Assembly (NCBI GenBank): GCA_963663165.1
Contig: OY760175.1
Location: forward strand, 5,824,001 to 5,888,000
DNA length: 64,000 nucleotides
Source of the DNA: an uncultured Desulfospira sp.
GTDB lineage: Bacteria; Desulfobacterota; Desulfobacteria; Desulfobacterales; Desulfobacteraceae
Reading direction: 5' to 3'
Position numbers and translations under genes: made by a program. Positions 1-64,000 of this stretch are shown in pieces (position 1 is the stretch's first letter; every line of letters begins with the position of its first letter). The notes beneath the pieces were generated by a model. The model had not been told where the DNA came from and searched no databases. It worked only from the letters and a program-made list of their open reading frames with translations.

Positions 1-1269
1 CTGCTGTTACTGTTGACGATCAAACTGCCCGTGGGGTATGCCATGGCCTCTGTGGGACTGGTAGGATTTATTTACATGGTTTCCGCCAAGGGGGGGCTGA
101 GCATGGCCGCCCGGGCGGCCTGGGATCAATTCGGGTCCTACGATTTCAGTGTTGTCCCCTTGTTTATTCTCATGGGACAGTTTTCTTTTGCTTCAGGTAT
201 CTCCACACGCCTGTACGAGGCGGCGCATAAATGGCTGGGGCAGCTGCGCGGCGGTCTGGCCATGGCCACGGTAGGGGCCTGCGCCGGTTTTGCAGCCATC
301 TGCGGATCCAGTACGGCCACCGCAGCGACCATGGGCATGGTTGCGCTGCCGGAGATGAAAAAGTATAAATATGATCTGGGGCTGGCAACCGGATGTATTG
401 CGGCCGGGGGCAGCATGGGAATTCTGATCCCCCCAAGTGTTATCCTTATCGTATACGGCATTATGACCGAACAATCCATCGGCAAGCTCTTTGCCGCCGG
501 TCTTATTCCGGGAATCATGGAAGCGGTTTTTTACATCGCCACCATTGCCATTGTGTGCAAAATCAATCCCAAGCTCGGCCCAAGAGGACCGAAAACCACG
601 TTCAAAACCAAAATTTCCGGGCTTTGGGGAGGAACCATTGAGACCGTGATCATTTTTGTTCTGGTGCTCGGCGGTTTGTTCGGCGGATTTTTTACCCCCA
701 CGGAAGCAGCCGGCGTTGGCGCGGCACTGGTCCTCATCCTGAGCCTGGTCACCAGAAATTTAAACTGGCCGGGGTTTAAAAATTCGCTTCTCTCTACCAC
801 GACCACCACGGCCATGATTCTGATCATCGTTGTCGGTGCCATTATCTTTAATAAGTTTGTCGCGGTTACACGGCTGCCCTTTGCCCTGGCGGACTGGGTA
901 GTGGCCTTGGATATGCCCCCTATGGCGGTCATGGGGTTGATCATTGCCGTCTATGTTGTGGGCGGCTGTTTCATGGATGCGTTAGGGCTTATTCTGCTCA
1001 CCGTGCCGATTTTTTTCCCGGTGGCGATTAAGCTGGGGTTTGACCCTATCTGGTTTGGCATCATCATCACCCGGGTCAGTGAAATCGGTGTCATCACACC
1101 ACCGGTGGGGATGAACGTTTATATCATCAAGGGGGTGGCGCCTGATGTCCCCCTGGGCACTATATTCAGGGGTATCGTTCCCTTTCTTATTGCCGATATT
1201 ATCGCGGTGATCCTGTTGCTGTTGTTTCCTCAAATAGCATTATTTTTACCGTCCATCGTCACTTATTAA
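1..1269 (+). CDS. dctM: TRAP transporter large permease (DctM family), 5'-truncated by the window edge
   Basis: Polytopic membrane protein with FAAICGSSTAT, GILIPPS, GFFTPTEAA and ITPPVG motifs; reading frame open to position 1. Confidence 0.93.
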   Translation: MLLLLTIKLPVGYAMASVGLVGFIYMVSAKGGLSMAARAAWDQFGSYDFSVVPLFILMGQFSFASGISTRLYEAAHKWLGQLRGGLAMATVGACAGFAAICGSSTATAATMGMVALPEMKKYKYDLGLATGCIAAGGSMGILIPPSVILIVYGIMTEQSIGKLFAAGLIPGIMEAVFYIATIAIVCKINPKLGPRGPKTTFKTKISGLWGGTIETVIIFVLVLGGLFGGFFTPTEAAGVGAALVLILSLVTRNLNWPGFKNSLLSTTTTTAMILIIVVGAIIFNKFVAVTRLPFALADWVVALDMPPMAVMGLIIAVYVVGGCFMDALGLILLTVPIFFPVAIKLGFDPIWFGIIITRVSEIGVITPPVGMNVYIIKGVAPDVPLGTIFRGIVPFLIADIIAVILLLLFPQIALFLPSIVTY

Positions 1270-1294
1270 CATATTTCAAACCCAGGAGGATAAA

Positions 1295-1774
1295 ATGACA
1301 GCCGGCACGTTTAACCCTGTAAAACCCAGTTTTGAATATATCTTCACTGCCAAAGTGAGCATTGCGGCCCCTCTGGAATTCGGCCGGACACCGGAAGGTA
1401 TACGCCGGATAATCAATATCACCGGCGGCCGTGTGGACGGTCCGGTGCTGTCCGGTGAGGTGCTGCCCGGCGGAGCGGACTGGCAAATTGTCCGGGAAGA
1501 CGGCAGTGCTGTTTTAGAGGCGCGGTACACCATTCGTTCCAGCGATGGCGCCCTGATTTATGTCCGCAACTTTGGATACCGAAACGGCCCGCCCGAGGTA
1601 TTGGCGCAGCTAGCCAAAGGCGAAATGGTGGACCCGGCGTTATATTATTTCAGGGCCACCCCATTCTTTGAAACCGCTGCGGTGCAATATGACTGGCTGA
1701 ACAAAACCCTGGCCATGTCTTCGGGTATTCGTGAGAAGGAACGGGTAATATTGGATTTTTATGCCGTAAGGTAA
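1295..1774 (+). CDS. DUF3237 (UPF0311) family protein
   Basis: GxRRIINITGGRVDG..LSGEVLPGGADWQ..LEARYTI..YFRATPFFET pattern; GGAG RBS upstream. Confidence 0.88.
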   Translation: MTAGTFNPVKPSFEYIFTAKVSIAAPLEFGRTPEGIRRIINITGGRVDGPVLSGEVLPGGADWQIVREDGSAVLEARYTIRSSDGALIYVRNFGYRNGPPEVLAQLAKGEMVDPALYYFRATPFFETAAVQYDWLNKTLAMSSGIREKERVILDFYAVR

Positions 1775-1781
1775 GAAAGGG

Positions 1782-2918
1782 TTAGACATCCTGGAGAAGG
1801 GTCAGCCCAAAACTGCAGATGACGGTCAAAATGCCGATGATCAGAATGCCGGCCTGGAAACTCCAAACATCGGCCACGGCCCCTAGAAAAATAGGGGAAA
1901 GCCCGGGGCCGAAAACGCCGGCGGCGCTCATGACCACGGCGGTAAAAATGCCGCGATCGTTTTGACTCGTGACTTTGGATATGGCCGTTAATCCGGCAGG
2001 GAAAAAAACAACGCTGAAGGTGGCCTGAAAAAAAAGCATGATCATTAAGATCTGAGAATGGTGTATCAGAGCAATCCCGAGAGTGAACAATCCGGTAAGC
2101 AGGGTTATAAAAAAGCACAGCTTTTTTGTGCTGTACCGGTCCATCATAAATCCCATCACAACCATGGCAATAAAACCGCCGATGCGGGAAATGCCGAAAA
2201 TTGAATTGGCCGCATCCATTGGCATTCCCCGTTCTTTAACCAGGTAAAGGGGAATGATATTGAAAATGCCCATGCCGGCCACACCGCACGCGACAAACGC
2301 AAGGGTCAGAATCCAGAAATCTTTTCGCAAAAACAGACCGCGGACCCGGTAACTTTCCGCGGTTTCGGGCCTGTGGTCGGGCAGCCTATAGAATATCAAT
2401 ACGGTCATGATCAGGCAGCACATGCCCAGGGATAAAAAAAGAAAATTCCACGGCATTACCTTCAATGCCAGAAGGGTTATAAATGGTACGGTTAAAATGG
2501 CAAAGCCGGCTGCGGTTTCATGAATGGAAATGGCTTTTCCCCAATGGGCCCTTTCAACAACAATGGTCAGCAGCGGCGTGCCGCAGGGAATATAAATTCC
2601 TGAGCCCAAACCCAGAAAAAACAAAACAACAATAAATATGTGGTATGAGCCGGCGAATGTAAGTGTGATAAAGCTTAGGCCAAGAATAATAAAACAGAGT
2701 AAAATAAGTTTTTTGTACCCCAGCCGGTTGGAAAGAACGCCCGTAACAAGGACCGAAAACGTACTTCCGACATAAAAAGGCAAAAACAGCCCGCCGGCCA
2801 TGGCATGGTTGATGGCCAGTGAGTCCTCAATAACCGGCAAAAGGGGGGAGAGGATGGTGCGTGACAGATAATTCAGATACCAAAGCGACCAAAAAAACAA
2901 AAGGAGTAAAATAGGCAT
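1782..2918 (-). CDS. MFS transporter
   Basis: About 12 hydrophobic segments; motif-A-like GVLSNRLGYKK and GFMMDRYSTKK. Confidence 0.88.
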   Translation of the reverse strand: MPILLLLFFWSLWYLNYLSRTILSPLLPVIEDSLAINHAMAGGLFLPFYVGSTFSVLVTGVLSNRLGYKKLILLCFIILGLSFITLTFAGSYHIFIVVLFFLGLGSGIYIPCGTPLLTIVVERAHWGKAISIHETAAGFAILTVPFITLLALKVMPWNFLFLSLGMCCLIMTVLIFYRLPDHRPETAESYRVRGLFLRKDFWILTLAFVACGVAGMGIFNIIPLYLVKERGMPMDAANSIFGISRIGGFIAMVVMGFMMDRYSTKKLCFFITLLTGLFTLGIALIHHSQILMIMLFFQATFSVVFFPAGLTAISKVTSQNDRGIFTAVVMSAAGVFGPGLSPIFLGAVADVWSFQAGILIIGILTVICSFGLTLLQDV

Positions 2919-3120
2919 AAGCTACCATTTCAACGGTTGGAAAAAAGCGTTAAAACTTAACAATCAATCCATTACAGGCTTTACAATATTCACTTTTCGC
3001 TGTTGTTTTTCGGCCCACCTTCTTTAAGATGGCATGATTGGCGGGGAGTATATCATCCCCGGGTCTGCACCGCAATACTCGGATGTGTCTGCTGACTGTC
3101 TGGGGTGTTGGTGTGGATGA

Positions 3121-3230
3121 TAATGTATATTGTTGAGACTTGGGATATGGGATATGGGACTTGGGGAGGCCGTGGATGCCGCAATCCCCAGGTCCCATAT
3201 CCCAAGTCCCAAGTCCAATTTTTTGGAGAT
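3121..3230. repeat. Palindromic TGGGAC/TGGGAT-heptamer intergenic element, copy 1
   Basis: Near-identical to 8891..8993, which has one heptamer fewer; arms of (T/A)TGGGA(C/T) and GTCCCAA heptamers are complementary. Confidence 0.9.
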
Positions 3231-3249
3231 ATTATTCATTTTGCATAAG

Positions 3250-3879
3250 TCATCCCGCGGGAATAGCCAGTGTGATGACCGCCCAGGCCCCGAAAGAAAT
3301 CAGGATGATGCCGGTCAGGCGGTTAATACTGTCCTGAAAACCGGGCTTAAGGTGCCGGCCTATTATTGCCGTGCCAAAGGTCAGGATAAGCCACCAGAGG
3401 GCAGACCCGGTAAACACCCCGGCCACCAGTGTGGCTGAGGCCGCGTATCCTTTGTCTGTTACGCCAAGGCCCAGGCCTGCAAAGATCGCCATGAACGCCA
3501 TGATGGTCATGGGGTTGGTCAGGGTAAGGGCTAATGCCGACAGATAGGCTGAAACATATCCCTGAAAAGGCGTGTTGGCATTCTCCCGGGGGGGAGGGGC
3601 CTGCTTAAAAGTCTGCCGGCCCAAAAAGATAAGAAACAGCCCGCCTGCCAGGTGGAGCAGGCATTTAATGTCCAGTAAAAAGCCGGTGATAACGGTCAGG
3701 CCGAAACCGGCCAAACACCCGTAAACGGCATCGGCCGTGGCCGCACCAAGCCCTGTGGCAAGGCCGGCTAACGCCCCGTGGGTCAGGCTTCGATTAATGC
3801 ACAACAGGCCGATGGGGCCTACCGGGGCGGCAATGGAAAAGCCGATAACAATGCCCTTGATCAGGTATTTGATTTCCAT
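3250..3879 (-). CDS. LysE family amino-acid exporter
   Basis: GFSIAAPVGP, GLGAATAD and LTLTNP motifs; about 6 TM segments. Confidence 0.92.
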   Translation of the reverse strand: MEIKYLIKGIVIGFSIAAPVGPIGLLCINRSLTHGALAGLATGLGAATADAVYGCLAGFGLTVITGFLLDIKCLLHLAGGLFLIFLGRQTFKQAPPPRENANTPFQGYVSAYLSALALTLTNPMTIMAFMAIFAGLGLGVTDKGYAASATLVAGVFTGSALWWLILTFGTAIIGRHLKPGFQDSINRLTGIILISFGAWAVITLAIPAG

Positions 3880-3936
3880 GTATATATCCTTGTGTTATGG
3901 TTTGTCATATTTTAGGCGCCGGGGCCGGGCAAGGCC

Positions 3937-4461
3937 ATGGGAAAACCCTGGATTTTGGTTGAAAAAAAATTAAATTTTAAGAAAAATAAAGGCGTGGACT
4001 TTAAATTTGAAAATTTGCTGGACTCTTTGGGAAAAAAGATTCTCAAGGAGCTGAGCCAAAACGGCCGGATCAGTTTCAGCGAGCTTGGCCGGAAAGTGGG
4101 CCTGTCCAGTCCGGCCGTGACCGAGCGGGTCCGGAAAATGGAAGAGGCCGGGATCATAAAAGGATACCATGCCGCCATTGATCTGCCGGATAAGGCCCAA
4201 AAGGTCACGGCCTTTATTTTGATGACCACCCTTCCCCAGCATTATAAAAAGGTTAACCAGATCCTTGAGGAACTTCCCGAAACCCTGGAATGCCATCATG
4301 TCAGCGGCGAAGAGTCGTTCATGATCAAGGTGCTGGTGCCGGACTTAAAAAAACTGGAAAGCATTGTTGAAACCTTAAGCGCCTTTGGAAGGACGCGGAC
4401 GTCCATTGTCATGTCCACGGTTCTGGACAAAGGGGCGCCCTTGTTTGAGCAGGACCCGTGA
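3937..4461 (+). CDS. Lrp/AsnC family transcriptional regulator (true start may be downstream)
   Basis: ILKELSQNGRISFSELGRKVGLSSPAVTERVRKMEEAGIIKGY HTH and C-terminal ECHHVSGE; divergent from lysE. Confidence 0.93.
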   Translation: MGKPWILVEKKLNFKKNKGVDFKFENLLDSLGKKILKELSQNGRISFSELGRKVGLSSPAVTERVRKMEEAGIIKGYHAAIDLPDKAQKVTAFILMTTLPQHYKKVNQILEELPETLECHHVSGEESFMIKVLVPDLKKLESIVETLSAFGRTRTSIVMSTVLDKGAPLFEQDP

Positions 4462-4483
4462 AAATCCATAAGGACCCATCCCC

Positions 4484-5560
4484 ATGTCTGAAAATTTAAT
4501 GATTCTGGCCGGAAAATCGGCACACCACCACATCCGGGAAAACGGCCTTAAACCCGATGACATTGACGCCATGCTCGGGGCTTCCGGCGCAGCCAAGTGG
4601 CTGTCTATATGCGGGCTGGATAACATGATTTTTTCCCAGTGGTTTAAAGAAAGGGCCAGGCCGCTTCATTTATTCGGCACCTCCATTGGCGCCTGGAAAT
4701 TTGCCGCAGCCGCTCAGAAAGACTGCCGCCAGGCCTTTGAGCGGCTTAAACATGCCTATACCCGCCAGCGGTACAACGGTAAGGTTACCGCGGCCAAGGT
4801 GGCAACGGAAACCCATCGGATCATGGCGGAGTTCTTGACCCCGGCCGCCATTGACCAGATTCTGTCCCATCCCTTTATCCGCATCGGATTTTCGGCGGTC
4901 CGGTGCAAAAGCCTTCTGGCCTCTGAGATCAAGCCCGTTCAGGCCATCGGCATCTGGTCGGCCTTTGAGTTGAACGTCTTGTCCAGAAGCCTTCAGCGGT
5001 TCTGTTTTGAGCGGATTTTATTCCATGACCCGCGGTATGATACCCGGGTGATGACCGCCCATGATTTTGAGACCACCCCGGTGTCCCTAGACCGGGACAA
5101 TTTTGCAAAGGCCCTTTTGGCGTCAGGTTCCATTCCCCTTGTCATGGAAGGGGTCCGAAAGATTCCGGGCGCCCCCAAAGGCACCTTCCGGGACGGCGGC
5201 CTGCTGGATTACCACCCGGTATTTTCTTTGGGGCCGGACTGCAGCGGGTTTATTCTCTATCCCCATTTTTATCCTGAAATCACATGGGGATGGTTTGACA
5301 AAAAATTTTCCAAACGGCGGGCCACCGGCCAGGCCGTGGACCGGATCATCCTTCTGGCCCCGTCCAAAGAATTTGTATCCAGCCTTCCCTTTGGCCGGAT
5401 CCCGGACCGCCAGGACTTTATCCGGTTTAAAGGGCAGGATGATGACCGGATTGCCGCCTGGGACAAGGCCGCCGACATGTGCCAAAGCCTGGCAGATGAA
5501 TTTATGGAAGCTGTTGAAAGCGGCGCCATCAGGGACCGGGTCCAAAAAATCGGGGATTGA
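4484..5560 (+). CDS. Patatin-like phospholipase family protein
   Basis: GASGAAKW glycine motif, GTSIG nucleophile elbow, ASGSIP, DGG. Confidence 0.85.
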   Translation: MSENLMILAGKSAHHHIRENGLKPDDIDAMLGASGAAKWLSICGLDNMIFSQWFKERARPLHLFGTSIGAWKFAAAAQKDCRQAFERLKHAYTRQRYNGKVTAAKVATETHRIMAEFLTPAAIDQILSHPFIRIGFSAVRCKSLLASEIKPVQAIGIWSAFELNVLSRSLQRFCFERILFHDPRYDTRVMTAHDFETTPVSLDRDNFAKALLASGSIPLVMEGVRKIPGAPKGTFRDGGLLDYHPVFSLGPDCSGFILYPHFYPEITWGWFDKKFSKRRATGQAVDRIILLAPSKEFVSSLPFGRIPDRQDFIRFKGQDDDRIAAWDKAADMCQSLADEFMEAVESGAIRDRVQKIGD

Positions 5561-5605
5561 TTTCTCAGTTAACAGGTGATTCTTTATAACGGCCGTGGCC
5601 ATTTT

Positions 5606-5752
5606 ATAAGAAACTGGAGACAAGAAACAAGAGACAAGAGGGCGAAGCACCTGCGGTGCCCAATTTATAGTCTACCGTTGCTGGTATCTTCAGTTTCATT
5701 ATTCGTTGTGGGCGGTTCTTGGTTGGATAACCAAGGCGGCCCGTGGCCGTTA
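5606..5752 (+). repeat. Two-hairpin structured repeat, long (147-nt) variant
   Basis: Near-identical reverse complement at 47813..47959; 3' half shared with the units at 25022..25289 and 39258..39348. Confidence 0.92.
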
Positions 5753-5787
5753 TAAGAAACCGATATTAAAATATCCCTGTTGAAGTT

Positions 5788-6222
5788 TCAGGATTTGAGT
5801 CCCCTGAGCAGGCTTGTCACGGCCTTGCCGCTGATAACGACTTTCCCGTCCTGATTTTCAATCCAGCTGTTGATGATGATCTCTTCTTTTTCCCGGTTGA
5901 TTTCCACAATTTCAAACCAGGCCGTGAGGGTGTCTCCAATGAAAACGGGCTTTAGGAACTCCAGGGTCTGTGATTTGTAGATGGCGCCCGTGCCCGGGAT
6001 GTGCATGCCCACCAGGGTTGAGAACAACGCGGCTGAAAGCATGCCATGGGCAATTTTCTGACCAAAAAAGGTTTGTCGGGCAAACTCGCCGTCAACGTGA
6101 AGGGGATTGGTATCGCCGGTGATGGCAATGAAATGGGACAAATCTTCCGGGGTAATGGTTTTGGTTAAGGATGCTTTCTGCCCTTCTTCAAGATCGTTGA
6201 AGGTTGTCAAGTTGCAGGTCAT
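5788..6222 (-). CDS. MaoC family (R)-specific enoyl-CoA hydratase/dehydratase
   Basis: FIAITGDTNPLHVD..FGQKIAHGML hydratase-2 motif. Confidence 0.93.
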   Translation of the reverse strand: MTCNLTTFNDLEEGQKASLTKTITPEDLSHFIAITGDTNPLHVDGEFARQTFFGQKIAHGMLSAALFSTLVGMHIPGTGAIYKSQTLEFLKPVFIGDTLTAWFEIVEINREKEEIIINSWIENQDGKVVISGKAVTSLLRGLKS

Positions 6223-6376
6223 GGTCTACCCTCTCTTTTTTGGGTCCGTGGTGGTTATGTTATGGGTAGCATTAATTGGGGATTGAGGCAAATATCTGGT
6301 CTGGTTTTTTCGGCGGGGGCTGCGCTCATGATCCGGTGTAACGGATTGATATTGTAATTGAATTTAATTTAAAAAA

Positions 6377-6551
6377 GGAAACCGGAGAAAGGGAGACGGG
6401 AGACCGGAACCGTCAAGTTCCCTGGTTTGAGCGGTAGGGTTGGAGCGGTAGGGTTGGAGCGGTAGGGTTGGAGCGATAGGTGTCGGATGCCGGGTTCCCT
6501 TGGAGGGCGCATCCGGTCTCCTTCTTCCGGTTTCCGGTCTCCCTCCGTTTC
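6377..6551. repeat. Composite intergenic repeat: GGAGACC/G heptamer arms around three tandem 14-mers (GAGCGGTAGGGTTG)
   Basis: 14-mers at 6429, 6443 and 6457; a 46-nt stretch matches the reverse complement of 56974..57019 with 1 mismatch. Confidence 0.85.
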
Positions 6552-6773
6552 ATTGGAGATAAAATACATTTTTTTAACTGCGGTTCCCCGGGGCGTCCAA
6601 ATCAAATTTCTGGCATATTGGTTTAAAAAAAGGTATACACAAAAATTTAGGTAATTCGGCTGAAGAGGGTCCGGCCCGGGTATTCATCCAAAGGGCCGTG
6701 CATCTTCAAATCCGCAATGGCTTTAATATTACAAATGTCTTGGGCGAAGTGGTTTGTCCCGGAGGAAAGAAGA

Positions 6774-7880
6774 ATGAAAAAAGTTGGTATTGTCGGCTGG
6801 CGGGGTATGGTGGGATCGGTCCTCATGGAAAGAATGAGGGCTGAGAATGATTTTCAAAAATTTACGCCCTATTTTTTCACCACCTCCCAGGCCGGACAGG
6901 CCGCACCGGATGTGGGAAAAGAAGTGCCGGCCCTGATTGACGCCCATGACCTGGGTGCCTTAATGGAAATGGATGTTATTGTTTCCTGCCAGGGCGGTTC
7001 CTATACCGAGGCGATCCATCCGAAACTCGAAGAGGGCGAATGGAAAGGGTACTGGATTGATGCCGCCTCCACGTTGAGGATGGCGGACAACAGCATCATT
7101 GTCCTGGACCCGGTGAACCTGAAAGTAATTGAAGACGGACTGGCCCGGGGCATTAAAAATTTTATCGGGGGCAATTGTACGGTGTCTCTCATGCTCATGG
7201 CCCTAGGCGGCCTGTTTGAAAATGATGCCGTGGAATGGCTCACCTCAATGACCTATCAGGCCGCTTCCGGGGCCGGGGCCAAGAACATGGAAGAGCTGGT
7301 GGCCCAGATGCGCGCCATTGGCCAGGCCGCCTCAAGTCTTTTGGACGATCCGTCAAGCCCCATTCTGGACTTGGACCGGAAAGTCACCAACACCATCCGA
7401 TCGGCCGATTTCCCGGTGGAAAACTGGGGGGTCCCCCTGGGGGCCAGCCTGATTCCCTGGATTGACCGGGCCATGGACAACGGCCAGACCCGGGAAGAGT
7501 GGAAAGGGTTTGTGGAAACCAATAAAATCCTGGGAAGATCAGATAATCCCATTCCCATTGACGGCCAGTGCGTCCGTATCGGCTCCATGAGATGCCACAG
7601 CCAGGCCTTTACCATTAAACTCAAGCAGGATATCCCGTTAGCGGATATCAACAGCATGCTTTCGGAAAATAACAACTGGGTAAAGGTGATTCCCAATGTT
7701 CGGCATGACAGTGCCACCGAGCTGACCCCGGCCGCCGTGACCGGAACCCTGACCGTGCCTGTGGGGCGGATCCGGAAGATGAACCTGGGAGATCGGTTTT
7801 TGACCGCTTTCAGTGTGGGGGACCAGCTGTTGTGGGGGGCTGCGGAGCCGCTGAGGCGAATATTGAATATTATACTGTAG
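6774..7880 (+). CDS. asd: Aspartate-semialdehyde dehydrogenase
   Basis: [19 protein letters not shown] (catalytic Cys), [26 protein letters not shown] before ATG 6774. Confidence 0.98.
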
Positions 7881-7938
7881 ATGGGGAGACCCTAGACCGG
7901 AGGCTGGAGACTGGAAATGAGGGGCAGGGAAGAAAACA

Positions 7939-8835
7939 GTGAGAACGAATGACGGCCAGGGGGCTTTGGCCGGGCTGATCGCCACGGCATCCGCCTTTTT
8001 GATCTGGGGGCTGTGCCCCGTTTTCTGGAAAATTATTGCCCATGTTCCCGCCCTGGAAACCATTAACCACAGGATTGTCTGGTCCTTTTTTTTTCTGTTG
8101 CCGGTGATCTGGCTCCAGGGGAACTTAAGGCTGCTGGCACAGACCCTGACCTCCCCGGTGCTTCTGGGGAAATTGAGCATTACCGCCATGCTGGTGGCAT
8201 CCAACTGGCTCGTATTTATCTGGGCGGTCAACAACGGGCATATCCTTGATACCAGCCTGGGATACTATATCAACCCCCTGGTGAATGTGCTTTTTGGCAC
8301 TGTTTTCCTCAAAGAGCGCCTCAGGAAGATGCAGACCATCGCCGTGGGCATTGCCACCGCCGGGGTGGCTTACCTGACCTGGCAGCATGGCAGCTTTCCT
8401 TTGATTTCCCTTTACCTGGCCGTAAGTTTCGGTGCCTACGGGCTGTTAAGAAAAATGTTGAACCAGGACCCGGCCGTGGGCCTGGCCGTTGAAACCCTGC
8501 TGCTGACCCTGCCTTGCGCGGTCTACCTGATGTTCCTTGAATATAAAGGAACCGCCAGTTTTCTCCATGTGAACAGCCTGACCGATGTTTGCCTGATCTG
8601 TACGGCCCTGCTGACCGCCGTCCCGCTGCTGCTGTTCAATATCGGGGCAAGGCTCTTGAGATTATGCACCGTGGGATTTCTTCAGTACATTGCCCCTAGC
8701 GTGTCCTTTTCCCTGGCCATTTTTGTTTATGGGGAACCCTTGTCCCACCACCAGCTGATTGCCTTTGTCTGTATCTGGACGGCCCTGGCCGTCTATACGG
8801 TGGATTCCACCCGGGCTTTCCAGGGAAGCGGGTGA
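7939..8835 (+). CDS. rarD: EamA/DMT family transporter RarD
   Basis: HRIVWS, NWLVFIWAVNNGH..SLGYYINPL..LKERL, GFLQYIAP motifs. Confidence 0.93.
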   Translation: MRTNDGQGALAGLIATASAFLIWGLCPVFWKIIAHVPALETINHRIVWSFFFLLPVIWLQGNLRLLAQTLTSPVLLGKLSITAMLVASNWLVFIWAVNNGHILDTSLGYYINPLVNVLFGTVFLKERLRKMQTIAVGIATAGVAYLTWQHGSFPLISLYLAVSFGAYGLLRKMLNQDPAVGLAVETLLLTLPCAVYLMFLEYKGTASFLHVNSLTDVCLICTALLTAVPLLLFNIGARLLRLCTVGFLQYIAPSVSFSLAIFVYGEPLSHHQLIAFVCIWTALAVYTVDSTRAFQGSG

Positions 8836-8890
8836 AAAGAGACCGGAGGGGCAAAGCCGAACCAAAGGTTATGTTTTGTAGGGGTAATTT

Positions 8891-8993
8891 TAATGTATAT
8901 TGTTGAGACTTGGGATATGGGACTTGGGGAGGCCGTGGATGCCGCAATCCCCAGGTCCCATATCCCAAGTCCCAAGTCCAATTTTTTGGAGAT
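8891..8993. repeat. Palindromic TGGGAC-heptamer element, copy 2
   Basis: Near-identical to 3121..3230. Confidence 0.9.
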
Positions 8994-9058
8994 TATCCGT
9001 ACTCTTTTTTGGGGGGGTAGTCTTACAATCTTAATCTTTGAGGCAAGAATAGCCCGGG

Positions 9059-10291
9059 TCAGGGCCTGTATACCGGTTTTTGGCCGGTATCCTCGTAAAA
9101 GGGTTTTCCAAACTGGTCCCTGGTTTTTGAAAAATACTGGACCTGTTCCGGCAGGTACCGGGCATGATCGGCAAACAGCCGCTGAAATTCCTCACGGCAG
9201 GGTCCGGAAAACAGATCTTGTTTCAGGCCGGAAAACCGGGTGTTAAGACAGGCAATAATCTGATCAAAAAAGTGGTGGCCCATGAATTTGTCGTAGGTAA
9301 TGCTGGCAAAGCGTCCGTCTTCCATCCGGTTATACGTGTTGAGATGCTCGCTTAAAAGGTTCAGGTCCCGGCGGCGTCTCATGTCAATGCCAAGGCTTAA
9401 ATCCCGGTGGACGGTTCTCAGGATTTTTCCATCCCGGTCGGTTTCCAGAATCAGGTTCTGGCCGTGGGGCTCCAGCATAAACCCGAAGTTGAGATAGCAG
9501 GCGATCCACTGGCGGACCACCGGAAGCATGATATGATCCAGAACAAATGTTACCGGATTGGCTTCCCCGATAAGCTCAAAAAGCAGTTCCGGTTTTTGAG
9601 GGTCAAAAAAATCCTTTCCATACAGGGCAAACCCTGGAATCATTTCAGAATTGTCCTTCTGCCCGGATAACAGGGGAAACGGTGTCAGGTCCCGTACCAG
9701 GAACCCCCAGTTTTCCCCCCGGCCGGAGCCGGGTTCAAGGTCCGGGTGGGTAATGCCTAAGACCTCTCTCATGATGGCAAAGTCCGGGTCAAAGGCGTCA
9801 ATCCCTGTTTCAAGTTCCATGGAAATGGCAATGGCCTGGGCCACCACTTCATCGCGCATTTTTCTGCCGTATCTGGATATTCTGAACGGAAAGTGGACTT
9901 TCAGGGCGTGGGGATGGTCCAAATCCCGGACATACAAGGTCCGGGTGGAAGAACTGGGAGAAACCAGAATGGGGCTTCCCAAGGTTCCCAACGCCAAGGC
10001 CCTTTGGGTATAGGGGTCGGTAAAACCGGATTCTCTGATCTGGGGGTGGACGGCAAACATCACCTTGTCCCCTTCCAGGTAACGGTTCTGTATGGCGCTG
10101 GGCGGGTTGGCCGCATATACGTTCATTTTCTCCCTGGGAAGGCTGAACAGGTCAAGCTTAAAATCAGGCTGTCCTGAGTTATGGCGAAAATGGGGCAGGG
10201 CCTCGGTGTATCCGGACTGATCGCTGTAAGTCCTTGTTCCTTCGTTCCGATACCGGTCAAGATAGATAAATGAAGTCAGATTGTAGCTCAT
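9059..10291 (-). CDS. IucA/IucC (NRPS-independent siderophore synthetase-like) family protein
   Basis: VHPQ, SPSSSTRTL, LKVHFPFRISRYGR, EPHGQNL and RDL motifs in NIS order; GGAGGG RBS before ATG 10291. Confidence 0.8.
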   Translation of the reverse strand: MSYNLTSFIYLDRYRNEGTRTYSDQSGYTEALPHFRHNSGQPDFKLDLFSLPREKMNVYAANPPSAIQNRYLEGDKVMFAVHPQIRESGFTDPYTQRALALGTLGSPILVSPSSSTRTLYVRDLDHPHALKVHFPFRISRYGRKMRDEVVAQAIAISMELETGIDAFDPDFAIMREVLGITHPDLEPGSGRGENWGFLVRDLTPFPLLSGQKDNSEMIPGFALYGKDFFDPQKPELLFELIGEANPVTFVLDHIMLPVVRQWIACYLNFGFMLEPHGQNLILETDRDGKILRTVHRDLSLGIDMRRRRDLNLLSEHLNTYNRMEDGRFASITYDKFMGHHFFDQIIACLNTRFSGLKQDLFSGPCREEFQRLFADHARYLPEQVQYFSKTRDQFGKPFYEDTGQKPVYRP

Positions 10292-10366
10292 TGTTAGTCC
10301 CTCCAAATTTTTATCCTACAAACTGAATTATGATCACGGTTTGGATTAAATCAAGCGCTTAATTTA

Positions 10367-10435
10367 TGGACTTGGGATATGGGACTTGGGACTTGGGTAC
10401 GCCACGGTTGCTGCAATTCCCAAGGCCATTTTATT
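10367..10435. repeat. Degenerate TGGGAC-heptamer element
   Basis: GGACTTGGGATATGGGACTTGGGACTTGGG plus a GCCACGG..CTGCAA core like 27173..27275. Confidence 0.75.
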
Positions 10436-10640
10436 AAATGTATGATCTCAAATACGGTTACCCGGCATATAAACCAGATGCGCTTGATTTTGTACCAGCC
10501 CTCGGCTATACTTTGATTCGTTAAACAAGTTCATGGCTAAGAAACAGGTTAAACCTTTCGGATTCCTTCTTTCTTTATATTGGGAAGGTCTTAACACAAC
10601 AGACCGGACATGGCTGTTATCAATTCAGGATCATTTTCGC

Positions 10641-13505
10641 ATGCAGTCTTTCACAAATCTGCCAATAGGGGTTAAGCTTTTTATCGGGTATACGGTTATG
10701 GCTGTAACGGTTTTTTCTCTAGGCCTCTCCCTTTATTATATTTATGCCAGGGCCCACCTTGAAAACCGGATCCGTGCTGAACTTGACCGGTCCAACCAGG
10801 CCATTGCCGATATTGTCGAAACAACGGCCCAGCTTTCCATTAAAAATTACCTTCGGGCCATTGCGGAAAAAAACCTGGAAACCGTCAGGCATTTACATCA
10901 GGATTGCCGGGCGGGACGGATCACCGAAGACGAGGCCAAAAAAGAGGCCGCAAGGATTTTTTCTAAACAGAAAATCGGGACAACTGGCTATATTTATTGT
11001 ATAAACAGCCGGGGGATTCCCGTGATACATCCAGACCCGGAAATGATCGGCCAAAGCATGTCGGCCAGTTCAGTTGCCCATGATCAGGTTCAAAACAAAA
11101 ACGGCTACCTTGAGTATGTATGGAAAAATTCCAAAGAGACGACGTTACGTTCAAAAGCCCTTTACATGGTCTATTTTGAACCCTGGGACTGGATTATTTC
11201 AGTATCGTCATACAAATCTGAATTTTCCGAATTGATATCCATTGAAGATTTCAGAGAGCAGATCCGGTCCATGGCCCGCAGCGGCATAGGGTCTTCCTTT
11301 GTGATGGATATCGCCAGCAAGGCCGTGGTTCATCCCCAGGTTAAAGGGGACCTGGTGGAATATGCAAGGACCATTGGGGCCGACACCATTGAGACCATGA
11401 TCCGGGAAAAAAGGGGGGGGCTTGTCTATGAGTGGAAAAATCCCCGGGACTGCCGGTTTGAAAAAAAGATCATGATTTATGAAATTTTGCCGGATTTTAA
11501 TTGGATTATTGCCTCCTCACTGAACTTGAATGATGCCTTTGCCCCTTTAAAACAGATGCGGACCATTTTTATCGTCATTCTTGTGGTGACCATCTTTGTG
11601 ATGGCGGCTGGTTCATTTATTGTGGGCCGTGCCATTACCCGTCCCCTGATCCAGATGATCAGGCGATTTAATGCCGGCATGGAAGGTGCGTTAGAGCCAA
11701 TTTCGGTGACCAGCGGGCAGAAAAACGAAATCGGCCTGCTTGAATCCAGCTACAACCAGTTTGTCCAGCGCCTTGAGACCTACCGGAAAAATCTGGAGCA
11801 GGAGAATTCAATCCGTAAAGAGGCGGAGTCCCGCCTGCTGTTGTTTGAGAAAATTTTTGAACATGCCAATGAAGGGATTTACATTACCACGGCCAATGGA
11901 GAGATCCAGGCCGTTAACCAGGCCTTTACCACCATTACCGGCTATGAAGCCGATGAGGTGATCGGAAAGAACCCCCGGATTCTCAAATCCCACCGCCATG
12001 ACCTTGAGTTTTATGAAGCCATGTGGGCCTCCATCCACAAAGAGGGATACTGGGCCGGTGAAATCTGGAACAGGCGAAAGAGCGGAGAAGCCTTCCCCGA
12101 GTTTCTCAATATCAGCACCATTAAAGATGAGAAGGGCGAGACAAAAAATTTTGTGGCGGTGTTCCATGACATTAAGGAAATGAAAACCAAGGAACAGCAG
12201 ATTGAACACCTGGCATATCATGACCCCTTAACCGGACTGCCCAACCGGGCCCTGCTCAAGGACCGGCTCCAAAATGCCATTGCCGCTGCCCGGCGGGGCA
12301 ACGAGATGGTTCAGCTGATTTTTATTGACCTGGATAATTTCAAACTGGTCAACGACAGTGCCGGCCATGCAAAGGGGGATAATCTGCTCAAAGAGGCTGC
12401 CCAAAGGATGCTTTCCGTCACCCGGACCAGCGATACCGTAGCCCGGTTGGGCGGGGACGAATTTATCATCATGGCCACCAAGGTCACGGACATGATGGGG
12501 ACCATCCGGGTGGTGGAACGGATTCGTTCGGCTTTTTTACAGCCCTTTATAATTGAAAAAACCCCTTACCACCTGACGTGCAGCATCGGCATCGCCGTAT
12601 TCCCCAACGACGGAGAGGATGTGGACACCCTGGTCCGCAATGCCGACCTGGCCATGTACCATTCCAAAGCCAAGGGGAAAGACCGGTTTTTTCTGTTTGA
12701 GCCTGAAATGGCCCAAAAAATCAGCCGGCGCATTGAAATGGAGGCTGATATGCGAAAGGCCCTGGACAACAACGAGTTCCAGGTTTATTTCCAGCCTCAG
12801 GTCAACAATCAGACTTTAAAACCCGTTGGCATGGAAGCCCTGGTCCGGTGGGTCAAAGAAGACGGCACCATTGTCTCCCCGGGGCAGTTTATCCCCGTGG
12901 CCGAAGAATCCGGACTGATCATCCCCATTGGCCGGCAGATTTTTGAAAACGCCTTGGAAAATGCCGGCCGGATCTGTGGGCAGGTCGACTTTGACCTGGT
13001 GCTTGCGGTCAATGCGTCCACCCGGCAGTTTGATGAAAAAGGGTTTGAGTCCATGGTTTCGGAATTGCTGGAAGCAAGCGGTTTTCCGGCAAACCGCCTG
13101 AAAATTGAGATCACCGAATCCCTGCTGATGAAGGACATTGATACGGCCATGAACCGGCTTGCAAAACTGTCGGCCATGGGGGTAAGTACCGCCATTGACG
13201 ATTTTGGGACCGGGTATTCTTCCCTGGCTTATCTCAAACAGATGTCCATCTCCACGTTGAAGATTGATAAATCTTTTATTGACGATCTGCCTGGTGATCC
13301 GGACGCCCTTGCCCTGGTGGAAACCATCGTGGTCATGGCCGGCAAGTTGGGCATGGGGGTTGTGGCTGAAGGTGTGGAAACCGAAGAGCAGGTCAAAACC
13401 CTCCAGGATTTAGGCGACGTGGATATCCAGGGGTATGTCTTTGCCAGGCCCATGCCCTGGGAAGACACCATTCAGTGGATGCAGAACTGGCGGTCTGACG
13501 GTTAA
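10641..13505 (+). CDS. Diguanylate cyclase/phosphodiesterase (Cache-Cache-HAMP-PAS-GGDEF-EAL)
   Basis: Two TM helices flanking Cache-like GYIY..HP..YEWKN segments; PAS (VNQAFTTITGY); HDPLTGLPNR; GGDEF; EAL; DDFGTGYSSL; start 10641 preferred over 10533. Confidence 0.95.
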   Translation: MQSFTNLPIGVKLFIGYTVMAVTVFSLGLSLYYIYARAHLENRIRAELDRSNQAIADIVETTAQLSIKNYLRAIAEKNLETVRHLHQDCRAGRITEDEAKKEAARIFSKQKIGTTGYIYCINSRGIPVIHPDPEMIGQSMSASSVAHDQVQNKNGYLEYVWKNSKETTLRSKALYMVYFEPWDWIISVSSYKSEFSELISIEDFREQIRSMARSGIGSSFVMDIASKAVVHPQVKGDLVEYARTIGADTIETMIREKRGGLVYEWKNPRDCRFEKKIMIYEILPDFNWIIASSLNLNDAFAPLKQMRTIFIVILVVTIFVMAAGSFIVGRAITRPLIQMIRRFNAGMEGALEPISVTSGQKNEIGLLESSYNQFVQRLETYRKNLEQENSIRKEAESRLLLFEKIFEHANEGIYITTANGEIQAVNQAFTTITGYEADEVIGKNPRILKSHRHDLEFYEAMWASIHKEGYWAGEIWNRRKSGEAFPEFLNISTIKDEKGETKNFVAVFHDIKEMKTKEQQIEHLAYHDPLTGLPNRALLKDRLQNAIAAARRGNEMVQLIFIDLDNFKLVNDSAGHAKGDNLLKEAAQRMLSVTRTSDTVARLGGDEFIIMATKVTDMMGTIRVVERIRSAFLQPFIIEKTPYHLTCSIGIAVFPNDGEDVDTLVRNADLAMYHSKAKGKDRFFLFEPEMAQKISRRIEMEADMRKALDNNEFQVYFQPQVNNQTLKPVGMEALVRWVKEDGTIVSPGQFIPVAEESGLIIPIGRQIFENALENAGRICGQVDFDLVLAVNASTRQFDEKGFESMVSELLEASGFPANRLKIEITESLLMKDIDTAMNRLAKLSAMGVSTAIDDFGTGYSSLAYLKQMSISTLKIDKSFIDDLPGDPDALALVETIVVMAGKLGMGVVAEGVETEEQVKTLQDLGDVDIQGYVFARPMPWEDTIQWMQNWRSDG

Positions 13506-14315
13506 TCAGGACCACAGATCGTAAAAATGCATGACCGGGCCGTGTCCGTTGCCTAAGGTATAGGCGGCCCCGGCTTCAAGGGCCCCATGGATATAGTCTT
13601 TGGCTTTTTTTACAGCACTTTCCAGGGCTTCACCCCGGGCCAAAAAGGCGGCGATGGCCGAGGACAGGGTGCATCCGGTGCCATGGGAGTTCGGGGTGTT
13701 GATGCGGGGGGCGTCAAGCCGGGTAAAGGTGTCGGTTTTTTTCTGGAACAGAAGATCAAAGGAGGCCTCGCCGGTCAGATGCCCCCCTTTGAGCAGGACA
13801 TTGTCGCATCCCAATGCTGCCAGGTCCCGGGCCGCGGTTTCCATGTCCTGATCTGACTGTATATCCCTGCCAAGCAGCACCGAGGCCTCGGGAAGATTCG
13901 GGGTGATCACCGTGGCCAGGGGAATCAGCGTTGTTTTCAGGGCAAGGACCGCATCGTCAAGGAGCAGTTTGTCCCCGCTTTTAGAGACCATGACCGGGTC
14001 CAGGACAATTTGCCCGCAGTTCCAGAAGGTCAGCCGGTCCGCCACCGCCTCAATAACGGCCGGTGAGTGGAGCATGCCGATCTTGACACTGTCCGTGCCC
14101 ATGTCTTCTAAAACCGTATCCATCTGCTGGGCGATAAATTCCGGCGGGGCCGGGAAAATACCGGTCACCACCCGGGTGTTCTGGGCGGTCAGGGCCGTGA
14201 TCACGGACATGCCGTAGCAGCCCAGGGCGGAAAAAGTTTTCAAATCGGCCTGGATTCCGGCGCCGCCGCCGCTGTCAGATCCGGCAATGGTTAATGCTTT
14301 AAAATAGGTTTTCAT
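13506..14315 (-). CDS. thiD: Hydroxymethylpyrimidine/phosphomethylpyrimidine kinase
   Basis: IAGSDSGGGAGIQADLKTF, TPNLPEA, KGGH, HGTGCTLSSA. Confidence 0.97.
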   Translation of the reverse strand: MKTYFKALTIAGSDSGGGAGIQADLKTFSALGCYGMSVITALTAQNTRVVTGIFPAPPEFIAQQMDTVLEDMGTDSVKIGMLHSPAVIEAVADRLTFWNCGQIVLDPVMVSKSGDKLLLDDAVLALKTTLIPLATVITPNLPEASVLLGRDIQSDQDMETAARDLAALGCDNVLLKGGHLTGEASFDLLFQKKTDTFTRLDAPRINTPNSHGTGCTLSSAIAAFLARGEALESAVKKAKDYIHGALEAGAAYTLGNGHGPVMHFYDLWS

Positions 14316-14329
14316 ATCAAATGTCTCTT

Positions 14330-14710
14330 TTACCATACGGCCTTGGCGTAAAAATCTAAAATGATGTTATCAGAGGTTACCAGTTCCATTTGTCTGGCGT
14401 CAGCACTGGTAACGATAACCCGGTCGGCTGGATCACGGTGGCCCCAGTCCAGGTTCAAAGAGTCCATCCATGTGTTTTCGTCAATGGGAAGGATGTGAAA
14501 ATGGTGAACCTGGTTGAGTTTGGAAATAAATTCTTCCAAGGGTATGGGAATATCCAGTTTGCCTTTTTTAATCTTGATTCCGATTTCCCAGATGCTGATG
14601 GAACTGATCAGAAAACCATCACTTTCTTTTATCTTTTGAACCGCTGTGGGAGATAACCGTTTCTTTTCAAAGGCATTGTACAACAAGGCGCATGTGTCCA
14701 GAAATATCAC
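14330..14710 (-). CDS. vapC: VapC (PIN domain) toxin
   Basis: IFLDTCALL, SSISIWEIGIK, HRDPADR, VTSD acidic PIN residues; GTG start overlaps the antitoxin stop. Confidence 0.92.
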   Translation of the reverse strand: MIFLDTCALLYNAFEKKRLSPTAVQKIKESDGFLISSISIWEIGIKIKKGKLDIPIPLEEFISKLNQVHHFHILPIDENTWMDSLNLDWGHRDPADRVIVTSADARQMELVTSDNIILDFYAKAVW

Positions 14711-14940
14711 GCAAGATCTCCCCATTCCTCTTGAGTTCCCGCTTCAAGAGGTTCGGAATAGGTCATTTTGTTTTGATAGGGACCAAAAACATCATCAAAA
14801 GATTTCTTTTCTTTATAAGGGCTGATTTTTAATACAGGCTCATTATAGTTGAGTACAATCAATTCCTCGCCTGTCTCCTCGACCTCCCGGAAATAAGCGA
14901 GCATTTTTGCTTTTAAAACACTTTTTGTGACCGTTTTCAT
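14707..14940 (-). CDS. Phd/YefM-type antitoxin
   Basis: 77 aa; LKAKMLAYFREVEETGEELIV..PVLKISP pattern; directly upstream of the PIN toxin; GGAGG RBS. Confidence 0.85.
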   Translation of the reverse strand: MKTVTKSVLKAKMLAYFREVEETGEELIVLNYNEPVLKISPYKEKKSFDDVFGPYQNKMTYSEPLEAGTQEEWGDLA

Positions 14941-14949
14941 ATTGCCTCC

Positions 14950-15002
14950 GACTATAGTCCTAACCATGGTCATATTTTATGGCGTCACTAAGGATTTGTC
15001 AA
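14950..15002 (-). promoter_or_regulatory. sigma70 promoter and two operator palindromes of the TA pair
   Basis: TTGACA (15002-14997)-N17-TAAAAT (14979-14974); palindromes GACCATGGTT (14971-14962) and GACTATAGTC (14959-14950). Confidence 0.75.
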
Positions 15003-15617
15003 TGAATCTTTAAACAGCCCGGCCAGGGTTTTGGCGGCCGCAAAGGGATCTGTGGCCGAGCAGATGGCCGATACCATGGCAATGGCATCGGCCCCGGCCC
15101 TGACAGTCGATTGTATGTTTTCTAAGTTCAGTCCGCCAATGGCCACCAGGGGAAGATGGGTTAGTGTCCGGATGGCTTCAAGTCCGTCAAGCCCCAGGGG
15201 CGCTTTGGCATCGGCTTTGGTCAGGGTGGGAAAGATGGGGCCGACCCCTAAGTAATCCACCCCGGTTCCTCTGGCGTTTTTTACATCTTCCAGGCTGCTC
15301 ACGGAAAGGCCGATAATTGCCTTGGGCCCTAAGAGCCTGCGGGCAATTTCAGGGGGCATATCGGACTGGCCCAAATGAACCCCGTGGGTATCTGCCGCCA
15401 GGGCAATATCCAGGCGGTCATTGATCAGCAGCGGGATATGGAAAGGTTCCAGAAGGGCTTTGAGCTTTAGGGCCCGGTCTAGAAAATCCCGGGTGGGGGC
15501 GGTTTTTTCCCTGAGCTGGACACAGCAGGCCCCGGCTTTGGCCGCCGCCTCAACCACGGATTCGAGGGGCCGGCCCAGGCAGGCCTTTTCGTCAGTGACC
15601 AGGTAAATTCCTTTCAT
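14988..15617 (-). CDS. thiE: Thiamine-phosphate synthase
   Basis: IYLVTD, VQLREK, LLINDRLD, GVHLGQSD, PTLTK, VAIGG. Confidence 0.97.
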   Translation of the reverse strand: MKGIYLVTDEKACLGRPLESVVEAAAKAGACCVQLREKTAPTRDFLDRALKLKALLEPFHIPLLINDRLDIALAADTHGVHLGQSDMPPEIARRLLGPKAIIGLSVSSLEDVKNARGTGVDYLGVGPIFPTLTKADAKAPLGLDGLEAIRTLTHLPLVAIGGLNLENIQSTVRAGADAIAMVSAICSATDPFAAAKTLAGLFKDSLTNP

Positions 15618-15636
15618 GGCAGTATCCTTTAATTAA

Positions 15637-15698
15637 AGCCATTAGCTATTAGCCGTTAGTCTTTAGCCTCTATCGGCTAACAGCTAATGGCTGACAGC
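15637..15698. repeat. Palindromic GCTAAC/GTTAGC heptamer repeat overlapping the thiM stop
   Basis: CATTAGC TATTAGC CGTTAGT CTTTAGC ... GCTAACA GCTAATG GCTGACA. Confidence 0.75.
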
Positions 15699-16471
15699 TC
15701 TTGCTCCGTTATATTATACAGGGCGTCAATAAAGTGCATTTGAAGGCTTCCAGGGCCCTTGGCGGTCCGGGCCGCCATTTCTCCGGCAATGCCCATGACG
15801 GCCATGGCATGGGCCGCGGCCCGTGAAGGGTCCGGGTTGACAGCGGCAAAGGCGGCGCAAAGGGCCGTGGCCGTGCATCCAAGACCTGTGACCCGGGGCA
15901 TCATGGCATGGCCGTTTTTAACGGTCAGGGTTTCCTGGCCGGTGACAATATAGTCGGTTTGTCCGGTAACACAGACCGTATTGCCAAGTTCAAGGCTTAA
16001 CGTCCTGGCGCTGTTGACCGCCGTATCCGAACCGCTGGTGGAGTCCACCCCTTTGGTGGCAATACCGTCTTTCAGCAGAGCCATGATTTCCGAGCCGTTT
16101 CCCCGGATGATAGCGGGCTTTATGTCCCGGATCAGGGACTGGGCGGTGGCGGTCCGGTAAGGGGTGGCCCCGGCCCCCACCGGGTCCAGGACAATGGGAA
16201 TGTTTTTTTTCTTTGCCGCTTGTCCGGCCTTGGTCATGGATGCCACCCAGGCGGCGTCCAGGGTGCCCATGTTGATGACCAGGGCGCCGGCCAGGCGGAC
16301 CATGTCCGCCACCTCATGCTCTGAATGGGCCATGACCGGCGAGGCCCCCAAGGCCAAGAGGGCATTGGCCGTATTGTTCATCACCACAAAATTGGTGATG
16401 TTGTGGACCAGGGGGGCCGTGGCCCGGATGGCCTCAATGTCTTTCCATATATCCGATGCCTGAATGCTCAT
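15677..16471 (-). CDS. thiM: Hydroxyethylthiazole kinase
   Basis: PLVHNITNFV, GASPVMA, LDPVGAGAT, IRGNGSEI, VTGLGC. Confidence 0.97.
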   Translation of the reverse strand: MSIQASDIWKDIEAIRATAPLVHNITNFVVMNNTANALLALGASPVMAHSEHEVADMVRLAGALVINMGTLDAAWVASMTKAGQAAKKKNIPIVLDPVGAGATPYRTATAQSLIRDIKPAIIRGNGSEIMALLKDGIATKGVDSTSGSDTAVNSARTLSLELGNTVCVTGQTDYIVTGQETLTVKNGHAMMPRVTGLGCTATALCAAFAAVNPDPSRAAAHAMAVMGIAGEMAARTAKGPGSLQMHFIDALYNITEQELSAISC

Positions 16472-16489
16472 AAGATATTTCCTTGATGG

Positions 16490-16634
16490 TTTAGGTGTTT
16501 CGGCTGAAGGGTTTCAAGTACCTTCTCTATCGCGATTCCTTCAGCCTTCAGCCTAAAAACCTTCAGTCTTTTTTATCTGTTAGCATCACCTTAAAGGCTA
16601 ACGGCTAAAGGCTAACAGCTGAAAGCTAAACGCT
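16490..16634. repeat. Intergenic TTCAGCC and GCTAAC/GCTAAA heptamer repeats
   Basis: CCTTCAG CCTTCAG CCTAAAA and GGCTAAC GGCTAAA GGCTAAC AGCTGAA AGCTAAA runs. Confidence 0.7.
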
Positions 16635-16635
16635 T

Positions 16636-17571
16636 TTACTTGCGCCATGTATGAATCAGTTCGGTAGCATCCACCGGCCCTTTAATCAGCCCATACTGAA
16701 GGGCAAAATCGGCAAAATCCTGCCATTTCCTCAAATCATGGCCGGTTTTTTCGGCAAAGTAGGGCCGGGTCAGGTCAAAGGCGGCCGTTTCGATTTCCTT
16801 ATCGGCCTGGGGAACGGCGGTTAAATACAGTTTCAGACATTGTTCAGGCTCGGCTTTGATCCGTTCAAACCCTTTTGCGATGGCCTTGACAAACCGGTGG
16901 AGCGCATACTGTTTTTCTTCAAGAATCTTGGCCCCGCATACAAAAATCAGTTCTTCATAATCGGGGATTCCGTATTTTTCCAGTTCAAAATACAGTCCTT
17001 TGTGGCCATGCTTGGCCATGCCCACGGTTTCATAGGTTTTAAAAGGGCCCATGATGGCGTCCACTTTGCCCGATACCAGGGAGGGCAGGATGGTGAAGCC
17101 CACATTGACCGGGGTGTAACCGGTGATGCCGTTAATGTCGGCAAAGGCTTTGAGCAAAATGTCCATCAGGCCCGGGACGGTATATCCGATTTTTTTATGG
17201 GACAGGTCAGCAGGGGATTTGATGTCGCTGTCCAGGTAGAGCAGGGTGGTCAAGGGGTGGCGCACCAGGGGGGCGACCACACGAAGCTTAAGCCCCTGGT
17301 CCGCGGCAATGATGGTCTGGGGCTGGTAGGACACGGCAAGATCCACGCTTCCGGCGGCGGCAAGCTTCAGTGCGTCCGAGGTTTCAGACGGGGTGATGAC
17401 ATCCACCTTGAGGCCATGAAATTTAAAGTATCCGGATTCCTGGGCCACATAAATGGGCATATGGTCCACGTTGGGGAACCAGTCCAGCATAATGGTGAGC
17501 CGATCTGCGGCCGATCCCGGGGATACAGCGGCCAGGACCGCCAGAATAATATAAAGCACCAGTTTTTTCAT
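16636..17571 (-). CDS. thiY: ABC transporter substrate-binding protein, NMT1/THI5 (ThiY-like)
   Basis: Signal peptide; LDWFPNVDH, GSVDLAVSYQP, LVSGKVDA; TPP-riboswitch operon context. Confidence 0.85.
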   Translation of the reverse strand: MKKLVLYIILAVLAAVSPGSAADRLTIMLDWFPNVDHMPIYVAQESGYFKFHGLKVDVITPSETSDALKLAAAGSVDLAVSYQPQTIIAADQGLKLRVVAPLVRHPLTTLLYLDSDIKSPADLSHKKIGYTVPGLMDILLKAFADINGITGYTPVNVGFTILPSLVSGKVDAIMGPFKTYETVGMAKHGHKGLYFELEKYGIPDYEELIFVCGAKILEEKQYALHRFVKAIAKGFERIKAEPEQCLKLYLTAVPQADKEIETAAFDLTRPYFAEKTGHDLRKWQDFADFALQYGLIKGPVDATELIHTWRK

Positions 17572-17582
17572 GATCGTTTCCT

Positions 17583-18323
17583 TTATGATTTCCAGTTAAT
17601 GATTTTTTTTTCCAACATTCCCACCAGGGTCCACATGGCCAGCCCCATGATGGTGAGGTAAAGAATGGCCGCAAACAAAAGATCCGTGGCCAGCCGGGCA
17701 TTGGACTGGATCATTAAAAATCCAAGCCCCTTCTGGGCCCCCACCCATTCGCCGATCACCGCCCCGATGGTGGCCACGGTTACCCCGACCTTAAGGCCTG
17801 AAAAAAACTGGGGCAGGGCCCAGGGCCAGTAAAGCAGGGTAAAGGTTTTAAAAAACGAGGCCCCCATGAGCCGGAACAGCACCCTGAACTCCGGGTCACA
17901 GTCTTTAAATCCCTGGAGCAGGCTGACGGTAATGGGAAAAAAGATGATGATCCAGGCCATGAAGACCTTGGAGGCCATGCCATACCCCAGCCAGACCACC
18001 AGCAGGGGGGCCAGGGCAAACACGGGAATGGCCTGGGAGGCCACCAGGAAAGGGGACAGCGCCTTTTCCAGGTTGGGTTTCGCAAACATGGCCAGGGCCA
18101 GGGGCAGGGCCGTTGCCACGGCAAATCCGATGCCAAGGACAATCTCGATAAAGGTTACCATGGCATGGGGAAAAAGAATAGGGAACTTTAATACGGCCGT
18201 GGTCAGAATCTGCCAGGGCGACGGCAGAATGAAAACCGGCACGGCCATCAGTTTAACCCAGATCTGCCAGATCCCCAGGATAAGGGCGATAATCCCCAAT
18301 GCCGTAAGGTTACTGCCTTTCAT
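17583..18323 (-). CDS. thiX: ABC transporter permease (ThiX-like)
   Basis: ILPSP, QAIPVFALAP, MGAS..PWALP, GAVIGEW of SsuC/TauC-type permeases. Confidence 0.85.
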   Translation of the reverse strand: MKGSNLTALGIIALILGIWQIWVKLMAVPVFILPSPWQILTTAVLKFPILFPHAMVTFIEIVLGIGFAVATALPLALAMFAKPNLEKALSPFLVASQAIPVFALAPLLVVWLGYGMASKVFMAWIIIFFPITVSLLQGFKDCDPEFRVLFRLMGASFFKTFTLLYWPWALPQFFSGLKVGVTVATIGAVIGEWVGAQKGLGFLMIQSNARLATDLLFAAILYLTIMGLAMWTLVGMLEKKIINWKS

Positions 18324-19056
18324 GGATCAGGTCTCCTTCCAGCCGGGACAGGCAGTATTCCTTGATGTCCATTAATTGCGGATCATTGAGTTTTCGGGGC
18401 TTGGGGGTGTTCAGCGGGATGGCCTGTTTGATTCTCATGGGCCTGGGGCTGAGCAGGTAAATTTCATCGGCCAGCACCAGGGCCTCGTCTATATCATGGG
18501 TGATCATGAGAATGGTTTTGCCAAACTCGGTCTGGAGCAGCAGCAGCAGGTTCTGCAGTCCCCTTCGGGTAATGGCGTCGAGAGCCGACAAGGGTTCGTC
18601 CAGAAACACCAGATCCCGGTCAAACATCAGGGTCCGGACCAGGGCGCACCGCTGGCGCATGCCCCCGGATACCTGGCCCGGCCGGTGGGATTCAAATCCT
18701 TCCAGGCCCAGGCGCCGGAACAGGTCCAGGGCCTTTTCCCGAAAGTCCCCGTTATTTTTTTTGACGGCTGATACCGGCAGCAGGGCATTGTCCAGTAAAG
18801 ACAGCCAGGGCAGCAACAGGTCCTTTTGCTGCATATAGGCGGCATGGGCCCCTAAGTGGGGCAGGGGCCGGCCCTGCCAGGAAATGGTCCCGCAATCCAG
18901 GCCCACCACACCGGTAAGGCCGTCAAACAGCGTGGATTTCCCGCAGCCCGAAGGACCCACCAGAACCTTGAACCGGCCCGGTTCAAGCTTAAGGTCCAGC
19001 CCGGAGAAAACCGGCTGGCCGTTAAATTGTTTTTCAAGCCCCAACACGTCGAGCAT
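18310..19056 (-). CDS. thiZ: ABC transporter ATP-binding protein (ThiZ-like)
   Basis: GPSGCGKST Walker A, SGGMRQR signature, LDEP Walker B, ITHD. Confidence 0.88.
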   Translation of the reverse strand: MLDVLGLEKQFNGQPVFSGLDLKLEPGRFKVLVGPSGCGKSTLFDGLTGVVGLDCGTISWQGRPLPHLGAHAAYMQQKDLLLPWLSLLDNALLPVSAVKKNNGDFREKALDLFRRLGLEGFESHRPGQVSGGMRQRCALVRTLMFDRDLVFLDEPLSALDAITRRGLQNLLLLLQTEFGKTILMITHDIDEALVLADEIYLLSPRPMRIKQAIPLNTPKPRKLNDPQLMDIKEYCLSRLEGDLIHERQ

Positions 19057-19077
19057 GCAGCAAAATCCTTAAAGAAG

Positions 19078-19111
19078 CGAACAGCTAACGGCTAATAGCT
19101 AACAGCTAAAG
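19078..19111. repeat. GCTAAC heptamer run in the riboswitch leader
   Basis: GCGAACA GCTAACG GCTAATA GCTAACA GCTAAAG. Confidence 0.7.
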
Positions 19112-19165
19112 AAAAACCGATGATGCAAAAATCCGGATTGGAATATGAAAAGAAAATGCGGGGCC

Positions 19166-19260
19166 CGACTTTCCTACGCCAGAATAATCTGGATCAGGTT
19201 CCAAGGGTCGAAACTCTAACCAGTTTCCTCTCAGCCGGTGTTTGCCGGCTCCCCCAGTCC
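19166..19260 (-). ncRNA. TPP (THI-box) riboswitch
   Basis: Minus strand reads GACTGGGGGAGCCGG..CCGGCTGAGA..GACCCTTGGAACCTGATCCAGATTATTCTGGCGTAGGAAAGTC, with the CTGAGA and ACCTGA cores and a GACU/AGUC P1 stem; upstream of the thi operon. Confidence 0.95.
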
Positions 19261-19287
19261 GTTTTGCGGTTCATTAAAACGGGAAAA

Positions 19288-19317
19288 ACGGTATCACGGC
19301 CTCAAGCGGGCTGTCAA
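19288..19317 (-). promoter_or_regulatory. Putative sigma70 promoter of the thi operon
   Basis: TTGACA (19317-19312)-N18-TACCGT with an extended TG, about 28 nt before the riboswitch. Confidence 0.6.
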
Positions 19318-19463
19318 CAAGAAACAAGAAACTGGAGACAAGAGACAAGAGACAAGAAACAGGAAACAAGAGACAAGAAACAAGAAACAAGAAACAGGAA
19401 ACAGGAAACAAGAGACAAGAAACAGGAAACAAGAGACAAGAAACAAGAAACTGGAAATAAGAG
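19317..19463 (+). repeat. Tandem heptamer array (ACAAGAA/ACAAGAG/ACAGGAA), about 20 units
   Basis: Read directly; the same heptamers occur inside 5606..5752. Confidence 0.93.
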
Positions 19464-19603
19464 TTTCAGTGCTGCGCACTGAAATTGCATTCGGTAGTCT
19501 TAAACAGTGGGAAAGTTACCTGTGATTGCCCTGATACTTTGCTTGACAAAAAGCGTCTTCCTATCCTACATGAAGTATACACATCGCTCATCGCTGGACT
19601 GCA

Positions 19604-19650
19604 TCGTGCTTGCAGATCGTGGAGAGATCGAACAGGTGCTGATCAACCTC
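19604..19650 (+). pseudogene. Histidine kinase HATPase N-box remnant
   Basis: Translates to IVLADRGEIEQVLINL, resembling the ADPGQIEQVLMNL segment of hybrid kinases; no intact ORF. Confidence 0.5.
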
Positions 19651-19657
19651 CAGGTCA

Positions 19658-19728
19658 GGGGTCAAACCTTGATTATGGCACTAGTAAGGGTCTTAGTGCC
19701 ATTAGTGCCATAATCAAGGTTTGACCCC
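19658..19728. repeat. 26-bp perfect inverted repeat (REP/MITE-like)
   Basis: GGGGTCAAACCTTGATTATGGCACTA-N19-TAGTGCCATAATCAAGGTTTGACCCC. Confidence 0.85.
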
Positions 19729-19796
19729 AGTTCCGGTAGCCCTAAAATTGAGCGCCCGTTTTTAAAGAAAATTTCACCGGCCCCAAAAAGCGGAAA

Positions 19797-19818
19797 GGGG
19801 CAGGCCAAGGCCTGCCCC
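19797..19818 (-). terminator. Probable intrinsic terminator of the porin gene
   Basis: GGGGCAGGCC-TT-GGCCTGCCCC hairpin followed by TTT, about 35 nt after the stop. Confidence 0.6.
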
Positions 19819-19853
19819 GTAAAAGAAAAAGGGAAGCACAAAAAAGAGTTTCT

Positions 19854-21281
19854 TTAGAAGGTCAGCTCAATGGAAAAAGCCACTTTCCAGAAATCTTCCA
19901 CTGAACCATTGGCCGATTCGTTGTAATCGCCGTCTTCGTCAAACATGATGTATCCGAGTTCAGTAGCGAATACCAGGTTTTTCATGACTTGGTATTCTGA
20001 ATTAAAGTTGATCTCTATCAGGCTTTCGTCCTCGTTCATCAGGGTGTCGTCCGGAGACTGGAAAATGCTGTCATCCGCCGTTCCCTGGGCGTACATGATC
20101 TGGAATTCATGGGAAAGTTTTTCACTGGTTTTGATGTCCTTGAGCTTGAACCCGACAGCCCACATGGAAACGGCATAGGTCGTGTCATGGGAGTCAAACA
20201 TGTTGTCGTTGAACCGGCTGCCCCCGAAAAAGGACGTGGTATAGAGGGGGGCGCTGATCAGGACAGGCATCATGTCAATGTCGTTGTCATTGGCATCCGG
20301 ACCGTTCCCGTAGAATGCAAACAGTTCCGGCGTACACCATCCTGCCTTGTAAGTAACGACCAAATCAGTGAAAAACCCTGAGACAGTGATGTCCTCCCCG
20401 GTTGTTTCCCATTCCATGTTTCCGTAGGTGGCGCTTGCCGCAACATTCATGGGATCAATGGGGGAAAATTCTGCCTTCATGCCCAGATAATAGGCCGTAA
20501 CCCCGTCTGTGGGAGTGGTATTGGCAAGCCCGTTGGTACCGGCCAGAAGTGCCGGATAGTCAAAATAGGCATAAGTCCAGTGGCTGGCGGCATTGGCAAT
20601 GACATCTTCTTGAATATAGGCATAAGCTGCCCAGGGGGTTAGCTTGAAGCCTGCCATGCCCAGAGGGGCCTTGATAAGCAACAAGTCTGCCTGGTCATCG
20701 GTGTTGGATTCGGTGTCATCATATAGATCAGCCATCCTGAACCAGGCCGCTTCTATACCGGCAGATTCCCCGATAGGGGCTGAAAAAACAACCCCGGCAG
20801 GGACCTCATACATGAGAAGGCTGCCGTAACCGATTTCATGAAAGTTGTAAAACTGGGAGCCGATTTTAAAGTGCATGCCTGAAACAGTGGTGTAATCAAT
20901 ATACAATTCGTCCAGTTCAAAGATCAAATCCCCGTCCTCTTCTCCGCCTACCACGGCATCTGTGGAGCCAAAATAACCCCCGGTAGAGCCTTCACCAATC
21001 TGAAAACTGGCCACTCCTTTTAACCGTTCATTGATGATCCACTTGGTTCTCAGGCCCAGTTCTCGGGTGGCATCAAAATCCGCATCATCCCCAGTATCAT
21101 AATCATCCACAAAATCCAGGTACTGGGTGGCCCCGAAAGAGGCCTTGATGGCCCCGGTAATCTCAAATTCGCCCATGTCTCCAGCCTTGAATTTCATGGC
21201 TTGGGCAAAAGAAGCCGTTAAAATAATCACCAACAGGGTAAGGGCCTGAAAAAAGCGTTTCTTTCCAATCTTTTTTTTCAT
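19854..21281 (-). CDS. Outer membrane porin (deltaproteobacterial homotrimeric-porin-like)
   Basis: Signal peptide (AQA), alternating beta-strand pattern, LKGVASFQIG, C-terminal WKVAFSIELTF. Confidence 0.75.
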   Translation of the reverse strand: MKKKIGKKRFFQALTLLVIILTASFAQAMKFKAGDMGEFEITGAIKASFGATQYLDFVDDYDTGDDADFDATRELGLRTKWIINERLKGVASFQIGEGSTGGYFGSTDAVVGGEEDGDLIFELDELYIDYTTVSGMHFKIGSQFYNFHEIGYGSLLMYEVPAGVVFSAPIGESAGIEAAWFRMADLYDDTESNTDDQADLLLIKAPLGMAGFKLTPWAAYAYIQEDVIANAASHWTYAYFDYPALLAGTNGLANTTPTDGVTAYYLGMKAEFSPIDPMNVAASATYGNMEWETTGEDITVSGFFTDLVVTYKAGWCTPELFAFYGNGPDANDNDIDMMPVLISAPLYTTSFFGGSRFNDNMFDSHDTTYAVSMWAVGFKLKDIKTSEKLSHEFQIMYAQGTADDSIFQSPDDTLMNEDESLIEINFNSEYQVMKNLVFATELGYIMFDEDGDYNESANGSVEDFWKVAFSIELTF

Positions 21282-21354
21282 CTTTTTCTCCTCATAAATC
21301 AGTTAAGTTAAAGGTGACAGCAATGGGTGCTTCCCGCTTACGATTTATGAAAAG

Positions 21355-21371
21355 AGCAATTGATGTGCCGG
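21355..21371 (-). promoter_or_regulatory. sigma54 (-24/-12) promoter for the porin
   Basis: Minus strand CCGGCACATCAATTGCT (GG-N10-GC), about 75 nt upstream of the start. Confidence 0.65.
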
Positions 21372-21756
21372 AAAGATGCCGGTCTGGCCTTCAAAATGGC
21401 GTTTAGCTTGCTTGATGCCTTTAAAATCAGGGCTGAACCATTATTAATAATTTCAAGGATTCTTAGAAACCCATTCAATTTAATAAAAAAACAGCTCAGG
21501 TAGCGTTATGGTAACGTTATCAACAGTAAAGGGTGACGGTGATACGAGGCTATTATTCGTACGATCCATTCGGAATCGAGATTGAGCTTTATGCCAGTTA
21601 TATGGCGATTGCCTTAGTGGCCGTCTGGCCGACTGACCTCTGGAATGGTTTTTGCTTTTTGCTTATTGTTTTACTGAATTTTTTAAATGATTAGAGAAGA
21701 ATTGTTTTTAAGCTTTGGATCCGGCCGGTATGGCAGGGTCCGATAAAAGGACAGAA

Positions 21757-24700
21757 GTGAGTTTAAATATCAAAAACAGATTAAAAATCCATGAAAATGA
21801 AGCCGGGCTTTTTTGGGGGGCTCTGGGCCTGATTTTTCTAATTCGGCTTGGAAGCCTTATCTTTAATAATTATACGCTGACCGTTTTTCTTAAAAGATTT
21901 GGTGTTGAGTCCCTTCCCATATTATATATGGTGAACCCTTTCATTACCCTTATTCTGGTTGGCAAGCTGGCCATGCTCAAGGAAAAGGTCTCTGCATACG
22001 ACCGCCTTTTGGGTATGCTGATGATTTCGTCTTTATTTGTATTGGCCTTTTGGGGCGGGGCCCTGGGAAAATGGGCCTGGATATACCCGGTTCTGTTCGT
22101 GGTTAAGGTTCAGTTCGAGGCCCTGCTCGGAATCCTTTTCTGGAATCTTTGCAATGATCTGTTCAATTTCAATCAGTCCAAAAGGCTTTTCCCGTTGATT
22201 ACGGCCGGTGGTGTTATAGGGGATTTAGCGGGAAATCTGATTTCCGTTGTTTTTTCATGGACCGGGAACATGAGCTATATGATGCCGGTTTACAGTTTGA
22301 TTCTTTTTTTGGGGGTCTACATTGTCCGGACTCTGGCCCCAAGATTTCCTTTGAAAGTAGTCCGTTCCCCTGGGCACTTTCAGGAAAAAGGTGGGCTTTC
22401 CCGGGTAGCCGCCGTGAAAACCCTGGCGAAAAAAGCCTCTTTAATTAAAGTAGTTGTGGTATTGACCTTTTGTGCCAATGTTATTTTACCGGTCATGAAT
22501 TATCAGTTCAATGCCGCTATTGATAACAGCATTGCCGGAGAAGAGGGGATGCTTCTTTTTTTGGGAACATTCAGAGGCATCATGAGCCTGGTTTCCTTGG
22601 TGCTGCTCTTTTTTTCCGGCCGGGTATATGAAAAATGGAGTATCCCTTCAGCCATGCTGTTTCACCCGGCCAATTACCTGTTTGTTTTCCTGGCCTTTTT
22701 GTTCCGGTTTGATTTGGTTTCAGCCATATATGCCAGATTTTCAACCAATGTGATTCGTACTACGTTTAATCAGCCGGTGAATAATATGCTGATCGGCATT
22801 TTTCCGGATCAGGTTAGGTCCTTGATCCGCCCGTTCCTGAGAGGCGTGGTTGCAAGGGCCGGGCTGATTACCGGATCAGGGCTGGTTCTTTTATTCAAGG
22901 AGTGGGTGCCGGCTGCATACCTATCCCTTATGGTCCTCCCGTTTGTTTTTTTTTGGATAGGGACGGTCGGTTATATGAAAATGAGATATTCAGGTCTCAT
23001 TGTCGAGCTTCTGTCATCAGACACCCTGGACCTTAAGTCCATAGAAAAATCTATTTTGAACAAGCTGTTCACCGAAAAAAAAGCCCAAAAGAAATTATTG
23101 GAAAACCTATCCGGATCCAAGGGAAAGGATGCCGTTCTTCATGCACGGGTCCTTCACTATGCCGGTGCAAAGGAACTGGATGAGTATATCCTTTCAATTT
23201 TGGAGAAACAGGACCGGGATACGAAAATCCGCCTGCTTGGTTTTTTGTCCGGAACCCGGGAGCGCAAAACCTTTGATGTTTTGAAGCGAATGATCAATGT
23301 CAGTGACAGGGATCTGACTTTGGCAATGATTCATACCGTAAAACTTTTAGACAAGGATGAGTGCCGGGACTTTTTTGAAACCCTGAAAAACCGTTGCCGG
23401 AATAACAGACTGGATACCGAATCCACCATGGAAATCCGGTCTTATACTCAGGCGTGTCTTTTGTTAAAGGGCGGGGAAAAAAGCCGAGTACAAATAGAAC
23501 GCCAATTAAATGGAACCGGCACGGAAGGCATTTATGCCGGCATCATCGCAGCAGGCGAATCCAAAGACCCCATCCATGGGGCGGTGCTGGCCGGGCTGTT
23601 AACCCGGGTAGAGGAATCCTTTCTAACGGCTGCTGTTTTAAAGGCCCTGCATCAGATTGATTACAACGAGTTGAACCGGACAGCCCGGCCTTTTCTGGAT
23701 CATCCGGATACAAACGTTCGCCTGGCTGCTCTGGCAGGCATTCAGGTGGACAGTGAAAATATGCAGCGCAAGGTGTTGGCCATGACAGGGGATGCTGCCC
23801 GGTCTGTCCGGGATCTGGCCGTAAAAAAGATTGAAACCGCCGAGTATTGCAGCAGCATGCTTTTATTTGAATTTTTAAATCGCCCGTCAAGACTGATCCG
23901 CGAAGGGGTTTTCAGAATTCTCAATACCCTTGATATAAAGAAGCCGGAACTCCATGCTTTTTTTAAAGCAGAAATGGCGGCGGCCAAAAGAAAGCTCCTT
24001 GATTTTATGACCTTGTCCCGCCTGATGGAGACCCCTTCCGGGAACCTGTTGAAGTGCCATTTAGAGCAGGCCCAGGCCGGTCATATCAAAACCATCCTCC
24101 GGGTGGCTTCATTGACCGACCATTCCGGCCGGATGCGAATCATTGCTAAAAATATTTTTTCAGGAGATTCCAGAAAAAAGGCCAATGCATTGGAGGCCCT
24201 TCAAAGTACCCTGATAACGCCCCTGGCCGGGGAACTGGTCGTTTTTCTGGAAAATTCAAGGCCAGAAAGCCGGTTTGAGCAATTGTTGGACAAAGGCTTG
24301 ATCCAGAAGACGGACAGTCCACCGGAAATGGTCCTTGACCAACTATCCCTGAACCATGACCGGGTAACTGCCAGGCTATCCAGGGACGTGGCGGCAGAAC
24401 TGGGCTTAGGCCGGGAATCTGAAGATAAAAGTTCCCCCCTTTTCATGGATACAGGGGAGAATAACGGCAAAAAAGGCCGTAACCTTGAAACATCCAAAAG
24501 GAAACACCTGAAAGCAGAGAAACACATGAAAGAAGAAATGAGCTTACAAGAAAAAATTATAGCCATCCAGAAAATAGATATTTTTAAAACCCTTGATGTA
24601 AACCAACTGGCCGCAGTCAGCGAAATTGCCCGGGAAAAAGTGTTCAAGCCCGGTATGGTTCTGTTTAATGAAAATGAGGCAGCAGACACCATGTATGTCT

Positions 24701-25014
24701 GTATCCAGGGCCGGCTTTCTATTTCCAGAAACCAGATTGAGGTAGGGGTGTTTAAGGAAGGCGACAGCTTTGGCATGAGTGCTTTTTTTGTTGACAGCAA
24801 ACGGCTGATTACGTGTAAAGCTGAGGCATCGACCCGGGTTTTGGAAATTCATAAGCATGAATTTGAAGAGATGCTCATGGAATATCCCCAGATTTCATAT
24901 GAAATTGCCCGGATCAGCACCCGAAGGATTCAACGGCTCCTCAAGCAAATTAAAAAAGGGGCCGCCCAGGAAGAATTGTTAAAAAATTTCTTCAGTCATG
25001 AGGAGCTGGTCTGA
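21757..25014 (+). CDS. Npt/TLC-like (MFS-fold) transporter fused to HEAT repeats and a cyclic-nucleotide-binding domain
   Basis: FLKRFGVESLP and FWNLCNDLFNFNQSKRLFPLI TLC-type motifs; LDHPDTNVRLAAL HEAT repeat; LFNENEAADTMY..GDSFG..R..T cNMP domain; GTG start with AAGGA RBS. Confidence 0.8.
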   Translation: MSLNIKNRLKIHENEAGLFWGALGLIFLIRLGSLIFNNYTLTVFLKRFGVESLPILYMVNPFITLILVGKLAMLKEKVSAYDRLLGMLMISSLFVLAFWGGALGKWAWIYPVLFVVKVQFEALLGILFWNLCNDLFNFNQSKRLFPLITAGGVIGDLAGNLISVVFSWTGNMSYMMPVYSLILFLGVYIVRTLAPRFPLKVVRSPGHFQEKGGLSRVAAVKTLAKKASLIKVVVVLTFCANVILPVMNYQFNAAIDNSIAGEEGMLLFLGTFRGIMSLVSLVLLFFSGRVYEKWSIPSAMLFHPANYLFVFLAFLFRFDLVSAIYARFSTNVIRTTFNQPVNNMLIGIFPDQVRSLIRPFLRGVVARAGLITGSGLVLLFKEWVPAAYLSLMVLPFVFFWIGTVGYMKMRYSGLIVELLSSDTLDLKSIEKSILNKLFTEKKAQKKLLENLSGSKGKDAVLHARVLHYAGAKELDEYILSILEKQDRDTKIRLLGFLSGTRERKTFDVLKRMINVSDRDLTLAMIHTVKLLDKDECRDFFETLKNRCRNNRLDTESTMEIRSYTQACLLLKGGEKSRVQIERQLNGTGTEGIYAGIIAAGESKDPIHGAVLAGLLTRVEESFLTAAVLKALHQIDYNELNRTARPFLDHPDTNVRLAALAGIQVDSENMQRKVLAMTGDAARSVRDLAVKKIETAEYCSSMLLFEFLNRPSRLIREGVFRILNTLDIKKPELHAFFKAEMAAAKRKLLDFMTLSRLMETPSGNLLKCHLEQAQAGHIKTILRVASLTDHSGRMRIIAKNIFSGDSRKKANALEALQSTLITPLAGELVVFLENSRPESRFEQLLDKGLIQKTDSPPEMVLDQLSLNHDRVTARLSRDVAAELGLGRESEDKSSPLFMDTGENNGKKGRNLETSKRKHLKAEKHMKEEMSLQEKIIAIQKIDIFKTLDVNQLAAVSEIAREKVFKPGMVLFNENEAADTMYVCIQGRLSISRNQIEVGVFKEGDSFGMSAFFVDSKRLITCKAEASTRVLEIHKHEFEEMLMEYPQISYEIARISTRRIQRLLKQIKKGAAQEELLKNFFSHEELV

Positions 25015-25021
25015 AGTTTTT

Positions 25022-25289
25022 ATATGAAAGACTCAGCAACCTGTTGAGTTCTTTCAATATTTGTTGTGGGCGGCTCTTGGTTGGATAACCAAGGCGGCCC
25101 GTGGCCGTTATATGAAAGTCTCACTAACGTCCTGAGAAGACTTTCATTATTCGTTGTGGGCGGTTCTTGGTTGGATAACCAAGGCGGCCCGTGGCCGTTT
25201 ATATGAAAGAATCTGCAAGCTGCTGTAATTCTTTCATGCTTTGTTGTGGGCCGAACCGGATTAACAATCCAATCGGCCCGTGGCCGTTA
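25022..25289 (+). repeat. Tandem array of three ~90-nt two-hairpin units
   Basis: Units start ATATGAAAG at 25022, 25110 and 25201 and end GCCCGTGGCCGTT; stems covary. Confidence 0.93.
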
Positions 25290-25323
25290 GTGAACAGCAG
25301 AAAATAAAAATGACGCCAAGGGT

Positions 25324-25431
25324 AGACAGACTTATAAGTCCGGTATTAATGGATTCCCATTTCCCGGCCCCATTGGGGCTCCAGAAGACACCTTCCCAGG
25401 ACCCTAAATATAATATCTCAGGTGGTGTGGC
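25324..25431 (-). pseudogene. Isolated BNR/Asp-box beta-propeller blade remnant
   Basis: PPEILYLGSWEGVFWSPNGAGKWESINTGL resembles the LYAGT..GVFKSTDGG..W..IN.GL repeat; no full-length gene. Confidence 0.5.
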
Positions 25432-25738
25432 GTTGTTAAATTTTATCAAAATATACAAAGCACATATCAAGCCCGCAAAAGCCTGTCAATCAGTGGCCAT
25501 TTTAAAATATAAAACGGCGTTTTTTAGTGGATTTCATTTCTCGCATTGAAAAAAACAACCCGGGTTGGTATAGGATAGCTGTGTCGCAAAAAAGTTGTAA
25601 AAGGGGCTGGCACTTATCTGATATTCCCCCTTCTCCAATACTGTGAGTTCAAATTTACAGTCAGCCGCCGCCGGACCGTAAGCCGATGAGAAGTTAAGTT
25701 GCGTTAACTGATCAATTAAATATAAAGGGGAAAGAAAA

Positions 25739-26221
25739 ATGGTTAGAATGGAAATTTCGCTTTTTTTAAAAAATGAACCCGGTGAACTGGCAAAACTCTC
25801 CTCTCTTTTATACCAGGCCGGCATCAATATTGATGCATTGACCATTCAGGATGCGTCCGCCTATGTCATAGAAATGTTTAAGGCAAGGGGTAAGTCCATT
25901 AAGCGGATTGCCTCGGTGGCCAACTACAACTCCATTACAAAGGACTCCCATGAGGCCGCTTTGATCCGCCTTCTTGTGGACAATTCAGACAAGGCGGTCA
26001 GCGTTCTTTCTGAACATAAATACATATTTGATATCATGCCGGTCATTGCCATTGAGCTTGAAAATCGCCCGGGCACCCTCACCGAGTTCGCCGAGAAATT
26101 CGGCAAAGCCGGCGTGAACTTAAATTATGTTTATGGCTCTGTTCAGTCGCCGGATGCCAAATGCCTTTTTGTTTTCTCACCTGACGATATGGATCAGGCT
26201 CTGGAGATATTTAAAGAATAA
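25739..26221 (+). CDS. Tandem ACT-domain amino-acid-binding protein
   Basis: ISLFLKNEPGELAK..AGINI and IELENRPGTL..AGVNLNYVY. Confidence 0.88.
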   Translation: MVRMEISLFLKNEPGELAKLSSLLYQAGINIDALTIQDASAYVIEMFKARGKSIKRIASVANYNSITKDSHEAALIRLLVDNSDKAVSVLSEHKYIFDIMPVIAIELENRPGTLTEFAEKFGKAGVNLNYVYGSVQSPDAKCLFVFSPDDMDQALEIFKE

Positions 26222-26224
26222 ACA

Positions 26225-27088
26225 CTATCTATGGTTTTTTTTTAATTCCTCGTCAATTACCCGTTTGATTTCATTTATGGTCCTTCGTTTAATCTGGCGG
26301 CCGTTGATGAAAACAGTGGGGGTTCCCCGGACACCGGCGGTTTGTCCGGCCACCATGTCGGATTTGACCTGCCGGCTGGTTTCCGGGGCCAGGATATCGG
26401 CGGTGAATTTATCCATGTCAAGCCCGAGGCTTTCCGCATATTTTAATAGATTGTCCTCGTTCAGGTCAGCTGCGTTTTCAAACAAAAGATCGTGCATGGG
26501 CCAGAACTGTCCCTGTTTGTGGGCGGCCATGCCGCCGATGGCGGCGGACATGGCAAATTTGTGCATGCTCAAGGGAAAATTTTTAAAGACAATTTTTACC
26601 TTGTCCGGGTAAGCCTGTTCCACCTGGTCTAACAATTCAATAGCCTTGGCGCAGTAAAAGCACTGAAAGTCCGTAAAAATTACCAGGGTGACGGGGGCGT
26701 TTTCAGGCCCTTTAAACGGGGAACCTTTAATATTGATGTTCTGGATAAACTCCACATTAAGCTCATGGATGGCCCCTGTTTTTGAATCGCCCAGAAAAAG
26801 GGTGTCCCCGGTTTTGGTGGCCGTGACGGTGTCAGCAGAAAAATCAAGGGAAATGGTTTCTTTTAACCGGCCATTGGCGTCATATATCTCAACGGCCCCC
26901 TGGCGGGTGAGGACGAAGAAAAGAGTGCCGTCCAGGGACATGCAGGTGTCCACGGGGCTGCCCTTGGATTGAATTTGTTGGCCCTGGCTGACCACTACCC
27001 GGGCTGATGCCGTTTGTGTAAACCCGAAAAAGGCAATGGCTGCAGCCAGCCATATCAGGGGGTTGAACATAAATTTGGGGTGCGCCAT
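26225..27088 (-). CDS. DsbA/thioredoxin-fold exported oxidoreductase
   Basis: Signal peptide; KGPENAPVT, FTDFQCFYC, GVRGTPTVFING. Confidence 0.9.
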   Translation of the reverse strand: MAHPKFMFNPLIWLAAAIAFFGFTQTASARVVVSQGQQIQSKGSPVDTCMSLDGTLFFVLTRQGAVEIYDANGRLKETISLDFSADTVTATKTGDTLFLGDSKTGAIHELNVEFIQNINIKGSPFKGPENAPVTLVIFTDFQCFYCAKAIELLDQVEQAYPDKVKIVFKNFPLSMHKFAMSAAIGGMAAHKQGQFWPMHDLLFENAADLNEDNLLKYAESLGLDMDKFTADILAPETSRQVKSDMVAGQTAGVRGTPTVFINGRQIKRRTINEIKRVIDEELKKNHR

Positions 27089-27172
27089 TGAAAAGATCTC
27101 CGTATGTTAAGGATGTTGGGAAATTGCCCCCTACCATACATCATTGAGGCCCCTTGGGCAAAATTTTTTATA

Positions 27173-27275
27173 GACCTGGGACTTGGGATATGGGACTTGG
27201 GGACGCCACGGAAACTGCAAGCCCCAAGTCCCAAGTCCCAGGTCCCAGGTCCCAGGTCCCAAGTCCATTTTATTG
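27173..27275. repeat. Palindromic TGGGAC/GTCCCA heptamer element
   Basis: About 4 TGGGAC-type heptamers, a GCCACGG..CTGCAA core, then about 7 GTCCCA(A/G) heptamers. Confidence 0.88.
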
Positions 27276-27425
27276 GATTAACCTGATTCCCCATTCCGGG
27301 GGTGGATTGTTCTTTTAACGCGATTGCCCCGGCAAAAGCGCTTCCCGGCCTTGATAAAAAAGACAGCCGGTGGTATGCCCCAACCATGGCACCGGTAAAA
27401 ACGGTTTTTAAGATAAAGGCTTTTC

Positions 27426-28661
27426 ATGCGGATCATCCATACCTCGGACTGGCACCTGGGCCAGAATTTTATGGGAAAAACCAGGGAGACAGAACATAAA
27501 GCTTTTCTGGACTGGCTGCTGGACCTCATTGAGGCGGAACAGGTGGATGCCCTGGTGGTATCGGGGGATGTCTTTGACACCGGTACCCCGCCGTCCTATG
27601 CCAGGGCTGTTTTTTTTGATTTTATCGCATCCCTTGACCGGACCTGCTGCCGGCAGGCCGTGTTTATCGGGGGGAATCATGATTCTCCGGCCACCCTCCT
27701 GGAGGGGCAGAATATCCTTGAACGGCTGAACACCAGAATCCGGGCCGGGATATCCGGGGAGCCTGCAGACCATCTGACCATCCTCAAAGACAGGCGGGAT
27801 GTCCCCGGGGCCCTGTTGTGCGCGGTACCATTTATCCGGCCCCGGGACCTGGTGTCAAGCTGTGCCGGGCAAACCGGGCAGGACAAGAAAAAAGCCCTGG
27901 CCGATGCCATCTCCCGGGTGTATGAAGAGGTTTACCACCAAGCCGGACAGATGCTGGAACAGCAAGGGCTTGACCTCCCCATCCTGGCCACGGGCCATCT
28001 CACCCTGGTGGGGGGAAAGGCCACGGAATCGGTCCGGGAAATTTATATCGGCTCTCTGGAAGCATTTCCCATATCCCGGCTGCCCCGGTTTGATTACATG
28101 GCCCTGGGCCATCTGCACAGGCCCCAGCAGATCAAAGGGGATTTTCCCTGTTTTTATTCCGGGTCTCCCATCCCGTTAAGTTTTGATGAGGGCAATGCCC
28201 AAAAACAGGTGATGCTTGTGGAAACCGGCCAAGGGGCCGTTGAGCAGGTGAAACCCATTCCCGTGCCCTGGTTTAGAAAGCTGATATCGGTTCAAGGAAC
28301 CCTGGCGCAGATCCGGGATCAACTGGCCCGGCCTGATTTAATCAAAGATCTGACCCCGTCTGATCCTGCCCCGTGGCTGGAAGTTGCGGTCCAGGGGCCG
28401 GCCCCGGATATCCAGGCCAGAATCCTTGACATGATCCGGGATACAGATATTGAATTGCTCAGGATCAAGCGCAAAGCCGTTCCCGGTGAGCGGGAGGCGT
28501 TTGAGGACCTAAACCAGACCCTGGAATCCCTGGGAACAAAAGAGGTGTTTTTGAAAAGGCTTTCATCTGAAGAATTTGATGAGCAGACCCGGGACAAGCT
28601 GGTGGGCCTTTTTCAGCATATTTTAGATCAGGTTGAAACCGGTCAGGGGCCAATCCCATGA
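27426..28661 (+). CDS. sbcD: Exonuclease SbcCD subunit D
   Basis: HTSDWHLG, SGDVFD, GNHDS, ALGHLH, YSGSP phosphoesterase motifs. Confidence 0.97.
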   Translation: MRIIHTSDWHLGQNFMGKTRETEHKAFLDWLLDLIEAEQVDALVVSGDVFDTGTPPSYARAVFFDFIASLDRTCCRQAVFIGGNHDSPATLLEGQNILERLNTRIRAGISGEPADHLTILKDRRDVPGALLCAVPFIRPRDLVSSCAGQTGQDKKKALADAISRVYEEVYHQAGQMLEQQGLDLPILATGHLTLVGGKATESVREIYIGSLEAFPISRLPRFDYMALGHLHRPQQIKGDFPCFYSGSPIPLSFDEGNAQKQVMLVETGQGAVEQVKPIPVPWFRKLISVQGTLAQIRDQLARPDLIKDLTPSDPAPWLEVAVQGPAPDIQARILDMIRDTDIELLRIKRKAVPGEREAFEDLNQTLESLGTKEVFLKRLSSEEFDEQTRDKLVGLFQHILDQVETGQGPIP

Positions 28662-31600
28662 GAATTCTAACCCTCAGATTTAAGAATATAAACGCCCTTA
28701 AAGGGGAGTGGAAAATTGATTTTACCACCCCTGAGTTCGCGGACCAGGGGCTGTTTGCCATCACAGGACCCACCGGTGCCGGAAAAACAACGATCCTGGA
28801 TGCCCTTTGCCTGGCCCTGTACCACCGGACCCCCCGGCTGATGGTGTCGGGATCGGTGAATGAACTGATGACCCGGCATACCGGGGAATGCCTGGCTGAA
28901 GCCGAGTTTGAGGTACAGGGCCGGGCATACCGGGCTTTTTTTTCCCAGCGCCGGGCCCGGGGAAAGGCCGGCGGCAGGCTCCAGCCCCCCCAGGTGGAAC
29001 TGGCCGAGGGCAGCGGAAAGATTTTATCCAGCACCCTGGTGGACAAATTAAAAACCGTAACCCAGATCACCGGTCTTGATTTTGACCGGTTCACCCGGTC
29101 CATGCTGCTGGCCCAGGGCGGGTTTGCGGCCTTTTTAGAGGCCGGGGCCAATGAACGGGCCGAATTGCTTGAAGAGCTGACCGGAACCGGTATTTACGGG
29201 CAGATTTCCTGCCTGGTGTTTGACCGGATGAACGCTGAAAAAAAAGCCCTGGAACTGCTGGCCGCCGGCAGCGGCGGAATTGAATTTCTGGACAAAGAGG
29301 CCCTTGACAGTCTGTCCAAAGAAATGGAAGGCCTCAAGGAAAAAGAAGCCAGGATTCGCGAAAATTACCGGGCGTTGCTGGAGAACCGGCAGTGGCTCAA
29401 AGACCTTGAAGAAAGGAACAAAGAGATCCTTGGTGCGGCCTCCCGGGTTAAAGAGGCGGCGTTGTTCCGGCAGGCCCATGAAGCAGATCTGGAAAAACTG
29501 TTGGCCTCCGGCCCGGCCATGGAAATTAATCCCCTGTGGGAAACCCTCAAGGGGATTGGCCTTGGGCTGGAACGGGCCAGAGAAGAGGCCGTTAAGGTGA
29601 CCGAACAGATAGGCGCCTGCAGAATCCGCCGGGAAGACCTGGAAAAGAAGGCGGCCCAGGCCCTTGAAAATGAGAAACAGGCCAGACAGGAACAACAAAA
29701 GACCGAAGCCCTGATCACGGAAGAGGTACTGCCCCTGGACCATGAGATTCAGGCTCTGGAAAGCCAGGCCCGAAAGCTTGAACAATCAATCCGGAAGATT
29801 GGCGAAAAGCAGCTTGACCTTAAGGAAAATCTGGGCCGGCAAAAGGGCCTTGTTCAGAATCATGAAAGGGACCTGGAACAGGCCCGGGCTTATATTTCGG
29901 CGAATTCGTCCCATTCCGGGCTCGGGGAAATCCTGCCCGTTGTTGAAACCTTGTTTGAGCAACGGGGCGGGCAGCAGAAAGAACTTGACGCCCTTAACAA
30001 AGAGGAAAGAGGACGCCGGGAAATACTGGGGCAATTGGAGGCCCAGGCTCAGAAGCTTGAAACGGCCAGTGCCGGCCATATCCGGTCCGTCACAGGGATC
30101 AGGGAAAAGATTTCCGACCTGTCCCGGGAGATCGGGCAGGTTTTAGGGGAAACCTCCCGAAGCGATTTAACCCATGAGTATGAATCCCTGACCCGTGCCA
30201 TGCCCCTTTGGGTGGAGTTAAAGAATATTTCCCAGGGGATCCGCGAGGAGAAAAAAGAGAAAAAAAACCTTGAAATCCGGGTCAGTGAAGAGGAGAAAAC
30301 CAGGGATGAGCTGGTGTCGTCCTTAAGCGCACTGGAAACCGGAAAAAAACTGGTCCAGGACCACCTGAAAGACCTTGAACGGATCACTGAACAGGAACAG
30401 CGCATTCAAAGCCTTGCCCGGCATCGGGATTGCCTTGAAAAGGGCATGGCCTGCCCCCTGTGCGGATCAACCCGTCACCCGGCCATTGAGGCGTACCGCT
30501 GCCTGGACCTTTCGGAAAACCAGGTGAAAAAAGAGGCCAAAGCCATAGCGCTGGCCCGGTATGAAGCAGACATCAGCAAAGTGAACCAGCGGCTGGCCGC
30601 CTGCCGGGCAAACCTTACGGCCCAACAAGTTCAGCTTACGGCCCATGACCGGAAAATCCAATCCCTTGAGACCGCCTGGGATAAAACAACCGCTGGGTTA
30701 AAGGTCAGCCTTACCCCGGATCACGAGGTTCAGGATCTTATAGAAGAACAGGAACGGCAGATGACCTGGGTTAAGACCCGGCTGGCCGGTCTGGAAAACC
30801 TGGATCTTCAACAGCGGCAGCTGGAAATCCGGCTGCAGAAAACCCTGGACAACCAGCAGGCCGATGCCCACCAGGCAGATCTGGTCCAGTTTAAGATTAT
30901 GGAGCTCAAGGACCGGGCAGATGATATGTCGCGCAGGAAACAGCGCCTTTCCGAAAAGGCGGCCGGGTTAGCGGAAAAACTGGCCCGGATTCTGGCCCCC
31001 CTGGGCCTGGAACAGCCTGTCTTTGAAGACCAGGACGCCTGGGTTAAGAATTATCACCAATTATGGGAACGGTTTCAGCAGGCCGGGGACAGGGAAAAAC
31101 AGGCGGCTCAAAGCCTGGAACGGCTCCGGTCGGCCATGGGCCTGATTGAAAGAGACCTGGAACTTCAAGCCGAACAGGCCAATGACCTGGCAACGGATTT
31201 AAAAGAGGCCGGGGAAAGGGCCCGTACCCTCAAGACCACCCGGCAGCGGCTGTTTTCAGACAAGTCCGTGGCCGGGGAAAGACACCGGCTTTCAAGGGCA
31301 GTGGCTCAAGCCCAGGGGGTTCTCAAAACCCTGGAAAAGGAAAAAGAAGCGGTTCAATCCGCCGAACACCGGCTGTTGGGCAGCCTGGAAAATTTTGAAA
31401 AACAGGCCGCCCGTTTTGAAACCGACCAGGCCAATGCCCGAAAAGAATGGGCACAGGCCCTTGAAAACAGCCGGTTCAAGGATCAGGCCGATTTTGAAGC
31501 CGCCCTTTTGCCGGTTGATGAACGAAAGGCCCTGGAAATATTAAACCAGGCCATTGTCGACCGGGAAACCCGGACCACAGCCCTTTTGGAAAGCCTGAAA

Positions 31601-32341
31601 AAAGACCTGGAAATCCTGGAAAACCAGAAAAAGACGGACCAATCCGCCGGGCAGATTGCCCAGGCCCTGGAAGAGACGGACCAGGCGCTTATGGATATCG
31701 GCTCCCGGAAAGGGGAAATCCGCCAGACATTAACCCAGGAAAGCGAAAAACGGCTTCAGCAAAAGGCGCTGTTCCAGAAGATTGACCGGCAAAAGGAGAT
31801 TTATGACGACTGGGCCAGGCTGTCTGACCTGATCGGGTCAAGGGACGGGGCAAAGTTCCGGCGGTTTGCTCAAGGGTTGACCCTGGAGCATCTGCTGGTT
31901 CTGGCAAACCGCCGGTTATCCCTGCTGTTCGGCCGGTATATCCTGGTCAGAAAGCCTGGCGAGGATCTCGGCCTGGAAGTTAAGGACACCTGGCAGGCCG
32001 ATACGGTCCGGGATACCCGGACCCTTTCCGGGGGCGAGAGTTTCCTGGTCAGCCTGGCCCTGGCCCTGGGGCTGTCCGATTTGGTGTCCAGCAAGACCCG
32101 GATTGATTCTTTGTTCTTGGACGAGGGGTTCGGCACCCTGGACCCCGAGACCCTGGAAACCGCCCTGGACGCCCTGGATCACCTGAACTCCGGCGGCCGG
32201 ATGATCGGGGTCATCTCCCATGTGGAAGCCATGAAAGAGCGTATCGCCACGAGGATTGAGGTTAAGCAGAAAACCAGCCTGGGCTTCAGCACCCTGGATG
32301 AACGGTTCCGGGTGGTTCAACATGTTGCAAAGTGCCATTGA
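28658..32341 (+). CDS. sbcC: Exonuclease SbcCD subunit C (SMC-like ATPase)
   Basis: GPTGAGKTT, long coiled coils, CPLC zinc hook, LSGGE, LFLDEGFG; ATGA overlap with sbcD. Confidence 0.97.
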   Translation: MRILTLRFKNINALKGEWKIDFTTPEFADQGLFAITGPTGAGKTTILDALCLALYHRTPRLMVSGSVNELMTRHTGECLAEAEFEVQGRAYRAFFSQRRARGKAGGRLQPPQVELAEGSGKILSSTLVDKLKTVTQITGLDFDRFTRSMLLAQGGFAAFLEAGANERAELLEELTGTGIYGQISCLVFDRMNAEKKALELLAAGSGGIEFLDKEALDSLSKEMEGLKEKEARIRENYRALLENRQWLKDLEERNKEILGAASRVKEAALFRQAHEADLEKLLASGPAMEINPLWETLKGIGLGLERAREEAVKVTEQIGACRIRREDLEKKAAQALENEKQARQEQQKTEALITEEVLPLDHEIQALESQARKLEQSIRKIGEKQLDLKENLGRQKGLVQNHERDLEQARAYISANSSHSGLGEILPVVETLFEQRGGQQKELDALNKEERGRREILGQLEAQAQKLETASAGHIRSVTGIREKISDLSREIGQVLGETSRSDLTHEYESLTRAMPLWVELKNISQGIREEKKEKKNLEIRVSEEEKTRDELVSSLSALETGKKLVQDHLKDLERITEQEQRIQSLARHRDCLEKGMACPLCGSTRHPAIEAYRCLDLSENQVKKEAKAIALARYEADISKVNQRLAACRANLTAQQVQLTAHDRKIQSLETAWDKTTAGLKVSLTPDHEVQDLIEEQERQMTWVKTRLAGLENLDLQQRQLEIRLQKTLDNQQADAHQADLVQFKIMELKDRADDMSRRKQRLSEKAAGLAEKLARILAPLGLEQPVFEDQDAWVKNYHQLWERFQQAGDREKQAAQSLERLRSAMGLIERDLELQAEQANDLATDLKEAGERARTLKTTRQRLFSDKSVAGERHRLSRAVAQAQGVLKTLEKEKEAVQSAEHRLLGSLENFEKQAARFETDQANARKEWAQALENSRFKDQADFEAALLPVDERKALEILNQAIVDRETRTTALLESLKKDLEILENQKKTDQSAGQIAQALEETDQALMDIGSRKGEIRQTLTQESEKRLQQKALFQKIDRQKEIYDDWARLSDLIGSRDGAKFRRFAQGLTLEHLLVLANRRLSLLFGRYILVRKPGEDLGLEVKDTWQADTVRDTRTLSGGESFLVSLALALGLSDLVSSKTRIDSLFLDEGFGTLDPETLETALDALDHLNSGGRMIGVISHVEAMKERIATRIEVKQKTSLGFSTLDERFRVVQHVAKCH

Positions 32342-32543
32342 GCCTGATAGAATTCAATCATCCAAATGGTATCAAAAGAAGTTTGATCATGATTCTGTGT
32401 TAAAAAACATAATCTTTAAAAAAGTTATTTTTTCCATGGTATGGGGATCGTCCCTGCCTGAGGGGTCCTGAAATCTTATAGAATTTAACCGGTTTTTATG
32501 GTTTATTAGGCCTGTCTAATCTTTTTGAAAGGATAGTTTAATA

Positions 32544-35477
32544 ATGATTCATTCTAAAGGTCGGTGGTTTCTTATCAAACATAAATTCAACTTTTTATTC
32601 CTCACCGGCTTGATTCTGCTGGCGTCTGGCTGCGGTGGCGGCGGGGGCGGCGGCGGGGAAAGTGCCAATGTGTCGCCTGACGCTGCGTTCACCGCATCCA
32701 AGGCCTATGGCAATCCGCCCCTGGCCGTGACGTTTAACGGGGCCGGTTCCAGTGACAGCGACGGCAGTATTTCGTCCTACAGCTGGGATTTCGGGGACAA
32801 CAGCACGGGGAGCGGGAAAACGGTCCAGCATACCTACCAGGCCATCGGGACATATACCGCCCAGTTGACCGTGGCCGACAATGACGGGTCAACCGACACG
32901 GCCACCTGTGAAATTGATGTGGGCTATTCTGTCATGGGAACGGTCACCTCAACGGAAAGCATGGTGTCGGACAGTGATGTGAACAACCCGGATGCCGCTT
33001 ACACCTCCAATAACGCTTTTTCTTCGGCTCAGGACATATCGGCTCCGGTAACGGTCAGCGGGTTTGTGAATGTGGACAATTCCGGTTCTGCCGGAGACCG
33101 GTTTGCCGAAGACGGGGATACCGATGATTATTTTTACGCCGCCCTGACCGATGACATGACCATTGAACTGGTCATGGCGGAATCGTCACTGGCGGCTGAA
33201 CTGGGCCTTTACCTGTACAACAGCAACCGGGTGCTGGTGGGGCAGGCCAATACCAATAACAACGGCCTGGCCACGCTGACCGTGTCCGGGGATGGAAACT
33301 ATTATATCCGTGTCCAGGCCGTGGAATCGGGCTGGGTCAGAACCTGCACCATGTACGGGCTCATCGTCGGCCTTTCCGAATCAACAACCAGTGTCAGTGA
33401 GTTGAGCCTTGAATCGGATTTTTTGCCCGGAGAGGTCCTGGTCCGGTTTGAAAAAGATACCTCGGGATCGGTTTCACCCCTGGCTCTGGATTCAAAGACC
33501 GCTGATCTGGGGTTTGCCGTCAAAGGGGGGAACAACAGCCGGGACCGGCTGTTAAGACCGCCGGAAGGGGGAGATGAAGACGTCCTGTTTGAACGGCTGG
33601 GCATCCGCAAAGCTGTTGCCCAAAGCCTTGGCCCGGGAATCCTGAGTGACAACACCCGGGAAAAGATGAAGACCTTATGGATGGTCCGGGCCTTAAAAAA
33701 TACCGCCGGGGTTGAGTGTGCGGCCCCCAATTACATTCGTAAAGCTTTTGCGGTTCCCGATGACACCTATTATTCGTACCAGTGGAATTATCCGCTGATC
33801 AATCTTGAGGAGGCATGGGAAACCACCACCGGCAGCACCAGTATTATTGTGGCGGTGGTGGATACCGGCGTGTTGCTCAGCCATCCGGACCTGAACGGAC
33901 AGCTGGTGGATTATGGATATGATTTTATTTCAGATGATGATATTTCCGGCGATGGTGAATCCGGTATTGATGATGACCCGGATGATCCCGGGGATCAGGA
34001 TGACCCCAACGGCAGCAGTTCATTTCATGGTACCCATGTGGCCGGGACCATTGCAGCAGCATCTGACAACAGCACGGGCGTGGCCGGGGTGGCCTGGGGT
34101 GTAAAGATAATGCCCTTGCGGGCTCTGGGTATTGGCGGCGGGACTTCCTATGATATCATGGAAGCGGTAAAGTATGCCGCGGGTCTGAGCAATGATTCCG
34201 GGGCCTTTCCGGACAATCCAGCCGATATTATCAACCTGAGCCTTGGCGGCAGCTCGTACTCGGCCCTTGAGGCAGCCGTATTTGAGGATGCCCGTGATGC
34301 GGGCGCGATTATCATTGCCTCGGCCGGCAATGATGGATCCAGCGCAAAAAGCTATCCGGCTGCCTATGCCAGTGTTGTGTCGGTCAGTGCGGTTACCGAA
34401 GACAAGGAACGGGCCTATTATTCAAACTACGGGTCTACTATTGATGTGGCCGCCCCCGGCGGCGGCCCGGCCTCGGAAACAGGCAGCAGCGGCAGCTCGG
34501 ATTCGGTGTTAAGCACCTGCGGCGATGACAGCAGCGGCACCATTGAAATGACCTACACCAAATATATGGGGACCAGTATGGCCGCCCCCCATGTGGCCGG
34601 TGTGGCGGCATTGATGAAAAGTGTGTATGCAGGCCTGACCCCGGATAAATTTGATACCCTCCTGGAAGCGGGATATCTGACTCAGGATTTAGGCGATTCA
34701 GGGCGGGATAATTATTTTGGATACGGGATGATTGATGCCGCCAGAGCGGTGGAGGTTGCCCAGGAGATCAATTCAACCGGCCAATATCCCCCTATTTTGA
34801 CCGCAAGCCCTAACAGCCTGAGCTTTTCAGGTTCCCAGACCTCCGATGAGGTGGTGCTGTCCAATGGCGGCGGTTCCGGCGCATTGGCTGTCAGCAGTTA
34901 TACGTCAGATGAAACCTGGCTGTCCGTTACCGCCAGTGCTGTAGACGGCAACGGGCTGGGCACTTATACGGTGACCGTTGACAGCAGCGGGCTTGCCAAC
35001 GGCACCCATTCAGGCACCCTGACCTTTGAGTCCAATCGAAATGATGCCACCGTTTCCGTGACCCTGGTGGTGGGGACCGTGGCCGAGTCCTCAGACGGGG
35101 GGTACCATTATATTGTGCTGGTGGACCCGGATACCCGCCGGACCGTTGACTACATCGGCTGTACCGGGGAAGACGGGGTGTATGATTTCAGGCTGACCGG
35201 CGACTACCTTGGCCAGACCTACCTGATTTACGCGGGCACGGATTCCGACAATGACGGGATCGTCTGCGGGGAGGCAGAGGCCTGCGGTGCCTATCTTTCC
35301 CAGGACAACCCGGTGGAGATAACCGTTACCCGGGATTTAAGCGGCCTTGATTTCACCACCGATATCAATTTGAGCCTGCCCGATACGTCTTCTGCCTCAT
35401 ATTCAGATTTTTCCATTGAGCTGGAAAGGGCTGACCCGGATAAGGCCTTCAAAGGGCTCAAACAGGGCTCACCATAA
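32544..35477 (+). CDS. S8 (subtilase) serine peptidase lipoprotein with a PKD domain
   Basis: LASGC lipobox, SYSWDFGD PKD motif, catalytic VDTG / HGTHVAG / GTSMAAPH. Confidence 0.93.
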   Translation: MIHSKGRWFLIKHKFNFLFLTGLILLASGCGGGGGGGGESANVSPDAAFTASKAYGNPPLAVTFNGAGSSDSDGSISSYSWDFGDNSTGSGKTVQHTYQAIGTYTAQLTVADNDGSTDTATCEIDVGYSVMGTVTSTESMVSDSDVNNPDAAYTSNNAFSSAQDISAPVTVSGFVNVDNSGSAGDRFAEDGDTDDYFYAALTDDMTIELVMAESSLAAELGLYLYNSNRVLVGQANTNNNGLATLTVSGDGNYYIRVQAVESGWVRTCTMYGLIVGLSESTTSVSELSLESDFLPGEVLVRFEKDTSGSVSPLALDSKTADLGFAVKGGNNSRDRLLRPPEGGDEDVLFERLGIRKAVAQSLGPGILSDNTREKMKTLWMVRALKNTAGVECAAPNYIRKAFAVPDDTYYSYQWNYPLINLEEAWETTTGSTSIIVAVVDTGVLLSHPDLNGQLVDYGYDFISDDDISGDGESGIDDDPDDPGDQDDPNGSSSFHGTHVAGTIAAASDNSTGVAGVAWGVKIMPLRALGIGGGTSYDIMEAVKYAAGLSNDSGAFPDNPADIINLSLGGSSYSALEAAVFEDARDAGAIIIASAGNDGSSAKSYPAAYASVVSVSAVTEDKERAYYSNYGSTIDVAAPGGGPASETGSSGSSDSVLSTCGDDSSGTIEMTYTKYMGTSMAAPHVAGVAALMKSVYAGLTPDKFDTLLEAGYLTQDLGDSGRDNYFGYGMIDAARAVEVAQEINSTGQYPPILTASPNSLSFSGSQTSDEVVLSNGGGSGALAVSSYTSDETWLSVTASAVDGNGLGTYTVTVDSSGLANGTHSGTLTFESNRNDATVSVTLVVGTVAESSDGGYHYIVLVDPDTRRTVDYIGCTGEDGVYDFRLTGDYLGQTYLIYAGTDSDNDGIVCGEAEACGAYLSQDNPVEITVTRDLSGLDFTTDINLSLPDTSSASYSDFSIELERADPDKAFKGLKQGSP

Positions 35478-35546
35478 CCGGAGGCCGGAAACGGAAGACG
35501 GGAGACCGGATGCTGCGAATCCCTCAGGGGTGGGCATCCGGTTTCT
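35477..35546. repeat. GGAGAC-heptamer run plus CCGGATGC..GCATCCGG hairpin
   Basis: Similar to 6480..6525; follows the stop codon and may act as a terminator. Confidence 0.6.
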
Positions 35547-35565
35547 TCAATCAACCTATGGGAAT

Positions 35566-35780
35566 TGTGAAAAAAAAGTAATAGAAAAATGCAGATTGTG
35601 AAAAAAATGTTATAAAGTGTGAAAAAAAAGTAATAGTCCGGACAAAAAAATAGCGCCTATCGGCAATAGTATCCCCTCCCCATTCCCCGCCATAATAAAA
35701 AATATCTTTAGCATTCGAATAGTTCAATAAATTGTAGAAAAAAATACAGAATTAGAGAGGGTATAGCACAGAAAATGCAA
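35566..35780 (+). promoter_or_regulatory. Repeated TGT-A-tract boxes and degenerate sigma54-like site upstream of the PEP-CTERM gene
   Basis: TGTGA(7-8) boxes at 35566, 35597 and 35618; TGT-N10-ACA at 35733; TAGCAC-N5-ATGCA near 35764. Confidence 0.45.
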
Positions 35781-35929
35781 TGTAAGTCAGTGAATACACA
35801 AAATGGCAGCAAACAAGGTAATCGAAAAACAGCAGAAGGCCCCTGGTTGAAACAAAAGGCCCTCATTAATAACCATCACCAGGATTCCTTTAAAAAAGTT
35901 GAAATTTGGAAAAAGAGAGTTTAAGCGGT

Positions 35930-36595
35930 ATGAAAAAAATCATGATATCAGTCTTTTTAGGGATCGGGTTGGCTACACTGTTTTCGCTTAGTGCGAAGGC
36001 CGCCAGTATCACGGACACGGTGGTATTCAACACAGACGGCACCGCCATAGAAGAAGACCTGATCAGTTATGGCGGCGGTACTGTGGATAAAATCGGTGAT
36101 TCATATTTTGACTGGGTTACCTGGGAGCATTCTTTTGCGTTTGATTTTTCCAATGTCACAGTGGGTTCCGTCGTTCTCAGCCTCACATTTGAAGACGACC
36201 AGGGGGTTTTCTGGGTTGTGAACAGCGGCTGGTGGGGATACTGCCGCTACCCCGTGGTCACTGCCAATGACTCTGAGTCGGAATGGGCCGTGGGTTGGAC
36301 CGATGACGGGCAATGGGACATTGGCGAGGTGGAGACCGGCACCTATGAATATGATATTGATATTGAGTCTATCCTGGATGGGTCTTTAATTGTTACCATT
36401 TCCGGAAGTTTTATCACCGGAGATTTTTATGTGGTTTCATCGGAACTGACCGTTAATTATACAGAACTGGCCTCCAACAACACGGAAGACACCAATGAAA
36501 TAAATGGGAACAATCCGGTTCCGGAACCGTCTACCTTTTTGATGATCGGGTTAAGCCTTCTGGCATTATCAGGGTTAATCAGAAAAAGGGCATAG
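35930..36595 (+). CDS. PEP-CTERM sorting-domain surface protein
   Basis: Signal peptide (AKA) and C-terminal VPEPSTFLMIGLSLLALSGLIRKRA. Confidence 0.93.
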   Translation: MKKIMISVFLGIGLATLFSLSAKAASITDTVVFNTDGTAIEEDLISYGGGTVDKIGDSYFDWVTWEHSFAFDFSNVTVGSVVLSLTFEDDQGVFWVVNSGWWGYCRYPVVTANDSESEWAVGWTDDGQWDIGEVETGTYEYDIDIESILDGSLIVTISGSFITGDFYVVSSELTVNYTELASNNTEDTNEINGNNPVPEPSTFLMIGLSLLALSGLIRKRA

Positions 36596-36713
36596 ACCGA
36601 TATTAAATGGAGACCGGAAACCGGAAACGGGAGACCGGATATGACCAAATATTCAGGTTGCCCGCCATTGGCGTACAGCCCGCTGTGTTTAGATGATAAA
36701 TTCGATGGCAACG

Positions 36714-36738
36714 GTGGGCACGAAAAGCGTGCCCACCT
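36714..36738. terminator. REP-like hairpin between convergent genes
   Basis: GGTGGGCACG-AAAAG-CGTGCCCACC. Confidence 0.55.
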
Positions 36739-36751
36739 TACCTGATAACGC

Positions 36752-37558
36752 TTATCCGGGGAAAAAGGTTTCAGGCTCTTTTCTTGCCGCATAATTTTCA
36801 AACAGCCATTTGGCAATATCTTTAAACTTGCCTTCCACCATGATTCTTGCGCCTTCGGGACAGGCCTTGATACAGGCACAGCAGTGGATGCACAGTTCGT
36901 TTTTGACAGCGAATCCATTGGCGGCATCAATGGCCTCAACCGGGCAGACTTCCACACAGGTGGAGCATTCATTGCAGTCGCCGGACACCTCAATGAATTC
37001 AACCGGTGCCGGGGGCATTCCCTGTTTGTAGGGAGAGTTTCCCGGGACCGTTAATCTGCCAAGGGCTGCGGGAGATGCCGCCCCTTCCAGGAGCGCGGCC
37101 ACTTTCCGGCCGAATTCCCGGGCCTTTTCCAGATCATTGGCATCGGGCCGGCCCGGGGCAACCTGGAAGTCACCGCCTGAGAAGGAATGCTCGCCGAGAA
37201 AGGCCCCGGCCGCCACGGACGTGGCCCCGGCCTGGTCCAGGAGATCTTTTAACTCCAGGAGGGCATCTTCAAATTCCCGGTTCCCGTAAACCACCACCGG
37301 GACCGCAAGCGCGCCGCCGGCTTTTATGGCGTCAAAGTAGGGCTGGGCCACTTTGGGCAGGCGGCCGCCGTAAACCGGGGTCCCGGCCAAAAGGATCTGG
37401 CCCTCTATGGCCGGCGGGGTCTGGTTTCGAATATCGGGCCGGGTGATGTCCAGGGTCTGGACAACGGGTATTCCCATCCCCTGTGCAATGGCTTCAAGAA
37501 CTTTTTGGGTGGTGGCCGTGGGGCTGAAATACAGCAGGGTGGCGCTTTGAATTTTCAT
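36752..37558 (-). CDS. EFR1-like flavodoxin-fold / 2x[4Fe-4S] ferredoxin fusion
   Basis: YFSPTATT, PVYGGR, VYGNR; CNECSTCVEVCP and CIHCCACIKACP. Confidence 0.9.
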   Translation of the reverse strand: MKIQSATLLYFSPTATTQKVLEAIAQGMGIPVVQTLDITRPDIRNQTPPAIEGQILLAGTPVYGGRLPKVAQPYFDAIKAGGALAVPVVVYGNREFEDALLELKDLLDQAGATSVAAGAFLGEHSFSGGDFQVAPGRPDANDLEKAREFGRKVAALLEGAASPAALGRLTVPGNSPYKQGMPPAPVEFIEVSGDCNECSTCVEVCPVEAIDAANGFAVKNELCIHCCACIKACPEGARIMVEGKFKDIAKWLFENYAARKEPETFFPG

Positions 37559-37589
37559 TTTTTTATCTCCCTTTTTAGAAATGTTGGGT

Positions 37590-39242
37590 TTACCGACGGT
37601 CCGGCCAGATGTCCCTGGACATTTCCGTAAGTTTGTATTTCTGGATTTTCCCGGATGCGGTCATGGGAAAGTCATTGACAAACTGAATATACCGGGGGAT
37701 TTTGTAACGGCTGATCTGCCCCCGGCAAAAATCCTGGATATCGCTGGGTTCAATATCGGCCCCGTCTTTTAAAATGACAAAGGCCCCGACCTCCTCCCCG
37801 TATTTGGGACTGGGCACGGCCGCAACCTGGACATCCCTGATTTCATCCATCCGGTAGAGAAATTCCTCGATTTCCCTGGGGTATACATTTTCCCCGCCCC
37901 GGATAATCATGTCCTTGTACCGTCCGGTGATGGACAGGTTGCCGGCCTCGTCCATTACCCCCAAATCGCCGGAATGGAGCCAGCCGTCTTTGTCAATGGC
38001 CTCTTTGGTGGCCGCTTCATTGTTGTAATACCCCTTCATGATATTGTACCCCCGGCAGCAGACCTCTCCCTGGGTTCCCGGGGGAACTTCCACTCGGGTT
38101 TCGGGATCAACGATTTTAACTTCAATATGGGGCAGGGCCCGGCCCACGGTCTCTACCCGCAGCCTGATATCATCGCCGATCCGGGTATAGGTCATCACCG
38201 GCGAGGCTTCGGTCAGGCCGTAGCAGATGGTAATGTCTGTCATATTCATCTTTTCAATGACCTGCTCCATGACCTGGACCGGGCAGTTTGATCCGGCCAT
38301 GATTCCGGTGCGAAGGGAGGAGAAGTCAAACTTGCTGAACATGGGGTGCTGGAGCATGGCAATAAACATGGTGGGCACCCCGTACAGGGCCGTGCATTTT
38401 TCCTGTTCCACGGCGGCCATGGTCTGTAAGGGGTCAAACCCTTCCTGAATCACCATACAGGTCCCGTGGTTCACCGCCGCCATCACCCCGAGAACACAGC
38501 CAAAACAGTGGAACAGCGGCACGGGCAGACAGACCCGGTCATTTTCGGAAAAGAGCTGGTTTTTGCCGATCCAGTACCCGTTGTTGCCGATGTTGTAATG
38601 GGTGAGCATGACCCCTTTGGGAAAGCCCGTTGTCCCGGAGGTATACTGCATATTGACCACGTCGTGGGGGGACAGGGAATCCTGCCGCTGCCGGTACTCT
38701 TGGTCGGACACCATGACACTGAGGGCCCGGATTTCCGGAATCGTGTACATGCCCCGGTGCTTTTCCTGGCCTAAAAAAGCCACCCGCTTGAGATGGGGAA
38801 ATTTTTCACTTGAAAGGCTGCCCCGCTGGCAGGTCTTAAGCTCGGGCACCAGATCGTAAAGGGTGGCAATGTAGTCGGTGTCCTGGAACCCGTCTATAGT
38901 AAATAGGTTTTCAGTTTCAGACTGGATGAGCAGGTATTCGAGTTCTGCTTTTTTATAGTTGGTGTTTACCGTTAGCAGGACGGCCCCGATTTTGGCCGTG
39001 GCAAACTGGAGGGTAACCCAGAAAGGAATATTGGTGGCCCAGACCGCTACCTTTTCCCCTTTTTGAATCCCCAGGGCCATGAGCCCCCTGGCCACTTCAT
39101 CCACAAGGTCTGAGAACTGGCCGTAGGTGAGCCTGAAATCCCGGTCCACATAGACCAGGGCGTCATGATCGGCAAAGCGTTCAACGGTATAATCCAGGAT
39201 GCCCCCAAGGGTCAGTTCTCTTAATCCGGTTTCAGCGTTCAT
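37590..39242 (-). CDS. AMP-dependent acyl-CoA synthetase
   Basis: QYTSGTTGFPKG, YGLTE, GWLHSGDLG, GGENVYPREIE, SGKIQK; AGGA RBS before ATG 39242. Confidence 0.95.
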   Translation of the reverse strand: MNAETGLRELTLGGILDYTVERFADHDALVYVDRDFRLTYGQFSDLVDEVARGLMALGIQKGEKVAVWATNIPFWVTLQFATAKIGAVLLTVNTNYKKAELEYLLIQSETENLFTIDGFQDTDYIATLYDLVPELKTCQRGSLSSEKFPHLKRVAFLGQEKHRGMYTIPEIRALSVMVSDQEYRQRQDSLSPHDVVNMQYTSGTTGFPKGVMLTHYNIGNNGYWIGKNQLFSENDRVCLPVPLFHCFGCVLGVMAAVNHGTCMVIQEGFDPLQTMAAVEQEKCTALYGVPTMFIAMLQHPMFSKFDFSSLRTGIMAGSNCPVQVMEQVIEKMNMTDITICYGLTEASPVMTYTRIGDDIRLRVETVGRALPHIEVKIVDPETRVEVPPGTQGEVCCRGYNIMKGYYNNEAATKEAIDKDGWLHSGDLGVMDEAGNLSITGRYKDMIIRGGENVYPREIEEFLYRMDEIRDVQVAAVPSPKYGEEVGAFVILKDGADIEPSDIQDFCRGQISRYKIPRYIQFVNDFPMTASGKIQKYKLTEMSRDIWPDRR

Positions 39243-39257
39243 GATGTCCTTCCTTTT

Positions 39258-39348
39258 ATATGAAAGTCTCACTAACATTCCGAGAAGACTTTCATTATTT
39301 GTTGTGGACGGTTCTTGGTTGGATAATCCAAGCCGTCCGTGACGGTTA
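39258..39348 (+). repeat. Two-hairpin structured repeat, single 91-nt copy inside an operon
   Basis: Close to the unit at 25110; GGAC/GTCC replaces GGGC/GCCC; its end overlaps the XRE stop codon. Confidence 0.9.
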
Positions 39349-39915
39349 GTCCGGAATATAGATCACGGCGTGAATTTCAGCCTTTTCATCCCCAACGCAG
39401 GAGACATAATGGGGAACAATGGAATTGTAATAAACGGAATCCCCTTGATTCAGCACATGGGCCTCTTTGCCGTAAATCACCTCAATACTGCCGGAGACCA
39501 CGGCAATAAATTCTTCTCCCTCGTGGGCGGACAATTTTTTTTCTTTGGCAGACTCGGGCAGGATCTCAACAAAAAAGGGTTCCATGTGCCGGTCGGTTTT
39601 GCCTTTGCCAAGGGCGTAGAAATTTAAGGCAGCCGGTTTGTTTTTGCCGTCCAGAACGCTGAATTCAGCTTCCCGGTCAGCTTTGCGGACAATATAAGGA
39701 TCGGTGCTGGTCTGATCGTCCAGAAAGGTGCCAAGACGGACCCCTAAAGCCCGGGCAATTTTCATCAGCGGCCCTAAAGGGGGGAAGGTTTCCTCTTTCA
39801 TCATGGTTTCCAGAAACCCCTGGTCAAGCCCGGTTTCCGAGGCCAGGCCGGGAAGGTCCATTCCCCTTTTATCCATGTAGTCCTTTATTCTCCGGCTGAT
39901 TTTACCGGTTTCCAT
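39346..39915 (-). CDS. XRE-family HTH + cupin transcriptional regulator
   Basis: PPLGPLMKIARALGV HTH; MEPF, HEGEEF, GDSVYYNSIVPH cupin motifs. Confidence 0.93.
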   Translation of the reverse strand: METGKISRRIKDYMDKRGMDLPGLASETGLDQGFLETMMKEETFPPLGPLMKIARALGVRLGTFLDDQTSTDPYIVRKADREAEFSVLDGKNKPAALNFYALGKGKTDRHMEPFFVEILPESAKEKKLSAHEGEEFIAVVSGSIEVIYGKEAHVLNQGDSVYYNSIVPHYVSCVGDEKAEIHAVIYIPD

Positions 39916-40094
39916 AGCGATGTGCCTCCTTAAAAAATCAAATTAAAATTTGATGTATAATATAAGCACTTGCCCTTTGTCAAAGCCTGTTGGGCCTTTT
40001 TCGAAGGTGCATGCAACAAATAAGTTATTGACCTTGACTGTGGCGGCCTACAATCCGTTCAACTGCCGGCCGGCAGGGTATTCAATCAGCCTAA

Positions 40095-41396
40095 TTACCT
40101 AAAGACCACCCTGGCCCGGTGCCGGCCGGATTCGATGCTGCTGGTATAGGGCCAGTTCAGCTTGTCGCACAGCTGACGGGTTAACTGCAAGCCAAGCCCG
40201 AACCCCAGGTCTTTGTCTGTCTGGTTGTCTTGGATGATATCGTTTTTAATTTCCACGCCGTCCCGGGTCTGGGTGATTTGTATCCCGCCATGCCAGGTAT
40301 GCTGAAAGGCGTTCCGGATCAGGTTGCCCGTCACGATCCGGGCCGGTATGACCGGAAGCTTTAAAACAGACGGCTCTGTTTCAAGGCTGACCGACACTTC
40401 TTTGTCCCGGAGCAGGTAGCCGGCCTCGTCCACCAGTTCTTTGACCAGGGATTCAAGGTCCAGGTCGGATTCCGGGAGCCGGGTTTCCTCATCCCGGCTC
40501 AGCCAGAGCAGGGTCTGGGTCAGATGCTTCATGGTCAGGGATGCCCGGTCGATCCGGCCGATCCCCCGCTGTTTCTGCTCTTCTTTGGCCAGTGCCTTGT
40601 CCGGGGCTTTTGGGGGGGCATTTTCACTGGTTTCCACCAGTTTTTTAAGCAGCTCCACATTGTTCCGGATGATGCTGATGGGGGTGCGAAGTTCGTGGCT
40701 GCTGTGGCGCAGGAACCGGTGTTCCCGGTCCAGGCTCTCGTGGGCCGATGACAGGCTGTCCCGGATCATCCGGGCCAGTTCATTGAGTTCGGGATAGACA
40801 AAATCCGGTGCCGGATCATTGAGGTTTTTGGCATCCAGGCTGCGGGCCCACCGGCCCATGGATTTGACCGGCCGTTCCACCAGTTTGAGAAGAATAAAGA
40901 TAAAACCGGCAATGCCCAGGGCCGTTAACAGGCTGATGCTGATCAGGGTCCGTAGGTTTTTGTGCCGGTCCTGTCCGATTAACGGCGAGGCTTCGTTGTG
41001 GCTTGCCACATGGCCGATATAATAGGTCTCTGCCTTAAAAGAGACCCTCATGGCAAATACCATGGCCCGTGGCGGCCCTAAGGTTTTATTTTTCTTTTCA
41101 ACCTTAAGCTGGCCGGGCTGGCCTGGTTCCTCCATGGAAAGCCTTATCTCTTCTGGCATCTGCTCCCATTCCCGGCTGATCAGATATCCGCTGAAGGCGG
41201 TCAGCGTTTCTCTTTCAGGCGCTGGTATGGCAGTGATGTAGCTTTTCAGGGCATTGGCCATGCCGCCGGCCATCATCCGGTCCATGCCCTTGAAAAAAAA
41301 CTGGATACTTAAGATGGAATACCCGATAATCAGCAGGATGGCCGGGACCAGAAAAGACAGGGCTGCAAACCATTTCAGGCTGATGCCGGGTTTCAT
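40095..41396 (-). CDS. Sensor histidine kinase
   Basis: Two TM segments, SHELRTP H-box, NLIRNAF N-box, GFGLGL. Confidence 0.92.
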   Translation of the reverse strand: MKPGISLKWFAALSFLVPAILLIIGYSILSIQFFFKGMDRMMAGGMANALKSYITAIPAPERETLTAFSGYLISREWEQMPEEIRLSMEEPGQPGQLKVEKKNKTLGPPRAMVFAMRVSFKAETYYIGHVASHNEASPLIGQDRHKNLRTLISISLLTALGIAGFIFILLKLVERPVKSMGRWARSLDAKNLNDPAPDFVYPELNELARMIRDSLSSAHESLDREHRFLRHSSHELRTPISIIRNNVELLKKLVETSENAPPKAPDKALAKEEQKQRGIGRIDRASLTMKHLTQTLLWLSRDEETRLPESDLDLESLVKELVDEAGYLLRDKEVSVSLETEPSVLKLPVIPARIVTGNLIRNAFQHTWHGGIQITQTRDGVEIKNDIIQDNQTDKDLGFGLGLQLTRQLCDKLNWPYTSSIESGRHRARVVFR

Positions 41397-41398
41397 GT

Positions 41399-42070
41399 TC
41401 AAGGCTCCTTTCTTAAGGCAAAGCCGTGGCCTGCCACGGTCTGGACCAGGGCACAGTCAAATCCCTCATCCACGGCCTTTCGAAGGTGGTGCAGGTGAAC
41501 TTTAAGGCTGTTGCTGTCCGGGGGCTCATCCCCCCAGACAGATTCAATGAGTTTCTGCTTGGAAACCGTGTCCGGCGAGGCCCGCAGCAGGGCTTCGAGC
41601 AGCAGCCATGCCGTGGGGGACAGCTTTATTTTTTTGCCGGCCCGGGCCAGGGTCCCTTCTTTTAAGTTCATTTCAAGGTCCTCACACTTAAGGCGCCTGG
41701 CCTGGCCGCTGCGCCGCCGGGCCAGGGCATGGATCCGGACCACCAGTTCCTTGAGTTCAAAGGGTTTTACCAGGTAGTCATCGGTGCCGGCCTCAAATCC
41801 GGCCACTTTATCATCCAGGCTGTCCCTGGCCGTGAGCATGAGGACCGGGGTGTCGTTGCCGTCGTTGCGCAGCTGTTCACAAAGGCTTAACCCGTCAAGC
41901 CTGGGCAGGTTCAAATCCAGCAGCACCACGTCGTACCGGTTTTCTTTTATGAGCTTGCTGCCGGCCACACCGTTGCTGGCATAATCGCAGGCAATGGATT
42001 CAATGGCCAGGTAATCGATCACGGTTTCGGCCAGATCAAAATCATCTTCCACCAAAAGCACGGTTAACAC
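41399..42070 (-). CDS. OmpR-family response regulator
   Basis: VEDD, LLDLNLP, LTA, DDYLVKPF, winged-helix C-terminus. Confidence 0.96.
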   Translation of the reverse strand: MLTVLLVEDDFDLAETVIDYLAIESIACDYASNGVAGSKLIKENRYDVVLLDLNLPRLDGLSLCEQLRNDGNDTPVLMLTARDSLDDKVAGFEAGTDDYLVKPFELKELVVRIHALARRRSGQARRLKCEDLEMNLKEGTLARAGKKIKLSPTAWLLLEALLRASPDTVSKQKLIESVWGDEPPDSNSLKVHLHHLRKAVDEGFDCALVQTVAGHGFALRKEP

Positions 42071-45000
42071 GGCGCCTCCTTTTGCCCAAAGGGATTGAGA
42101 AAGGACTTCAACCAGGACAGAAAATTTACGACATCATGGTGGCAGGCCAGCAGCACCGGAATCAGAATCAAGGTGATCACGGTGGCGAACATGATCCCGT
42201 AAGCCAGGGAAACCGCTGCCGGAATCAGGAACTGGGCCTGAAACGAGGTCTCCTGCAACAGCGGCAGAAGGCCTGCCACTGTGGTCAGGGAGGTCAGCAG
42301 AACCGCCCGAAGCCGCCCTTTGCCGGAAAGGGTAATGGCATCAACCAGGCCCATATCGCTTTCCCGCCTCAGGTTGTTGAAGGTGGAGACCAGCAGCAGG
42401 CTGTCATTGACCACCACACCGGACAGGGCAATGATACCATTAAGGGACAAAATTCCCAAGGACAGATCATTCAACCAGTGCCCTAATACCGCCCCCACAA
42501 CACCAAAGGGAATGGCTGTCATGATTAAAAAGGGCTGGATATAAGATTTTAACGGGATGGCCAAAAGAAAATAAATGATAAACAGGGCCAGGATAAACAT
42601 ATGGATCATGGAGTTTCCCGTTTCCGCCTGTTCTTCGGCCTCACCGGAGAAATTGATATCCAGGTTGGCATACTGCTGTGTGAGCTTGGGCACTATCTGT
42701 TTTTGAAGCTGCATGACCAGTTCCGTGGACGAGATCATGTCCTTGTCCACGTCCGCTGAAATATAAACGGCCCGTTTGCCGTCAATGCGGGAGATGGTGT
42801 CCCGGGTATAGCCCGAGGTGACATTGGCCACACTGGAAAGGGGGACCACCGTGCCGTCCGAGGTCCGGATATCGGCGTGCATGACGTCGCTGACGCTTTT
42901 TCTGGCATTTTCCGGATACCGGACCTTGACCTCAACCTCGTCGGCGGAGCGCTGGAACCGCTGGACCACCTGGCCGGAAAAGGCCTGAAGCACCTGTTGG
43001 GCCAGCATGTCCGTGGTGACCCCCTGGGCCCGTCCCTGTTCGGTCAGTGCCAGGTACAGCTGGGGCTGGCCCGGCTCTAAGTTGTCTTCAATGCCGCTGA
43101 CCGCTGGGATGGTGGACAAATGGGCCTTGAGTGCTTCCCCGGCCAGGGTCAGGACCGTGTCATCGCTGGAGCGAAGTTCGATTCTCAGGGCATCCACCAT
43201 GCCCGGGTGGCTTTGGACACTCAGGGTTTTGGCCCCTTCGGGCAGGGCGCAAAGCTGCCGCCACTGCCGGGTAAAGGTATTGATGTCATAGGTGGCGGTG
43301 TCGGTGAGGGAAAGCTTGACCGATCCGGCCTGGTCGGACTGGGACAGCACCTGGAGGGATTCAATGGCGCAGCCTTTATCGTCCTGGGTTTTGCGCAGCA
43401 GCCGGTCCGCCTCATAGGCCCTGGATTCAAGCCGGTTCAAGGCCCCATGGGTCTGGCCGAAACTGGCATCGTTTCTCATGGTCAGTTCGGCCCGGACCGT
43501 GTCCCCGGGAATGTCCGGAAAAAAGCTTAGCCGGACCATGCCGGTAAAGGGCATGGCAATGACAAAGATGAAAATCCCCATGAACAGAACAATTACGGTA
43601 TACCGGTGGTGAAGGGCAACCTTCATCAGCGGGCCGTACACCCGCTCGTTGACAACGTACAGGGCATGGTCGGTAAATTTTTGAATTCCAAGCCAGATGC
43701 GCTTTAAGGGGTTTCTTCCCGGGCTCTGGCCGGTATTGAGGTGGGATAAATGAGAGGGCAGAATCAGCTTGGATTCAATCACCGACAAGATCAGGCAGAT
43801 GGTAACGACAATGGCAAACTGGGAATACAGCTGTCCCAAATGGCCGCTGGTCTGGGAAATGGCGTAAAAGGCCGCCACCGTGGTAAACACCCCGAACAAG
43901 GTGGGCATGGCCACCTTAAGGGCCCCCTTAATGGTGTTTTCAATGGTGTCTCCCTCATTTGACCTTGTGGTGTAAATGCTCTCCCCGATGACCACGGCAT
44001 CATCCACCACGATCCCTAAGGCCATGATAAACCCGAAGGTGGTAAACTCGTTTAACGACAGCCCGGCAAAGGCGTCCCCCATGAAATACAGGGTCCCGAA
44101 AAAGATAAAGGGCAGGCCCATGGCCACCCAGAAGGCAACGGTGAGGTTTAAAAACAGGGCCAGAAGGGCAAACACAATGGCAAACCCGGTCAGGGCGTTG
44201 CGCCCGAGAAGTTCCAGCCGTTCGGTGATCATGGTGCTTCGGTCGTACCAGGAGGCCAGTTTAATATTGTCCGGCAGTTCCCCGCCGGCCTTAAATTCTC
44301 CCACCACTTTTTTGGCGGCAGCAACCGTCTTTAAAATATCGTCCTGGCCTGTGGTGATCACCTGGAGGGCGATGCTGGTATGGCCGTTAAACCGGGACAG
44401 GACCGGGGTTTCATCGTCAAAGGTATCGTCAATGGTGGCCACGTCCCCGAGCCTGATCCGGCTGCCGTCCTCAAGGCTGACCAGGGGGATATTGGAAAAC
44501 TCTTCTTTTAAATAGGCCTGTTCCGAGGCCTTGAGCTGGAGGTAGAGATTTTTATTTCGCAGCACGGCGGTTCTTGAGGTGCCGGATTCCGTATTAATGG
44601 CATCTTCCACATCGGACAGGGACAGGCCAAAGGATTGAAGCTGGGCTTCGTCAATCTCAACACTGATCATGGGATCCAGGTCGCCTGAAATCTCCACCCG
44701 GTTGACATAGGCATTGGCCAGCAGGTCATCTTTCAACGTTTCGGCCAGCTGCTGGAGGGTGTGGCGGTCGGCCTCTCCGTAAAACTGGAGCCAGAGGGCA
44801 TGTTCTTCCCGTTCCGCCTTTTCAATAACCGGCTTGTCCGCATCGGACGGAAAATTGGAAATGGCGTCCACCTTGGATTTGACATCCCTTAACAGGACAT
44901 CCAGGTCATAGTCGTCCTCTTTTTCCACGGTAACGGTGGTGCCGCTGGTGGTGGAAGAACTGGTAATGGATTTGATGCCCAGCACATCTTCGAGCTGTTC

Positions 45001-45219
45001 CTCGATCTTGATGGCCAGTCCCTCTTCGGACTGCTGGGCCGATCCGCTGTCATAGGTGACCGAGACGGTCAGGCTGTTGGGCTCAAGGCTTGGAAAAGCC
45101 TCTTTTCTCAATTTCCCCATCTGCATTAAGCCAAGGCTGATGATCAGGATCAGCAGCAGGTTGGCTGCCACCGGGTTCCCGGCAAACCAGGGGATGATGC
45201 CTTTCATTTTCTCACTCAT
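42064..45219 (-). CDS. RND efflux permease (AcrB/AcrD/AcrF family)
   Basis: NPVAANLL, GIVVDDAVV, GVVVNDSLL, RLRAVLLTSLTT. Confidence 0.95.
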   Translation of the reverse strand: MSEKMKGIIPWFAGNPVAANLLLILIISLGLMQMGKLRKEAFPSLEPNSLTVSVTYDSGSAQQSEEGLAIKIEEQLEDVLGIKSITSSSTTSGTTVTVEKEDDYDLDVLLRDVKSKVDAISNFPSDADKPVIEKAEREEHALWLQFYGEADRHTLQQLAETLKDDLLANAYVNRVEISGDLDPMISVEIDEAQLQSFGLSLSDVEDAINTESGTSRTAVLRNKNLYLQLKASEQAYLKEEFSNIPLVSLEDGSRIRLGDVATIDDTFDDETPVLSRFNGHTSIALQVITTGQDDILKTVAAAKKVVGEFKAGGELPDNIKLASWYDRSTMITERLELLGRNALTGFAIVFALLALFLNLTVAFWVAMGLPFIFFGTLYFMGDAFAGLSLNEFTTFGFIMALGIVVDDAVVIGESIYTTRSNEGDTIENTIKGALKVAMPTLFGVFTTVAAFYAISQTSGHLGQLYSQFAIVVTICLILSVIESKLILPSHLSHLNTGQSPGRNPLKRIWLGIQKFTDHALYVVNERVYGPLMKVALHHRYTVIVLFMGIFIFVIAMPFTGMVRLSFFPDIPGDTVRAELTMRNDASFGQTHGALNRLESRAYEADRLLRKTQDDKGCAIESLQVLSQSDQAGSVKLSLTDTATYDINTFTRQWRQLCALPEGAKTLSVQSHPGMVDALRIELRSSDDTVLTLAGEALKAHLSTIPAVSGIEDNLEPGQPQLYLALTEQGRAQGVTTDMLAQQVLQAFSGQVVQRFQRSADEVEVKVRYPENARKSVSDVMHADIRTSDGTVVPLSSVANVTSGYTRDTISRIDGKRAVYISADVDKDMISSTELVMQLQKQIVPKLTQQYANLDINFSGEAEEQAETGNSMIHMFILALFIIYFLLAIPLKSYIQPFLIMTAIPFGVVGAVLGHWLNDLSLGILSLNGIIALSGVVVNDSLLLVSTFNNLRRESDMGLVDAITLSGKGRLRAVLLTSLTTVAGLLPLLQETSFQAQFLIPAAVSLAYGIMFATVITLILIPVLLACHHDVVNFLSWLKSFLNPFGQKEAPC

Positions 45220-45220
45220 G

Positions 45221-46384
45221 CTATTTCTCCTCCACCGGGTTGACCGTCATCCCTTTAAGGTAATGGCTCAAGGGGTGGATCAGGATTTTCCGGGGCGTGC
45301 CGGCCAGGTCTTCGGGCGGTATGACGTAGACGGCATCCTGGTAGCTGAACAGCGGCTCTGTGGAAAAAGAGGCCAGGGTGTTGTCCGCGGCCACATACCA
45401 GATTTCCCCTTTCTGGCTGAAGGCCGATCCGGGCAGTTCCCACAGGTTGTCCATGGTCTGTCCGTTGATGGTGACCTTGACAAAGGTGTTGAACAGCAGG
45501 GGCGGGTCTGAATCCAGGGGGCTGTCCAGCGCAACGATAAGCCTTTGCTGCCTGGATTTTTCATCCACCTGGCCCAGGGCCCGCAAAATATAACCGGTCC
45601 ATTCCCGGCCGCTCTGGGCATGAACCAGGGTCACCGGCCACTTTCCGGAACTGAGGGCCTTTGTATCGGGCAGGCCCGACCATTGGGAGTCGGACAGGGA
45701 GACCGTTATTTCGGCCCGGTCGGTGCTGTAGAGGGCGGCAAGGGTGGACCCGGCCTGGACAAAGCTGCCAGGAGAAACACTCCGTTCCACCACCAGGGCG
45801 TCAAAGGGGGCCGTGATTTTGGTGTGGGACAGGTCGGCTTTGGCGGTTTCCACAGCCGCCTTGGCTGCGGCCACGGCCTGCTTGGCGGCCGCTACCTGGG
45901 GGCCCCTGAGGACCAGTTCCGAAGCCGGCTCCCCTGAAAGACCTGAAGATTGCCATTCCGCCTTGGCCTGGACCGCCTGGCGCTGTTCTTCCAGCAGGGA
46001 CAACTGGGCATCTGAAAGCTCTTTTTGGGCCGTGGCCAACGCCTGCCGGTACTCGGTATCGTCCAGCGCGGCCATCAATTCCCCTTTTTTGATCCGTTTC
46101 CCGGTCTCAAAGGCGTTGGAGAGGGTTTTAACCTGCCCTGAAACCCTGGCGGTCAGGGTAAGTTCAAAATGGGGGCTGACACTGCCAAAGCCGGTGATCC
46201 GGGCATGGTAGCTGCCGGCAGAAACCATGGTCACGGATACCTCCGGGTGCTGGACCACCTCTTCTTTCTGGAGGGCCGGCCGGGCGGCCTGGGCCTTGAC
46301 GGCTTTCTGGATATAAAGGACAATGCCGGCCACCATAAGGACGGCGGCCAGAAATACGAGAAATTGAAAAAGGCGTCGTATCAT
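45221..46384 (-). CDS. RND periplasmic adaptor (MFP)
   Basis: N-terminal TM segment, ARVSGQV, coiled hairpin, TKITAPFDA. Confidence 0.93.
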   Translation of the reverse strand: MIRRLFQFLVFLAAVLMVAGIVLYIQKAVKAQAARPALQKEEVVQHPEVSVTMVSAGSYHARITGFGSVSPHFELTLTARVSGQVKTLSNAFETGKRIKKGELMAALDDTEYRQALATAQKELSDAQLSLLEEQRQAVQAKAEWQSSGLSGEPASELVLRGPQVAAAKQAVAAAKAAVETAKADLSHTKITAPFDALVVERSVSPGSFVQAGSTLAALYSTDRAEITVSLSDSQWSGLPDTKALSSGKWPVTLVHAQSGREWTGYILRALGQVDEKSRQQRLIVALDSPLDSDPPLLFNTFVKVTINGQTMDNLWELPGSAFSQKGEIWYVAADNTLASFSTEPLFSYQDAVYVIPPEDLAGTPRKILIHPLSHYLKGMTVNPVEEK

Positions 46385-47733
46385 TATTTTGCTCCAATGC
46401 CCAGCGCAAGTCCTAAGGTGATCCGGTTGGCAAGGCGTTCATATTTAAGGGTGTTCAGTTCAATGGCAAGGTCAAAGGTCTTGGTCTGTACCGTGAGCAG
46501 GTCCAGCATGTCGCAAAGCCCCTGGCGGTAACTTTTCCGGTACTGGGCAAGGGTGTCAATGGCCGTGTCAAGGGCGGCTTTAATATGGCCCTGCTGTTTG
46601 GCCAATGATCGCTCAAGCCCTAAGGCGTCCTCGATCTCCTGAATCGCAGTGTACAGGGTTTCCCGGTAGGCTTCAAAGGCCTGGGCGGTTTCAAGCCCGG
46701 CGATTTCTGCCTGGGCACGAAGCTGCCCGCCCTGAAACAGCGGTGCGGTGAGCTGGCCCAGCAAAGACCAGGCAGGACTTGTCAACAGGGCGGCCTCAGG
46801 AGAGGAAGCGGTATCGATAAGGGCGGCCTCAAGGCTGATAGAGGGCAGCAGGTCTTTATAGGCCACATCCGCATTTAAATCAGCCGCTTCAATGGCCAGA
46901 TAAGCGGCTTTAAGGTCAGGCCGCCGGTTAAGGGTCTGCTCGGGCAGGCCGGCCAAAGGGAGCAGAACATCGGCATACTCATCCGGGATGGAAACCGCTG
47001 TGCCGGGTTGGCCCAAAAGGGTGTTAAGGGCCCGCTGCTGCTGGGCAAGGGTTTCCCGGTAGCCTTCAAGGGAAGCTTTGGCCGATGAGGTTGCGCTTTT
47101 GGCGCTGTCCAGGTCTTCTAAGGTCCCTAACCCGGAACGGTACCGTTCCCTGGTATAATTTTCCGTTTTTTCAAATACTTCAAGACGCCTTTGCTCAATG
47201 GCAATGGTTTTCTTTGCCGATGTCAGCCCCAGCCAGGCGGTCATGATTTCCGCAGCCAGGGTATCCCGGGCTGACTGGTAGAGCATTTGCTGCTCTTCGA
47301 CATTCTTTAAGGCGGCCTTTGAGCTGTCTTCAAGCTTATGCCACAGATCCAGTTCCCAGCTCACGGTAAGGGAGCCGGTATACACATCATCCTGGTCCTC
47401 TTCCTTGGAACCTGAAAACCCGGCGGAGACTCCGGGCAGGGTTTCGCCTTTGGTCTGCCGGTACTCGGCCTTGCGGATTTTTAAGGTCAACAGGGTCTGG
47501 GCAAGACCCGGGTTGGCCTCAAGCCCTTTCTCAACCAGGGATTCAAGTTCCTCTGACTGGATCAGGTCTCCGAGAATGGTGACCTCCCAGCCCGTGTCAG
47601 GGCCGTTGAATGTTTCAATCTTTGTCTGTTCGTTTTCTGCCATGGCCGCATAGTCCCTGTCCTGTCCCGTGGTGGCACAGGCAAAGAGCGTCAAAAGGCA
47701 GAGTACGGACAAAATGGATTTGGGGGTGGGCAT
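46384..47733 (-). CDS. TolC/OprM-family outer membrane efflux lipoprotein
   Basis: LFAC lipobox, NPGL, SWELDLW, RRPDL, PLFQGG; AGGAG RBS before ATG 47733. Confidence 0.93.
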   Translation of the reverse strand: MPTPKSILSVLCLLTLFACATTGQDRDYAAMAENEQTKIETFNGPDTGWEVTILGDLIQSEELESLVEKGLEANPGLAQTLLTLKIRKAEYRQTKGETLPGVSAGFSGSKEEDQDDVYTGSLTVSWELDLWHKLEDSSKAALKNVEEQQMLYQSARDTLAAEIMTAWLGLTSAKKTIAIEQRRLEVFEKTENYTRERYRSGLGTLEDLDSAKSATSSAKASLEGYRETLAQQQRALNTLLGQPGTAVSIPDEYADVLLPLAGLPEQTLNRRPDLKAAYLAIEAADLNADVAYKDLLPSISLEAALIDTASSPEAALLTSPAWSLLGQLTAPLFQGGQLRAQAEIAGLETAQAFEAYRETLYTAIQEIEDALGLERSLAKQQGHIKAALDTAIDTLAQYRKSYRQGLCDMLDLLTVQTKTFDLAIELNTLKYERLANRITLGLALGIGAK

Positions 47734-47812
47734 CGTAACTCCTGTCTGACGGATATGGCTTCTTGCTCCCATCATATAGTTTAAAAATTCCTGTTTTCTA
47801 TCATGTACCGTC

Positions 47813-47959
47813 TAACTGCCACGGGCCGTCTTGGTTATCCAACCAAGAACCGCCCACAACAAATAATGAAACTGAAGATACCAGCAACGGTAGACTATAA
47901 ATTGGGCACCGCAGGTGCTTCGCCCTCTTGTCTCTTGTTTCTTGTCTCCAGTTTCTTAT
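47813..47959 (-). repeat. Two-hairpin structured repeat, long variant (inverted copy)
   Basis: Reverse complement of 5606..5752 with about 3 substitutions. Confidence 0.92.
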
Positions 47960-47978
47960 AATAAGGTTTACCAGCCAG

Positions 47979-47999
47979 GGGGTTAACGAGGGGTTAACG
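47979..47999 (-). promoter_or_regulatory. Putative OmpR-family binding site
   Basis: Perfect direct repeat GGGGTTAACG-A-GGGGTTAACG (11-bp period) upstream of an operon encoding an OmpR-type regulator. Confidence 0.55.
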
Positions 48000-48189
48000 C
48001 TTTGATTTTTTTTAAACCACCGCAGGGTAAATAAAGAATGTAAACCGGAAACGGGAAGAAGGGAGATTAAGCGTATTATTACAAATGCAGTTACCCCGGG
48101 CTTCCGATCCCCATAACCTTGACTGGGGAATTCATGGTGAATATACTGATTAAAGGCAAATAATGTAAACCCAAAATCAGGAACACTTT

Positions 48190-48465
48190 ATGTGGACCAA
48201 ATTAGGCATAGTCTCTCTTCTGGCCGGGGGGGCCACCGGCGTATTTACCGGCATATCATCTTTTATGCAGTCAGCGGATTTCTGGGAAAATCTGACGGTT
48301 TCACAGATCCTTCCCGGACCTTCCGACATGCTGGTTGACCTGATCCCCATAGAAAGTGTCCAGGACGGTATCGGCTATTGTCTGTATGACCTTCACCTGG
48401 GCTGGTTTTTTGTCGGGATTTCAATGTTCTTTTTTTTAGTCGGCTTTTTTTTTAAAGAAAATTAA
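48190..48465 (+). CDS. Small two-TM hypothetical membrane protein
   Basis: 91-aa ORF with AGGA RBS and TTGACT-N18-TATACT upstream. Confidence 0.65.
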   Translation: MWTKLGIVSLLAGGATGVFTGISSFMQSADFWENLTVSQILPGPSDMLVDLIPIESVQDGIGYCLYDLHLGWFFVGISMFFFLVGFFFKEN

Positions 48466-48504
48466 AAACATCTGGGCGATCAGAAGATTTAAGGGGGAAC
48501 ATCG

Positions 48505-49860
48505 GTGAATGATTTCCAGAAACCAGAGGCCTTTGTTTATCCTGGCCGGAGAGAATTTTTAAAGACCGCATTTTCAAGTGCCGCAGCCCTGGCCTGGGGC
48601 GCTTTTTTTTCAGGCTGCGCCCTGGATCCGGTTACCGGCAGGCAGCAGTTGATGATGATGTCCAAAGATCAGGAAATCGGCATTGACCGGCAGCAGTCAC
48701 CGTTTCAGTTTTCTTCAGATTACGGGATTTGCCCTGACCAAAAGCTTAACCAGTATATTAAAACAGTGGGGCAATCCATGCTGCCCCATGTTCACCGGCC
48801 GGATATGCCCTACCGTTTTGAATGTGTGAATGCCGTTTATATAAATGCTTACGCATTCCCAGCAGGTTCTATCGGCGTGACCCGGGGAATTTTGCTCAAG
48901 CTTGAAAATGAAGCCGAGCTGGCGTCGCTTTTGGGGCATGAGCTGGGGCATGTCAATGCCAGGCATGCCGCAGAGCAGGCGTCGAGAAGTCAGATTTCTT
49001 CGATGATTGTCGGGGGGCTGGCGGCCCTGGCCGGCACCCAGGGGGCCGGGCTCGGTGAGTTGGCCAGTCAGATGGGGGCCTTGGGCCAGGGGGTGTTTCT
49101 GTCGAGCTACAGCCGGGACAATGAACGGGAGGCTGATGAACTCGGGCATCAGTACATGGTCGGGGCTGATTATTCATCCAAAGGCTTTGTGGGGCTTATG
49201 GAGATGCTCAACTCCCTGAAAAAGGCATCCCCCTCATCGGCCCGGATGCTGTTTGCCACCCATCCCATGAGTTCCGAACGCCTGGCCTCAGCGGTCAGCC
49301 GGGACCAGGGCGTATACCGGCATACCCACGACCTGTCCTTGAACCGGGACCGGTTTATGGACGAAACCGCCCGGTTAAGACAGAACAAACAGGCAATTGA
49401 ACTCATGCAGGAAGGGGAGACCCACCTGGCCAAAGAAGATTACGGCAAAGCTCAAACCGCCTTTAAATCAGCGGTGGAAAAATGGGAAACCGATTATACC
49501 GCAAGGCTGCTGCTGGCCAAATCCCTGCTGATTCAAAAGAAAAACAAATCCGCCGCCGCCCATGCCCGCAGGGCGGTTCAGCTTTACCCGTCAGAATCGC
49601 AAGGATATTATATTTCCGGGCTTGCCGGCGTCCGGTTAAAAGCGTGGGACAGGGCCTTTAATGATTTTAAGACATGTGACGAACTGCTTGCCGGAAACCC
49701 CACGGTTACCTTCTATAAAGGGTATGCCCTGGACAACAGCAGCAAAACAAAGCCTGCGGCCAGAGAGTATGCCGCTTATCTGAAGATGGTCAACTATGCC
49801 TCAAATTCATATTCCAAGTATGCCTATCAGCGGCTCAAGGACTGGGGTTACGTTAAATAG
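48505..49860 (+). CDS. M48 family metalloprotease with TPR repeats (Tat lipoprotein)
   Basis: RREFLK Tat motif, FSGC lipobox, INAYAFP, HELGH zinc motif, YSRDNEREAD, THP. Confidence 0.93.
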   Translation: MNDFQKPEAFVYPGRREFLKTAFSSAAALAWGAFFSGCALDPVTGRQQLMMMSKDQEIGIDRQQSPFQFSSDYGICPDQKLNQYIKTVGQSMLPHVHRPDMPYRFECVNAVYINAYAFPAGSIGVTRGILLKLENEAELASLLGHELGHVNARHAAEQASRSQISSMIVGGLAALAGTQGAGLGELASQMGALGQGVFLSSYSRDNEREADELGHQYMVGADYSSKGFVGLMEMLNSLKKASPSSARMLFATHPMSSERLASAVSRDQGVYRHTHDLSLNRDRFMDETARLRQNKQAIELMQEGETHLAKEDYGKAQTAFKSAVEKWETDYTARLLLAKSLLIQKKNKSAAAHARRAVQLYPSESQGYYISGLAGVRLKAWDRAFNDFKTCDELLAGNPTVTFYKGYALDNSSKTKPAAREYAAYLKMVNYASNSYSKYAYQRLKDWGYVK

Positions 49861-50162
49861 TGTCAGAACAATAAGCCGCCCGTCTGCGGCAACCGTTGCC
49901 GATTTTTGGCGGAAGGCCTTTGCCCTGGGGTCCACCCGCCCCATGATATCTATGGTGTGGAGGAAAAAACATAATTTAAGCCCGGGGGATGCCGGCCGCC
50001 CCTGAATATTGACGCCCGGATCAAACCCTTTCATGCGCCGGCCCTTATTTCAGACCCGGATATGGCCGCAAGGGTCCGGGACAGGTTCGGCTGCCGGGGA
50101 AAATCTCTTTACGGAATTCTATAACCCTGGTATTTTTTAAGTCAAACTGTTGAATTTTAAGC

Positions 50163-50219
50163 ATGGGACTTTGGACTTGGGAAAACAGCTATGGTTATTC
50201 TTAAGTTTCAAGTCCCATG
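50163..50219. repeat. Degenerate TGGGAC-heptamer hairpin
   Basis: ATGGGACTT..AAGTCCCAT. Confidence 0.55.
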
Positions 50220-50269
50220 TCTGTAACATAAGACCTTTTAAGTTAAAGAATATTTAGGAGAGACACCAT

Positions 50270-53200
50270 ATGACTCAGGAACAGAAAAAAAAGACCCTCA
50301 TCATCGGCGGCGTGAGTTTGGTTGTTCTTTTGGTCCTGTACGCCTGTACAGGGTTTTTGATCGCCCCCATGCTGGTCAAGAAGCTTCTGCCCGAAAAACT
50401 TGGGCAGGCGCTGGGCAGAACCGTTGCCGTTGAAGACGTATCCATTAACCCATTTTTGCTGAACGTGGAAGTGGTTAATTTTTCAGTTAAGAAAAAACAG
50501 GCCCCACAGGAAGATTTCATTTCCTTTAAACGGGCCTTTGTGGATCTGTCCGGAAAAAGTTTGTTCAAGCTGGCCCCGGTGGCTTCCCAGGTGACCCTGG
50601 AAGGCCCGAGTGCCGCCATCGTCCTCAACCCGGACCAGACCTTTAATTTCAGTGATTTAATGGTGCCCTCGGAAAAAGAGCCGGCCCCAGAGAATGAAGA
50701 GAAAAAATGGTTTGGATTTTCCGTGTCCAATATCCAGATCATTGACGGAAAGATTTTGTTTTCAGACAAGGTCAGGGGAACCGATCATGCCGTTGAGGAC
50801 CTTGACGTTGACCTGCCCCTGATCAGCAGTTTTGAAAAGGACCTTGAGAACCCGGTCAATCTGGATGTCAGCCTCTTGCTCAACCAGGCCAAAATAACTT
50901 TAGGGCTTGAAAGCCGCCCCTTTTCTGCTGATCTTGAAACCCGCCTGACCCTGGCGGTTTCCGCCATGGACCTGACCCATTATCTGAACTATGTCCCGGT
51001 GCCTGAGGCCATTGCCGTTAAAAGCCTGAATTTTGGCTGTGATATCCAGGGCGATTTTGTCCAGACAGACGGCACCACCCGCTCCCTGGTTCTGCAGGGC
51101 AGTGCCGGCTTAGAACAGCTCAGCATTCAGGAAAAAGGCGGGGCAGAGGTTCTGGATCTGCCCAAACTTTCTGTAAAGCTCAACCCGTCAGACCTGCTGA
51201 AAACCCAGGTGAATCTGGAAAGCGTGATCTTAGACGCCCCCCGGATCCGTGTGGGCCGGGATAAAAACGGGACCCTCAACCTGATTTCCTATCTGGGCCT
51301 TGCCGAAGCTGCCGCAAAACAGAAGGCTGAAAATCCGGAGAATGCCCCCCCTTCTGAACCGGCTGAGGAAACCGCCGCCCCGGCATCTGACACCCCGGAA
51401 ACCGTTGCCCAGGAATCAGCGACCCCTGATACGGCGGCCACCCCGGAAGCAGCAACCAAACCGGCGCAACCGGCCGGACAGGCGTCTGCCGCACCATCCA
51501 AGGCACCGGCCATTGCCCTTAAACTGAACCAGGCCAAAGTTCAGGGCATGGTCATCTCCTTTACAGACCAGTCCAATTCTCACCCCTTTGAAATGACCAT
51601 CAATCCCCTGGACATCCAGGTGGATCAGGTCCGGTTTGACGGCACCTGTGCCACCGGCGACCTTGGCCTGTCTTTGAAAACCGGCAATAATGAAACCATT
51701 ACCGTCAAAGGCCAGTTTGCCAGTGCGCCCTTAACGCTGGATATGGATGTGGCCATGGCCGACTGGGATTTGACCCATTATGCCCCGTATTATCAGGATA
51801 TGGTGGGGTTTGACCTTAAGGGGGGAACATTTAAGGTGGCTGTGGGGATCAAGGTGGCACAGGACCCGGACAAGGCGGATGCCCCCTTGAATATCCTGGT
51901 GGAAAACAAGGCGTTTACCCTTTCTGCTCTTGACATCTGGGACCGGGTGGCCAAGGAAAGCCCGGTTAAGGTCCCTGAGCTCACCGTTACCGGATCTACC
52001 GTTGATGTGAGCAGCAAAAAGGTGAATTTGGGAAACATCGCCACATCCAACGGCCGCCTGATCATCCGGCGCAAATCCGACGGCACCTTGAACCTGGTGT
52101 CCAATTTAATGGGACAGCCCGCAACGGCCAAACCATCTTCCAAATCGGCTAAAACCGATAAAACGACCGGTAAATCCGGCAAAGCAGCCAAGTCTGCCGG
52201 CAAAGGAACCGGCCCGGAATCAGCGGACTGGCAAGTGGCCATTGGGTCTTTTGACCTGGGCGGATATGCCCTATCCTTTCAGGACAAGACCACCAAAACC
52301 CCGGTTAAACTGGATCTGTCAGACATTGCCGTTAAGGCATCGGATATCGGAACGGCCATTACCAGTAAAGGCGCGGTTGAAGCCGGCATGACCTGGAATA
52401 AAAAAGGAAAGATCAAGGCCAAAGGCGATTTTATTTTACCCGAGCTTAAATCCAACCTTAACCTTGACCTGACCCAAATCGACATCAAACCCCTGGAGCC
52501 CTATTTTACCGAGGCCATTAAAATCTCCATTACCAGCGGGTTTATCAACACCAAAGGCAAGGTGTCTTTGGACCTGAACAAAAAGCCGGAACCGGCCATT
52601 TCCTTTAAGGGTGAATCGTCTTTGAATAATTTTCTGTCCCTGGACAAGGCCACAAGCAACGATTTTTTCAAGTGCAATTCACTGAGTTTCTCCGGGGTGG
52701 ATGTGTCTATGTCCCCCATGAAAATCAATATAAAGGGGATTTCCCTTACGGATTTTTATTCGCGGCTGATACTTTCCAAAGACGGGCAGCTCAACGTCAA
52801 ACAGGTGTTTATGCAGGAAGATGAGGCCGCAACGGCGGATGCCGAGGCCGGCGCCAAGGCCAAGACGGCCAAAACCGCCCAAAGTGCCAAACCTGCCCCG
52901 AAAGCTCCTGCTGGCGGTTCTGCTGGTCCTGAAATCAATGTGGACAACATTACCCTGACCGGGGGCCACATTGAGTTTTCCGATTATTTTAACAAGCCCA
53001 ATTTTACCTCCAACATGAAGGAGATCACGGGGTCTGTTAACGGGCTTTCATCAATGGATTCGTCCAACCCGGCCCAGGTGGGGTTAAAAGGGGTCCATGG
53101 GGACTCTTCGCCCCTGGTCATATCCGGCCGGATCAGCCCTTTGACCCAGAAGAAATTTGTGGATCTCAACGTGTCCTTCAAGGATATCGAGCTGGCCAAA

Positions 53201-54112
53201 TTCTCCCCGTATTCCTCCAAGTATATCGGGCGTAAGATCCAAAAGGGAAAGCTGGTGCTGGATTTGAATTACAACATTGACGGCAACACGCTCAATTCCA
53301 AAAACCGGCTGTTTATAGACCAGTTCACCCTTGGGGAGAAAACCGAGAGCAAGGATGCCACGTCCCTGCCGGTGGGGCTGGCCATCAGCCTGCTGAAAAA
53401 CAAAAAAGGGGAGATTGATCTGGACCTGCCCATCACCGGCAACCTGGACGACCCGGAATTCAGGTTTGGTTCTGTGGTCCTCAAGGTGATCACTAACCTT
53501 ATCGTCAAGGTGGTCACGGCCCCGTTTTCCATCCTCGGGGCCATGTTTGAAGGCGGGGAAGAGCTTGGCTATGTCGAGTTTGCCCACGGAAAGGCCGTTA
53601 TTGATGCCGAAAACACCCAAAAGCTTGATAAACTGATCACGGTCCTTACCGATAAACCGGAGCTGAACCTTGAAATTCAGGGGGTATTTGATGCCATTGA
53701 AGATGCCAGGGCCATGGCCCGGGCAGGGTTTGAACATCAGCTCAAAGCCCTTAAGGTCGAAAAAACAGGCGGATCCGTGGCCGACCTTGACGGCGTGGAA
53801 ATCCCTGACCAGGAAAAGGAAGCCCTGATTCTGGAAGCCTACGAAAAGGCAGGTTTTGCCAAACCCCAGGCCCAGGATGGAACTGAAAAGCAGCTGTCAA
53901 CCGAGGAAAAACAGGTGCTGCTGGTCTCCCATGTCATTGTCAATGAGGCGGATGTCAAAGCCCTGGCCATGGCCCGGGCCGAAGCCATCAAAAACTATAT
54001 TATTTCCATGGAAAAAGTGCCCAGGGAACGGCTGTTCCTGCTTGACCCGGTGGCGGCCGACGCCAAGGACAGTGATGGCCAGTCGGTCAAAGTTCAGTTT
54101 TCTTTTAAGTAG
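50270..54112 (+). CDS. DUF748 (AsmA-like) domain protein with an OmpA-like C-terminus
   Basis: N-terminal anchor, repeated DGTLNL beta modules, SLPVGLAISLLK..GEIDLDLPITG, APFSILG, LAMARAEAIK. Confidence 0.88.
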   Translation: MTQEQKKKTLIIGGVSLVVLLVLYACTGFLIAPMLVKKLLPEKLGQALGRTVAVEDVSINPFLLNVEVVNFSVKKKQAPQEDFISFKRAFVDLSGKSLFKLAPVASQVTLEGPSAAIVLNPDQTFNFSDLMVPSEKEPAPENEEKKWFGFSVSNIQIIDGKILFSDKVRGTDHAVEDLDVDLPLISSFEKDLENPVNLDVSLLLNQAKITLGLESRPFSADLETRLTLAVSAMDLTHYLNYVPVPEAIAVKSLNFGCDIQGDFVQTDGTTRSLVLQGSAGLEQLSIQEKGGAEVLDLPKLSVKLNPSDLLKTQVNLESVILDAPRIRVGRDKNGTLNLISYLGLAEAAAKQKAENPENAPPSEPAEETAAPASDTPETVAQESATPDTAATPEAATKPAQPAGQASAAPSKAPAIALKLNQAKVQGMVISFTDQSNSHPFEMTINPLDIQVDQVRFDGTCATGDLGLSLKTGNNETITVKGQFASAPLTLDMDVAMADWDLTHYAPYYQDMVGFDLKGGTFKVAVGIKVAQDPDKADAPLNILVENKAFTLSALDIWDRVAKESPVKVPELTVTGSTVDVSSKKVNLGNIATSNGRLIIRRKSDGTLNLVSNLMGQPATAKPSSKSAKTDKTTGKSGKAAKSAGKGTGPESADWQVAIGSFDLGGYALSFQDKTTKTPVKLDLSDIAVKASDIGTAITSKGAVEAGMTWNKKGKIKAKGDFILPELKSNLNLDLTQIDIKPLEPYFTEAIKISITSGFINTKGKVSLDLNKKPEPAISFKGESSLNNFLSLDKATSNDFFKCNSLSFSGVDVSMSPMKINIKGISLTDFYSRLILSKDGQLNVKQVFMQEDEAATADAEAGAKAKTAKTAQSAKPAPKAPAGGSAGPEINVDNITLTGGHIEFSDYFNKPNFTSNMKEITGSVNGLSSMDSSNPAQVGLKGVHGDSSPLVISGRISPLTQKKFVDLNVSFKDIELAKFSPYSSKYIGRKIQKGKLVLDLNYNIDGNTLNSKNRLFIDQFTLGEKTESKDATSLPVGLAISLLKNKKGEIDLDLPITGNLDDPEFRFGSVVLKVITNLIVKVVTAPFSILGAMFEGGEELGYVEFAHGKAVIDAENTQKLDKLITVLTDKPELNLEIQGVFDAIEDARAMARAGFEHQLKALKVEKTGGSVADLDGVEIPDQEKEALILEAYEKAGFAKPQAQDGTEKQLSTEEKQVLLVSHVIVNEADVKALAMARAEAIKNYIISMEKVPRERLFLLDPVAADAKDSDGQSVKVQFSFK

Positions 54113-54151
54113 GGCTTGAACGGAAAGTCACCCTTCTGATGCGCGGCATAA

Positions 54152-54197
54152 AAAATGGCAATCTTCACAACCGCAAGGTTGTTCCGGTTGCCATTTT
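54152..54197. terminator. Probable bidirectional terminator
   Basis: AAAATGGCAA..ACAACC-GCAA-GGTTGT..TTGCCATTTT between convergent genes. Confidence 0.6.
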
Positions 54198-54245
54198 CTT
54201 AAAGAAGGCCATAAGGGGAGGTGCCGCTGGTTTCCCGGGTTTTTC

Positions 54246-55739
54246 CTATCCGGCCTGCCAGGGCAGTGTCAGGGTGACAAGGGTGCCCTTCCTGGGCGCG
54301 CTTTGGATGTGAATGTCCCCGCCGCAGTTTAACAGCACCTGCTTTGCAAAACTGAGCCCGAGGCCTTTCCGGGTTCCGGGACTGCCGGTGGTGTAGGGAT
54401 CAAACACATGGGGCAGGTCATTGGGATCAATTCCGCAGCCGGCATCGCTGATCCGGATTAAAATTCCCTTGTCCCGGACCTGGGTCGAAATACAGATGGT
54501 GCCGTCATTATCGGCGGCTTCAAATCCGTTTTGAATCACTGCGGCCAGGGCGGCTTTAAAATTTTTTTCGGGAAGGGATATCTCAGGGATCTCCCCAAAG
54601 TCCAGCTGGATATCCATATTCTGATCAAATTCCCGGCGGACTTCATCTGCCGCCTGCCCGATGATCTGATTTAAGTCGGTTTGTGTGAACGGCTCCCGGA
54701 TGGATTCAATAAACCAGCGCATGTCCCAGACCCGCCCGGATATCCTGTCAATATCATGACCCGAGTCATCAATCCTGTCCCGGAAATTGGCTTGAAGATC
54801 AGAAAGGCTGTCCCGGGATTTGAGCGGGTCAAGCTCATTGATGATCTGCATGACCGTTTGCATTGAAAAAGCCGTATCCGGGATTTCGGTAATGGCATGG
54901 CAAGCCCGGGTGTAATTTTCCACGAGAGCGGTTATTTCCCGGGAACCCTCATCCATGGCATTCAGGTTGAGCCGGATCTGTTTTACGGAATCGTCCAGAT
55001 CGTTGATGCAGGCCGATGATATGCCGGCCATCATTAACGATTTTTTGGCCTCCCGCAATTCAAGCCTGGCGGCTTTCAGGGCATTGAGGGCCTTTTCCAG
55101 GCGGTCACTTTTCACCTGGCTCATTTTTTCCAGGCTTCGGTTGTACTTGGTCAGGTTGGTTTCCGCAACGATCCGCCGGGCGATTTCTTCGTTCAGCCGG
55201 TCGTTTTTATCTTTGATTTCCTCTTTTTTTTGTTCCAGCTCATTTAAATGCCGGTAGGACCGGAACGCCGTGGTGATGGTGGTAAACAGCTTCTGGCTGG
55301 TCAGTTCGGTTTTTTCTTTGTAATCGTTAATGTCGTAATTGAGGATAATATCTTTTTCCGGGGCTTTCCCGGGCTGGCCGGTCCTGAGGATGATCCTGAT
55401 TTTCCGGTTCCCGGCTTCCTTGCGGATGAATTTGACCACTTCAAGTCCGGCATCGTCGGATTCCATGACCACATCGAGCAGGATGCAGGCAATATCCGGG
55501 TTTTCCCGGATAATCTCTTTGGCCTCTTCTCCCGAAAATGCCGATAAAAATTGGATCCCTCCCCCGTCATACTCATAATCCGACAGCACCAGCCTTGTCA
55601 TGGCGTGAACTTCGTCATCGTCATCGGCTATGAGCAGCTTATAATACCCGGTTGGCTTGCTGCCCCCTAAAGGGGAGTCCGCGGCAAAGGAGAGGAAATC
55701 ATCGGATGATAGATGGTTGCTTTCCATGTAATTTTCCAA
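54246..55739 (-). CDS. REC domain + coiled coil + HATPase signalling protein (hybrid kinase-like)
   Basis: IADDD, LLDVVME, RTGQPG, DYKEK receiver; QNGFEA, SDAGCGI, VFDPYTT, GLGLS. Confidence 0.88.
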   Translation of the reverse strand: MENYMESNHLSSDDFLSFAADSPLGGSKPTGYYKLLIADDDDEVHAMTRLVLSDYEYDGGGIQFLSAFSGEEAKEIIRENPDIACILLDVVMESDDAGLEVVKFIRKEAGNRKIRIILRTGQPGKAPEKDIILNYDINDYKEKTELTSQKLFTTITTAFRSYRHLNELEQKKEEIKDKNDRLNEEIARRIVAETNLTKYNRSLEKMSQVKSDRLEKALNALKAARLELREAKKSLMMAGISSACINDLDDSVKQIRLNLNAMDEGSREITALVENYTRACHAITEIPDTAFSMQTVMQIINELDPLKSRDSLSDLQANFRDRIDDSGHDIDRISGRVWDMRWFIESIREPFTQTDLNQIIGQAADEVRREFDQNMDIQLDFGEIPEISLPEKNFKAALAAVIQNGFEAADNDGTICISTQVRDKGILIRISDAGCGIDPNDLPHVFDPYTTGSPGTRKGLGLSFAKQVLLNCGGDIHIQSAPRKGTLVTLTLPWQAG

Positions 55740-55832
55740 AGGTCAATCGTTACGCCCTTAAGGCTTGTCCAGTCCGGTTTATGAATCATATTCAATTTAA
55801 TGGGGGTTGTCAAACCGGCTAAAGAACGGTGT

Positions 55833-56282
55833 TCAAGGCTTAAAGCGGGCCACCGGGTGCTGGCCGGCCAGACCGGCCAGGGCGGTTTGCCAAGCTTTCA
55901 GGGTTTTAAAATAAAGCAGGTGAGAGTCACAGGCGCAGTCTGAACAGCCAAACCCTGTAACTTTACCTGAGGCAGTTCGGGCTAAAAGGCCGGCCCATGT
56001 GTGCTCAAGTTTTTCCCCGGGACCTGATACCCAGATGTCCCTGACGGGCTGGTCAAGGTAATCCAAATGCCAGTGCCGCCGGACTTTGGCGGACAGATGG
56101 TGCCGGATTCTGGCCTTAAGCCCGCCCGGGCCAAAGGCACTGCCCACGTAGACGTAGTGCCCTTTTTTGAATTGGATTTTCCCCAACCGGCCCACGGGGA
56201 TGGTCCGGCCCCGGCCAAAGGTAATGACCACCAGATAGGTTCCCTTTGAAGATTCATGGGGCCGGTCATTTTTCCGGTTCAT
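55833..56282 (-). CDS. GIY-YIG / DUF123 (Uri superfamily) endonuclease
   Basis: KGTY, YVYVGSA, RIRHH, HWHLDYL, GFGCSDCACDSHL. Confidence 0.88.
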   Translation of the reverse strand: MNRKNDRPHESSKGTYLVVITFGRGRTIPVGRLGKIQFKKGHYVYVGSAFGPGGLKARIRHHLSAKVRRHWHLDYLDQPVRDIWVSGPGEKLEHTWAGLLARTASGKVTGFGCSDCACDSHLLYFKTLKAWQTALAGLAGQHPVARFKP

Positions 56283-56748
56283 GGTGCACCACCACCGCAT
56301 CCGGGTCCCGTTCGGCAATCTTTTGTGCGATGGCCGCCGGCACGATTTCAAACCGCTGGTTACACCGGACAACGGCCAGGGTTCCTTTGGAAAGTTTTTC
56401 GATCATTTCCTGGGTCACATAGAGTTTTTTTATTTTTTTGCCCACGACAAAATGATAGGGGTCTTCAAAATGGGGCTTGAGGGGGATCCGGTGTTCTTCA
56501 ACCACCTGTCTGGTCCAGGTCTCGATTTCAGCCGCCAGTTTCTCCTGGTTCAGCTGCCGGTTTTTTTCACGGTTGAGGGCTTCCTGGGCCAGCTTTTCCT
56601 GCCGGGTTTCATTGGGTTCGGATGGTACAGGCGCAAGGGATTTGTTTTTTTTCTTTTTACCGGCCCGCTTTTTGGCGGCGGCTTTTTTTACCTGTTTTTC
56701 ATTGACAAGCCCGGCCTTTAAAAGCTGCTCCTGAAATGATGTGCCCAT
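56266..56748 (-). CDS. DUF2058 (YaiL-like) protein
   Basis: SFQEQLLKAGLV, YHF..KIKKLYV, VPAAIAQKIAER. Confidence 0.9.
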   Translation of the reverse strand: MGTSFQEQLLKAGLVNEKQVKKAAAKKRAGKKKKNKSLAPVPSEPNETRQEKLAQEALNREKNRQLNQEKLAAEIETWTRQVVEEHRIPLKPHFEDPYHFVVGKKIKKLYVTQEMIEKLSKGTLAVVRCNQRFEIVPAAIAQKIAERDPDAVVVHHEPEK

Positions 56749-56861
56749 GGTGCCCCCCTGGTGATGGATGTGATAAAAATCGGTCAAAATCACGGGCAAT
56801 ATATCAAAATCTGCCCCGGTTCTTAAAGGGATTTTTCTGATGGGTTAAGTTAGGCTGGCTT

Positions 56862-57030
56862 GTGGACAACGTGGACCGGGGTGGACAGGGTGGACGGCCG
56901 CACCCTGCGCTTGCTCTAAACAATCATTCAAGCAAACGCAGGATTAAGGGCAAGTGCAAGAAATCCCGCACCTACCCTACCGCTCAAACCAGGGAACTTG
57001 ACGGTTTCGGTCTCCCGTCCTCCGGTTTCC
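56862..57030. repeat. Composite repeat region (GTGGAC 9-10-mers, a hairpin, and an inverted copy of the 6377 element)
   Basis: GTGGAC x4 at 56862-56896; CCTGCGCTTGCT..AGCAAACGCAGG; 56974..57030 matches about 6377..6440. Confidence 0.8.
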
Positions 57031-57193
57031 TTTTTATATATTATTATCCTTACCATCAAAACTGACATCACCCCGGGGCAAATTCCATGCGATCCCGCTG
57101 AGGGGGGCCGTGAAACCGGTTGACATTCATATCCAAAGTGCCAATAATTCCTAAGTTTAATTTGGCTGTGCAAGAAAGGTAAAAAAGCAAGCA

Positions 57194-57916
57194 ATGAAAC
57201 CCTTGGTCATCCTTAAAGCCGGGGACACCTTCCCGGATTTAATTGAACCGTTCAATGATTTCGAAACCTGGATCGAAACCGGGCTGGAACTGGGCACAAG
57301 GCCGGTTGAGGTGGTCGATGCCCGGACCGCTGAAACCCTGCCGGCCCCCGGTCAAATACAGGGCGCTGTCATTTCCGGGTCCCACGCCTATGTCACCGAT
57401 GGCCTTGACTGGAGCCTAAAGCTGGAAGCCTGGACCCGGGAACTGGTCCGCTGCCGGGTGCCGGTTCTGGGTATCTGCTACGGCCATCAGATTTTAGGCA
57501 AAGCCCTGGGCGGGACAGTGGATTTTCATCCCGTAAGCCTTGAAATCGGTACCCGGGATATAGCGCTGACCCGTTCTGCAACAGGTGATCCCCTGTTCCA
57601 GGGGCTGCCCCGGCAGTTTAAAGCCCATGTCTTTCATTCCCAGTCGGTGACCGTTTTACCCCCTGAAGCGATCCTGTTGGCCAAAAATTCATTTGAGCCC
57701 CACCAGGCCTTCCGGGTGGGGGACAATGCCTGGGGGGTCCAGTTCCACCCCGAAGCCTTTGCCGCCATTACCAAAGGATATATTCAACATCTGGAAGCCG
57801 ATGTCCGGGCATCGGGCCAGGACCCGGATACCCTCATTGATCAGTTGGAAGAGACCCCTTTTGCGGCGTCCATTTTAAAGCGGTTTTCCAGCCTGGTTTC
57901 TGGATACAGACAATAG
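57194..57916 (+). CDS. Type 1 glutamine amidotransferase (YfeJ/GMP-synthase-like)
   Basis: ISGS, GICYGHQ, GVQFHPE catalytic triad; TTGACA-N17-AATAAT upstream. Confidence 0.93.
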   Translation: MKPLVILKAGDTFPDLIEPFNDFETWIETGLELGTRPVEVVDARTAETLPAPGQIQGAVISGSHAYVTDGLDWSLKLEAWTRELVRCRVPVLGICYGHQILGKALGGTVDFHPVSLEIGTRDIALTRSATGDPLFQGLPRQFKAHVFHSQSVTVLPPEAILLAKNSFEPHQAFRVGDNAWGVQFHPEAFAAITKGYIQHLEADVRASGQDPDTLIDQLEETPFAASILKRFSSLVSGYRQ

Positions 57917-57921
57917 ATGCC

Positions 57922-59169
57922 ATGAAGTCTTCTTCCGGTGCCGGCATCCGGCGGACCACCGTCCTGAGAATTTTTCTGCCCTTTACCTTTGGGTATTTTT
58001 TGTCCTACGTGTTCCGGGTGGTCAATGCCGTCATTGCCCCTGACATTGCCCAGGACCTTGGCATTGGCCCGGCCGATTTAGGGCTGGTGACATCGTCTTA
58101 CTTCATTTCTTTTGCGGCGGCCCAGCTGCCTTTGGGGATTTTTCTGGACCGGCTCGGGCCCCGGGTGGTGGAATCCTTTCTGCTCTTGTTTGCCGGGGCT
58201 GGGGCCGTTATTTTTGCGGTGTCGGACAGCCTGACCGGGCTGATTCTGGGCCGGGGCCTTATCGGGTTCGGGGTATCGGCCTGCCTGATGGCGGCCTTTA
58301 AAAATTATGTGATCTGGTTTCCTTCAAAGATTCTGGCCCGGGTCAATGGATTTCAGGTGGCCTCAGGCGGGATGGGTGCCCTGGCTGCGGCAAGCCCGGT
58401 GGAGTGGGCCTTGAGCGTAACCGGATGGCGGGGCTTGTTTTGGGGCCTGGCGATCTTGTCCTTTGGGATTGCAGCCCTTATTTTCCTGGTGGTGCCCGAA
58501 TCCCCGGATAAAAAATCTCCGGAAAGCCTTTCAGACCAGATCCGGGGTATTGTCACGGTTTTCAAAAGTCCGGTGTTCTGGCGGATCACCCCGCTGGCCA
58601 CCCTGTCCCTGGCCGGGTATGCCTCCCTTCAGGGACTTTGGGCCGGTCCCTGGCTCAGGGATGTGGCAGGCCTTGGCCGCCAGGACGTGGCTGCGGCCCT
58701 GTCTGTATCCGCCCTGGCCATGATTGCCGGCTATATTCTCTCAGGATATTTGGCAGAACGGCTTTCCAGGCGCAACATCCCGGTCATGAAAACCGCTGCC
58801 GCCGGCATGGCCGGATCCATGTTGGTTCTTTCGGTTATTGCCTTTGACCTGCCCGTTTCGCCGTGGATCATCATGGGATTTTTCGGCTTTTTCGGCACCA
58901 TGGGGATTCTGGCTTATACTTCCCTTACCCTTGCTTTTCCGCCCGCTCTTTCAGGGCGGGCCACCACCGGGCTGAACATGCTGGTGTTTGCCGGGGCCTT
59001 TGCCGTCCAGTGGGCCATCGGTATAGTCATTAACCTGTGGGAGGTTTCAGCCGGCAACACTTATGACCCGGCCGGATACCGGGCCGCATTTTCAGGGCTT
59101 CTCTTTTGCCAGGCAGCGGCGTTGATCTGGTTTTGGATTTCAGGCAGGCGGCCAGATCAGAGGGCTTAA
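57922..59169 (+). CDS. MFS transporter
   Basis: QLPLGIFLDRLGPR motif A, GRGLIGFG, about 12 TM segments. Confidence 0.92.
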   Translation: MKSSSGAGIRRTTVLRIFLPFTFGYFLSYVFRVVNAVIAPDIAQDLGIGPADLGLVTSSYFISFAAAQLPLGIFLDRLGPRVVESFLLLFAGAGAVIFAVSDSLTGLILGRGLIGFGVSACLMAAFKNYVIWFPSKILARVNGFQVASGGMGALAAASPVEWALSVTGWRGLFWGLAILSFGIAALIFLVVPESPDKKSPESLSDQIRGIVTVFKSPVFWRITPLATLSLAGYASLQGLWAGPWLRDVAGLGRQDVAAALSVSALAMIAGYILSGYLAERLSRRNIPVMKTAAAGMAGSMLVLSVIAFDLPVSPWIIMGFFGFFGTMGILAYTSLTLAFPPALSGRATTGLNMLVFAGAFAVQWAIGIVINLWEVSAGNTYDPAGYRAAFSGLLFCQAAALIWFWISGRRPDQRA

Positions 59170-59551
59170 CCTTTGCCCGGATGCTGACCAAAAGGTTGGC
59201 CAGGATAACCGCCACCACCAGGCCGAATACGAGCCAGGCCCTTGAGGTGAATGACGCCTTGCCGGCCCAGGCCGCATAGGCATAGGGAAGGATGGTATTC
59301 ACCAGGAGGATGCCGCCCCAGATGAATACCGCTTTGATATTCATGGCCTTTCGCCGGGCCATGGAATTGACAAATTGGGACAGGCTCAGGATATAAAGGG
59401 GAACCGTTGCCATGTCCAGAAACAAAAACAGATACGGATTGATGTTATGGTTCCTGGCCAGATCACAGAAAAGCCAGAATTTGGCCAGATCATACCCCCA
59501 CAACAACAGCATGGCCTTGATCTGGTGATTCCGTGTAATGTTGAAAGCCAT
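59030..59551 (-). CDS. Hypothetical membrane protein (about 4 TM)
   Basis: ATG overlaps the upstream TAA (TAATG); the 3' end overlaps the convergent MFS gene by 140 nt, so the tail is uncertain. Confidence 0.6.
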   Translation of the reverse strand: MAFNITRNHQIKAMLLLWGYDLAKFWLFCDLARNHNINPYLFLFLDMATVPLYILSLSQFVNSMARRKAMNIKAVFIWGGILLVNTILPYAYAAWAGKASFTSRAWLVFGLVVAVILANLLVSIRAKVKPSDLAACLKSKTRSTPLPGKREALKMRPGIRPGHKCCRLKPPTG

Positions 59552-60600
59552 TAAATTTTGTCCCTGACCACGTTAAAGCGGATCACTGCATCGGTGACGG
59601 TGCTGCGGCCCGAATGCCAGAAACCCGCAAGCCAGACCAGCTGGATAAACAGCAGGACTCCCGGATCCCAGATGGACTTGATCCCCTTGCCAAGGTCCAT
59701 GGTGACCAGGCCCAAAGGGAGCAAAAAGGCCAGGACACAGGAATAGGCAATGGCCCCTAAGGCCATGTACTGGTACATGGAAAATTTAAGTTCGCCTCTG
59801 AAATCGGCCCTGAAAAACTCCGATATCACCCGCCAGGCCTGGGTAATGATCAGGGTTTCAAGGAAGGCCGCCCGGATAGACCCCTCTAAGAAAAGCCAGG
59901 TGCCCACCAGCGCCGACATCCCGTAAATCATGGAGGTAATCATCTGGATGGGAATCATCTTTTCCCCGTCAAGCCCCGAGGCATAGGCAATCTTCTTGGT
60001 CTTTCCCGTGAACACCACATAGAATTTTGAGAACAGGCGGCGGGTAAAGGGGGCGCATTCCTTTAAGGGTTTTCCGTAGCAGCAGCCAAAGCTCAGGCAT
60101 GCCAGCCGTCCCAGGGACTCCCCATAGGCATAGGCAATGGACACCGCGGCCAGCATGACAAATACATCAACACAAAACCCCATGAGCCGTCCGGCGGTCT
60201 GATTGACCAGAAGGATAATAAAGGGGCCGGCGATGGTCCCCACAAACACCGCCCCCCCAACGGTCAGGGTGGCCTGCTTTTTTTCCACGATCCCTGCCAC
60301 AATTTTGGAGGCCGGAATGGTAACGGCCAGAAACAAACCTGTTAATATCAGCAGGGCGGACACGGGAATCCCGGCCCCAACGGCCAGAACCAGTAACATG
60401 GCCACACTGAAGGCATAGGCAGCAGCCGACAGCAGGCCGTACCAGGTCAGGTTCAGACCCTGCCAGGACCCGTTGCCGTTTTTTCTTAAAGGAACCGCGG
60501 CCGCCATCTGCCATTCTTCCCCGGGCAGATATTTAAACCCCCAGCCCAGCACCAGCACCATAAAAATTCCCAGCCCGAGAACAAATAAAAAAGATTCCAC
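59551..60600 (-). CDS. Lgt (prolipoprotein diacylglyceryl transferase)-like membrane protein, divergent paralogue
   Basis: TWYGL, VGG, LGRLACLSFGCCYG, PIQM, WRVISEFFRAD in Lgt motif order. Confidence 0.8.
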   Translation of the reverse strand: MESFLFVLGLGIFMVLVLGWGFKYLPGEEWQMAAAVPLRKNGNGSWQGLNLTWYGLLSAAAYAFSVAMLLVLAVGAGIPVSALLILTGLFLAVTIPASKIVAGIVEKKQATLTVGGAVFVGTIAGPFIILLVNQTAGRLMGFCVDVFVMLAAVSIAYAYGESLGRLACLSFGCCYGKPLKECAPFTRRLFSKFYVVFTGKTKKIAYASGLDGEKMIPIQMITSMIYGMSALVGTWLFLEGSIRAAFLETLIITQAWRVISEFFRADFRGELKFSMYQYMALGAIAYSCVLAFLLPLGLVTMDLGKGIKSIWDPGVLLFIQLVWLAGFWHSGRSTVTDAVIRFNVVRDKI

Positions 60601-60619
60601 GTTATCCCCCCGTTTAATA

Positions 60620-61630
60620 TCATCTCGCCTGGGCGTTCGCCTGGGCGATCTCGGATCTCACCTTGACCTGTGTTTCCACCAAAGGCCGCCCAAAGCCTAC
60701 GGAAAAGCGGCTTTGGGCGTCTGTTCTGGCCATATTTTCCAGAATATCCCTTGAAACGGCCACCTTTTCCTTTTGAAACATCAGGATGGTGGTGGAACTG
60801 CCCGGCTTAAAAAGGCTTTTGGGCTGGCCTTTTTTTAAAAACAGCCCCGGGGAGACCTCAACCGGATCATGGTACCCCTGATCAGAATAGCACTGGACAA
60901 TGTTGCCGATCATCAATGCCACCACCTCCACCATGGCCACAAGCCCGATGCCGTCGCCGCCGTCCACATCCGTATCAATAATGGTCACCACCCGCCGGTT
61001 TTTGGAGCAGGGGGTCACCATCCGGACAACGGCCCCGGGATTGCAGGAGTGAAAACGGCCGTCAATTTCATATATATCCAGCACCCTGCCGGATACGGGC
61101 ACATGGTTGTAATGGTACTTGTCCGGGGTCAGCCTGAAAATGGCAAAATCTCCGTCTTCAAAGGCCCAGAGCCAGTCCGGCCGGTCCGTCCCGATGAGTT
61201 CTTTAAACTCGAAAAATTTTTCTTTTATCCGGATGGGGCTGTTCTCTTTGAATGATCCGGCCAGGACCATGGCGTCGGCAGGGGACACCACCGCTCGCTT
61301 GTCCTCCGGCATGGGCCGAAGTTCCTCAAAGCGGATTTGCCGCTCAAACACCTTTCGAAATGAGGTCAGCTCATTTAAGGCCCCCCGGATCTCACTTAAA
61401 TCAATCCCATGGGTTTTCAAAAAAGAATGGGGATGGACCGGCGGTGTTCTGAACCTGAAGTCATAATTGAGCGCTCCCAAAAGGGCCGATGTGCGCGAAC
61501 ATGTCAGAAGGTTAAATAAGACCGGGGCCTTTTCCCTTATATCCGAATAAACCAGGCGGATAACCCGGTCTTTGAATAATTTTTCCGTAACCACACGACC
61601 GGTTTCCCGGTCAACAAACTGATGCGTCAT
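60620..61630 (-). CDS. psd: Phosphatidylserine decarboxylase-family proenzyme
   Basis: FERQI, VSPAD, RLTPDKYHYNHVP, NRR, FKPGSSTT autocleavage motif. Confidence 0.9.
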   Translation of the reverse strand: MTHQFVDRETGRVVTEKLFKDRVIRLVYSDIREKAPVLFNLLTCSRTSALLGALNYDFRFRTPPVHPHSFLKTHGIDLSEIRGALNELTSFRKVFERQIRFEELRPMPEDKRAVVSPADAMVLAGSFKENSPIRIKEKFFEFKELIGTDRPDWLWAFEDGDFAIFRLTPDKYHYNHVPVSGRVLDIYEIDGRFHSCNPGAVVRMVTPCSKNRRVVTIIDTDVDGGDGIGLVAMVEVVALMIGNIVQCYSDQGYHDPVEVSPGLFLKKGQPKSLFKPGSSTTILMFQKEKVAVSRDILENMARTDAQSRFSVGFGRPLVETQVKVRSEIAQANAQAR

Positions 61631-64000
61631 ATTTCGCTTTTTCCCTGCTGATCACAAGGATGATAAGATAAATTAATTTTTTTAGATCCTTGATCTTAAG
61701 ATGGTTGTCCTCAAATCCCTGCCGGGCCGCCTTAAAAAAATCCGGCAGATCCTGGTTGTCCAGAATGCTTTCAAGGGCCTGTCCGTATTTAGGATCCCGG
61801 TAGGAGGCCCACAGGTCCATTTTCCAGGACCCCTTTTCAAGCAGGTCAAACCCCTGGGCAATATGGGTTTTTCTTAAGTTTTCCCGGTAGTGCTGTTCGG
61901 CCTGTTTATTAAATTCCCGGCCATTGACCGTCATGGGGTTTTTGGCCCCGGGGTCCTGTTTCATTATCCCGGCGGCCAGTTTTCCCCAGGCGGCATACCG
62001 TTGGGGGTGGGTAATCCGTTTTTCCAGGTCTATAAGGACCCTTTCCATTTTAAGGGCCTCCACCAGGCCGGCCCCGTCGGTCTTTAACAGGTGAATCAAT
62101 GCCTTTTGGTAGGCCTTGACGCTGATTTTTGTGTAGCCCGGATACCGGTGGCTTTTTTTGGTTTTCTCGACAGCCTTGAGAATCTTGACCAGAAAGGCAT
62201 TCTTTGTTCCGGTGTTAACGTAAAACACCGGGATATTGATGGCCGTACAATAAAAAATCTGGCGGCGTTCGCTTTCCACTTCCGGGTCATCCGGAATCAT
62301 GGGGTGGCTGATTTTTCCGGACAGGATATACTGATAGGCAAGGCAGGTGATCAGCCGCTGCAAATCAGCCGCATTGCCCATGTCCTGGCAGACATTTTCA
62401 AAAATGGAAAAATACCGGTGTTCAAACCCGGAATATCCCATCTGAGCATGTTTCCTTAGGCGGATCAGCTGATACAGGGCCATTCTTTCATCAAAGATCC
62501 CCATCTCGGTTAAGTCTTTTTTAAGCTGCTGTTCGCTTTGGACCCTTCCGTCCAGGGCCGGGCTTTCAAAGGTACTCATGATGGAGGCAAAATAGTCGAT
62601 GAGCCGGTAATCCGGTATAAAATCCCCTTTCAGGTTCAGCACCCGGGAGATCATTTTATCCATTATAACGGGGCCGAAGGGGGTTAAGGGGCGGCCGATC
62701 ACCTTGATGGCGGCCTTGGCCTTCCATTTTCGCCAGATCATGCGAAGATGGGTATAGTCCAGTTCATGGGGCAAAAATCCCAGGACCTGTTCAGGGTGGA
62801 AATCCTTGAATTCCAGGCGAAAGGGAGAGGCGCTGTAGATGCCGGGAAACAGGGGCAGAAAATGCTCGCTGATTTTGATGACCAGATCCCCCACCATTTT
62901 TTCAAAGGGTTCTCCCAGGCCGTAAGCCCGGTCCGCCATGAGTCTGGACAGCTTCAGGCTGCCCAGGCTGATGTGGGTCCCGTTGTTGGCCAGGCTGATG
63001 TTGGAGGTGTCCGGCAGCACCACCAGGTTGGAGGTGATGATTCCGGCCTCCTTGAGCTTGGCCATACCGTTGAGCCGGCTTCGGGACAACACCTTGTGGC
63101 AGATGTTCATGTAATCTTTTTTGGCTTCGCCCCGGTCCCACCCCGAAAGGCAGGGGCTCATGAACAGTTCCCGGTAAAATGAGTCTGAAATGCAGCTGTT
63201 CAGTTCTCTCTGCCGCAAGGGCGGAACAGAGGAAAAGAACACCTTTACCTGCTGGCCGGTTTCGGTCAGGTGAAATTTTTCCTGGGCATAGGCCACCAGG
63301 ACCTGGATGAGCAAAAACCGCAGCAGGGTTTCACCGGCCAGTTTCTGGCCAAGGCCGGAACCGGCCTTCTCAGACTTGACCGGATGAAAAGAAAACAGCT
63401 CAGGCGAGGTGTTGTCATTGGAAAAGTGGGCCAGCATCTGTTTGCCGCACTGTTCTATGGGGGCGGATAATTCAGGCTCATCTCCCAAGGCATCGGCCAG
63501 GGAAAGCTTTAACAGATAACTGACCGGAATCCGGATAACGGTCTGTCCATTGGCGTTGAACACAAACTCATCCACGTCTTTGCGGTATCCCGAAGAAGGA
63601 TCGGATTTATCGGCCTTTAAATCGGAATTAAACACTGTGTTGGCAAAGGAATTCAAGGTTTGCCGGGGCAGCCTGACCCAGGAGTTTTCCCAGACATCGG
63701 TCCGGGTGTCGGAAAGGTATTTTTCCAGGGCCGCGATGGGCTTATCGCTGGTATCTCCGGCCCTGGCCCGTCTCACGATGTTTTTATAGTAGTTGGAAGA
63801 TTCAATGACCAGGGGCAAGTCCAGGTTTTCCCGTCTGCCCTCAACCACGGCCTGAAATTCATTTTCCGCCCCGGCCGTGGCATCCCCGGAACAAAAGGGA
63901 AGGGCGCGGATAAACGCATCTGCCCGGGTGGTATCGATTCCTAAAACCCGGGCAAGGGACATCCCGCCGGCATCGTCCGCATTTGCCTGGTTCTCAGGCA
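61611..64000 (-). CDS. Large hypothetical protein, predicted GCS2/glutamine-synthetase-fold carboxylate-amine ligase (frame open to the window edge)
   Basis: TAGAENEFQ, SPELFS, NGTHISLG, YSASPF, GIFD..LYQLIR, FEHR motifs in YbdK/GCS order. Confidence 0.7.
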   Translation of the reverse strand, partial: PENQANADDAGGMSLARVLGIDTTRADAFIRALPFCSGDATAGAENEFQAVVEGRRENLDLPLVIESSNYYKNIVRRARAGDTSDKPIAALEKYLSDTRTDVWENSWVRLPRQTLNSFANTVFNSDLKADKSDPSSGYRKDVDEFVFNANGQTVIRIPVSYLLKLSLADALGDEPELSAPIEQCGKQMLAHFSNDNTSPELFSFHPVKSEKAGSGLGQKLAGETLLRFLLIQVLVAYAQEKFHLTETGQQVKVFFSSVPPLRQRELNSCISDSFYRELFMSPCLSGWDRGEAKKDYMNICHKVLSRSRLNGMAKLKEAGIITSNLVVLPDTSNISLANNGTHISLGSLKLSRLMADRAYGLGEPFEKMVGDLVIKISEHFLPLFPGIYSASPFRLEFKDFHPEQVLGFLPHELDYTHLRMIWRKWKAKAAIKVIGRPLTPFGPVIMDKMISRVLNLKGDFIPDYRLIDYFASIMSTFESPALDGRVQSEQQLKKDLTEMGIFDERMALYQLIRLRKHAQMGYSGFEHRYFSIFENVCQDMGNAADLQRLITCLAYQYILSGKISHPMIPDDPEVESERRQIFYCTAINIPVFYVNTGTKNAFLVKILKAVEKTKKSHRYPGYTKISVKAYQKALIHLLKTDGAGLVEALKMERVLIDLEKRITHPQRYAAWGKLAAGIMKQDPGAKNPMTVNGREFNKQAEQHYRENLRKTHIAQGFDLLEKGSWKMDLWASYRDPKYGQALESILDNQDLPDFFKAARQGFEDNHLKIKDLKKLIYLIILVISREKAKYDASVC

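Follow-up and report, generated by a model that had tools for sequence, protein, structure and literature searches.

Results

What would a bacterium make with a carboxylate-amine ligase, a relative of the decarboxylase PSD and a relative of Lgt, the phosphatidylglycerol:prolipoprotein diacylglyceryl transferase, when these are encoded side by side? The question is raised by one end of a 64,000-nucleotide stretch of DNA from an uncultured Desulfospira sp. (the window), where four co-oriented genes, all on the minus strand, are packed tightly. The ligase gene is an open reading frame that covers positions 61611-63962 and runs on, within the window, to its end at 64000; it is followed by the open reading frames of the psd-like gene (60620..61630, 336 aa, assigned with PF02666), the lgt-like gene (59551..60600, 349 aa, GTG start, assigned with PF01790) and a small membrane protein gene (59030..59551, 173 aa). 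The junctions given in a preliminary description of this DNA were all matched in the sequence: the ligase and psd-like genes overlap by 20 nt, from the end of the ligase stop codon TGA at 61611 to the psd-like ATG at 61630; 19 nt that include GGGGGG separate the psd-like TGA from the GTG of the lgt-like gene; and the lgt-like stop and the start of the fourth gene are fused as TAATG. The same description guessed that additional operon genes lie past 64000, which proved wrong, as the sequence beyond the window end holds no operon genes but, upstream of the ligase gene, the terminator of the preceding gene (14-bp stem, L002 6233-6202) and then a promoter region. The probable start codon of the ligase is an ATG that lies 28 nt outside the window, at window-equivalent 64028; the resulting protein of 805 aa would be similar in length to its homologues (approximately 800 aa).

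The label of carboxylate-amine ligase was invisible to sequence profiles, as profile and sequence searches returned no Pfam, NCBIfam or PDB match and hhalign found no similarity to GshA or YbdK at the sequence level (probability 0.15% and 0.6%), yet it was borne out by the predicted fold. In VIA-align, the AF2 model (pLDDT 90.8) matched GshF (3ln7_B, Z 17.1), GshA (1v4g_A, Z 16.3, 412 aligned residues), YbdK (1tt4_A, Z 16.2) and PafA (Z 14.3; range 13.8-14.3 for PafA/Dop), so that the neighbours with the GCL/YbdK/PafA fold span Z 14-17 over 339-412 aligned residues. The informative top matches in Foldseek were all GCL, YbdK, PafA or Dop, which belong to the superfamily of carboxylate-amine ligases with the glutamine synthetase fold. 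Across 39 homologues, H352, E388, E536, R538, R588 and R589 do not vary and E55 and E57 hardly do, and the conserved Glu, His and Glu-x-Arg residues sit on core strands of the model; a scan for transmembrane (TM) segments found no hydrophobic segment above threshold. The modelled structure confirms a glutamate-cysteine-ligase fold in a family of its own, which comprises 701 clusters at 50% identity and in which the named members are all 'hypothetical'. The catalytic fold is common to glutamate-cysteine ligases (GshA, the N-terminal domain of GshF, YbdK/GCS2) and PafA/Dop, but the ligase of the window differs from all of these by some 400 additional residues, including a C-terminal helical bundle, and by the lack of detectable sequence similarity. 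Its substrates are therefore guessed from the fold and the product formula.

The two family labels given to the neighbouring genes also held. The PSD-like protein matches PF02666 (PS_Dcarbxylase, E 3.2e-40), although it reaches none of the NCBIfam PSD equivalog cut-offs (at best 142.5 versus 371 bits). E. coli PSD (7cnw) is matched by its profile at E 3e-16, with the PAD and YHxxH motifs in register. Across 30 sequences there is no variation at D119, H173, H176, G277 and S279, and S278 is conserved in at least 90%. As judged from its sequence, this enzyme is a paralogue within the PSD family of pyruvoyl decarboxylases with an intact Gly-Ser self-cleavage site; the self-processing site and the Asp/His motifs are shared with E. 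coli Psd (PDB 7cnw, 6l06; PF02666). It does not represent the housekeeping orthologue and is approximately 100 residues longer than the PSD of its own genome. The profile also matches PsiD-type tryptophan decarboxylases, which show that the PSD fold is able to take non-lipid amino acids. By likeness to both E. coli Psd and the PsiD type, we propose for the PSD-like protein a pyruvoyl-dependent alpha-decarboxylation of a free alpha-amino-acid head group, which would be a gamma-glutamyl group, whereas PSD acts on phosphoserine.

The Lgt-like protein matches PF01790 (LGT) with an E of 3.1e-8 (33.7 bits versus a cut-off of 24.9), lies under the NCBIfam equivalog cut-off and aligns to canonical Lgt with a probability of 96.6% in hhalign. 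In its AF2 model (pLDDT 90.2) nine helices are predicted, corresponding to the seven-helix core of Lgt and one extra helix at each end, and E. coli Lgt (5azb) is the only significant match in Foldseek (E 1.8e-4, 16% identity). Besides the fold, the protein keeps the residues that align in hhalign to R143, R239, E243 and R246 of E. coli Lgt (R165, R257, E261 and R264, respectively), and it has the GCCYGKP motif in common with the housekeeping Lgt of its own genome. Lys and Arg residues are biased to the side of the catalytic loop (18.6 versus 1.8 on the other side), a bias found in 30/30 sequences. As this loop charge bias is opposite to that of E. coli Lgt, the positive-inside rule alone predicts that the Lgt-like protein is inverted in the membrane, with its active site facing the cytoplasm.

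Housekeeping psd and lgt genes, for which the preliminary description had proposed a check, are both present elsewhere in the genome, at C1:2.19 Mb and 6.73 Mb (267.6 bits versus a cut-off of 225 for psd; E 5e-67 for lgt), and the operon copies are extra paralogues. A search of this genome gave neither gshA nor ybdK of the E. coli type. Among 80 loci in the gene-neighbourhood survey, the PSD-like gene is present in 74 (directly downstream of the ligase in 73) and the Lgt-like gene in 69; both accompany the ligase at 67/71 loci with enough flank. The four exceptions and one case at a contig end carry both genes elsewhere in the genome (5/5), and in one genome the ligase lies approximately 1 Mb from the PSD-like/Lgt-like pair. 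When 121 genomes of the phylum were sampled, the ligase occurred in 10, and the PSD-like and Lgt-like genes in the same 10 and in one fragmented genome. These three genes (the trio) travel as a unit in hundreds of anaerobic bacteria. We found no published description of the combination in the literature searched, in line with the earlier statement that none was known.

The fourth gene is less constant. It encodes a small, polytopic membrane protein with a conserved core (residues 1-140, approximately), and its non-conserved tail overlaps a convergent MFS gene by 140 nt; the protein has no Pfam or NCBIfam match, and the protein atlas gave nothing informative. Homologues lie downstream of the Lgt-like gene in only 9/65 loci, from Desulfospira, Desulfobacter, Desulfobacterium and Desulfobacula records, and elsewhere the position is taken, depending on lineage, by membrane proteins or DksA-type proteins. 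DUF2062 genes hold it in other lineages, and a relationship of the fourth protein to DUF2062 was rejected (hhalign probability 0.25%). We propose that the fourth gene is a clade-specific small membrane accessory.

Relatives show an enrichment of the trio near phosphate genes, with PhoU or PstSCA genes at most 8 kb away in 14/80 loci. Pho-box-array scores were higher in 37 gaps upstream of the trio than in 216 control gaps (Mann-Whitney p 7e-5 with 4 units, 0.005 with 2 units). The trio of this genome has no pst or pho neighbours. Upstream of its operon, 11-bp-phased repeats that are conserved in this clade precede a -10 element, and the array scores 6.4, compared with 24-47 for true Pho boxes, ranking 196, 442 and 40 among 2283 intergenic gaps with 4, 2 and 5 units, respectively. 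The putative phosphate-box signal in the window is thus weak, and the operon may be regulated by phosphate. The proximity to pst/phoU and the Pho-box-like arrays in relatives would fit a phosphorus-sparing product.

Phosphorus-sparing classes described by Ding et al. 2024 (PMC11181052, section 13) are betaine lipids, ornithine lipids and glycolipids. The same paper reports BACys ('N-butyramide cysteine glycerol') lipids in Desulfatibacillum alkenivorans PF2803T, only at low phosphate, with DAG, AEG and DEG cores as in PE and PG and with a tentative structure, drawn as 'N-butyramide cysteine' from MS2 only (Ding et al. 2024, PMC11181052). A head-group fragment of 205.064 (C7H13O3N2S+) is reported there, and the [M+H]+ of DAG(31:0) BACys is tabulated as C41H79N2O7S (Ding et al. 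2024, PMC11181052). In 12 of its 19 passages on 'gene' and 'biosynthe', PMC11181052 names no gene, and 'decarboxylase' occurs 0 times. By our computation, loss of CO2 from gamma-Glu-Cys gives C7H14N2O3S, with a thiyl cation of 205.0641, and the [M+H]+ of the DAG(31:0) conjugate is C41H79N2O7S, equal to the tabulated entry, so that the formula and head-group fragment of BACys equal those of the predicted trio product, and the structure proposed below is an isomer reading of the published formula. The name Desulfatibacillum does not appear among the 120 matches listed in either homologue search, where named rows are a minority. D. alkenivorans presumably shares its phylum, and probably its order, with many carriers of the trio, and we infer a link between BACys and the operon.

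Discussion

The preliminary description had supposed that the ligase builds an amide-linked head group, that the Lgt paralogue lipidates it and that the PSD paralogue decarboxylates it. This logic is supported as also the best reading here, and it can be made specific because the BACys formula (Ding et al. 2024) is predicted from it. These genes probably make a phosphorus-free membrane lipid that contains sulfur and nitrogen, and we see an even chance that the trio builds a thioether cysteine lipid of BACys formula, that is, gamma-Glu-Cys with a diradylglyceryl group on the thiol and the alpha-carboxyl of Glu removed. On this reading, an existing glycerophospholipid would be turned, on the cytoplasmic side of the inner membrane, into an aminolipid with a thioether bond and no phosphorus. 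The soluble GCL-fold ligase would make gamma-Glu-Cys by an ATP-dependent amide bond between the gamma-carboxyl of glutamate and the cysteine amine, and the cytoplasm-facing Lgt paralogue would move the diradylglyceryl group from phosphatidylglycerol onto the thiol of cysteine, releasing glycerol phosphate and thereby freeing phosphorus. The PSD paralogue would engage the glutamyl residue as a Schiff base through the free alpha-amine and remove the alpha-carboxyl. A 4-aminobutanoyl amide would remain, and the product is predicted to be S-(diradylglyceryl)-N-(4-aminobutanoyl)cysteine. Ligation, lipidation and decarboxylation may take place in this or another order. The chemistry proposed for the Lgt-like protein is identical to that of Lgt, from PG to a cysteine thiol, but its acceptor would be a dipeptide instead of a lipobox protein, and transfer of a whole diradylglyceryl group fits with BACys having the same cores as PE and PG.

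From the folds, only the types of reaction can be fixed (diacylglyceryl transfer, amide ligation and alpha-decarboxylation); no enzyme of known substrate resembles the ligase in sequence, and the window has no strong Pho box. These points leave an appreciable, lesser chance that the trio makes or modifies a membrane lipid other than BACys, for example one whose phosphorus-containing head group comes from ligating an amino acid onto PE or PS and then decarboxylating it, or another thiol- or hydroxyl-linked diacylglyceryl compound. Nevertheless, an exact match of formula and fragment to decarboxylated gamma-Glu-Cys is unlikely by chance, and the phosphate-gene and Pho-box-like enrichment around the trio of relatives also argues against such a lipid. 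It is unlikely that the ligase and decarboxylase make a soluble molecule (a low-molecular-weight thiol of the 4-aminobutanoyl-cysteine type), with the Lgt-like protein anchoring a fraction of it or having another membrane role, given that the Lgt-like gene accompanies the other two in 10/10 ligase-bearing sampled genomes, is usually translationally coupled to them and has conserved catalytic arginines; a soluble thiol would accord with the negative search for E. coli-type gshA or ybdK in this genome, with the use of free amino acids by PSD-fold enzymes (PsiD matches) and with the genome in which the ligase stands apart.

We give little credence to a cytoplasmic lipidation of peptides or proteins, in which the ligase would work like PafA and attach a tag that bears glutamate, and the Lgt-like protein would add diacylglycerol to a protein cysteine. 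The structural neighbours of the ligase do include PafA and Dop, and canonical Lgt acts on proteins, but GCL and YbdK outscore PafA, the trio has no conserved small substrate gene, its fourth genes being membrane or DksA-type according to lineage, and a PSD-type decarboxylase would have no evident role on a protein. Most improbable of all is that the psd-like and lgt-like genes are redundant or housekeeping copies in a chance neighbourhood: the Pfam families of the two are those of the housekeeping enzymes, but the separate psd and lgt fit the profiles much better, the operon copies are far under the equivalog cut-offs and the three genes are conserved together, which refutes this reading.

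The proposed role of the trio, replacement of phospholipids when phosphate is scarce, is like that of the pathways for betaine lipids (made by BtaA/BtaB), ornithine lipids (made by OlsB/OlsA) and glycolipids, but neither the enzyme families nor the chemistry are shared at all. Unlike these pathways, the thioether route proposed here would take the diradylglyceryl core directly from a phospholipid and join it through sulfur. The trio thus provides candidate genes for a lipid class, containing sulfur and nitrogen and no phosphorus, that was reported in 2024 without published genes.

Organisation of the operon

The operon consists of four minus-strand open reading frames (ORFs), encoding a ligase (gene 1, 61611-63962, running past the window end), a PSD-like decarboxylase (gene 2, 60620-61630), an Lgt-like transferase (gene 3, 59551-60600) and a small membrane protein (gene 4, 59030-59551), so the four co-oriented genes of the preliminary description are borne out. 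Its account of tight coupling was also confirmed when read from the sequence: the TGA of the ligase gene ends at 61611 and the ATG of the psd-like gene lies at 61630, giving the 20-nt overlap; the 19-nt gap between the psd-like and lgt-like genes is a spacer which holds GGGGGG after the TGA and leads to the GTG start of the lgt-like gene; and TAATG is common to genes 3 and 4. An ATG located 28 nt beyond position 64000 could serve as the start of gene 1 and would yield a protein of 805 residues; homologues of gene 1 are approximately 800 residues long. An AGGAT element before this ATG is kept among relatives.

The possibility had been raised that more genes of the operon lie beyond position 64000, and this was not the case, as a terminator and a promoter region are found upstream of gene 1. 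The upstream neighbour encodes a T5SS/PEP-CTERM-repeat protein of 672 residues (TIGR04393, E = 7e-59; positions 6259-8277 of the examined locus L002, equivalent to window positions 64259-66277, minus strand) and ends in its own strong terminator with a 14-bp stem. Since this neighbour is separate, the operon comprises genes 1-4 and none further. On the other flank, a class-I glutamine amidotransferase (NF006562, 278.6 bits, above its cut-off) and an MFS transporter, the gene for which starts 5 nt after that of the amidotransferase, form a plus-strand pair (window 57194-59169) that runs towards the lipid operon from the opposite direction; no connection between this pair and the operon was seen. 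The MFS gene (57922-59169, plus strand) and gene 4 overlap by 140 nt (window 59030-59169), which is explained by the overlapping tail of gene 4 being unconserved among its homologues.

Gene 1 is predicted to encode a ligase with a glutamine-synthetase-type fold

Gene 1 had been described as a GCS-fold ligase, a claim which stood at the level of fold and not of sequence. No Pfam or NCBIfam family matched gene 1 at E ≤ 0.01, its family profile found no PDB sequence at E ≤ 10, a single-sequence search of the PDB (phmmer) and a protein atlas search were also empty, and hhalign gave probabilities of only 0.15% against E. coli GshA and 0.6% against YbdK. With all of these searches empty, a sequence-level family assignment was rejected. 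The family itself is large and well conserved: 2916 relatives were found at E ≤ 0.001 among 8000 scored candidates, and the full scan at the same threshold yielded 701 clusters at 50% identity. Among the 120 relatives listed, none carries a Pfam domain, and those that have names are all called "hypothetical". An alignment of 39 family members contains 41 invariant columns.

The predicted model of gene 1 is confident (pLDDT 90.8, pTM 0.92), and the informative matches obtained with it in Foldseek were all glutamate-cysteine ligases, YbdK, PafA or Dop. The top four were all GshF or GshA, with probabilities of 0.98-1.00, the best being 3ln6 (E = 3.3e-3). A second structure search, independent of Foldseek, placed GshF (3ln7_B, Z 17.1, 394 residues aligned), GshA (1v4g_A, Z 16.3, 412 aligned) and YbdK (1tt4_A, Z 16.2, 339 of 354 aligned) above PafA (Z 14.3) and Dop (Z 13.8), with glutamine synthetases at Z 8-9 and unrelated structures at Z < 6. 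The predicted model has the glutamine-synthetase-type catalytic fold; gene 1 thus shares its fold with the GshA and YbdK families (Z 14-17 across the ligase-type matches), whereas its sequence falls outside them. Within the 39 sequences Glu55 and Glu57 are nearly invariant and His352, Glu388, Glu536 and Arg538 are invariant. All six residues map to core strands of the model and are putative equivalents of the catalytic site. No hydrophobic segment of the protein exceeds the transmembrane threshold. If the pathway proposed below is right, gene 1 would be an ATP-dependent Glu-Cys ligase of a new family, beyond the reach of any profile library.

Gene 2 is a PSD-family decarboxylase

Gene 2 matches PS_Dcarbxylase (PF02666; E = 3.2e-40, 138.4 bits against a cut-off of 22) and lies below every NCBIfam PSD equivalog cut-off, the best score being 142.5 bits against 371. 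When the family profile of gene 2 is aligned to E. coli PSD (E = 3e-16), the PAD and YHxxH motifs coincide; the profile also matches PsiD-type tryptophan decarboxylases. The catalytic Asp119, His173 and His176, aligned to PAD and YHRVH of E. coli PSD, are invariant in the family. In the PGSS(T) self-cleavage motif Gly277 and Ser279 are invariant and Ser278 is at least 90% conserved, the exact PGSST being present in 58 of 69 ORFs.

Gene 3 is an Lgt relative with a predicted inverted orientation

The match of gene 3 to LGT (PF01790) is weak (33.7 bits against a cut-off of 24.9) and the NCBIfam Lgt equivalog is missed by a wide margin (23 bits against 334). The gene 3 profile found no Lgt among PDB sequences, kinship being detected only by Pfam, hhalign and the fold search. 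E. coli Lgt (5azb) was the only Foldseek match of the gene 3 model (pLDDT 90.2) at E ≤ 0.001 (E = 1.8e-4, target-normalised TM-score 0.51), and hhalign aligned the gene 3 family to canonical Lgt with a probability of 96.6%. In this alignment Arg165, Arg257, Glu261 and Arg264 of gene 3 correspond to Arg143, Arg239, Glu243 and Arg246 of E. coli Lgt. Arg165 and Arg257 are invariant in 30 sequences, and their E. coli counterparts Arg143 and Arg239 are the arginines required by that enzyme.

Gene 3 carries the motif GRLAC-SFGCCYGKP, unlike the GRLGNFINGELWG of E. coli Lgt, and we considered whether it could be a catalytically altered Lgt. This was rejected, as GCCYGKP is also found in the housekeeping Lgt of the source genome (locus L005 1420-2265, approximately 6726374-6727219 of C1, the contig that carries the operon), which has GRIGCFFAGCCYGKP where E. 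coli has GRLGNFINGELWG; the cysteine-rich signature is thus a variant of this lineage and does not point to lost catalysis. The same housekeeping Lgt has Phe in the position of His103 of E. coli Lgt.

The gene 3 model contains nine long helices (residues 2-24, 53-75, 80-105, 114-134, 146-171, 218-238, 242-261, 275-293 and 313-331), that is, the Lgt core with one additional helix at either end. In 30 aligned family members the loops on the catalytic side carry on average 18.6 Lys plus Arg residues (range 14-24), compared with 1.8 (range 0-3) on the opposite side, and 30/30 sequences share this direction of bias. This is the opposite of E. coli Lgt, whose Lys/Arg-rich loops (RRANR, RRTKR, RKPR and the YRR tail) lie across the membrane from the catalytic ones; in that enzyme the non-catalytic side is cytoplasmic and the catalytic loops are periplasmic. 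On the basis of the charge bias and the positive-inside rule, we predict that the core of gene 3 is inverted, with its active site facing the cytoplasm. Soluble ligases and PSD-type enzymes likewise act in the cytoplasm.

The three enzymes co-occur and are distinct from housekeeping copies

Separate housekeeping psd and lgt genes, the presence of which the preliminary description had left to be checked, were both found elsewhere in the source genome, near 2.19 Mb and 6.73 Mb of C1. The second PSD (C1:2189828-2190331) passes the NF003678 equivalog cut-off (267.6 bits against 225) and the second Lgt (C1:6726455-6727186) was matched at E = 5e-67. The psd-like and lgt-like genes of the operon are paralogues, not the housekeeping copies. 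A tblastn search of the same genome with E. coli GshA and YbdK gave nothing better than E = 0.31.

A neighbourhood survey, also proposed earlier, showed that the genes co-occur and are linked in other genomes. Named species genomes contained 537 ligase relatives among 599 matched stretches, from which we took the best 80 loci. A PSD-like gene was present in 74 of these 80, directly downstream in 73, and an Lgt-like gene in 69, the distance between the two being at most 400 nt in 62 loci. Where at least 2300 nt of sequence follow the ligase (71 loci), both were found in 67. Four loci were exceptions (L012, L013, L050 and L086); in their genomes and in that of L059, which lies at a contig end, full-length copies of both genes were found elsewhere in all five cases, at 45-62% identity. 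One of these genomes, the Desulfobacter-labelled genome of L012 (G001), has a PSD-like/Lgt-like pair at C1:5412550-5414627 with no ligase alongside, approximately 1 Mb from its ligase (near 6.38 Mb), which indicates that the trio formed by genes 1-3 can work unlinked. Record titles among the 80 loci span many Desulfobacterota orders and also include NC10, Acidobacteria and a Heliomicrobium-labelled bin, and one ligase protein match is named Candidatus Wunengus.

We also drew 121 genomes evenly from the phylum, the source genome included. The ligase was found in 10 of them, in all of which the trio genes adjoin, and PSD-like and Lgt-like genes of this type were found in the same 10 and in one more genome, G124. 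The latter, an assembly of 250 contigs, was the only genome of the 121 with a PSD-like/Lgt-like pair (C231:10565-12631) and no ligase match, and its ligase may have been cut off at a contig end. The pattern of co-occurrence is without real exception; the sampled genomes are kin, and no formal statistic is attached to it.

The fourth gene varies between clades

Gene 4 has no recognisable family in Pfam or NCBIfam and the protein atlas was uninformative. Its family has a conserved core of approximately 140 residues and comes after the Lgt-like gene in just 9 of 65 loci, and gene 4 is clade-specific. Other small proteins are encoded in this position elsewhere. A clear DUF2062 protein follows the Lgt-like gene in L034, L045, L056 and L062 (L034 was scanned, 99.7 bits), and a weak DUF2062-like protein does so in 12 Geobacter-type loci (L035, L039, L041, L044, L051, L066, L075, L078, L079, L080, L082 and L083); the two that were scanned reached 19-25 bits, under the cut-off of 27.4. 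The DUF2062-type gene, which encodes a small membrane protein, often overlaps the Lgt-like gene by 23 nt. In L015, L019, L026 and L040 (two scanned) the gene that follows encodes a DksA/TraR-type zinc-finger protein. Gene 4 as a DUF2062 relative was itself rejected (hhalign probability 0.25%). We speculate that a small membrane accessory protein of varying family may help to handle or flip the lipid.

Association with phosphate regulation

Within the window no pst or pho gene lies near the trio: in the source genome the pst operons are at 2.22 and 2.29 Mb, phoU-phoB-phoR at 5.24 Mb and the trio at 5.88 Mb, the window itself spanning C1:5824001-5888000. The pst and phoU promoters of this genome have clear arrays of TTCTAACA-type units phased by 11 bp, and 11 such units were used to build a Pho-box weight matrix, leaving out the trio promoter. 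The strongest arrays outside the training promoters precede a PHO4-family transporter of 760 residues (C1:6647540-6649972) and a protein of 268 residues with a marginal GNAT match (C1:2356167-2357276), which may be another phosphate-starvation gene. The matrix is meaningful because its top match outside training precedes a phosphate transporter. Besides that transporter, no informative lipid genes were found at the strong Pho-box gaps of this genome.

The gap upstream of the trio holds five units phased by 11 bp (TTAGCAC, GTAACAT, TTAGCCC, GTAACAC and AAAACAT), in an array of five to six TTAGCA/GTAACA-type units that ends 7 nt before TATAGT. Its 4-unit Pho score is 6.4, compared with 24-47 at the pst, phoU and PHO4-transporter promoters, and among 2283 intergenic gaps it ranks 196th with four units, 442nd with two and 40th with five. 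Phased units ahead of a -10 element are an architecture typical of an OmpR/PhoB-type activator. In related Desulfobacteraceae, phased units (TTCACA, TTAGCA, GTAACA and GAAACA) are kept directly before the -10 element. The array of the source genome (L002 6076-6130, equivalent to window positions 64076-64130, minus strand) has an additional 22-nt block with the units CCTTAGCCCCA and TTGTAACACGA. In the relatives shown, the aligned promoters lack this two-unit block, which has the look of a tandem duplication involving one putative regulator-binding box.

Across the family, genes for PhoU or PstS/C/A lie within 8 kb in 14 of the best 80 loci of the 537 relatives. Furthermore, 37 gaps upstream of the trio had higher Pho-array scores than 216 other intergenic gaps taken from the same loci (p = 7e-5 with four units and p = 0.005 with two, Mann-Whitney test). 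The phosphate link is weak in this window and stronger across the family.

A proposed pathway and its match to a known aminolipid

Replacement of phospholipids in phosphate starvation is a major microbial adaptation. The three enzymes of the operon would be able to make a phosphorus-free lipid in three steps, given here in one possible order. The glutamate-cysteine ligase (GCL)-type enzyme would form gamma-Glu-Cys; the Lgt-type enzyme would transfer the diradylglyceryl group of a phospholipid to the thiol, releasing glycerol phosphate and retaining the ether/ester core; and the PSD-type enzyme would remove the alpha-carboxyl of the glutamyl residue, leaving 4-aminobutanoyl-cysteine, "a butyramide linked to a cysteine". 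Only this carboxyl would be open to attack, because a PSD-type enzyme needs a free alpha-amine beside the carboxyl.

A lipid of this kind has been described in Desulfatibacillum alkenivorans PF2803T, which under phosphate limitation replaces PE, PG and cardiolipin almost completely by glucuronosyl lipids and a new class of sulfur-containing aminolipids, "BACys" or "N-butyramide cysteine glycerol" lipids (Ding et al. 2024, PMC11181052). Their structure, tentatively derived from MS2, has a head group with a fragment of m/z 205.064 (C7H13O3N2S+), on DAG, AEG and DEG cores, which are those of PE and PG (PMC11181052). We calculated that gamma-Glu-Cys minus CO2 is C7H14N2O3S, and that the thiyl cation of decarboxylated gamma-Glu-Cys has m/z 205.0641, compared with the published 205.064. 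As a thioether with DAG(31:0) its [M+H]+ would be C41H79N2O7S at 743.5603, compared with a table entry of C41H79O7N2S at m/z 743.5587 for BACys-DAG(31:0) (PMC11181052). The predicted product of the trio therefore matches the published BACys formula and head-group fragment, a formula being blind to thioether versus ester and to an isomer of the structure drawn.

No genes for BACys are named in the accessible part of that paper (PMC11181052), in which the genes of this new sulfur- and nitrogen-containing lipid class, relevant to anaerobic sulfate and metal reducers, are unassigned. Across the literature within reach of our searches, which covered few subscription journals, "butyramide cysteine" was found in that one paper only, and no paper on sulfur aminolipids or on phosphorus limitation of sulfate reducers assigned genes to BACys. 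Nor was a gene assignment for BACys found in literature on phosphate, lipids or the transcriptome of Desulfatibacillum, on Lgt, PSD and GCL in phosphate starvation, or on an aminobutyryl-cysteine-diacylglycerol thioether. The preliminary description had known of no account of this combination of genes, and we found none either, although one could exist in the subscription journals that were mostly uncovered. No Desulfatibacillum is among the best 80 of the 537 ligase relatives, and the name does not occur among the 120 matches listed in either protein search, in which most entries are without names.

The operon is real, conserved and so far undescribed, and it probably specifies a pathway for a membrane-lipid head group that uses these three reaction types. 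That it is a pathway for a phosphorus-free cysteine aminolipid, with BACys as its specific product, is in our judgement an evenly balanced proposal, and we suggest more tentatively that it is the missing gene set for phosphorus-free thioether aminolipids of the BACys class. With a conserved three-gene candidate, the question of the BACys genes becomes directly testable.

If the proposal is true, several activities would be the first of their kind: an Lgt-family enzyme working inside-out on a small-molecule thiol of the cytoplasm, a PSD-family enzyme decarboxylating a gamma-glutamyl head group, and a glutamate-cysteine-type ligase family unrecognised by profile libraries. It would give a name to a family of approximately 800-residue proteins now annotated as "hypothetical", provide a gene marker for BACys-type lipids in sediments and metagenomes, and give Lgt and PSD, both of them textbook membrane enzymes, a wider chemistry than is known at present. 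Hundreds of anaerobic species could then strip the phosphate off their own phospholipids.
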